A stretch of 32,191 nucleotides of DNA from a virus (Duplodnaviria; Caudoviricetes), in the IMG/VR virus record IMGVR_UViG_3300010005_000043, positions 1 to 32,191 of that record. One strand, given 5' to 3'. The notes below the pieces were generated by a model that saw only the letters and a program-made list of their open reading frames with translations, made no database searches and was not told where the DNA came from. The position numbers and the translations under genes were made by a program. Positions 1 through 32,191 of this stretch are shown piece by piece. The stretch's first letter is position 1. Each line of letters begins with the position of its first letter.

Positions 1-1194
1 ATGGGGAGCCATACTCGTAACGTACTGACAGTAAAATCAATCGCGGCCAGTAAATCCAAGAAGCTCCGCGACGGCGGCGGCCTTTGGCTGGTAACGAAAG
101 GCGATGCGCGCTATTGGGTTTTTGATTTTACCCACAATGGAAAGCGCCGGCAACTCGGGCTCGGGCCGCTGCTGAGCGTCGGTCTGGCTGAAGCAAGGGC
201 GAGGGCCGATGAAGCGCGCAAGCTCGTCCGACGCGGGGTCGATCCGATCGCCCAACGCCAAGCTGCCGAGGTCAAAGCGATGACGTTCGGCGAGTATGCC
301 GACTCTTTCGTTGATGCTGCGGTTAAGGCTGGCCGCTGGCGAGGGGCGAAGACCGAAGCAAGGTGGCGAAACCTCCTAGAAAATCATGCTGCGGGTCTCC
401 GACGGAAGGCGCTGAACGCGATCGGCGTTCCCGATGTGCTTGAGGTGCTGAGGACGGTGTGGGGAGTCCGGCAGGAAACCGCGGAAAAGCTGAGGGAAGC
501 TATCGAACGTGTGCTGGATGCGGCTAAAGTGGAAGGGCACCGGAGCGGCGAAAACCCGGCCGCCTGGCGCGGTCAGTTGGAGCACGTGCTTCACAAACCC
601 AATATTTTAACCGCAAAGAAGCACCACTCCGCGATGCCTCACGCTGAAGTTGCGGGCTTTATGAAGAAGTTGCGGAAGGTTCCAACGGTCGAGGCGGAAG
701 CGCTTCAGTTCTGCATTCTGACCGCCACCAGGAGTGGGGAGGTGAGGGGCGCAGTCTGGTCGGAGTTTGACCTTCAAAAGAAGATATGGGTAGTCCCGGC
801 TGTTCGAACAAAGCCGGGCAAAGAGCACAGAGTTCCCCTCTCTCAACAAGCCGTTACGCTTCTAAAGCAGATGGTGAAAAAGTCGGTGAATGACTTTGTT
901 TTTCCTAGCGTGCGTGACGGGAAAATGCTGGCCGACGCAACGCTTGGGACAGTGCTTAAATCCGTCGATACTAGCGGTTATACCGTGCATGGATTTCGAA
1001 GCGCATTCAGGGATTGGTCTACGGAAGTTGCCCACGCGCCCCGGGAGATTGCCGAGGCCGCACTGGCACATGCCGTCGGCGACGCAGTGGAGAGGAGCTA
1101 TGCCCGGTCTGATGCCTTGGAACGGAGAAGGGCTCTGATGCAGGCGTGGGCGGATTACATTGTAAGCGGGTCTTTGACAAATGCGTCAAGCTAA
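1..1194 (+). CDS. int: P4-like tyrosine recombinase/integrase
   Basis: N-terminal arm-binding domain (LRDGGGLWL...RRQLGLG...LAEARARA); catalytic ATRSGE, HGFR, LAH, RSY motifs. Confidence 0.95.
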   Translation: MGSHTRNVLTVKSIAASKSKKLRDGGGLWLVTKGDARYWVFDFTHNGKRRQLGLGPLLSVGLAEARARADEARKLVRRGVDPIAQRQAAEVKAMTFGEYADSFVDAAVKAGRWRGAKTEARWRNLLENHAAGLRRKALNAIGVPDVLEVLRTVWGVRQETAEKLREAIERVLDAAKVEGHRSGENPAAWRGQLEHVLHKPNILTAKKHHSAMPHAEVAGFMKKLRKVPTVEAEALQFCILTATRSGEVRGAVWSEFDLQKKIWVVPAVRTKPGKEHRVPLSQQAVTLLKQMVKKSVNDFVFPSVRDGKMLADATLGTVLKSVDTSGYTVHGFRSAFRDWSTEVAHAPREIAEAALAHAVGDAVERSYARSDALERRRALMQAWADYIVSGSLTNASS

Positions 1195-1221
1195 ATTTTG
1201 CAACCGAAGCGAGATTATTTA

Positions 1222-1250
1222 CTTGCTAAAATTGTAGAATTTAACTATAT
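1222..1250 (+). promoter_or_regulatory. Putative sigma70 promoter for the alpA-rep early operon
   Basis: CTTGCT-N17-CTATAT, close to rhizobial RpoD consensus CTTGAC-N17-CTATAT, in an AT-rich gap. Confidence 0.7.
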
Positions 1251-1255
1251 AAGTT

Positions 1256-1430
1256 GTCACGGTCATCATGGTGACTGTCGCGGGGTGGTACCCGCCAAGG
1301 ACCAATATGAGTTGGTCCGACCCATTTGGGTTAAGCAGCGGAGAAAATCCGCCGGCAGTGCGTCCGAGTCGCATGGCGCTTGCGTCGTTCAATCTCAACC
1401 CGGCATGCCCGCCGGCCACCGAACCTTCTC
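1256..1430 (+). ncRNA. Structured 5' leader / candidate regulatory RNA
   Basis: Closing stem ACTGTCG(1274-1280)/CGGCAGT(1353-1359) enclosing four short hairpins; more hairpins downstream. Confidence 0.45.
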
Positions 1431-1490
1431 GAATTAAACCTAATTCAATTGACGCCAGGAATCCGTTCCGAGTCATCTAGAGGAGACACC

Positions 1491-1700
1491 ATGATCCCGA
1501 ATAACGACAACTGTCCCGTTCTCGTTTCGCTGAATGACGCCTGCAAACTGACAAGTATGAGCCGCTCCATGCTCAACCGGTACCGCGCGGAGGGCCGTTT
1601 CCCGGTCGCCGTGGAGCTTGGCGACCGTCGCGTGGCCTTCGTCCGTGCTGAGGTCGTGGAGTGGGTCGCGGCGAAAATCTCGTCAAGGGCGGCGGCGTGA
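1491..1700 (+). CDS. alpA: AlpA-family transcriptional regulator/excisionase
   Basis: ATG after AGGAG; LVSLNDACKLTSMSRSMLNRYRAEGRFPVAVELGDRRVAFVRAEVVEW is a typical AlpA HTH. Confidence 0.9.
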   Translation: MIPNNDNCPVLVSLNDACKLTSMSRSMLNRYRAEGRFPVAVELGDRRVAFVRAEVVEWVAAKISSRAAA

Positions 1701-1821
1701 CCTGCCCTTGACGCTTACAGTCGCACCCCGGTTAATGACCCGCGGCGCCACCGCATTTACTCCCTACGCCTCTCACCAGCACATCATCACAGAACCGGCC
1801 TCATCGCCGGTAGGAGGAATC

Positions 1822-2268
1822 TTGCCTATCATCAGCACCAAAGAAGGCACGGCCATCAATTCGGATCACGTGGTCCAGTTTACGCGCTTGCGAAATGGCC
1901 AGACGCGTTTTCTCCTTTCCACGGGCGGAGAGGTGACCGCGGAGGCTTACCGTGAGGATATCGATGACCTCTTTGTTCCGGTATTGCCCGCCCAACCCGG
2001 CTTCGTGGCGATCTTTGTCGATCGTTTGAGCGGTGGCACTTTGCACTTCCGGCACCGCTCGGTAGTCGCCTGGCGTCTCTGCGCATCGGGAAATTACCCG
2101 CTCTTCGAGGGATACGGTGGAGACGCAGACGACTACGCAGTGATCATAGATCCTGCCGGCGGAGTCTTTGACTCAGATCACAACATGTGGCCCACACTTG
2201 AGGACTGGCGGAAAGAGTACGAGGCGGAGCAAAGCGAGATCGCTGCCAGCGTGGTGAAGGCCGCCTGA
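1822..2268 (+). CDS. Hypothetical early protein
   Basis: TTG start after AGGAGG, in frame with ORF 1618..2268; stop overlaps next ATG. Confidence 0.7.
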   Translation: MPIISTKEGTAINSDHVVQFTRLRNGQTRFLLSTGGEVTAEAYREDIDDLFVPVLPAQPGFVAIFVDRLSGGTLHFRHRSVVAWRLCASGNYPLFEGYGGDADDYAVIIDPAGGVFDSDHNMWPTLEDWRKEYEAEQSEIAASVVKAA

Positions 2269-2531
2269 TGGGCCACCCTTCAATCATTGCAGTCAGACCG
2301 GCGCCTCCTGGCGCTGGTCGGGCCATTGCGTTCGTCGATGTCCAACTCAATGGACTGCGGCTGTTCAATTTGAAGCTGGTCGATGGCCCCTCGGGGCGGC
2401 GGATTCATGCGCCCTCCGCGTACGGCTCGTCTGTTGCGACCTTCACGCCTGACCTCGCGGCTACACTGGTCCGCCTCGCCAACCAATCCATCGGAGATAT
2501 CGCCCGCCATGACCGCAGCCACGCAGCCTAG
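2268..2531 (+). CDS. Small SpoVG-like nucleic-acid-binding protein (putative)
   Basis: AIAFVDVQLNGLRLFNLKLVDGPSGRRIHAPS resembles the SpoVG beta-strand pattern; coupled to neighbours. Confidence 0.55.
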   Translation: MGHPSIIAVRPAPPGAGRAIAFVDVQLNGLRLFNLKLVDGPSGRRIHAPSAYGSSVATFTPDLAATLVRLANQSIGDIARHDRSHAA

Positions 2532-4737
2532 CCCCTCGATCCTCTTCGATGAGCCAGCGATCCGAGAGCACGTGCAAATGTTGCACGAGCTTGCTAGTGG
2601 CATTGATGGCGTTCTCGTCGTCTCGGTTTTCAACGCCGCCCTGCCGACAGACAAGGGTATAATCACACACCACCGCGTCGGCGACGTTGACGGAATGGTC
2701 GACGCCATAATGGCGCACGCTAGTACGGACCACATGAACGTCTACTCTGGCCTCCAGGTCATGCGTTCCGGCTTGGGGCGCGGCAAGCGCGGAACTGAGT
2801 CGGATATCGTCGCGGTGCTCGGCCTCGTGGCCGACATGGATGGAGACACGGGAAAAGCGGCCGGCGAACTGCCAGTCGAGCCCAATTACACGATTGAGAC
2901 GAGCCCGGGGAACGGGCAGCCCGCTTGGTTGTTTGATCGCGCCTTGCCACCGGCAGAAGCGAGGCCGCTTGCAGCAGCTCTCCGTCGCGCCACAGGTAGC
3001 GATGCGGGGACCGCTGATATTTGTCACGTCTGGCGCGTCAGTGGCACTCTAAACTGGCCTGGCGCCACTAAGCTCGCCCGCGGCCGCTCGCCAGACCCGG
3101 CACCGGTCACGATTGCCGCGGCATGGGATGGGTCGTTCACCAGCGTTGAAGACCTCCGAACCGCGCTTGAGCCGTGGGCTGCGGTTCCAGCGGCTGCGGA
3201 GCCAGTGGCACTGGGCGAGCTTCCAACGGTCGACTGCATCGAGGTCAGCCCCGTCGCTGCGGAAATGCTGTTGGCGGATGATGTTGAAAAGCGCTCCGAG
3301 CACGCGGCTCGCGTGGTCGAGCAGTTGGGTTTCGATGGGCTTACAGCGGAGCAGGCCTGCGCAGTGTTCCTTTCGGCAACTGGCAACTGGTTCGCGCGAT
3401 ACGAAGGAAAGGACCCGGTTGCCGACTTTACGCGGCTCTGGGGAAAGTATGGCGCTCACCATGCCGAGGAGCGGGCGCATGCAACCAACGTGGCGGAAAT
3501 CTTCTCGGGCAGTCGTGCTAAGACCCCTCCACCCGCGGCCAACGACAACAAACCCACGCCCGCTCTGTCCATTTTCGATTGGACGGCAGACAGGTTCGTT
3601 GGCGCCGCGCCTCCGGTCGAATACCTCGTCGACGGCGTCATCCCGATGGGAGTCCCAGGAATGGTGTCCGCCGCTGGTGACACCGGTAAGTCGTACGCGT
3701 TGCTGGAACTGCACCGAAGGATCGCGTTCGGTTCGACCAAGCTCGCCTCACCCATCTTCGGGGGCAGGGTGGTCGCCGAGGGTACGTCTGTGATGATCAC
3801 CAGCGAGGATGACGCAAACGAGGTTCATCGGCGCGTTGCAGCACTCGACGACAGGGAGCAACGCTACACGGCCGCAGGCAAGCGCATGATCATCGTGCCG
3901 TTGCCATCTGCCGGTGGTGCGCGCGCGTTCTGGCGAGAGGATCGAAAGAGGGGCCTGCTGGAGACCGACGATTTCAGGAGCATCTGCGACCAACTCCTTA
4001 GTATCTCCGATCTTCGGCTGGTGACATTCGACCCTTTGGCCTCGTTTGCCCATCTTCCGCTGAACGAGGACCCGACTGCGGGCCAATTTGTTTGCTCGTC
4101 GTTGGCGCGGCTGGCGTCGGAAACGAAGGCGACGGTGTTGGTTGCCCACCACATGCGTAAGTCCAAGGCCCCGATCGAAACGCTTTCAGACGCCCGCGAG
4201 GCGATCCGCGGCAGTACGGCGCTGGTTGACGGGTTACGGTTGGCGTATGCCATGTGGCCGGCTGATGAGGCCCGTGCGAAGCGGATCTGCAAGTCGTTGG
4301 GCATAGGTCACGAGCCCAACAAGATCGTCCTCGGCGGCGTGGTCAAGGCGAATGGCGCGGCGCGGCGGATCATGTCCACATACGCTCGAAACGAAAGTGG
4401 CCTGCTGGTCGACCGCACGGCTGGGCTGGGAGCGGCGGCTCCCGCACAAGGTGACCTTCGTGCGGCACTAGTGATCTCAGTCGAGGCCGCAGCGGCTGCT
4501 GGCACGCCCTTTAGTAAGACGGGTTCTAGTGGGCTTTTCGAGCTGCGAGAGCGTCTTCCAGAGGAGCTTCGGCGACTAGGCAAAGCCCGCCTTGTTGCCC
4601 TCGCTACTGATGCGCTCGAACGCGGGGAGATTGTTCGCGTAGCGGCTCGCGGCGAAAAAACCGCAAAATGGCTCGACGCTCCGACCGGCATGTTTGCCGC
4701 TGGGATTGGTACTTTCACGGCTGGAATGCCGCGCTGA
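2509..4737 (+). CDS. Primase-helicase replication protein (RepB-like primase N-terminus, RepA/AAA_25 helicase C-terminus)
   Basis: ATG after GGAG; VADMD and IETSPGN primase motifs; Walker A AGDTGKS, Walker B VTFDPL, AHHMRK and IRGSTAL RepA motifs. Confidence 0.85.
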   Translation: MTAATQPSPSILFDEPAIREHVQMLHELASGIDGVLVVSVFNAALPTDKGIITHHRVGDVDGMVDAIMAHASTDHMNVYSGLQVMRSGLGRGKRGTESDIVAVLGLVADMDGDTGKAAGELPVEPNYTIETSPGNGQPAWLFDRALPPAEARPLAAALRRATGSDAGTADICHVWRVSGTLNWPGATKLARGRSPDPAPVTIAAAWDGSFTSVEDLRTALEPWAAVPAAAEPVALGELPTVDCIEVSPVAAEMLLADDVEKRSEHAARVVEQLGFDGLTAEQACAVFLSATGNWFARYEGKDPVADFTRLWGKYGAHHAEERAHATNVAEIFSGSRAKTPPPAANDNKPTPALSIFDWTADRFVGAAPPVEYLVDGVIPMGVPGMVSAAGDTGKSYALLELHRRIAFGSTKLASPIFGGRVVAEGTSVMITSEDDANEVHRRVAALDDREQRYTAAGKRMIIVPLPSAGGARAFWREDRKRGLLETDDFRSICDQLLSISDLRLVTFDPLASFAHLPLNEDPTAGQFVCSSLARLASETKATVLVAHHMRKSKAPIETLSDAREAIRGSTALVDGLRLAYAMWPADEARAKRICKSLGIGHEPNKIVLGGVVKANGAARRIMSTYARNESGLLVDRTAGLGAAAPAQGDLRAALVISVEAAAAAGTPFSKTGSSGLFELRERLPEELRRLGKARLVALATDALERGEIVRVAARGEKTAKWLDAPTGMFAAGIGTFTAGMPR

Positions 4738-4742
4738 ATATT

Positions 4743-4932
4743 CGTTCCCAGAGAGCGGTGGGAACGGGCGTTCCCGTGGGAATGGGAACGCTAAGAAGTT
4801 GTTTATGTTGAATTTCCCGTTCCCGTTCCCAGCGTTCCCAAGAATTTTGGGAACGGCTAAGTCTTTGAAAATAAAGCCGTTCCCACGTTCCCAGACTTTA
4901 CCCTTCTTTAGAAGGGGAGGCGTCTGGGAACG
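4743..4932. repeat. Iteron array, putative replication origin
   Basis: 11 exact CGTTCCC/GGGAACG copies in both orientations (4743, 4760, 4769, 4784, 4818, 4824, 4833, 4849, 4878, 4886, 4926) with AT-rich spacers, directly after the rep gene. Confidence 0.75.
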
Positions 4933-4958
4933 CCATCCCCGAAAGGAAGGAGAACAGA

Positions 4959-5204
4959 ATGATCCAACCCGTCTACCAACCTGAACTAAAATGCACCGTC
5001 CATGGCGTCTGCTATGACTTCGCGACCCAAACCGGCACCCTCGCGATGGACGAAATGAATTGCGCCGATATGGCAGGAGCGATCGCCCTGTTCCAGCGTA
5101 TCGATCCGTCGGTGAAAACCATCGCGACCATTGCCGGCGGACGGGACGATACGACCTACCAACGTCGGGGCACCGAGTGGGTGGCCTCGTCGCCGGTAAA
5201 TTGA
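4959..5204 (+). CDS. Hypothetical protein
   Basis: AAGGAG RBS, 81-aa ORF in operon. Confidence 0.75.
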   Translation: MIQPVYQPELKCTVHGVCYDFATQTGTLAMDEMNCADMAGAIALFQRIDPSVKTIATIAGGRDDTTYQRRGTEWVASSPVN

Positions 5205-5215
5205 AGGAGGATTAG

Positions 5216-5614
5216 ATGGCCGTCGAGAACTTCGAGCACCATCTTCAGAACATTCCCTACATCGAAGACGAACATGACGCTGACCGATATCTCCGCGCCT
5301 TCGATCAAATACTGGCAACGGGGCCTGAACTCGATCCTGACGTGTCGATCACCGAAGCAAGCCGCGATGCAATCCGGTTCGTCGCTGACGACGCGTTCCG
5401 CCGCGGCTTTGAGGCTTGCCACGACAACCTCTTGGCTCCTCTTCGGCAGAGCAGCATCACGAAGGAAGACGCGGAGAAAGCGCTCCAAGCGTACGGCCAG
5501 CGTGTCCGCCAAGGCATAGCTATGATTTTCGAAGACGGGCCCGGAGTTCCAACGCAAACGAGCGTTGACATCGATGAAATGCCGTTACCTCCATTGAAGG
5601 GGCTGCTGCAATGA
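5216..5614 (+). CDS. Hypothetical acidic protein
   Basis: AGGAGG RBS; ATGA overlap with next ORF. Confidence 0.75.
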   Translation: MAVENFEHHLQNIPYIEDEHDADRYLRAFDQILATGPELDPDVSITEASRDAIRFVADDAFRRGFEACHDNLLAPLRQSSITKEDAEKALQAYGQRVRQGIAMIFEDGPGVPTQTSVDIDEMPLPPLKGLLQ

Positions 5615-5835
5615 ACTGGTCGCCTAGGGAACTTCGATTGACGCGCGTCCAGGCGGAGTATTTGCGGCGTCACGATGCGTCGGTGCATCAAGGAATTAAC
5701 GACAGGACGGAATTAATTCTGTCCGCTCGTCGGATGTTTATGTGGAGGCACGGCGGTGACGGGGAGTTTTTCTTAGTTCCGTCTCCGAAAGGCGAAGCAG
5801 CATTGGCGAAATTTTACGCGAGGAGAAAACGATGA
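5611..5835 (+). CDS. Hypothetical small basic protein (possible winged-helix)
   Basis: ATGA overlaps at both ends; LVPSPKGEAAL resembles a wHTH wing end. Confidence 0.6.
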   Translation: MNWSPRELRLTRVQAEYLRRHDASVHQGINDRTELILSARRMFMWRHGGDGEFFLVPSPKGEAALAKFYARRKR

Positions 5836-6977
5836 CGGAACGCACCTCTGAGGAACACCGCGCCGAAGTTGAAGTCTGGCGGGCAACGTCGCCCAAGAAC
5901 GATCATGATATATTCGGACGGAAGTTGAAGTCCGAAAAGCCGAGACATCGCAGCCTTGCCAATCTCTCCGCACTGCTCGCCATGCGCAGCCGCCCGATCG
6001 GGGTGGCGGAAGGTGTGCCGGGGGAGCTAGCGCCAGTCATATCCTCGAACTGGCGGATCGCCCCTGCGAATGACAATCGATCACCGGACGAAGGCTTCGG
6101 TGGCGAGGCCGCGGTCGAATATGTACCGTCAATCGAGGCGATTGAAGCTGTCCTCTCCGGTCTCACTGTAAGGTGCCGCCCTGAGCCCATGATGCTCGCT
6201 GGTGGCCGACATGAGGGCCGCCGAGCGAGTAGGACAATAGAGGCCATTCCGGTCGACGGCGACGTTGAATTCGGCACCCACATCGATGATGAAGGCAAGG
6301 CCCACCGTGTAATCGTTCGCATCGGCAAGCTTCGTTTCAGCGATGGAACACAGACGGAGCGCGGCCAGAAACTCTTCGTCGATAAAGTCGTGGAAGCCGA
6401 CATTGAGATGCCGGTCGGCGCGATGCTGGGCTGCCGGGAGAAGGCAACTCGAGAGAAGGGGGCGGAAGCGGACGTCTCGTCGACCAACGCGCACTATCGA
6501 TGGATGGTCACCGGCCGGGTTGCCACGCCTCCAAAGTTGCGCCCCAGGAAAAGCGAGCGGCGCTCAATCTCAAACGCGGAAGCTGCAAATATGCTCGCTG
6601 ATGCCTACGCGAACACTCCGGTCATGCCAAAGGTTAAGCGCTACCCCGACGGTTTCCCGGCCAGCCCCACCAACTTGCGGCAGCTTTTCATCGGAGGCCG
6701 CAAGGGCAAAAGCGGGGAAAGCGGATCGATGGCCTGGGAGGATATTTTCACAGAGAAGGAGAACCGGGAGATATTCCACCGTGGGCTCGATGCAATGCAA
6801 GACGAGCACGTCCGCGTGCTTACCGAGGCGATGACTGCGAAGAGCCTTAGCGAAATCGGTACTGCGCGCGGCTTCAAGGGTCGGCACGCGATCGACGCTG
6901 GCCGGCGTTTGCTTGTCTCGGCAAACGACAACTTCGAGAAAGCGATGGATTTGGCGAGGCATGCTGCCGAGGGCTAG
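5832..6977 (+). CDS. Hypothetical protein, candidate late-gene regulator with C-terminal HTH-like region
   Basis: AGGAG RBS; last early gene before the late region; AKSLSEIGTARGF resembles a sigma region-4-type HTH. Confidence 0.6.
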   Translation: MTERTSEEHRAEVEVWRATSPKNDHDIFGRKLKSEKPRHRSLANLSALLAMRSRPIGVAEGVPGELAPVISSNWRIAPANDNRSPDEGFGGEAAVEYVPSIEAIEAVLSGLTVRCRPEPMMLAGGRHEGRRASRTIEAIPVDGDVEFGTHIDDEGKAHRVIVRIGKLRFSDGTQTERGQKLFVDKVVEADIEMPVGAMLGCREKATREKGAEADVSSTNAHYRWMVTGRVATPPKLRPRKSERRSISNAEAANMLADAYANTPVMPKVKRYPDGFPASPTNLRQLFIGGRKGKSGESGSMAWEDIFTEKENREIFHRGLDAMQDEHVRVLTEAMTAKSLSEIGTARGFKGRHAIDAGRRLLVSANDNFEKAMDLARHAAEG

Positions 6978-7005
6978 GGAAGTTTTTTGCACCTCAACAC
7001 CCTTT

Positions 7006-7655
7006 AAGGTGAAGGGGTAGGCAACCGCGTTGCTGCCCCACACCTTTCCGGGCGCACATACTGTTGCGACGGAGGCTCGGCCAGTGATGAGTCGGGCCTA
7101 ACTACCCACCGACGGTTGCGAGCTTAGGCCGCGATATTCGGGGCGAAAGCCTGTCGGTTTTCGCGAAATACGAAGGTGGCCGAGCCAGTGATGGTTTCGT
7201 GATGCGAACGGGTCATATAGGCACGCAAGTGCTCCGACCTGCACCTTCGTTCATTATTGGCAAGGCAGGACTTTGTACGCCCTGAGAAGGTCCGCTCCAG
7301 CTACGGCGCGCGCTGGCCGTTCCTTGCTGTCGACAAGAGGATCAACGCGGCAGTCTCGCCCCAACGGCGTAGCAACGGCGCCTCTTGTCCTTCTATTGCC
7401 CAATCTACGGCTAGATGCCAGCGGCTTGGACGCGGCATTCCGTTGGGTTTTATGAGCATCCTGGTCCTCTGACGGTTTGCTTGCGACGGGCATAGTACCG
7501 TGGTTGGTAGGCGATTATGCCCAACATCCTGAAACAACAGGAGGGCGCTGCAGACGTGCAGTGGCTGGATGCAGGACCATGAACCATCTCAGGCGCGCTC
7601 ATGGTTCACCTTTCCCCCATTGCCCTTGCGCGCCTCCTCCGCAGCATGGGCGATC
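7006..7655 (+). ncRNA. Long structured non-coding region (tandem hairpin and multi-branch modules)
   Basis: Consecutive self-complementary modules with GNRA loops (GTGA x2, GAAA, GCAA); no convincing ORF. Confidence 0.6.
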
Positions 7656-7657
7656 GT

Positions 7658-7698
7658 GCGGCGGCCTCCCTACGGGTTGAGGTCGCCGCTTTTGTTTT
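7658..7698 (+). terminator. Intrinsic terminator
   Basis: GCGGCGGCCTC...GAGGTCGCCGC stem followed by TTTTGTTTT. Confidence 0.75.
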
Positions 7699-7702
7699 CA
7701 GT

Positions 7703-7777
7703 GCACGTCTAGCCTAGTGGTAAGGCAGCGGTCTCCAAAACCGCCAAGGTTGGTTCGATTCCAGCGGCGTTTCGCCA
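7703..7777 (+). tRNA. tRNA-Trp (CCA)-like gene with imperfect acceptor stem
   Basis: D arm GCCT-AGTGGTA-AGGC, anticodon arm GCGGT-CTCCAAA-ACCGC, T arm GTTGG-TTCGATT-CCAGC, encoded 3' CCA. Confidence 0.7.
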
Positions 7778-7790
7778 TTCACGGTGATCC

Positions 7791-8102
7791 ATGGCCAGAG
7801 CAGACCTTCGCTCTGCCGAAGCCGACGCCTATCGCCGCCTGTACAAGACGGCACGATGGCGCCGGATACGAGAGCACCAGTTAGCGCTTCACCCCCTGTG
7901 TGAGTGGTGCCTGGAGCGGGAAGAGGTCACGGAAGCCACTGAGGTCCACCACTCTGATGGTGGCCACAAAGGCAACCTCGATAAGTTTTGGTATGGCCCA
8001 TTCATCAGCACGTGCAAGCCTTGCCACGCATCAAGAGGGCAGCTTGAGGACAACGGCAAGACGGTCGTGGTCTATGGTCCAGATGGATGGCCGATCGGTT
8101 GA
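7791..8102 (+). CDS. HNH endonuclease (terminase-associated)
   Basis: PLCEWC...EVHH...CKPCH motifs; directly upstream of terS. Confidence 0.9.
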   Translation: MARADLRSAEADAYRRLYKTARWRRIREHQLALHPLCEWCLEREEVTEATEVHHSDGGHKGNLDKFWYGPFISTCKPCHASRGQLEDNGKTVVVYGPDGWPIG

Positions 8103-8198
8103 CCCGCCCCGGGCATCAGATGTCTGGGGCCTTTGGGGCTGGGAACCGGCGCTGGGGTTTTTCGTACATTTTTCCAATTCAAAAGTTGAGGGTATGCG

Positions 8199-8585
8199 AT
8201 GGCAAAGCCACGCACGCCGAAGGCAAAAGCTGCGGTAACGGGGCAAGCCGCGGTTCGCAGGAAAAAATTCGAGGAGCGCCATGAGCCGGTTGTCGCTGAC
8301 GCTGTCGGCGAGCCGTTCGAGTGGTTGAATGAATTCGCGCAGAAAGCATGGCGCGAGATTGCATCTGAGGTGCCCTGGCTCAACTCGAGCCACCGAGGTC
8401 ATCTGGCGATCGCCGCGAACATCCGCGGGCGAATGATGAAGGGTGAAGACGTTGGCGTGCAAGCCATGAACCTTCTGCGTCAGTGCTACGGTCAAATGGG
8501 GGCGACACCGGCCGATGCCAGCAAGGCTGGAGCAAAACCGGATGGCGAGCGCAAAGACCCGGCCGACGAGTTCTTCGACGAGTAA
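8199..8585 (+). CDS. terS: Terminase small subunit
   Basis: Position; basic N-terminus, AWREI...W and GATPADASK motif typical of P27-like TerS. Confidence 0.8.
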   Translation: MAKPRTPKAKAAVTGQAAVRRKKFEERHEPVVADAVGEPFEWLNEFAQKAWREIASEVPWLNSSHRGHLAIAANIRGRMMKGEDVGVQAMNLLRQCYGQMGATPADASKAGAKPDGERKDPADEFFDE

Positions 8586-10482
8586 CATCCCTTCGCACTT
8601 TGACCCAGTATACCCAACTGGTCCGGTTGATGAATACGCGGAAAAGGTAATCAAGGGCGACATCGTTGCCGGACCACATGTGCGGAACGCATGCCGTAGG
8701 CATCGTGACGACCGTCTCAACGGTCCAGCGCGCGGCGTCCACTGGGACCCTGCGGCCGCAGATCGCGTTTTGCGATTCTTCCCGGCGGTGCTGCGCCTCA
8801 ATGGCGGCCAGTTCGAAGGGCGGCCATTCCACCCGCACCTGTCGCAGCAGTTCAAGATCGGCTCCATCTTCGGATGGAAGCGCGTGGAATCGGATGGCGC
8901 AATCCTGCGACGCTTTCGACGCGCCTACATTGAAGAAGGTAAGGGCAACGGAAAGTCGCCATTGGCGGCCGGCATCGGTCACTATTGCCTGACATCGGAC
9001 GGCGAGGCGGCGGCTGAAATCTATGCGGCTGCGGCCAACAAGGACCAGGCTTTCGTTCTGTTTCGCGATGCCGTCGCGATGTACGAGCAGTCTCCTGCTC
9101 TCAAGTCCAAGCTGACCCCGTCGGGTGGCAACCCAGTCTGGAACCTCTCGTATCTGAAAAAGAGGTCGTTTTTCCGGCCTATTTCGCGCGAAGGAGCCCA
9201 CAGCGGCCCACGCCCTTACATCGCGCTCTGCGATGAAATCCACGAGCATCCGGACGGCAAGGTCATCGAGATGCTTGAGCGCGGTTTCAAGTTTCGTCGC
9301 CAGCCTCTTTTGTTCATGATCACGAATTCCGGTTCGGACAGGAACAGCATCTGTTGGGACGAGCATCAGCACGCGGTCAAGGTGGCGGCGGGAACGCCAA
9401 CGCCAGACGACGATTTCACCTATGTTGGTGAGGTTATTGACGACACGACTTTCTCGTACGTGTGCGCGCTCGACAAGGATGACGATCCGTTTACGGATCC
9501 AACTTGCTGGCAGAAGGCAAACCCACTTTTCGGGGTGACGCTGAAGCACGATTATCTGGCTGGCGTCGTCAACCAGGCGAAGGACATTCCTTCGAAGCGT
9601 AACGGCATTCTTCGCCTGCACTTTTGCGTGTGGACGGAGGCCGACACTTCGTGGATTCCGCGGCCACTGATCGAAAAGGTCATGGTCGACTTCGATCCTT
9701 ATGAGGAGCACAAGGGCAAGCCGATCAACGCGGCTGGCCTGGACTTGTCTGGCGCGAAGGATTTGACGGCTGCGGCTTTCGTTGTCGAAACGGGCACAAA
9801 GCGCATTACACGCGAGGACGGAACGGAGGCGGACCTACCGACCTACGACGCCTGGATTGAGGCGTGGACGCCTCGCGATAGCATGGACGAGCGTACCAAG
9901 CAGGATCACCTGCCGTACCGGCTGTGGTTCGAACAGGGCTACGTGCATGCGCCAGAAGGCGCTCGAATTCGCTACGATCATGTCGCCGCGATGTTCGCCA
10001 AGCTCAACACTGAGCATGGCATTAGCGTGCTAGCCTACGACAAGTACGTCTACGACAAGTTCGCGGACGAGCTAGACGGCTATGGCGTCGACATCAACAG
10101 CGTTGCGCACCCGCAAGGCGGCAAGAAGCGTGCAAAGCCCGACGAAAAGAAGGTTCAGGCGGCAAAAGATGCCGGCGAACCACCTCCGTTGGGCTTGTGG
10201 ATGCCTGGAAGCATGGCTGCGCTGGAAACGCTGATTCTCGAAGAGCGTATCCGACTTCGGGAAAGCCCGGTCCTGATGGGGGCCATCATGGCCGCTCACG
10301 TCGAGACCGACCCACTTATGGGTAATCAGTGGCTATCGAAGCTCAAGTCGACGCAGAAAATCGACCCGGTTATTGCGCTGTGCATGGCGGTGGGTGCTGC
10401 AGTCGATGGCGCGCCTGCTTCACAAGGTCAGTCCTTCTGGGAAGTCCTCGATCCGTCCGCTGACTATTCGCAAGCCGCCTAG
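8542..10482 (+). CDS. terL: Terminase large subunit
   Basis: Walker A GKGNGKS, Walker B ALCDEIH, nuclease GLDLS...DLTA and KIDPVIA; start at ATG 8542 after GGAG is approximate. Confidence 0.95.
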   Translation: MASAKTRPTSSSTSNIPSHFDPVYPTGPVDEYAEKVIKGDIVAGPHVRNACRRHRDDRLNGPARGVHWDPAAADRVLRFFPAVLRLNGGQFEGRPFHPHLSQQFKIGSIFGWKRVESDGAILRRFRRAYIEEGKGNGKSPLAAGIGHYCLTSDGEAAAEIYAAAANKDQAFVLFRDAVAMYEQSPALKSKLTPSGGNPVWNLSYLKKRSFFRPISREGAHSGPRPYIALCDEIHEHPDGKVIEMLERGFKFRRQPLLFMITNSGSDRNSICWDEHQHAVKVAAGTPTPDDDFTYVGEVIDDTTFSYVCALDKDDDPFTDPTCWQKANPLFGVTLKHDYLAGVVNQAKDIPSKRNGILRLHFCVWTEADTSWIPRPLIEKVMVDFDPYEEHKGKPINAAGLDLSGAKDLTAAAFVVETGTKRITREDGTEADLPTYDAWIEAWTPRDSMDERTKQDHLPYRLWFEQGYVHAPEGARIRYDHVAAMFAKLNTEHGISVLAYDKYVYDKFADELDGYGVDINSVAHPQGGKKRAKPDEKKVQAAKDAGEPPPLGLWMPGSMAALETLILEERIRLRESPVLMGAIMAAHVETDPLMGNQWLSKLKSTQKIDPVIALCMAVGAAVDGAPASQGQSFWEVLDPSADYSQAA

Positions 10483-10515
10483 CCCATCGGGCAAATCAAA
10501 AACAAGGAATGCCTG

Positions 10516-11766
10516 ATGGGTATCATTGCGAGGCTTCTTGGTCGAAAGACCGAGGAAAAAGCCGTGTCTTTCGACCCTGTGTGGCTCGAATTCTTCGGCG
10601 CCAGGACGTCAAAGGCCGGCGTTCCTGTTTCTTGGGAGCGGGCGCTGGACGTCAGCACGGTTTTCGCCTGCATCAGGGTGATTGCGGAAGGTGTCGCGCA
10701 GGTTCCGCTACGGGTCATGAAGGAACTGCCAGACGGAAAGGGAAGCGTGCCGGCGCCAGAGCATCCGCTCTACAAGGTGCTGAACAGCAAGCCAAACCAG
10801 TGGCAGACGTCTTTCGCCTTGCGCGAGACGATGATTTTCCATCTCGCGCTGACCGGAAACGCATTCTTCTACAAGAATATCGTCCGGAACCGGGTCAAGG
10901 AGTTGATTCCGATTGATCCAGGTTGCGTGACGATCACGCGCAACAACGATTATTCCCTGACCTACACGATCACAGACCTCGCGGGGCGCTCTATGACGCT
11001 GCCGCAGTCGATGGTGTGGCATATTCGCGGGCCGTCCTGGGATACATGGCGCGGGCTGGATGCGGTTAGGCAGGCGCGTGAGGCAATTGGCCTTACGATC
11101 GCAACCGAGAACACGCAAGCCGAGATGCACGCCAATGGCCTGCAGACTTCCGGCACGTATTCGACGGAACAGAAGATCGATCCTGAGAAATACAAGCAGA
11201 TTCAGGCTTGGATTGCCGCACAAATCGGCGGTTCGAACCGTCACAAGCCGTTTGTCATCGATTCCGGGTTCAAGTGGACGCCTCAGTCCATGACTGGTGT
11301 CGACGCGCAGCACCTTGAGACTCGAAAATTCCAGATCGAGGAAATCTGCCGTTCGTTCCGTGTTTTGCCCCCTATGGTGGGCCATTCCGGCCAGGCGATG
11401 ACCTTTGCGAGCGCCGAACAGATCTTCTTGGCGCACGTCATTCACACGCTTATGCCGTGGATCGTGCGCATTGAGCAGTCGATCGACAACGATCTGCTTG
11501 ATGGCGACGAAGACGCGGCATTTTTCGCCAAGTTCAACGTCAATTCGCTCCTTCGCGGCGCCCATAAAGACCGCGGCGAGTATTACGCCAAGGCTCTGGG
11601 TTCCGGAGGCGCTCCGGCTTGGATGACGCAGGACGAGGTTCGCGCGGAAGAAGACTTCAACGCGATGGGTGGCGAGGCCGCCAAGCTGCCGAAGCCGACA
11701 AATGTTGCTGGTGGGCAGGCCAAAACGCCCGCAAATGACGAAAATCCAAAGGAAGTGGCCGCATGA
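10516..11766 (+). CDS. HK97-family portal protein
   Basis: VFACIRVIAEGVAQVPL, PNQWQT, LTGNAF, EEICRSFRVLP, MTQDEVRAEE motifs. Confidence 0.95.
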   Translation: MGIIARLLGRKTEEKAVSFDPVWLEFFGARTSKAGVPVSWERALDVSTVFACIRVIAEGVAQVPLRVMKELPDGKGSVPAPEHPLYKVLNSKPNQWQTSFALRETMIFHLALTGNAFFYKNIVRNRVKELIPIDPGCVTITRNNDYSLTYTITDLAGRSMTLPQSMVWHIRGPSWDTWRGLDAVRQAREAIGLTIATENTQAEMHANGLQTSGTYSTEQKIDPEKYKQIQAWIAAQIGGSNRHKPFVIDSGFKWTPQSMTGVDAQHLETRKFQIEEICRSFRVLPPMVGHSGQAMTFASAEQIFLAHVIHTLMPWIVRIEQSIDNDLLDGDEDAAFFAKFNVNSLLRGAHKDRGEYYAKALGSGGAPAWMTQDEVRAEEDFNAMGGEAAKLPKPTNVAGGQAKTPANDENPKEVAA

Positions 11767-12470
11767 CCATGGAACATCTTCAGGTCAAGTTCGCGCCAAG
11801 CGAACTTGACTCTGTTACCGGCGAATTCAAGGGTTATGGCGCCGTCTTTGGAAACATCGACAGCCATGGTGACGTTATCGTGCCAGGCGCCTTCACCGAG
11901 ACGCTGGCGGAATGGGCTTCCAAGGGCAGATTGCCCGCCATGAAGCTTATGCACGGCAGCGCCATCAACATTTTCACTGGTGACGACATCCCGATCGGCA
12001 AATGGACCTCCATGCGGGAGGATTCACGCGGTTTGTATGTCGAGGGCAAGATTTCTGGCCTAGATACAGACTACGGCCGCCGGATTCACGCCCTCATGAA
12101 GGACGGCGTGCTGGATGGTCTGTCGATCGGGTATCGACCGAAAAAGGCGTCTGCCGGCAAAAATGGTGCGAAACGACAGCTAGAATCGGTGATTCTGCGT
12201 GAAGTTTCCCTGGTCGACGAGCCGTCCAACGACAAATCCCGCGTTACTAGCGTGAAAAACGAGTTCAACCCGCGACTTATCGAAGACGGCCTGCGTGACG
12301 CCGGCCTGTCGCGAACGGACAGCCTGAAAGCTGTCTCGGTCTTCAAAAGCCTGCTGCTTCGCGACGAAGCAGAGCCGATTGACGATCTTCGTGATGAAGA
12401 GGAAGCGGCAACCAAGAGCGAGGCTGAGCTTACGAAGCTGGCCGAGCGCATCAAGGCGCTGATCGCCTAG
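11763..12470 (+). CDS. HK97-family prohead protease
   Basis: FKGYGAVF, LMH, GLSIGY, EVSLVDEPSN motifs. Confidence 0.93.
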   Translation: MTMEHLQVKFAPSELDSVTGEFKGYGAVFGNIDSHGDVIVPGAFTETLAEWASKGRLPAMKLMHGSAINIFTGDDIPIGKWTSMREDSRGLYVEGKISGLDTDYGRRIHALMKDGVLDGLSIGYRPKKASAGKNGAKRQLESVILREVSLVDEPSNDKSRVTSVKNEFNPRLIEDGLRDAGLSRTDSLKAVSVFKSLLLRDEAEPIDDLRDEEEAATKSEAELTKLAERIKALIA

Positions 12471-12525
12471 CCTTGTTGGCTATCGCGGCACGCTCTTTCC
12501 CCAAGAAACATCACAGGAGATCACC

Positions 12526-13824
12526 ATGACGGATAAAACCGCCATCGAACAGGTCATGACCGCGTTCGAGGAATTCAAGTCGACCAACGACGCAGCAATC
12601 CTCGAGCTTAAGAAAAAGGGCGTCAACGACCCTGTCGTTACCGATAAGCTGACCAAGATCGAAGCCACTCTGGCGTCGTTCGAGGACGCTAATCAGAAGG
12701 CAACCGCTGCTCTGCTCGAGGCCAAGAAGGCCGCCGAAGACGAGAAGAAGCACGTCGACGAACTGGAAGCCAAACTCAACCGGCTTTCGCTCAAGGGCTC
12801 TTCGGATCCGGCAAGCCGCGAAGAAGAGCGCAAGGCCCGCGCTAATGAGTGGCTTCGCGCCACTGTCGGCGCAATCACCAAGGGCGAGTTTAACCTGAAC
12901 GCCGAGCAGCAGAAGATGCTGGCTGACGTCAAGGAAGAATATAAGGCCATGTCGGTCGGCAACGACACGACTGGCGGCTACCTCGCCCCCCTGGAGTACG
13001 TCCGCGAAATCATCAAGGGCGTCACCGAGCTTTCGCCGGTTCGCTCCATGGTTCGCGTTCGCCAGACCGCTTCCAAGGGCATCCAGATCCCGAAGCGCAC
13101 CGGCCAGTTCGCTGCCGTTTGGGTCGCTGAGCAGGGCACTCGTTCCGAGACCGACGGCCTGCGCTACGGCATGTGGGAGATCCCGGTCCACGAGATCTAC
13201 GCGCTGGTCGATATCAGCGAACAGAACCTCGAAGACTCGGCATTCGACATGGAATCCGAAATCCGCTTCGAAGCCGGCGAGCAGTTTGCCGTCGCTGAAG
13301 GCGCTGCGGTCGTTTCCGGTAACGGTGTTGGCAAGCCGCAGGGCTTCATGGACGCTGGCGCCGGCCTGGCAGAGAATATCTCCGGTTCGGCCGCTACCAT
13401 CGCCGATGCAGACGGCCAAGCCAATGGCCTGCTGACCCTCAAGCATGCGCTGAAGACTGCATACACTCGCAATGCGGTGTGGGCTCTCAACCGAACCACG
13501 CTCGGCTCTGTCCGTAAGCTGAAGGACGGCGACAAGAACTATATCTGGATGCCGGGTATCGCTCTCGGCAAGCCGAACACGATCGACGGCGACCCCTACG
13601 TCGAGGTTCCGGATATGCCGAGCGAAGGTGCCGGCGCCTTTCCGATCGCTTACGGCGACTTCCAACGTGGCTACACGCTTGTCGATCGCATCCAGATGTC
13701 GATGCTTCGCGACCCATACACGCAGGCGACGTCCGGCAACGTCCGCTTCATCTTCCGCAAGCGTCAGGGCGGCCAGGTTGTGCTCGCCGAGGCCATGCGC
13801 AAGTTGAAGTGCGCCGCAGCCTAA
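12526..13824 (+). CDS. HK97-fold major capsid protein with N-terminal delta (scaffold) domain
   Basis: Coiled-coil N-terminus, GGYLAP, WVAEQG, GNGVGKPQG, YGDF, LRDPYT motifs. Confidence 0.95.
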   Translation: MTDKTAIEQVMTAFEEFKSTNDAAILELKKKGVNDPVVTDKLTKIEATLASFEDANQKATAALLEAKKAAEDEKKHVDELEAKLNRLSLKGSSDPASREEERKARANEWLRATVGAITKGEFNLNAEQQKMLADVKEEYKAMSVGNDTTGGYLAPLEYVREIIKGVTELSPVRSMVRVRQTASKGIQIPKRTGQFAAVWVAEQGTRSETDGLRYGMWEIPVHEIYALVDISEQNLEDSAFDMESEIRFEAGEQFAVAEGAAVVSGNGVGKPQGFMDAGAGLAENISGSAATIADADGQANGLLTLKHALKTAYTRNAVWALNRTTLGSVRKLKDGDKNYIWMPGIALGKPNTIDGDPYVEVPDMPSEGAGAFPIAYGDFQRGYTLVDRIQMSMLRDPYTQATSGNVRFIFRKRQGGQVVLAEAMRKLKCAAA

Positions 13825-13833
13825 GCCAACAGC

Positions 13834-13860
13834 GGGCGGCCTAGTGCCGCCCATTCTTTC
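13834..13860 (+). terminator. Putative terminator/attenuator after capsid gene
   Basis: GGGCGGC-CTAGT-GCCGCCC then ATTCTTT. Confidence 0.55.
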
Positions 13861-13878
13861 CTAGAAGGAGATAGCCTG

Positions 13879-14307
13879 ATGGCTTCCAAGGATACTTTCA
13901 ATAACATTCATCCGGTGATTGCGATCGCTCCGATTACGATCACTGACGGCACGGCACTGGTTTCCGGCGCAATCGATACCGCTGGCTATGAAAGCGTGAC
14001 TTTCGTTATCCAGACCGGCACGCTCGCCGACGCTGATGCCACCTGGTCCGTCACGGTCAAGGACGGCGACACGTCCACGCAGGGCGCGCACACGGCAGTC
14101 GCCGACACTTTCCTGCTCGGCACTGAGGCCGCCGCTGGATTCGCCTTTGGCGACGACGGCGAAGCTCGCAAGATTGGCTACATCGGTGGCAAGCGCTATG
14201 TCTCGATCGAAATCGATGACGTGACGGCGAACACTGGTTCGGCTCCGATCGCGGTCGTCGCTATCCTGGCCCATGCCCGCTCTGTCCCGACCCCGACGCT
14301 GTCGTAA
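13879..14307 (+). CDS. Putative head decoration/virion protein
   Basis: AAGGAG RBS; beta-rich Thr/Ala/Asp composition; directly after capsid gene. Confidence 0.6.
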   Translation: MASKDTFNNIHPVIAIAPITITDGTALVSGAIDTAGYESVTFVIQTGTLADADATWSVTVKDGDTSTQGAHTAVADTFLLGTEAAAGFAFGDDGEARKIGYIGGKRYVSIEIDDVTANTGSAPIAVVAILAHARSVPTPTLS

Positions 14308-14534
14308 TGATGCACCGGGTTGTGAGGCCGTTTCCGCTTTCGTTGAACGGCCTCACGCTCATTGACCTGAATGTGGGCGATGAGCGTTCAGACTGGGGCG
14401 GCATGGAGGCTGGACTTGTGGCCGAAGGCTATATCGAGCCAGTGTCCGTTCCGTCGCCAGAGCCAGCGACAGAGAAGCCTACGCCCGTTGCAGTTCCGCT
14501 TGCGCCACCACCTGGCCGACGCCGAGGACGATAA
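14307..14534 (+). CDS. Small hypothetical head-region protein
   Basis: Coupled start; Pro-rich, basic C-terminus. Confidence 0.6.
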   Translation: MMHRVVRPFPLSLNGLTLIDLNVGDERSDWGGMEAGLVAEGYIEPVSVPSPEPATEKPTPVAVPLAPPPGRRRGR

Positions 14535-14537
14535 ATC

Positions 14538-15101
14538 ATGACATTGCGCCTTGTGACGGCAATAGCGCCGATTATCAGCCTAGCTGATGCAAAGGCGCAT
14601 CTCCGCGTCCTTCACGACGATGATAACGGTTATATCTCTGGTCTTGTTGAGACCGCCGGAGATTGGCTGTTCGGCGAGAATAGTTGGCTTGGTCGGGCCG
14701 CCCAGTCTTCCGAATGGGAATTGACGCAGGCGACATTCCCGGTCGGGCGGATCGATATCCCCAAGCCGCCGCTGGTGTCTGTTGATGGCGTGTTTTACAC
14801 GCCATCAGACGGTGGAGCGGAGCAGGAAATTACGGATTTTCGGACATTTGGTGAGGGCGGCAGCGGCTACATCCTGCCGGCCGTGGACACCGATTGGCCG
14901 GAGACTGACGGAGAGCCGGAGTCGGTTCGCATCGAGTTTACGGCCGGATACGCCACCCTGCCGGCATCCATAAAGCACGCGGCGCTTCTGATGATTGGTC
15001 ATTGGTATGAAAACCGGGAAGCTGTCGCCGAAGCTAAGTTGAGCGCCGTGCCGTTGGCAGTCGAAGCGCTCCTCATGCCCTATCGAAATTGGCCCTCGTA
15101 A
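14538..15101 (+). CDS. Head-tail connector (HK97 gp6-like adaptor)
   Basis: SLADAKAHLRV...DD and IKHAALLMIGHWYENRE motifs. Confidence 0.9.
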   Translation: MTLRLVTAIAPIISLADAKAHLRVLHDDDNGYISGLVETAGDWLFGENSWLGRAAQSSEWELTQATFPVGRIDIPKPPLVSVDGVFYTPSDGGAEQEITDFRTFGEGGSGYILPAVDTDWPETDGEPESVRIEFTAGYATLPASIKHAALLMIGHWYENREAVAEAKLSAVPLAVEALLMPYRNWPS

Positions 15102-15116
15102 GGGCAAGGAGACCTC

Positions 15117-15527
15117 ATGACAGCACTCAGCATTACCGCGGCGAACGTCGTTGCGGGCACGAATTCCACGCGCGATATCGGCACGGCTGGCACAACCATT
15201 ACCGCAGGGCAGGCTGTCTATCTAGACACCGCCACGAACAAATGGCTGCTGGCGGACACCAATTCCGCAACGGCCGCCGCGCGTGTAGCTTCGGCTATTG
15301 CGCTGAACTCGGCGAGCCTGAACCAGCCTATTTCGCTGCACAAGAGCGGCGACATCACGATTGGCGCGACTGTCACCGCTGGCGTTGCCTACTACCTTGG
15401 CGGCACGGCCGGCACGATAGTTCCGGTGGGCGATCTGACGACGGGCGACTACCCGCAGATTGTCGGCATCGCGAAGTCCGCGACTGTCCTTGCGGTCGAT
15501 TTCCAGTCGGCTGGAGTGGCGCTGTAA
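15117..15527 (+). CDS. Putative capsid cement/head-fibre-like virion protein
   Basis: AAGGAG RBS; AGTTITAGQAVY...YYL...G pattern; Ala/Thr/Gly-rich. Confidence 0.55.
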   Translation: MTALSITAANVVAGTNSTRDIGTAGTTITAGQAVYLDTATNKWLLADTNSATAAARVASAIALNSASLNQPISLHKSGDITIGATVTAGVAYYLGGTAGTIVPVGDLTTGDYPQIVGIAKSATVLAVDFQSAGVAL

Positions 15528-15528
15528 G

Positions 15529-15708
15529 ATGTGGATCCGGTTCACCAAAGATCACAACTGGGTGCAGCCGGGGTTCACTATTGCCTACAAGGCGGGAATG
15601 CACCTGAACGTCACGCGCGCCTGCGCTGACGAGGCGGTTGCGGCAGGCAAGGCAGTAAGGGCGGGAGCGCCTAAGCAGGAGGCTGCTGATGGCAAAGAAG
15701 CCGAATAG
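15529..15708 (+). CDS. Small hypothetical neck-region protein
   Basis: ATG 1 nt after previous stop; MWIRFTKDHNW...AVAAGKAV. Confidence 0.65.
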   Translation: MWIRFTKDHNWVQPGFTIAYKAGMHLNVTRACADEAVAAGKAVRAGAPKQEAADGKEAE

Positions 15709-16045
15709 CGGCGCCCTGCGCGTCAAACTGCACTTTCAGGTGCGGCCTTTGGTCGACGACGGCATGGGCAATGAGCAGGCCGGGGATTTCGCCACGGTCT
15801 TCACCGACTACGCCGAGCTTATCCCTCTTCGGGGCGGCGAGCCCGTGCAGGCGGCCCGTCTGACGGGCGTGCAGCCGTATATCGTGCGAGTGCGCAGTCA
15901 CACTGCCAGCCGCGAGGTAGCGCCGTCCTGGCGCGCTCTGGACGCCCGCAATCCGAAGCGTGTTCTGAACATCAGGACGGTCTCGGATCCGGACCAGACG
16001 AACGCCTGGCTCGAGATGATGGCCGACGACGGTGTGGCTACCTAG
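15689..16045 (+). CDS. Head closure/stopper (SPP1 gp16-like)
   Basis: GALRVKLHFQ...DDGMGN...PLRGGE pattern and synteny. Confidence 0.8.
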   Translation: MAKKPNSGALRVKLHFQVRPLVDDGMGNEQAGDFATVFTDYAELIPLRGGEPVQAARLTGVQPYIVRVRSHTASREVAPSWRALDARNPKRVLNIRTVSDPDQTNAWLEMMADDGVAT

Positions 16046-16073
16046 CGGCAGGCAACGTAACGCGGGGTAGGGC

Positions 16074-16565
16074 ATGGCGCTGAAAGCCACAATCACGGGC
16101 AAAGATGCGCTGTTTCGCCGCCTGACAGAGGTCGCTCCGAACGTGGCGAAGTACGCCACGGAAGCCAAGCGGAAGGCCGGCGATGAACTGGCTGAAGCTA
16201 TCCGACGTCAGGCGCCTACGGGCGCGACGCTGGAATATATGGAAAGCATTGAGGCCGACGAGCTCGCCAACCGTCCGCATCAGGAGCGCGTGAGCAAGGC
16301 GGCCGCCAAGGATCCAACGGCCGTTGGGCTGTTTGCTGAATACATTTGGCGTTGGTTGGAGTTTGGCACTGCGCCGCACAATACCGCCAAGGGCGGTGGC
16401 ACTGTCTTGGGACAGGCGACCCGCCGCGAAGGCGGCGGCACGCAGCATCCTGGTACGCGCGCTCAACCACATATTTTCCCGACATATCGGGCGATGAAGC
16501 CGAAAATCATGAAGCGCATTCGTGCTGCGGTGAACAAGGGTGTTCGGGAGGCCATGAAAAAATGA
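16074..16565 (+). CDS. HK97 gp10-like neck protein
   Basis: WRWLEFGT...HPGTRAQPHIFP motif. Confidence 0.85.
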   Translation: MALKATITGKDALFRRLTEVAPNVAKYATEAKRKAGDELAEAIRRQAPTGATLEYMESIEADELANRPHQERVSKAAAKDPTAVGLFAEYIWRWLEFGTAPHNTAKGGGTVLGQATRREGGGTQHPGTRAQPHIFPTYRAMKPKIMKRIRAAVNKGVREAMKK

Positions 16566-16978
16566 GTCCCGAATACGAATTGCAGGGTGCGATTGTCGCC
16601 AGGCTGAAGGCTGATGCGACACTGATGGCGCAGGTCAATGGCGTTTATGACCAGTCGCCTACGACGGCGTGGGCAACCCCGAAGGAGGGCTACGTCACGA
16701 TCGGCGAGGCGCAATTCATCCGTGATGATGCGACCTGCCTTGAAGGCGGTGACGTCTACCTGACTCTACACGCTTGGTCACGGAAGGTCGGCTTTCCGGC
16801 CGTCAAGGAGATTGCTTTCGCGGTCTCGGAATCACTGCACATGGCACCGCTGGTCTTGGCCTCTTGGCGCCTTGTTTCGATCATGCACCGACAGACGCGC
16901 GTTTTTCGCGATCCTGACGGGCTAACCAGCCACGCCGTCATTGAGTTCGCGGCGTCGGTACACAAGCCGCTGGCCTAG
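16562..16978 (+). CDS. Tail completion/terminator protein (DUF3168-like)
   Basis: ELQGAIVARLKAD, YVTIGE, LHAWSR, DPDGLTSHAV motifs; ATGA overlap. Confidence 0.85.
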   Translation: MSPEYELQGAIVARLKADATLMAQVNGVYDQSPTTAWATPKEGYVTIGEAQFIRDDATCLEGGDVYLTLHAWSRKVGFPAVKEIAFAVSESLHMAPLVLASWRLVSIMHRQTRVFRDPDGLTSHAVIEFAASVHKPLA

Positions 16979-17038
16979 GCCGGGCATTCCTCAAAATCAC
17001 ACTGAAGAACGTCCGGCGCGCCCGGCGAAGGAGAAATT

Positions 17039-17473
17039 ATGTCAGGTGAACAACTCGGCCGGCTACTTCTGATCAAGCTCGGCGATGGAGCCAGCCCCGG
17101 CCCGGAAGTCTTTACCAATCTCTGCGGCCTCAAGGACCGCAGTTTCGACCTTTCCGCAAACTCGGTCGACACGACCAAGCCTAGCTGCACCAACCCCGGC
17201 GGCCCGGTTCAGAAGACCAGCCGTCCGGGCATTGTGAGCCGCACCTTCTCCGGCTCCGGCACGTTTGTGTCGAGTGCTGCAATGAAGGCGTTCATGGTGC
17301 ATGTGAACGACGCGACGGTCTTCAACGCGCAGGTCGTCGTGCCCGGTCTCGGCACCTACGAAGGTTCGTTCTTCGCCGCCAACTTCACCCTCGATGGCAG
17401 CATGGAAGACGACCTCCAGTTCAGCGGTTCATTTGAGGCTGCTGACGCGCTGACGTTTACGGCAGAGGTCTAA
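17039..17473 (+). CDS. Major tail tube protein (TP901-1/GTA-like)
   Basis: GRLLLIKLGDG, SANSVDTT, FSGSG, VPGLGTYEGSF motifs. Confidence 0.88.
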   Translation: MSGEQLGRLLLIKLGDGASPGPEVFTNLCGLKDRSFDLSANSVDTTKPSCTNPGGPVQKTSRPGIVSRTFSGSGTFVSSAAMKAFMVHVNDATVFNAQVVVPGLGTYEGSFFAANFTLDGSMEDDLQFSGSFEAADALTFTAEV

Positions 17474-17476
17474 TCC

Positions 17477-17866
17477 ATGGCTAAAGAGGAGAAAAAGCCG
17501 GTGGCCGTAGCTACCCCAACGAAACCCTCCCCGCTTCAGGTCAATGGCGCCCGCGGGGAGGTTGCCCTGTGGATCGGAGATGTTCCGCTGGTCATTGCCG
17601 CGACGATGGGCGGACTTTCCGCGGTGTCGACACGGCTGGAGTGCAAGTCCTTTCAGGATCTGTTCGTCCGACTGTCTGGCGTCGAGGCTGCGGCTACACT
17701 GGCCGGCATCGAACTGCTGACCGTCAAGGGCGATCGTCTGGCGGCCATTGACAGCTTGAGGCTAAAGCACTTCCCGGCTTGTGCTGCGGCGTTCTCCGCG
17801 GCTCTGGCGCATCACTTTGATGATGGTGACGAGGGAAACGTGGAAGCCGTCGAAAAGGCGGCATAA
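17477..17866 (+). CDS. Tail assembly chaperone G (GTA-family-like)
   Basis: NGARGEVAL motif; between tail tube and tape measure; ends ...EGN at slippery site. Confidence 0.8.
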   Translation: MAKEEKKPVAVATPTKPSPLQVNGARGEVALWIGDVPLVIAATMGGLSAVSTRLECKSFQDLFVRLSGVEAAATLAGIELLTVKGDRLAAIDSLRLKHFPACAAAFSAALAHHFDDGDEGNVEAVEKAA

Positions 17867-18072
17867 AACGAAAAGAAGACCCGTTCCCGTGGCGAGACTG
17901 GATGCGGATTGGCTTCGGCGGGCTGCAATGGCGGCCTGCTGACTTCTGGGGATCGACGCTCACCGAGTTCTTTCAGGCCATCCACGGCCGGAACGAGGCG
18001 AATGGCGCGGAAGACAAGCCGAAGGCACCGACCAAGGGCGAGATGGCGGAGTTGTTGGCGGGGTATGGTTAG
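17833..18072 (+). CDS. Tail assembly chaperone T extension reached by -1 frameshift (G-T fusion)
   Basis: G GGA AAC heptamer at 17833-17839; -1 frame open to TAG 18070-18072: ...PFPWRDWMRIGFGGLQWRPADFWGSTLTEF... Confidence 0.8.
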   Translation, partial: GKRGSRRKGGIKRKEDPFPWRDWMRIGFGGLQWRPADFWGSTLTEFFQAIHGRNEANGAEDKPKAPTKGEMAELLAGYG

Positions 18073-18296
18073 CGATGGCGAGCGGTAGCTGCGTCTAGGT
18101 CGCTATCCACGACGGCGCCAGCCATAAGGCAGCGTAGCAAATCCTCTCGCTCGTCAGAATCCACGCGATTTGCCGCAATATCATCGATATGCCGCAGGCA
18201 ATTCTCGCGATTGATTGCCATTTTCTCTGTGTCAGCCGCTGAGCCGCTGGCGACCATCAAGGCAACCGCGACAGATATAAACGCCATCCTCTTCAC
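18069..18296 (-). CDS. Small exported protein (moron)
   Basis: GTG after GGAGG; signal-peptide-like MKRMAFISVAVALMVASGSAA; two Cys. Confidence 0.7.
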   Translation of the reverse strand: MKRMAFISVAVALMVASGSAADTEKMAINRENCLRHIDDIAANRVDSDEREDLLRCLMAGAVVDSDLDAATARHR

Positions 18297-18351
18297 GTCC
18301 GCCTCCAAAGCCCGCCTCGCGCGGGCTTCTCTATTTTAGGATGAACCCGCC

Positions 18352-21330
18352 TTGGCTGACAACTCCACCGACGACATGATTATCGCCATTGGCGTTGACG
18401 TGGCGACAATCCGGCGCGGGCTGAAAAAGCTGGAGCAGGAAGTCGCTTCGTCCACCGGCAAGGTCCAGAAGCAATTCGAGACCGTCGGTCGTGGCATCGA
18501 CAACGCCATGACGAGTGCGATGCAGAACCGCATCAACGCCATGGTGGGTATTGGCACCAAGGGCGCCAAGGAATGGACTGGGGCTCTCGCCGACCAGGGC
18601 AAGGAACTTGAGCGACTTCGCGCCAAGTACAGCCCGCTTTTCAATACGATCAATAGTTATAAGGCATCTCAGGCGGACATTCGCCGCGCTCATGCGCTTG
18701 GCGCCATTTCAGCCGATGAGATGACGAGCGCGCTGTCGCGAGAGCGGCAGGAGGCCCTGAAGTCCATTGCGGCCATAAAGGCGCGCAATGCCGCGCTATC
18801 CGATACGCCGAACGGCAGCCTGGCGCGCGGTTTTCAGACTTCGAACATCGCCGCGCAGTTCCAGGACATCGCTGTAACCTCTGCGATGGGCATGAGCCCG
18901 TTGCAGATTGCGCTCCAGCAGGGCACTCAACTTTCTGCCGTGTTCAACCAGATGGGGTCCGGCAAGCAGGTCGTGGCCGGCCTCGGAGCGGCATTCGCTT
19001 CAATCGTGAATCCTATCTCGCTCGTGACGATCGGCCTGATCGCGGGCGGCGCCGCGGCAATTCAATATTTCTCCACGATGGAGTGGGGCGGCGCCAAATC
19101 AGAGGAAACTCTGAAGAAGGAAGCCGAGCTCGTTGCGGCTGTTGCCAGCAAGTGGGGCGAGGCGCTGCCCGCCCTGAAGGCTTACAACGACGAGCGTCAG
19201 CGGATCGCTGGCGACCAAGAGCTTCAAGAGGCTCTAAACATCGGCAAGAGCGCTCAGTGGGATGACCTCCGCAAGGCGCTTGGTGATGTTGATATCACCA
19301 TTGCGGATATCGTGTCTCGCATTGCTCAGATGGGCGAGGATACTGGCGCGATTTCGTCGCTTCAGTCCACGTTCAACGAGCTTACGAAGGGCATTGACGA
19401 CGGAACGGCATCAACCGCTCTGGCGCAGCGCGCTCAAAAGGAACTGGCGGACGTTGTCAAGAATAACGCAACGCCAGAACTCGAAGCGCTGCTCAAGATA
19501 TTCCAGGATCTGATACCGGCAATTGACGGTGCGTCTCGCGCAGCACAGCGCTTTGATTTGGACGATGCTATTGCGCGGACCTCCCGCTATCCAAGCCGCG
19601 GCACCTACGGCGGTGTGACGCGGAACGCTGACGGCACACCGCAAGGTGAGGGGACGTCGCTGCCGTTCAATGGCCCGACGTCAGAGAGCCGCCCGCTTAT
19701 CGAACTGGACGGCTTGCCAGGCGCAGACAAGGCCGGCAAAAAAGCCGAAACAGCCGCGCAAAAGGCGGCAAACGCTTACCGTGACCTGATCAAGTCGGCC
19801 GACGACCGTATCGGCCAGTTGCGCCTTGAGACCGAGCTAACCGGCCAGTATGGCGTTGCGACGGATGCCGCACGTTTCCGGCTGGAGCTTTTGCAGCAGT
19901 CCGAGGACAAGGGACGGTCGCTCAGCCCGACGCAACGGGCGGAAATCGAGCAGAAGGTTGCGCTATACGAGAAATACTCGCAGGCGTTGGCTGAAACCAA
20001 GCTTCAGCAGGACTTGCTGAACACGGCTCGCTTCAATACGCTATCGCCTACTGACCAAAAGGTCACTACGACGCTTCGGCAGTACGGTCTTCCGGAAGAT
20101 CTAGGCAGCAAGAACGCCCAGTCGATCCGGCAGTCGCTGCAGGAGCAGGAAATTGCCGACGGCTTTAAATCGTTCGCGATGCAGTTCTCAACCGGGCTGA
20201 TCTCGGAAGGAAAGAGTCTCGGCGAAGCGTTTGGCGATGCAGTGAAGTCTGCCGCTGCCAGCGCGATGCAGAAATCGCTGGAAAGCCTGTTCTCGCAGAT
20301 TGGCAACGCGCTCGCTTCGGCCCTAATGCCCAAGTTGGGTGGCGGTGCTAGCGGTTCAGCTTTCTCTGCGACTACGACGCTCGGTGACTTGCTAGGCGCT
20401 GGTGCCGCTCCTGTCGGTGCAGTGTCCCGATCGGCGTTGCCGGCTGCTCTGCCTACGGGCGATATCGCCTCCTACATCACGCAGGCGGCGATCAAGCGCG
20501 GTATTGATCCGAGTATCGCCCTCAAGGTTGCAAAGTCGGAAGGCGGCCTGGATAGCTGGAACCTGCAATCCAACTTCGTCAAGAATGGCGTTCGTGAACC
20601 GTCATACGGGCCGTATCAGCTTTATATGGGCGGCGGCTTGGGGAATGCCTTCCAGAAGCAGACGGGCCTAGATCCGCGTCTTGCGGCGAACGGACCTGCG
20701 GGAGTTGATTTCGCACTAGACAACGCCAAGAAGAGCGGTTGGGGTGCCTGGTACGGCGCCGCGAAAGTGGGCGTCGGCAACTGGGACGGCATCGGTAAGG
20801 GCGCAAACACGGCGACCGCTGCGCTCGAGAAGATGGCGGCGGCATCGACGGAAACGACCAAGGGGCTTGGTGGTCTCGCCAACAGTCTGGCATCCGGTCT
20901 CGGCGGTGCAGGCGGTGGCTTTGACTGGGGCTCTCTGTTCTCGTCGTCATTCAAGCCGAACACAACGCTCTCGAACTTCCTGGGTGGCATTCCGGGTTTT
21001 GATGGCGGTGGCAACACCGGCATGGGCGCCCGATCCGGCGGCCTCGACGGCAAGGGTGGCTTCCTGGCGCTTATGCACCCACGGGAGACCGTGACCGACC
21101 ACACGAAGGTCAACGCCCCCCGCGCACCACGCCTAGCCGCCGCCAACTCGAACCGCATGGTCCGCAACGAAACGTCGCTGACCGTTCAAATTCAGGGCGC
21201 CAGCGGCGACGACCATGTCCGCATGCTTGTGAACCAAGGCGTGCAGACGGCGCTTCGTGATCAGAACGAGCACATGCGCCGGCAGGGCTTCGGAAACATA
21301 CAGCAAGCGTACACCACTGACAGGGGGTAG
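18352..21330 (+). CDS. Tail tape measure protein with internal lysozyme-like domain
   Basis: NIAAQFQDIAV...PLQIALQQGTQL motif, long helical Ala-rich body, C-terminal FDGGGNTG...MHPRETV. Confidence 0.9.
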   Translation: MADNSTDDMIIAIGVDVATIRRGLKKLEQEVASSTGKVQKQFETVGRGIDNAMTSAMQNRINAMVGIGTKGAKEWTGALADQGKELERLRAKYSPLFNTINSYKASQADIRRAHALGAISADEMTSALSRERQEALKSIAAIKARNAALSDTPNGSLARGFQTSNIAAQFQDIAVTSAMGMSPLQIALQQGTQLSAVFNQMGSGKQVVAGLGAAFASIVNPISLVTIGLIAGGAAAIQYFSTMEWGGAKSEETLKKEAELVAAVASKWGEALPALKAYNDERQRIAGDQELQEALNIGKSAQWDDLRKALGDVDITIADIVSRIAQMGEDTGAISSLQSTFNELTKGIDDGTASTALAQRAQKELADVVKNNATPELEALLKIFQDLIPAIDGASRAAQRFDLDDAIARTSRYPSRGTYGGVTRNADGTPQGEGTSLPFNGPTSESRPLIELDGLPGADKAGKKAETAAQKAANAYRDLIKSADDRIGQLRLETELTGQYGVATDAARFRLELLQQSEDKGRSLSPTQRAEIEQKVALYEKYSQALAETKLQQDLLNTARFNTLSPTDQKVTTTLRQYGLPEDLGSKNAQSIRQSLQEQEIADGFKSFAMQFSTGLISEGKSLGEAFGDAVKSAAASAMQKSLESLFSQIGNALASALMPKLGGGASGSAFSATTTLGDLLGAGAAPVGAVSRSALPAALPTGDIASYITQAAIKRGIDPSIALKVAKSEGGLDSWNLQSNFVKNGVREPSYGPYQLYMGGGLGNAFQKQTGLDPRLAANGPAGVDFALDNAKKSGWGAWYGAAKVGVGNWDGIGKGANTATAALEKMAAASTETTKGLGGLANSLASGLGGAGGGFDWGSLFSSSFKPNTTLSNFLGGIPGFDGGGNTGMGARSGGLDGKGGFLALMHPRETVTDHTKVNAPRAPRLAAANSNRMVRNETSLTVQIQGASGDDHVRMLVNQGVQTALRDQNEHMRRQGFGNIQQAYTTDRG

Positions 21331-21333
21331 CCC

Positions 21334-22056
21334 ATGGCTCTCATCGGCTTGCCGACTGTTTTTATCGACTTCTTGGCACCTGAAAAGGTGCAGGTCGACC
21401 CAAAGGGCGGCGCTCAAGAGGGTGGCCGCCCGCTGGTTGGGGAGCCTGCCGCAGCGGACATATCCGGCGGCGGCTTCCTGACGGCATCCTATGACGGATG
21501 CAAGATTACCACCGAGGAACAGCACGAATATGTGAACTACCTCGGTGCCCGCCTGAACGGCAGCTTCCGGAACGTCAATGTTCCGATCCCCACCGACTGG
21601 TGGGGCCCGTTCCCGAAGATTGGCGGAATTCGCGCGCCGTATGTGACGGGCATTCCGCACTCCGATGGATCGACGTTTAGCGATGGCTCCGGCTACAGCC
21701 AGGCAACCGTGTCGGGCACCGTGACGTCGAGTGCTGCTTTGCGTGCCGGCGTAATCACGCTGACCACGACCGGGATGAGCCGGCGCCTTCGTCACAGCGA
21801 TTGGTTCTCGATCTATCACCCGACCAAGGGGTGGCGAGCATACCGCTACTGGGAGGTCATTTCGGCACCTTCCGGCACAAATGGGTCTTACACGCTCGCC
21901 ATTTCCCCGCCTTTGCGTGAGGCGGTAACGGCCGGCACGCGCGTGGAGTTCGCCCGTCCGCGTTTTGTCGGGCGGTTCCCGTCGGACTTCACGCTGCCTT
22001 CCATCACGGAGGCATTCTTCGTGACCAAGCAAGATATTCGGTTCGTGGAGGCATAG
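21334..22056 (+). CDS. Putative distal tail protein
   Basis: Directly after tape measure; ISPPLREAVTAGTRVEF motif. Confidence 0.6.
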   Translation: MALIGLPTVFIDFLAPEKVQVDPKGGAQEGGRPLVGEPAAADISGGGFLTASYDGCKITTEEQHEYVNYLGARLNGSFRNVNVPIPTDWWGPFPKIGGIRAPYVTGIPHSDGSTFSDGSGYSQATVSGTVTSSAALRAGVITLTTTGMSRRLRHSDWFSIYHPTKGWRAYRYWEVISAPSGTNGSYTLAISPPLREAVTAGTRVEFARPRFVGRFPSDFTLPSITEAFFVTKQDIRFVEA

Positions 22057-22134
22057 CCGCCGGGCCGGCCAAAATGACCGCCATTTGCATCCAATTTCCG
22101 GCCCCTCGCGGCCTTTTTCATTACTGGAGGCCTG

Positions 22135-22734
22135 ATGGATTGGGTTCCCTCCAATGTCGTCGACGCGCTCGCGTCTAGTCACCAACTCGGCATTTTCACC
22201 CACATCGCTACAGTCCCTCCTCTCCGCGTCTGGTTCGGCGTCGAAGATATCCCGATCACGATCGAGAGTGTGGACGAGGGTGGCGCAATCTACCAGGGCG
22301 GCGGCAGGCTTATCGGTCTCCCGACGCTCGAGGTGCTGGTGAACGGCACGGCTGATGCTGTCGAATTCACCATGTCGGGTATCGATCCGGCGACCGGCGC
22401 CGCTCTAATCAGCAGCATTCCGCCAGTGCGTGGCGCTGACGTCTATGTCGGCATTACCACGCTAGACGACTACTACCAGCCGATGAGCCAGATCATCCCG
22501 CTGTGGCGGGGCACGGCCTCACACACGACGGAGGCCAGCCCGACGGTAGTTGGACAGCAGAACCGCACCACAACGCTTGGACTGTCGATTACTTCCGGCG
22601 GCGAAACCAGAAGCCGCCCGTCGCGGTCGCTGTGGTCTGCCGCTCAGCAAAAGGCGCTCTCGCCGACAGACAGGTTTTGCGACAACACCTCGCGCATGGC
22701 GCGAATGGTTCAGCCGGTTTGGCCAAACTACTGA
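22135..22734 (+). CDS. Putative minor tail/tail-tip protein
   Basis: GGAGG RBS; synteny; DRFCD...PVWP C-terminus. Confidence 0.6.
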   Translation: MDWVPSNVVDALASSHQLGIFTHIATVPPLRVWFGVEDIPITIESVDEGGAIYQGGGRLIGLPTLEVLVNGTADAVEFTMSGIDPATGAALISSIPPVRGADVYVGITTLDDYYQPMSQIIPLWRGTASHTTEASPTVVGQQNRTTTLGLSITSGGETRSRPSRSLWSAAQQKALSPTDRFCDNTSRMARMVQPVWPNY

Positions 22735-22749
22735 TCGTCAGGGGCATCC

Positions 22750-23166
22750 ATGGACATCAAGGGCTTTTTGAGCCTGCCGCATCGTTTTCGATGGGGCGGG
22801 GTAGGCGGCGACGACTGCATGACCTTCTGCGCAACATGGGCTCTGCGCGTGATCGGCGTTGATCCCGCAGCTGAGTTGCGTGGCGCATACCGCACAAAAG
22901 ACGAAGCCCACGCCATTCTGCACGCCGCGGGCGGCCCGCTTGCCTTCATGGACGGTCGCTTGGAGCCGATTGGCTGCCAGCGCGTCGACACTCCACAAGA
23001 CGGTGATATCGGCCTCGTGCGGATGCTTGCTGGCGATACCTACGACGAGGTCCGCCTGACTGAGGTTGGCGCCGTTCGCTTCGGCCCGCTCTGGGCATCG
23101 ATCTCCCCGCGCGGAGTCGTGGCCTGCCGCGCCGAGGCAGTGGCCATCTGGAGATTGCCGACATGA
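22750..23166 (+). CDS. NlpC/P60-like tail tip assembly protein (DUF6950-like)
   Basis: FRWGG...DDCMTF...W and PQDGDIG motifs. Confidence 0.7.
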   Translation: MDIKGFLSLPHRFRWGGVGGDDCMTFCATWALRVIGVDPAAELRGAYRTKDEAHAILHAAGGPLAFMDGRLEPIGCQRVDTPQDGDIGLVRMLAGDTYDEVRLTEVGAVRFGPLWASISPRGVVACRAEAVAIWRLPT

Positions 23167-25751
23167 GGACAAGGTACATCCCGAACGGGCTGGATCTGGC
23201 GAATACAACTTCTCTTTATGGCCCTCTTGCATTCGACCCGATTTTTACTCCGATTTTTATCGGTGCCGGCCTCACCGGGTCCATATCGTTTGGCGCCTTT
23301 ACTATTTCAACAGCCGCTATTGCATCCGCAATCGCCACAACGGCGCTGTCGATCGGTCTGCAGTATCTGCTGGCGCCGAAGCCGCCAAAGCCGGACGACG
23401 GCAAGCAGCCGATGACGCAGGCAATTCCCTACCGCCATTGGGTGGTTGGGCGTCGCCGTGTTGCTGGCGCATACATGCTTTGGGATTCGAAGGGCAAATA
23501 CCTTTACGCCGTGCAAGCTATTGCCGGCCACAAGATCAGTTCCATCAACCGCTACTGGCTGCACGACGACGAGGTAACGCTCGACGTAGATAGTAACGTC
23601 GAGGCTTTGGCCGACGGCCGCTACAAGAGCAACATGGTGCAGGTCTATTCGCGCCTCGGCCTGGCCACCGAAACTGCTTATGCGCCTCTGGTTGACGCGT
23701 TGTCCGCGGATGACGTGTGGACGGAAAACCATCGCGGCGACGGGCAGGCGTCTATTGCCCTGGTCGCGAAGACACCGGTCGCGAAATACTACACTGAGCG
23801 CTTTCCATATGGCGCCCCGCGGCTCTCTGTGGAGGTCGATGGCGCATTCGTCTGGGATTACCGGATCGACGAAGACCCGTCCAATCCGGCGTCCTGGGTG
23901 TTTTCGCGCAATGCCGCGCTCATCATGGCGTGGCATCAGTGCTTCAACGAATTCGGGCACAAGCGCGACTACACCAAGGCAATCCTCCCGGTCATCGACA
24001 TGTGGAAGGCCGAGGCGGACGTCTGCGACGAAGACGTCCCGCTGTCGGGTGGTGGTACGGAAAAGCGCTACCTCTGCGATGGTTTCGCCACTGCTGAGAA
24101 CGACCCAAAAGTCGGCACGAACGCCATTCTGGCGGCCTGCGACGGGTGGATCTGCGAGCGCGGCGATGGTGCCTTGTTGTTCGTGGTCGGCAAATTCCGC
24201 GAGGAATACTGCACCACGCTGCGGGACAGGGACATCACAGGCTATCAGCTTCAGCATGACGTCCTGTTCAAGGACGAGTGCAACCGGCTGGTTCCTAAGT
24301 TCACCTATCCAGCTACGGATTACACCACCAGCGATACCGACTTTTTCGAGGATACGGACGCGCAATTACTGTCTGGTCGCGTCTTGGCCCAAGAGGCGGA
24401 CTACGGCTGGTGCACACAGTGGCGCCAGGCCCGCCGGCTCGGCATTCGTGACTGGCGGCGGTTCCAGCAGAAAAAGAAGGGCACGCTCGACGTGCGGCTT
24501 TGCGGCATCAACGCCGTGTATAGCCGGTGGATACGGATGGAGACGCCGCTTGGCCTCCCGTCGCTCCACGGTGCGATCATCGAAAACCGCCGGTCTGTCC
24601 TCGCTCTGACCAAGGGCGGGTACACGATGGATTTCATCCAGCACCCGGAGGACATCGACGACTGGACGCCGGCCACGGACGAGGGCGCTGCGCCGCCGGT
24701 CCCGCCGAAGCCGACGATTGCGGGAATTCCAACACCGGAAATCGACACAATCGAAGTCGTGCCAAAAAGCGGCGTTGTCTTCCTACGGATCTCTATCCCA
24801 GTTCCAGACGGCGATGAGGACGAGGTCGAAGATAAGTCTCTGTCCGTTCGCTACAGGCTGAAGGACGCTGGACTGGGGTCTCCAGGCGAGTGGGTTGAGC
24901 AAATCTTCCACGAGCCGGAAGTCGACGCTGGCGTCATGGTCGTTAGCACCGCTCCGGTCCCATCTGACGAACTGCTCGAGGTGGAGGCTGCATATGTTTC
25001 CGCGAAGGGTAAATATGGCCTCTGGTCTATCACCGAGGAAATCTTCACGACATCCGACCCGGTTGCTCCTCAGTCGCTTACAGCGTTTGCCGAGGTGGCT
25101 GGGACACACTATGGCGTAGCGCCATTCACGATAACGACGAAGAGCGACTCACACCTCGCACGAGTGGCGATCTACAGGACGACGGCCGGCGGAGTATTCA
25201 ATGCTACCACCGACCTTGTGAAGGAAATCGGCGTCGCGCCTGGCTCGACGTTCTCCTACACGCTTGGCGATGCGCCAGTTAATGCGCTGGCCAACGCAGA
25301 CTTCGCATCTGCGGCACCACCGCCAACGCTTGGAACCGGGTGGACCGTAAGCGCGGGGAAGGCAAATCACTCAGCTACATCAGGTGGTTCGCTAACGTGG
25401 GGTAGCCTAACGCTATCGGCCGGGAATGTGTGGAGATATGGGCTAACCATCGACAGCATTTCTGGCGTGAGCGCAAGCCTTACGCCGCGCCTGCTCGGTG
25501 GCACGACTGTGACAGGCACCGCTGAGACGACATCTGGATTCAAATCAGGCTTCCTGACTGCAGTTTCCGGTAACACCGCTTTCGCACCGATCGCGAATAC
25601 CAACGCTGTTATCCAGATAGACAATGTTTTTGGCTTTGTCGGCACGGCGGCCCAAGAGCCTCACGGCACATGGGATTACCGCGCAGCGCCTCTGAACCTC
25701 TCGGGCGTTGCAGGTCCGGTCTCTGGGCCGGTTACGATCACGGTCATATAG
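23163..25751 (+). CDS. Tail tip/central fibre (host-specificity J-like) protein
   Basis: 862 aa after NlpC-like gene; VGRRRVAG, FSRNAAL, WKAEADVCDE motifs; beta-rich C-terminus. Confidence 0.75.
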   Translation: MRTRYIPNGLDLANTTSLYGPLAFDPIFTPIFIGAGLTGSISFGAFTISTAAIASAIATTALSIGLQYLLAPKPPKPDDGKQPMTQAIPYRHWVVGRRRVAGAYMLWDSKGKYLYAVQAIAGHKISSINRYWLHDDEVTLDVDSNVEALADGRYKSNMVQVYSRLGLATETAYAPLVDALSADDVWTENHRGDGQASIALVAKTPVAKYYTERFPYGAPRLSVEVDGAFVWDYRIDEDPSNPASWVFSRNAALIMAWHQCFNEFGHKRDYTKAILPVIDMWKAEADVCDEDVPLSGGGTEKRYLCDGFATAENDPKVGTNAILAACDGWICERGDGALLFVVGKFREEYCTTLRDRDITGYQLQHDVLFKDECNRLVPKFTYPATDYTTSDTDFFEDTDAQLLSGRVLAQEADYGWCTQWRQARRLGIRDWRRFQQKKKGTLDVRLCGINAVYSRWIRMETPLGLPSLHGAIIENRRSVLALTKGGYTMDFIQHPEDIDDWTPATDEGAAPPVPPKPTIAGIPTPEIDTIEVVPKSGVVFLRISIPVPDGDEDEVEDKSLSVRYRLKDAGLGSPGEWVEQIFHEPEVDAGVMVVSTAPVPSDELLEVEAAYVSAKGKYGLWSITEEIFTTSDPVAPQSLTAFAEVAGTHYGVAPFTITTKSDSHLARVAIYRTTAGGVFNATTDLVKEIGVAPGSTFSYTLGDAPVNALANADFASAAPPPTLGTGWTVSAGKANHSATSGGSLTWGSLTLSAGNVWRYGLTIDSISGVSASLTPRLLGGTTVTGTAETTSGFKSGFLTAVSGNTAFAPIANTNAVIQIDNVFGFVGTAAQEPHGTWDYRAAPLNLSGVAGPVSGPVTITVI

Positions 25752-25774
25752 CCTCTTCACCTTCATTGTTTTGC

Positions 25775-25801
25775 AGCCCTGCCGAAAGGCGGGGCTTTTT
25801 A
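25775..25801 (+). terminator. Intrinsic terminator-like hairpin
   Basis: AGCCCTGCC-GAAA-GGCGGGGCT followed by TTTT. Confidence 0.7.
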
Positions 25802-25813
25802 TTGGAGCCTAGA

Positions 25814-28321
25814 ATGGCAACTGACATTACCAGCGTTTTCAACAGCGTCTACCAAGATGGGCCTGATGGAGCGCCCTACGAGCCGCCTAAACCTGAAATC
25901 CGCAGTATTGTCGGACCAGCCATCCAGAATGCAGTTGATGAACTGCGTGCAATCGCAATCACATCACGGCAACTGAAGGATGATGTCGTTGTTGCGGTGT
26001 TCTCGAACGTCAACCTCTCCAATGGCTTGGTGAATGGTGACATCGTAAATGGCGTGACGCTCGTAACAGGCGACCGTGTGGCCCTTCTTGGCCAAACCGC
26101 CGGCGCAACGGAGACAAAGTCAGACGGCCGCACAAATTCTCCGTCGAACGGCGTCTATCTCGCAGTGGCGTCGGGGGCTTCCACCCGTTCCACCGACACC
26201 GATACTGGGGGCGAGATGTCGGGTGCTACTTTCTACGTGCGTGGCGGTACCGTAGGCAAAGGGACGACATGGTCGCTCGCGACCGCTGGCACTATCACGC
26301 TTGGAACTACGCCGCTCTTGTTTGTTCTCGCCGACGAGCAGAACACCAGCAAGCCCGGCGCCCTCGATGCGCTGCGCGCCAAGGCGAATGCGCAGGCGAC
26401 CGCCTCGTCGATGAACCTGACGACGGCGACCGGTGATCTTGTGCCGTGGACGGGGACGACAACGGTCAACAGCGTGACGCTCGGCGAATCGCTGCAGCGC
26501 CTCGTGATCGCGACGGACCCGTTCACCATCAATGTCAGCAGCACCCTCATCGGCGACAATGGCGGGCTGCCTGTGCAGGTGCGGCCGAACGACCTTCTGC
26601 ACTTCACCGGCGATACCGGATCAGTCGTGCGGTTCTCGCGCCTGGCGGCAGCGCGTGACGTCTTCGAAACACTGGACCCGGTAACCCTCTTTGGCAACAT
26701 GGACAGCGTCGGCCGTGCTGGCTTCGCCGTTCTTCGCCATGCTCGCGGCGGCTTTGTCCTGGTCGGCGGACAGGCTTCCGTGCTTTCTCCGGAGGATCGT
26801 CCCGGCGAGAAGGTGGTCGCATGGGCCGGTGCGGTCGACCAATTCGGCCGCCCGGTGATCTGGGCCGATCACAACGGCGGCATTCACACGAAAAGCGGGT
26901 CCATCTATCCGGGTGGCAGCTCCGGCGGCGGATCGTTTGACGAGAGCGAGATTTCGGCCTTCGACAGTTGGGCGCTGGCTCAGTCGGCGCTTGTGAAGGC
27001 AAATGGCAATCCCGGGCTCCAGCGCTTCGTCCCGGGCAAGGCGCATGTCGCACTCTATGGCCAGTCGCTTTCCGCTGACGCCGTCGGCCATCCCTTGCGC
27101 CACACGACCGCGCTCTATGATGCGATGATGCTCGGCAACAGCATCTATTCGAGCAGCGCGGCCAGCGCCAGCTTCCTGCCATTCGGCTCCAACGTGCTCA
27201 ACACCTACGCCGGAACCGTGCTCAACAGCGCGGGCAACGCACTGCTCGATGCAACACAGGTGGAGGCGCTGGACTGGATGGATGGTGCTTGCGGTTCCGA
27301 CCAGGCGACGGGCTTTGCCGACTTCGCCAAATTCCTGTGGCTCCAGCGCCAGTCGATGGGTAGCGATGCCAGCCGGCACTTCGTCATGACCTCGACGGGT
27401 CGGGGCGGGCGCAACATAGCCGAGCTGTCCAAGACGACGACGTTCTATGACCGGACGGTGGACGCGGCGAGCAAGATCAAGGCGCTCGATGCCGCCGCCT
27501 ATATGCTGGCTCTGCTCTGGACGCAGGGCGAGGCGAACGTCGGCGAGGGCACCACCCAAGCGGCCTACTATGCCGCTGCGCGGCAGCTCTTCGACGACTT
27601 CGACGCCGATATCGCCACGGCCGTCTACGCGCAGGCTCGCAAGCCGGTCAAGCTGCTACACCAGACCTCCAGCCGGTGGGTAACGGACGCCACCAATCAG
27701 GCCGTGCAGATGGCGCAGTTGCAGCTCGGCGAGGATTTCGGCGACGTTGTGGTGGTCGGGCCGACCTACCACTATCCCAACAAGACCGAGGCGGACGGGC
27801 ATCTCGACGCCAACGGCTACCTCTGGAAAGGGCTCGACCTCGCCAAGGTGCTCGACCGCGTCATCTACCAGGGCGAGGGCTGGCAGCCGCTCAAGGTCAT
27901 CAAGGCCGTTCGCCGCTCGAATGAAATCCTGCTGATGTACAACGTGCCGGCGCCGCCGCTGCAGTTCAAGGACGTGCTCGCGGGCTACGCGCTGACCAAC
28001 TACGCCAACCGCGGCTTCAAGGTGACGGATGGCGGCGGCGCGACCGTGGGCATTTCCTCCGTCGCGATCGTCGGCGATGCCACCATCCGGATCACGCTGT
28101 CCTCGGTGCCCTCCGGCACGCCCAAGGTCTGGTACGCCAGCCAGACCACGGCAGGGCAGGGCAACGTGTTCGACAGCGATGCGACGCCGGCAATCTACAA
28201 CTGGCTCTATCTGCCCTCGGCCGGCGATGACGCGGCGGTCAATGTCGCCTCGTACGTCGACAAGCCGTTCCCCCTGAACAATGCAGCCTGCGTCCAGACG
28301 ATTGACGCTGTCGTAGCCTAA
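25814..28321 (+). CDS. Tail fibre/spike with SGNH-type (sialate O-acetylesterase-like) domain
   Basis: ATG after GGAG; fibre motif GDRVALLGQT...NGVY; SGNH blocks YGQSL, GRGG, WTQGEAN, DGHLD. Confidence 0.75.
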   Translation: MATDITSVFNSVYQDGPDGAPYEPPKPEIRSIVGPAIQNAVDELRAIAITSRQLKDDVVVAVFSNVNLSNGLVNGDIVNGVTLVTGDRVALLGQTAGATETKSDGRTNSPSNGVYLAVASGASTRSTDTDTGGEMSGATFYVRGGTVGKGTTWSLATAGTITLGTTPLLFVLADEQNTSKPGALDALRAKANAQATASSMNLTTATGDLVPWTGTTTVNSVTLGESLQRLVIATDPFTINVSSTLIGDNGGLPVQVRPNDLLHFTGDTGSVVRFSRLAAARDVFETLDPVTLFGNMDSVGRAGFAVLRHARGGFVLVGGQASVLSPEDRPGEKVVAWAGAVDQFGRPVIWADHNGGIHTKSGSIYPGGSSGGGSFDESEISAFDSWALAQSALVKANGNPGLQRFVPGKAHVALYGQSLSADAVGHPLRHTTALYDAMMLGNSIYSSSAASASFLPFGSNVLNTYAGTVLNSAGNALLDATQVEALDWMDGACGSDQATGFADFAKFLWLQRQSMGSDASRHFVMTSTGRGGRNIAELSKTTTFYDRTVDAASKIKALDAAAYMLALLWTQGEANVGEGTTQAAYYAAARQLFDDFDADIATAVYAQARKPVKLLHQTSSRWVTDATNQAVQMAQLQLGEDFGDVVVVGPTYHYPNKTEADGHLDANGYLWKGLDLAKVLDRVIYQGEGWQPLKVIKAVRRSNEILLMYNVPAPPLQFKDVLAGYALTNYANRGFKVTDGGGATVGISSVAIVGDATIRITLSSVPSGTPKVWYASQTTAGQGNVFDSDATPAIYNWLYLPSAGDDAAVNVASYVDKPFPLNNAACVQTIDAVVA

Positions 28322-28333
28322 AGGAGACCACCC

Positions 28334-29089
28334 ATGGCAAATCAAGGCGCCCTGATCGGCCGCACGCTCGGGGCATCGTACGATGACAGCCCGACGATCT
28401 TCCCGGGGTTCAACAACGATTTCGGCGACGGGATGTACCTGTTTCAGGGCAACGAGGCGCAGGCGACACGCAACCGGGCGCCTGGCGGCGTTGGCACATC
28501 GCTCACAAAGGTCGGCGACGTCGTCTTCAACGGGGCCTACGTCTCGGGCGTGCCGATGTCGGCGTACTTCGAATCGCTCCATGCCGAGGTAGGGACCTAT
28601 ACCGCCTGGGGGATCATCGCATCCGACGATACCTTCGTCGGCGGGACACATCAGCCCGGGGTCTTCGGGAATTTCAACGGCTCCAGTGGATCGTCGATCT
28701 GGATCAACAACCACTCATCCTTGCCCGCGCCGGCCGCCCGGTTGCGGAACAACATGTATACGACAGGCGGCAACAACCAGGCCATCGTGAACGTCGTCGA
28801 CATGACGAAATGGACGTTCGTCGTTTCCAAGGTCTCCGCCAGCATCTCCAGGATCGAGGACAAGACAAACGGCTTCAGCGGCGATGCCGCCACACCGACG
28901 GGTACGCGCGTGCTCGCGGCCCGGAACATGCGGTTCCTTTCCACCTATTCGCCGTCTCTCACGGGAACGATCAAGGCCGCCGCGCTGGGCTATCTTCCGA
29001 GCCGCATCTTGACGGACGCGGAGATCAACGGGCTCTATGCGCTGATGAAAGCGTACATGGCCCAACCCGGCATCGGTATCACCATCTGA
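28334..29089 (+). CDS. Hypothetical beta-sandwich (LamG/ConA-like) virion-associated protein
   Basis: AAGGAG RBS; KWTFVV and RILTDAEINGLY pattern; follows tail spike. Confidence 0.55.
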   Translation: MANQGALIGRTLGASYDDSPTIFPGFNNDFGDGMYLFQGNEAQATRNRAPGGVGTSLTKVGDVVFNGAYVSGVPMSAYFESLHAEVGTYTAWGIIASDDTFVGGTHQPGVFGNFNGSSGSSIWINNHSSLPAPAARLRNNMYTTGGNNQAIVNVVDMTKWTFVVSKVSASISRIEDKTNGFSGDAATPTGTRVLAARNMRFLSTYSPSLTGTIKAAALGYLPSRILTDAEINGLYALMKAYMAQPGIGITI

Positions 29090-29128
29090 GGACAACCAAT
29101 TGCCACGACCCTGCAGGTGCAGTAGCCG

Positions 29129-29266
29129 CTAAAGCCCGAATAGGCCCGTCGCATAAAGGGCCAGCAAGGCGGGCAAAACAACCGTCGCCAATATCGCGGC
29201 GGCTCCCGTCAGCCACTTGATTGAATTCGCGCGTCGGGCGCGCTGCTCATCCCACTCATAGACCAT
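29129..29266 (-). CDS. Small single-pass membrane protein (45 aa)
   Basis: ATG after GGGAGG; MVYEWDEQRARRANSIKWLTGAAAILATVVLPALLALYATGLFGL. Confidence 0.65.
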   Translation of the reverse strand: MVYEWDEQRARRANSIKWLTGAAAILATVVLPALLALYATGLFGL

Positions 29267-29399
29267 CGGCACCTCCCGCCTCTGCCTGAAATCAACCACA
29301 GGCCGCAGGGTCTGTCGAGTCGTCCGAATGATATAGAAATTCGACAACCGCAAGCCGCACGCTCATCACACGGGAGGCGCCCGCCAAAGCCGGTTATGG

Positions 29400-29519
29400 T
29401 CAGATCCCGAAAAGTATCCAAGGCGGGATTCCTAGGATCAGGAGGCCGGCGACAACCAGCGCGCCCGCCGCCAGCAATGTGTGATCCTGCTCTTTCTGCT
29501 CCTGCGATCTGCCTTTCAT
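29400..29519 (-). CDS. Small single-pass membrane protein (39 aa), below ORF-track cutoff
   Basis: ATG after AGGAGG; MKGRSQEQKEQDHTLLAAGALVVAGLLILGIPPWILFGI. Confidence 0.6.
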   Translation of the reverse strand: MKGRSQEQKEQDHTLLAAGALVVAGLLILGIPPWILFGI

Positions 29520-29550
29520 AGCGGCCTCCTGCCAGCGTGATCGCCGCTCG

Positions 29551-29575
29551 AATTCACATCAGGCCGATTTGTTCC
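29551..29575 (-). promoter_or_regulatory. Putative EcfG/RpoE2 promoter
   Basis: Minus strand GGAAC-N18-TT upstream of the 39-aa ORF. Confidence 0.45.
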
Positions 29576-29734
29576 AGCTGCAACCTTCACACCAAAGGAA
29601 AACATCATGGCAAACCGCAAGCGCACCCCGCTTGAGGTCGTGAAAGCCATAAGCGATTGAGACCGGGGAGCTCGCGACTGCTCACCCGGTCTCTTTCACG
29701 GTCGCTCATTGGCATGCTTCGACCGCGCGCCAAT

Positions 29735-29759
29735 AACGCGCAAATGTAAAGTCAGTTCC
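29735..29759 (-). promoter_or_regulatory. Putative EcfG/RpoE2 promoter
   Basis: Minus strand GGAAC-N16-CGTT, the alphaproteobacterial general stress sigma consensus. Confidence 0.55.
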
Positions 29760-29827
29760 ACCATAAGGACACCCCATGACCACGACCCCGCGTGGCGGCG
29801 CGTCCCAGCGCGACCAGAAGGAGCCCC

Positions 29828-30655
29828 ATGGCTAGAGAAACCCTATCGACCGCCCTTGAGCTAATGTTTGGCCATGAGGGCGGCTATGTGAATGCCAAGA
29901 CCGACCGCGGCGGCCCGACCAAGTATGGCGTGACCCACAAGACCCTCGCAGCCCATCTTGGCGTCGCGTCTGTCACGGCCGAGCGCGTTAAGGCCATGAC
30001 CCTGGCGGAAGCGACTGCGATCTATCAGCGTTCGTACTGGTCGCAATCTGGCGGTGACGTGCTGCCGGCGGGCCTCGACTATGCGGCATTCGACTTCGGT
30101 GTAAACTCCGGACCGTCGCGCGCTGTGAAGTCCCTGCAGGCGGTGCTGGCTTTCAAGGGCGGCTATACCGGCAAGGTCGATGGACATATCGGCGAGCAGA
30201 CGCTTGCCGCTGTGAAGGCCTATCCTGGCGGCGTGCGCATGCTCATCATCGACTATTGCGAGGAGCGCATGCGGTTTCTGCGGTCTCTGGGCGGCAAGAC
30301 TGGCTTCTCGGCCAATGGCCGTGGCTGGACGATCCGCGTTACCGGCAAGGACCCAAAAGGCCAGTACAAGGCACAGCCCGGCGTCGTTGGCAATGCTCTC
30401 CGTCTTGCTGCGGCAAAGAAGCCGCTGGAGTCGCAGACGTCGGCTGGTAGCGCGAAAGCGGAAAGCCAGGACAAGGGCATCGGCGAAGTGCTGAAGAAGC
30501 CAGAAGCATGGGGACCGCTTGGCGGTCTCGTGTCGGCGATCGGGGCCATTGCTGCCGGTAGCGGGCCGGTGCAGTGGGCGCTGGCAGCTGCTGTGGTGGC
30601 TGGCGTGGCTTATGGCATCTACCGGCTGGTGAAGCGGGAGAGGGCCGATGCTTAA
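29828..30655 (+). CDS. GH108-family endolysin with C-terminal hydrophobic segments
   Basis: HEGGYVN...DRGGPTKYGVT, FDFGVNSG, GRGW..R motifs; AAGGAG RBS. Confidence 0.9.
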   Translation: MARETLSTALELMFGHEGGYVNAKTDRGGPTKYGVTHKTLAAHLGVASVTAERVKAMTLAEATAIYQRSYWSQSGGDVLPAGLDYAAFDFGVNSGPSRAVKSLQAVLAFKGGYTGKVDGHIGEQTLAAVKAYPGGVRMLIIDYCEERMRFLRSLGGKTGFSANGRGWTIRVTGKDPKGQYKAQPGVVGNALRLAAAKKPLESQTSAGSAKAESQDKGIGEVLKKPEAWGPLGGLVSAIGAIAAGSGPVQWALAAAVVAGVAYGIYRLVKRERADA

Positions 30656-30737
30656 TCAAGAATACCGCGGGGTCGAGAGCCAGTCGTCGGTTAGCACGAT
30701 GAAACTATCCTTGGCGGCCGGCAACGCCCAAGAGGTG

Positions 30738-30956
30738 TTAGCGGCGCTTTGCCATGCGGCGCAGAGCCTTCCGGGTTTCTGCGACGCTCTTCTGGACCTC
30801 TTCGAGATCGGCGAGGAGCCTTTCGTTATCGAGCTTGACCGTCTCGTCGCATCCCGCGCAGACGAAGTCGTCATGCGCCTTTATCCAAGCGATAGTCTGC
30901 TCCGTCTTGTGGCCGCATTTCGGGCAAGGCAACCCGAACTTTTTTCCGTCGAGCAT
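30738..30956 (-). CDS. Small zinc-ribbon protein (moron)
   Basis: ATG after AGGAGG; CPKC...CAGC followed by a charged helix. Confidence 0.75.
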   Translation of the reverse strand: MLDGKKFGLPCPKCGHKTEQTIAWIKAHDDFVCAGCDETVKLDNERLLADLEEVQKSVAETRKALRRMAKRR

Positions 30957-31009
30957 TTTCCCCTCCTGGTTGACGAAGGCGATATCAACACGATCCAAGG
31001 GGATACGCA

Positions 31010-31264
31010 ATGCTGGCAATAGCATCGGGCCTATGGTCCCGCCTTTCGGGATATGCCGCTGCCATCGGCGTCGCGCTCGCGGTCATCGCGGGCGCCTTTC
31101 TCTATGGGCGGTCCGACGGCAAGGCCGACGCTGAAGCCGAACAGGCCCGCAACAATGCAAAAGCAATCAAGAAGGCGAGGGGCGTCGAAGATGCAGTTCA
31201 GGGTATGGGCAGCGCTGATGTTGACGCTGGTCTCGCTAAGTGGATGCGTGACGGCAAGCGGTAA
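31010..31264 (+). CDS. Putative inner-membrane spanin (Rz-like)
   Basis: N-terminal TM segment, then helical periplasmic part; overlapped by a lipoprotein ORF. Confidence 0.65.
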   Translation: MLAIASGLWSRLSGYAAAIGVALAVIAGAFLYGRSDGKADAEAEQARNNAKAIKKARGVEDAVQGMGSADVDAGLAKWMRDGKR

Positions 31265-31385
31265 TTTCTGCGACGTCGCGCGGGCCGTGCGCCCCAGCGT
31301 GGAAGACAAAATGACAGAAGAGACGAAGCGGCAGATCCTGCGCGAGAACGAAAAGCTGGCAAAGCTTTGCGGGGTGGTGCCGTGA
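31191..31385 (+). CDS. Putative outer-membrane spanin lipoprotein (Rz1-like)
   Basis: MQFRVWAALMLTLVSLSG-C lipobox; two further Cys; overlaps the i-spanin. Confidence 0.7.
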   Translation: MQFRVWAALMLTLVSLSGCVTASGNFCDVARAVRPSVEDKMTEETKRQILRENEKLAKLCGVVP

Positions 31386-31696
31386 CGCCAGAAATTCTAA
31401 CTGGACTGCTTGGCCTTGTCACGCTGGTCGGCGCTGCCTTCGGGTATTGGCGCTATTTCGAATCGCGCGTTGCCGGCGCCAAGGACCGAGCAGACAAGGT
31501 CGCTGAAGACCTAGCGGCGCATCGCCTGCATACAGCCGAGACCTACGTCACAAAGTCAGGCATGCGAGAAATCAAGGATGAAATCTTGGGTGCCGTATCC
31601 GGCATCCGGGACGACGTTCGCCATCTGGCCACCCGCATCGACGGAATGCATGAGGCGGCCAATAAGGCAAAGCCCGTAACTAGACGCACTTCCTGA
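31382..31696 (+). CDS. Membrane-anchored coiled-coil protein, possible holin
   Basis: GTGA overlap; one N-terminal TM helix; last gene before terminator. Confidence 0.55.
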   Translation: MTPEILTGLLGLVTLVGAAFGYWRYFESRVAGAKDRADKVAEDLAAHRLHTAETYVTKSGMREIKDEILGAVSGIRDDVRHLATRIDGMHEAANKAKPVTRRTS

Positions 31697-31699
31697 TCC

Positions 31700-31735
31700 A
31701 GCCCCCTCTGCCTCACGGTGGAGGGGGCTATTTTT
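31700..31735 (+). terminator. Intrinsic terminator ending the late operon
   Basis: AGCCCCCTCTGCC-TCAC-GGTGGAGGGGGCT then ATTTTT. Confidence 0.8.
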
Positions 31736-31782
31736 GTTGCTGAATATATGCTTAACAACGGGAGCTGCTCAAAAGCGCGCCC

Positions 31783-31962
31783 TTGTCACTTGGGGTGGGC
31801 AAATCGCGGCCACGCCTCGGCGTCGTCAACTGGCCGCTGCCACCCGACGAGATCGCCGCGCAGCATGCCGCTGCCTTCTTGATCGGCGTTTCGGCCATGT
31901 GGATCAGCGATGCGCTGTTCGAGTTCGTCGTTAGGCGCTTCAAGTCGGCCGGAGGGGAGTGA
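31783..31962 (+). pseudogene. Possible truncated holin-like membrane protein remnant
   Basis: Frame encodes WPLPPDEIAAQHAAAFLIGVSAMWISDALFEFVVRRFK without a good start or RBS. Confidence 0.35.
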
Positions 31963-31975
31963 GGAGATGAAAGCT

Positions 31976-32191
31976 TCACCACTCTGCATCCGGGTTCCGG
32001 ATGAACAGCGGCACCTCAGCATTTGGACCTCCTGCGGCTCGAAGTATGTCCATGCATCGCTTGCGCTCTTGCTCGATGCCGTCCAACACCATTTCGACTG
32101 GATCCTTTTGACCGCGCGCCAAATGTTTCGCTGTTATAGCCCACGCCGTTTTGTGAGACGATGTACGAAAGATTCTCGTCGTGCCTTCCAC
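31976..32191 (-). CDS. Hypothetical protein (start at window edge)
   Basis: 71-aa ORF; window ends exactly at its GTG. Confidence 0.55.
   Translation of the reverse strand: MEGTTRIFRTSSHKTAWAITAKHLARGQKDPVEMVLDGIEQERKRCMDILRAAGGPNAEVPLFIRNPDAEW

Follow-up and report, generated by a model that had tools for sequence, protein, structure and literature searches.

The question raised by this locus is what occupies the 725 bases between a regulator-like gene and the packaging genes of a rhizobial prophage, and what they do there. The window, by which we mean the whole stretch of DNA analyzed, is 32,191 nucleotides long, and every gene in it from the integrase to the terminase lies on the + strand. 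The array under study is placed between a conserved regulator-like gene and the HNH-TerS-TerL genes, as follows.

5832-6977, + strand: upstream gene, 381 aa, phrog_36072 (function unknown)
6978-7011, + strand: promoter-like stretch, consisting of GGAAGTT, a variable spacer and TTTAAGGTGAAGGGG, directly after the upstream gene
7703-7773, + strand: tRNA-Trp (CCA), found by ARAGORN and Rfam (RF00005, 49.2 bits), starting 4 nt past the match to module G2
7791-8102, + strand: HNH endonuclease, phrog_2323 (E 1.3e-20), the first gene of the packaging operon
8199-8585 and 8515-10482, + strand: terminase small and large subunits (phrog_83 and phrog_9; Pfam TerL_ATPase and TerL_nuclease)

The stretch at 6978-7702 was found to be without a convincing ORF. 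Codon-position GC periodicity was weak across it, and no Pfam or PHROG match was obtained for the small ORFs inside it; the region looks non-coding. A scan of the whole window against Rfam 15 at the gathering score matched the tRNA alone. When 6800-7900 was searched at E up to 10, the only matches besides the tRNA were Xoo2 (18.8 bits, gathering score 45) and uxuA (18 bits, gathering score 66.8), both at chance level. No description of an ncRNA at this position was found in the literature, and a term search of the text of PMC10460002 and PMC12429752 found the words sRNA, non-coding and intergenic absent. One contig from a metatranscriptome, 162 nt long, reproduces 7314-7419 without a mismatch before it continues into adapter; it is unstranded and may stem from DNA carry-over. 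The RNA-library contigs that match the window (four runs) are likewise short, unstranded and without transcript ends, and may be DNA.

The region is a mosaic of about nine modules of 55-125 nt, which are referred to below by the following letters.

7008-7106, + strand: module A, three hairpins (7006-7046, about 7052-7071, and 7074-7098) and the end UAACUA
7103-7182, + strand: module B, two neighboring hairpins, one with a GAAA loop
7165-7254, + strand: module B2, a CGAAGGTG/CACCTTCG closing stem (7171-7249) enclosing three small hairpins
7255-7329, + strand: module C, a conserved sequence block with a possible GCAAGG/CCTTGC closing stem (7260-7327)
7330-7396, + strand: module D, closed by a 9-bp stem, with an internal loop that is conserved (AUCAACGCGGCAGU...GCAACGGCGC) and an apical hairpin that varies
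7395-7451, + strand: module E, a GCCCAA/TTGGGT stem-loop (7398-7448), nearly invariant between copies
7451-7575, + strand: module F, a 125-nt multi-hairpin domain with GCATCC/GGATGC closure
7580-7608, + strand: hairpin G1, TGAACCAT/ATGGTTCA, which appears in folds
7613-7702, + strand: module G2, hairpin P1 (about 7617-7653) and hairpin P2 (7657-7689), then UUUUGUUUU

The stems that had been picked out in the preliminary description were all present at the coordinates given there and appeared in the minimum-free-energy folds, among them AAGGTG/CACCTT at 7006-7046, the stem with a GTGA loop at 7074-7098, and GACAAGAGG/CCTCTTGTC of module D at 7332-7389. GCCAGTGATG does occur twice, within a 23-nt direct repeat (7067-7089 and 7171-7193, 78% identical), and the 5' part of module B2 repeats part of the third hairpin of module A. 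The G-U pairs attributed to the modules were also found, whereas the picture of tRNA-sized multi-way junctions was a loose one, and no module is tRNA-like. By estimate, the 10-13 nt inverted repeats in the region are at chance level.

The expectation that the region should fold better than shuffled sequence held modestly as far as energy is concerned. The z-score of the whole region was -3.3 for the + strand and -2.9 for the - strand (20 shuffles each), and a second run gave -5.4, compared with +1.0 to -4.4 for nine coding controls of the same length. In fixed frames, however, the region was no different from coding sequence: the mean z of seven 100-nt frames was -0.86 versus -0.56 for 43 coding frames (Mann-Whitney p = 0.25). 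Frames aligned with the modules, which were picked after the stems had been seen, gave z of -2.2 to -4.1 on the + strand in seven of eight modules (-2.2 for B, -4.1 for D, and -3.0 for B2, where one of 200 shuffles folded equally well) and -0.1 in module C. The - strand folded more weakly than the + strand in seven of the eight frames, module C being the exception. Folding energy by itself does not separate the region from coding DNA, and it is the comparative data that decide.

As one whole, the array was conserved nowhere among the phages, plasmids, and order- and family-level genomes searched. The whole-region DNA search gave short matches only in four phage records, and matches in two plasmid records, in 4 of the 401 genomes taken at order level and in 10 of the 400 taken at family level. 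The modules are conserved one by one in differing related prophages, with varying order and combination. Relatives of group 1 keep both ends, module A at the 5' end and G2 at the 3' end, and the middle modules are missing, replaced or reordered among relatives; in some loci, only about 135-240 nt lie between the upstream gene and G2. When 35 related loci were scanned with Rfam at the gathering score, tRNAs and one ar15 were recovered and the G2 copies were unmatched. The ar15 match (116 bits), a known trans-acting sRNA family of the AbcR type, lies in the equivalent region of one relative, L017.

Covariation was well above the shuffled and slid controls in four modules, A (7008-7106), D (7330-7396), F (7451-7575) and G2 (7613-7702). 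In module A, the first array element in group-1 relatives, 89.1% of cells were paired in 13 sequences aligned with MAFFT (79.3% in shuffled alignments), and 11 of 26 pairs had changed on both sides, against at most 5 in slid controls; its GTGA loop was swapped for an extra hairpin in 9 of the 13. The model of module D (R2), built on 10 sequences of which 7 were distinct, had 98.6% of cells paired versus 87.2% shuffled, and 8 of 20 pairs were compensatory (slid controls, at most 2). A pattern scan of the metagenome for module D gave 36 matches, six of which scored at least 74 bits by R2, the others being chance or weak; an R2 search of 78 sources added one weak match, in L085. For module F, five sequences gave 90.8% paired versus 83.5% shuffled, with 13 of 42 pairs compensatory and slid controls of at most 4. 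The largest set was that of G2, in which 53 distinct sequences gave 91.9% paired versus 79.3% shuffled and 18 of 24 pairs were compensatory (slid controls, at most 7); one pair of P1 is UG in 23 sequences, UA in 15 and CG in 13. G-U pairs were frequent within the covarying helices. By the G-U pairs and the covariation in four modules, the region is structured RNA on the + strand, which bears out the earlier suggestion of selection on RNA rather than DNA, and no fewer than four of its RNA motifs, each supported by covariation, are absent from Rfam 15.

The remaining modules gave less. Module B was 91% conserved in L005 and was found also in L085 and L077, with 3 of 21 pairs compensatory in four sequences. 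Since no homologue of module B2 was found among the loci examined, it is without comparative support; none was found for hairpin G1 in these loci either. Homologues of module C were present in six loci (L061, L074, L077, L057, L020 and L082), where 1 of 15 pairs was compensatory and the covariation term was unfavorable, and a structure for this module is not supported. Module E was 92-96% identical in L004, L057, L074 and L076, about 85% identical in L077 (inside a longer match) and in L078/L086, and 92% identical in phage RHph_TM3_3_14B; only 2 of its 19 pairs vary on both sides, too few to judge structure.

Module G2 represents an RNA family that is new and has no entry in Rfam 15. Its model (R1) gave 55 matches in 73 sources, and the family recurs in about 50 prophage or phage loci. 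Among 52 HNH-anchored loci, 36 carry a copy, which in every case precedes HNH and shares its strand; that of phage 16-3 is annotated as CDS p109 in the reference record. Hairpin P1 bears an almost invariant CCUCCUC loop, mostly followed by C or U/UC, and its core CUCCUC is found in about 50 of the 53 distinct copies listed. Only about 4-7 nt further on stands P2, a GC-rich terminator-type hairpin with a 12-13 bp stem followed by the U-run UUUUGUUUU. The terminator-like features of P2 are kept across the family. P2 loops are without a CCUCCUC-type motif; CUCCC lies inside the P2 stem, paired to GGUYGAG, and these two strands are nearly invariant together with the P1 loop. P2 was not listed in a terminator scan of the window; its UU bulge falls outside the simple stem rule of the scan.

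The gene directly before the array belongs to a conserved family: by BLASTP, the ORFs at this place in 30 of 32 loci fell into a single cluster. Members of this cluster are matched by p107 of phage 16-3, annotated as sigma-like, at 2.5e-76 and 2e-28; direct BLASTP of the 381-aa protein against p107 was not significant, and the link runs via intermediates. The 381-aa protein had no Pfam, NCBIfam (known antiterminators included) or PDB sequence match. In a fold comparison with its AF2 model, each of the 50 matches listed aligned residues 299-381 to sigma region 4, at Z of 6.5-8.8, and scores below 9 such as these can reflect a common helical arrangement. The best Foldseek matches were also to sigma region 4, but at E of 0.4-1. 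The model thus suggests a fold like region 4 of sigma factors in the C-terminal 80 or so residues, and the gene is likely to encode a late transcription regulator.

The stretch at 6978-7011 is a putative promoter. GGAAG and GTGAAGGG stand at identical spacing in the window and in L003, with a diverged spacer between them, and 14 aligned relatives of group 2 have invariant TCC..GT and CGTAT blocks separated by a gap-free variable spacer and followed by TGAAGGG. A scan with the sigma-70 consensus gave no match at 6978-7011. In group-2 relatives, a further intrinsic terminator follows within about 25-50 nt of the blocks, which a terminator search confirmed in L034 and L004; such a layout is of the lambda PR'-tR' type. 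The preliminary description had included neither the sigma-4-like gene with its promoter-like element nor the cassette-like mosaic and the terminal G2.

We propose tentatively, as a reading with a real but not a commanding chance of being right, that 6978-7702 is a modular structured leader of the late operon whose G2 terminator needs read-through. A late antitermination leader is also the option that fits best among the three offered in the preliminary description. Transcription would start near 7008-7012, from the promoter-like element directly after the sigma-4-like gene, cross the modules, and mostly stop at the U-run of G2 except where some phage factor or condition lets the polymerase pass. 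With a stop at G2, the product would be a structured RNA about 690 nt long, whole or processed into pieces, that ends in a hairpin of the anti-Shine-Dalgarno type; upon read-through, the tRNA (excised by RNase P) and the packaging genes would be produced. The variable middle modules would be swappable RNA cargo carried in the leader, a reading suggested by the order and content that differ between loci and by the ar15 of L017.

The spacing downstream of G2 bears on the need for read-through. The tRNA begins 1-4 nt after the G2 match in seven loci (the window, L003, L012, L031, L040, L066 and L068), and the HNH start codon follows the U-run of G2 by about 9-12 nt in four (phage 16-3, which is L002, L020, L061 and L048). 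So close to G2 there is no room for a promoter, and downstream expression in these loci would therefore need read-through of G2. Many relatives have 150-1200 nt of DNA separating G2 from HNH, occupied by tRNAs, further modules or an ORF about 300 aa long, and a separate late promoter could lie in that interval. The near-invariance of CCUCCUC, CUCCC and GGUYGAG is unexplained by a transcriptional gate alone and fits a role in base-pairing or protein binding. An antitermination activity of module A or P1 is a speculation.

The proposed leader resembles the PR' - 6S RNA - tR' arrangement of lambdoid phages and the Stx-phage sRNA StxS, in which a regulator gene stands directly upstream and the leader, once terminated, can have a regulatory function of its own as RNA. 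As at lambda PR'-tR', the proposed leader of the window is flanked by a regulator-like gene on one side and the first late genes on the other, all on one strand, and a short-range promoter-like element, then an intrinsic terminator, then late genes are predicted here from sequence. Unlike in lambda, the upstream protein of the window is in no known Q family and has a sigma-4-like domain, the leader is about 690 nt rather than about 70-200 nt and is made of exchangeable structured modules, and a tRNA stands behind the terminator. Lambda nut/boxB and HK022 put are small cis-acting antitermination hairpins in a phage leader. They are comparable in kind to the small hairpins of the putative leader, which would also stand upstream of a terminator to be passed; they differ in that the conserved hairpin of G2 is about 4-7 nt before the terminator stem.

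An alternative, which we regard as possible though rather doubtful, is that the array is a polycistronic sRNA precursor from which RNase E (RNase P at the tRNA) cuts the modules apart as small stable trans-acting RNAs. G2 would then be an sRNA of the Hfq type, with a CCUCCUC loop for pairing to the Shine-Dalgarno sequences of host mRNAs; its terminator would do no more than end the RNA, and the late genes would be separately controlled. Hfq-binding sRNAs end in a hairpin plus U-run. G2 ends in the same way, a bona fide AbcR-type sRNA occupies the same region of L017, and YUAUUGC recurs at module starts. The comparison extends to the cuckoo RNAs of Rhizobiales and Rhodobacterales (RSs0680/CcsR; S. 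meliloti C14 = alpha-r14), which likewise have an alphaproteobacterial hairpin loop with a CCUCCUC anti-Shine-Dalgarno-type motif. According to passages of PMC4615179, cuckoo RNAs have two to four adjacent hairpins with CCUCCUCCC in each loop, most of which is given by the CUCCUC core of the G2 loop, and the Rhodobacter array RSs0680a-d shares its transcript with an upstream ORF and has a terminator-like hairpin after it. G2 also has two adjacent hairpins, supported by covariation, but its motif is in one loop only (that of P1), CCUCCUCCC is not in every loop, and G2 is prophage-borne, tied to the HNH-terminase genes, and without an Rfam match. Against a precursor, no conserved promoter or terminator was found between the modules, and no target was identified for the CCUCCUC loop: GAGGAGG is absent from the + strand of the window and occurs twice on the - strand, fewer times than chance predicts. 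Given the HNH start codon about 10 nt after G2 in four loci, G2 is not a purely independent unit there. A precursor is compatible with the leader model and differs from it in the target of selection.

It is improbable that the blocks act as DNA, whether as accessory packaging or cos sites, as an origin or as joints for recombination, or that they are neutral debris of mosaicism with incidental hairpins. The region does adjoin packaging genes, its mosaic break-points suggest frequent recombination, and the folding energy is not decisive. However, four modules carry pairing-preserving changes that include G-U pairs, each of which is an A-C mismatch on the other strand; no iteron-like repeats or origin were found in the region; the cos site of phage 16-3 is downstream of HNH, outside this region; and G2 is still recognizable where HNH protein identity has fallen to 27-45%.

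A single large ncRNA with one three-dimensional architecture, of the GOLLD/ROOL kind raised in the preliminary description, is very unlikely. Like GOLLD and ROOL, the array is a highly structured RNA of several hundred nucleotides (about 700) beside a prophage tRNA, and its ends, A and G2, are conserved in group-1 relatives. Unlike them, its modules have no fixed set or order: they occur separately in relatives, the middle ones are absent, replaced or reordered, F precedes E in L078 (the opposite of the window), and D is joined straight onto G2 in L073. The covariance models of GOLLD and ROOL gave no match in 6800-7900 at E up to 10. That the modules are tRNA-like decoys, as had also been suggested, or degenerate tRNA genes at a tRNA hotspot of the phage is hardly credible, for although the neighboring position in relatives holds tRNA genes of at least seven identities and module E has 14 of 17 bases in common with the T-arm and part of the acceptor of tRNA-Trp, this likeness is at chance level by estimate (about five pairs with such an 8-mer seed are expected in 850 nt), RF00005 at E up to 10 matched the real tRNA-Trp alone in 6800-7900, ARAGORN found one gene, and no covariation-supported structure is a cloverleaf. 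In phage T4, the genes of a tRNA cluster and small stable RNAs (species 1 and 2) follow directly one after another within a single transcription unit. The window is alike in packing a tRNA together with other small structured RNAs; the phages and sequences are unrelated, and the T4 cluster is not the leader of a packaging operon.

Returning to the late-operon leader, a broader proposal, which we offer as conjecture and consider somewhat unlikely in its full form, is that rhizobial prophages of the 16-3 type have an "RNA cassette site" between the sigma-like gene and the packaging operon, with swapping modules, ar15 and tRNAs, bounded by the new RNAs A (5') and G2 (3'), and that G2, besides gating late transcription, is set free in lysogens as a regulatory RNA. 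In that role, G2 may offer a free anti-Shine-Dalgarno loop alongside a bulged duplex similar to Shine-Dalgarno/anti-Shine-Dalgarno pairing, a duplex that survives a complete strand swap between variants. If this is true, G2 would be a new class of phage riboregulator, and the array a modular "RNA moron" carried as cargo.

Phage non-coding RNA is poorly charted, and late-gene switching in rhizobiophages, including the long-studied 16-3, is almost unknown. In the leader described here, structured RNAs, sRNAs and tRNAs appear to be exchanged in the manner of cassettes, which, if confirmed, would be an RNA counterpart of the protein "morons". These predictions are directly testable in the 16-3/Sinorhizobium system.

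The 32,191-base IMG/VR provirus record (estimated completeness, 53%) has its closest relatives among prophages of Shinella, Rhizobium, Mesorhizobium and other Rhizobiales, and all of its recognisable genes lie on the + strand.

Gene order around the non-coding gap in the window
1-1194, +, integrase
(next in order), +, excisionase-like ORF
2383-4737, +, primase/helicase-like ORF
5832-6977, +, 381-aa ORF of unknown function (phrog_36072)
6978-7702, non-coding gap of 725 nt between the 381-aa ORF and tRNA-Trp
7703-7773, +, tRNA-Trp
7791-8102, +, HNH endonuclease
8199-8585, +, TerS
8515-10482, +, TerL

The flanking genes show a codon-position GC pattern that is missing from 6978-7702, and no matches were found for the small ORFs within this gap. 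The stems that the preliminary description had drawn here were all recovered at the coordinates it gave, also in minimum-free-energy folds. In the Rfam search the tRNA was the sole match at the gathering score, and E <= 10 added two chance-level hits. In fixed 100-nt frames, folding was no different from that of coding frames (p = 0.25). The z-scores of the whole region were -3.3 (+ strand) and -2.9 (- strand); in a separate run, its z of -5.4 was the lowest among ten 725-nt segments, with one coding control as low as -4.4. Module-aligned frames, which were picked with the stems already known, gave + strand z-scores of -2.2 to -4.1 in seven of eight modules, and the same seven folded less strongly on the - strand; the frame of module C gave -0.14 on the + strand and a marginally lower -0.61 on the - strand. 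The folding energy of the region is suggestive, not decisive.

Approximately 80 related loci, gathered via the HNH protein, DNA patterns and genome searches, were compared by blastn and nhmmer. The entire region was common to none of these loci. It was found as separate, sharp-bordered blocks, each kept in different loci, and the block borders fall at the closing stems named in the preliminary description.

Blocks of the window and the related prophage or phage loci (L-numbers) that conserve them
7035-7104 (in module A): L028, L070, L079, L080
7103-7182 (B): L005, L077, L085
7255-7329 (C): L061, L074, L077 and others
7330-7396 (D): L035/36, L073, L074, L077
7395-7451 (E): L004, L057, L074, L076, L077, L078, phage RHph_TM3_3_14B
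7451-7575 (F): L008, L053, L070, L078
7609-7702 (G2): dozens of loci

Homologues of module B2 (7165-7254) and hairpin G1 (7580-7608) were not found in these loci. Module order and neighbours vary by locus: F lies ahead of E in L078, D directly adjoins G2 in L073, and E does so in L074 and L076. Host genomes carry just 1-4 matches, every one in prophage context, so the modules are not repeats dispersed genome-wide. Modules C, E and G2 begin with much the same motif, YUAUUGC or CAUUGCC (7255-7262, 7393-7400 and 7615-7622), which is also found at junctions in L073, L074, L076 and L078 and may serve in processing or mark a recombination joint. Within the window, a 23-nt direct repeat (78% identical; 7067-7089 and 7171-7193) includes GCCAGTGATG, which occurs twice, and B2 begins with what seems to be an incomplete copy of hairpin 3 of module A. 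The arms 7074-7083 and 7177-7186 are perfectly complementary.

The RNA-library data on the window consist of short unstranded contigs from wastewater samples. In metatranscriptome run X15, a 162-nt contig was identical over 7314-7419 (the end of module C, the whole of D and the start of E). Its upstream sequence differs from the window and adapter sequence follows downstream, so it derives from a related element, as RNA or as carried-over DNA.

Selection on RNA had been suspected, and covariation supported it for modules G2, D, A and F but not for module C. A G2 covariance model built from 24 copies found 55 matches among 73 sources. Across 53 distinct sequences, 91.9% of cells were paired versus 79.3% in shuffles, and 18 of 24 pairs changed on both sides versus 9.6 in shuffles; the alignment was fitted to the model, which biases these counts towards the structure. 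Sliding the partners by 1-3 columns left no more than 7 pairs changed on both sides and no more than 51% pairing, and an alignment by MAFFT only gave compensatory changes in 8 of 16 pairs. The module A alignment omits L062, L048, L036, L006 and L079, plus the divergent L012. The covarying helices are rich in G-U pairs, which indicates an RNA read from the + strand.

Covariation in the other modules (cells paired, observed versus shuffled; compensatory pairs)
D, 7 distinct sequences: 98.6% versus 87.2%; 8/20
A, 13 sequences (MAFFT): 89.1% versus 79.3%; 11/26
F, 5 sequences: 90.8% versus 83.5%; 13/42
B, 4 sequences: 3/21
E, 7 sequences, nearly invariant: 2/19
C, 6 sequences: 1/15, no support

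G2 comprises two hairpins. P1 has a stem of roughly 12 bp broken by a mismatch or bulge, and its loop nearly always reads CCUCCUC and then C or U; P2, GC-rich and about 4-7 nt further on, is followed by UUUUGUUUU or similar. The interior of P2 (7657-7689) holds a duplex of CUCCC with GGUYGAG, the latter strand bulging at two U residues. This duplex exists in two versions, with CUCCC as the 5' strand or with the strands swapped, the latter often with an inserted extra hairpin, and selection seems to act on the duplex itself beyond pairing alone. The strand-swap observation covers the window, L041, L055, L060, L070, L074 and others.

G2 was present in 36 of 52 HNH-anchored loci, invariably upstream of HNH and on the same strand. 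Among the loci located by means other than HNH, 11 of 18 have a downstream HNH homologue on the strand of G2 within the available sequence. In a host-family sample, 7 of 151 genomes had a copy. Tandem pairs a few hundred nucleotides apart were seen in L045 (1662-1744 and 2217-2299), L052 (2083-2168 and 2358-2451) and L075 (1228-1309 and 1484-1569). In phage 16-3 (NC_011103; L002), G2 lies at 59,750-59,835 (L002 2499-2584), within CDS p109 and 12 nt ahead of the HNH gene p110. p109 (59553-59855; L002 2302-2604) overlies G2 and stops just inside p110; probably it does not encode a protein.

A tRNA, of differing identity, starts 1-4 nt past the G2 match in seven loci, and in four loci the HNH start codon lies about 9-12 nt beyond the U-run of G2. 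Because nothing intervenes in those loci, expression of the HNH or tRNA gene needs transcription through G2. Elsewhere, 150-1200 nt separate G2 from HNH and hold tRNAs, other conserved blocks or, in six cases, a lower-GC ORF some 270-360 aa long (L071 2156-2968, L059 2073-2981, L013 2106-2981, L062 2060-2995, L060 2108-2992, L056 1886-2968).

In 30 of 32 loci, the ORF ahead of the non-coding region falls into a single diverse family, whose members include homologues of 16-3 p107, a product annotated as sigma-factor-like. The AlphaFold model of the 381-aa protein is poor overall (pLDDT 58.6) and confident at residues 308-380. These residues align to sigma-factor region 4, the domain binding the -35 promoter element, in the best Foldseek rows (E 0.4-1, with target-based TM as high as 0.76) and in 50 of the 50 VIA-align matches listed (Z 6.5-8.8). 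Since the scores are middling and helical folds are prone to such alignments, a sigma-region-4-like C-terminus is a lead, not proof.

Immediately past the stop codon of this putative regulator gene, relatives retain a pair of short blocks; their spacing is fixed, the spacer sequence varies freely, and TGAAGGG comes next. The window and L003 have GGAAGTT ... GTGAAGGG as their blocks; the 14 aligned loci of a second group of relatives have TCC(G/A)GT ... CGTAT. The paired blocks have the pattern expected of a putative promoter; a consensus promoter scan gave no support for one at this site. In relatives that, like the window, have module A first, this module opens with TGAAGGG. In the second group, an intrinsic terminator follows within about 25-50 nt, then another closed module, then G2. 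L034 (2174-2258), L004 (1568-1652) and 12 more loci show the invariant blocks, then TGAAGGG and a small hairpin, and after these an intrinsic terminator whose stem has compensatory changes; the arrangement has the look of a promoter with a terminator close behind it.

We tentatively favour, at a little under even confidence, a reading in which the array would serve as the late operon's untranslated leader or prolong the preceding operon at its 3' end, G2 would be a terminator gating entry to the tRNA, HNH and terminase genes, and the variable modules would be RNA cargo. It is the simplest model covering position, strand, tight packing and terminator, and the arrangement resembles lambdoid PR'-tR'; in Stx phages, the terminated PR'-tR' leader is reported to be StxS, a regulatory sRNA (PMC7547250). 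An array of mainly trans-acting sRNAs is rated less likely. A Rhizobium prophage carries a full-length Rfam ar15 (AbcR-type alphaproteobacterial sRNA; L017 1630-1740, 116 bits) between regulator and HNH, with its G2 copy some 460 nt further downstream, so known trans-acting sRNAs do lodge in this non-coding region. The two readings overlap, and the remaining ones are rated far lower. Under the gated-leader reading, a released G2 RNA may also act by base pairing, as the analogy with alphaproteobacterial cuckoo sRNAs suggests: the CCUCCUC loop, which hardly varies, makes up most of their anti-Shine-Dalgarno motif. G2 falls outside the cuckoo definition in PMC4615179, by which each hairpin loop must carry the motif.

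In the literature outside subscription journals, no published description of an ncRNA at this position was found, and the terms sRNA, non-coding and intergenic are absent from two rhizobiophage genome papers (PMC10460002 and PMC12429752). Collectively, 6978-7702 is a real, non-coding, modular RNA region; at least four of its motifs have covariation support and no counterpart in Rfam 15, and one defines a new family that is widespread and holds a constant position ahead of the phage packaging genes. Phage late leader or terminator RNAs, anti-Shine-Dalgarno sRNAs and phage tRNA-region RNAs are already-known kinds of element, which the cassette-like arrangement and the G2 element vary in a new way.
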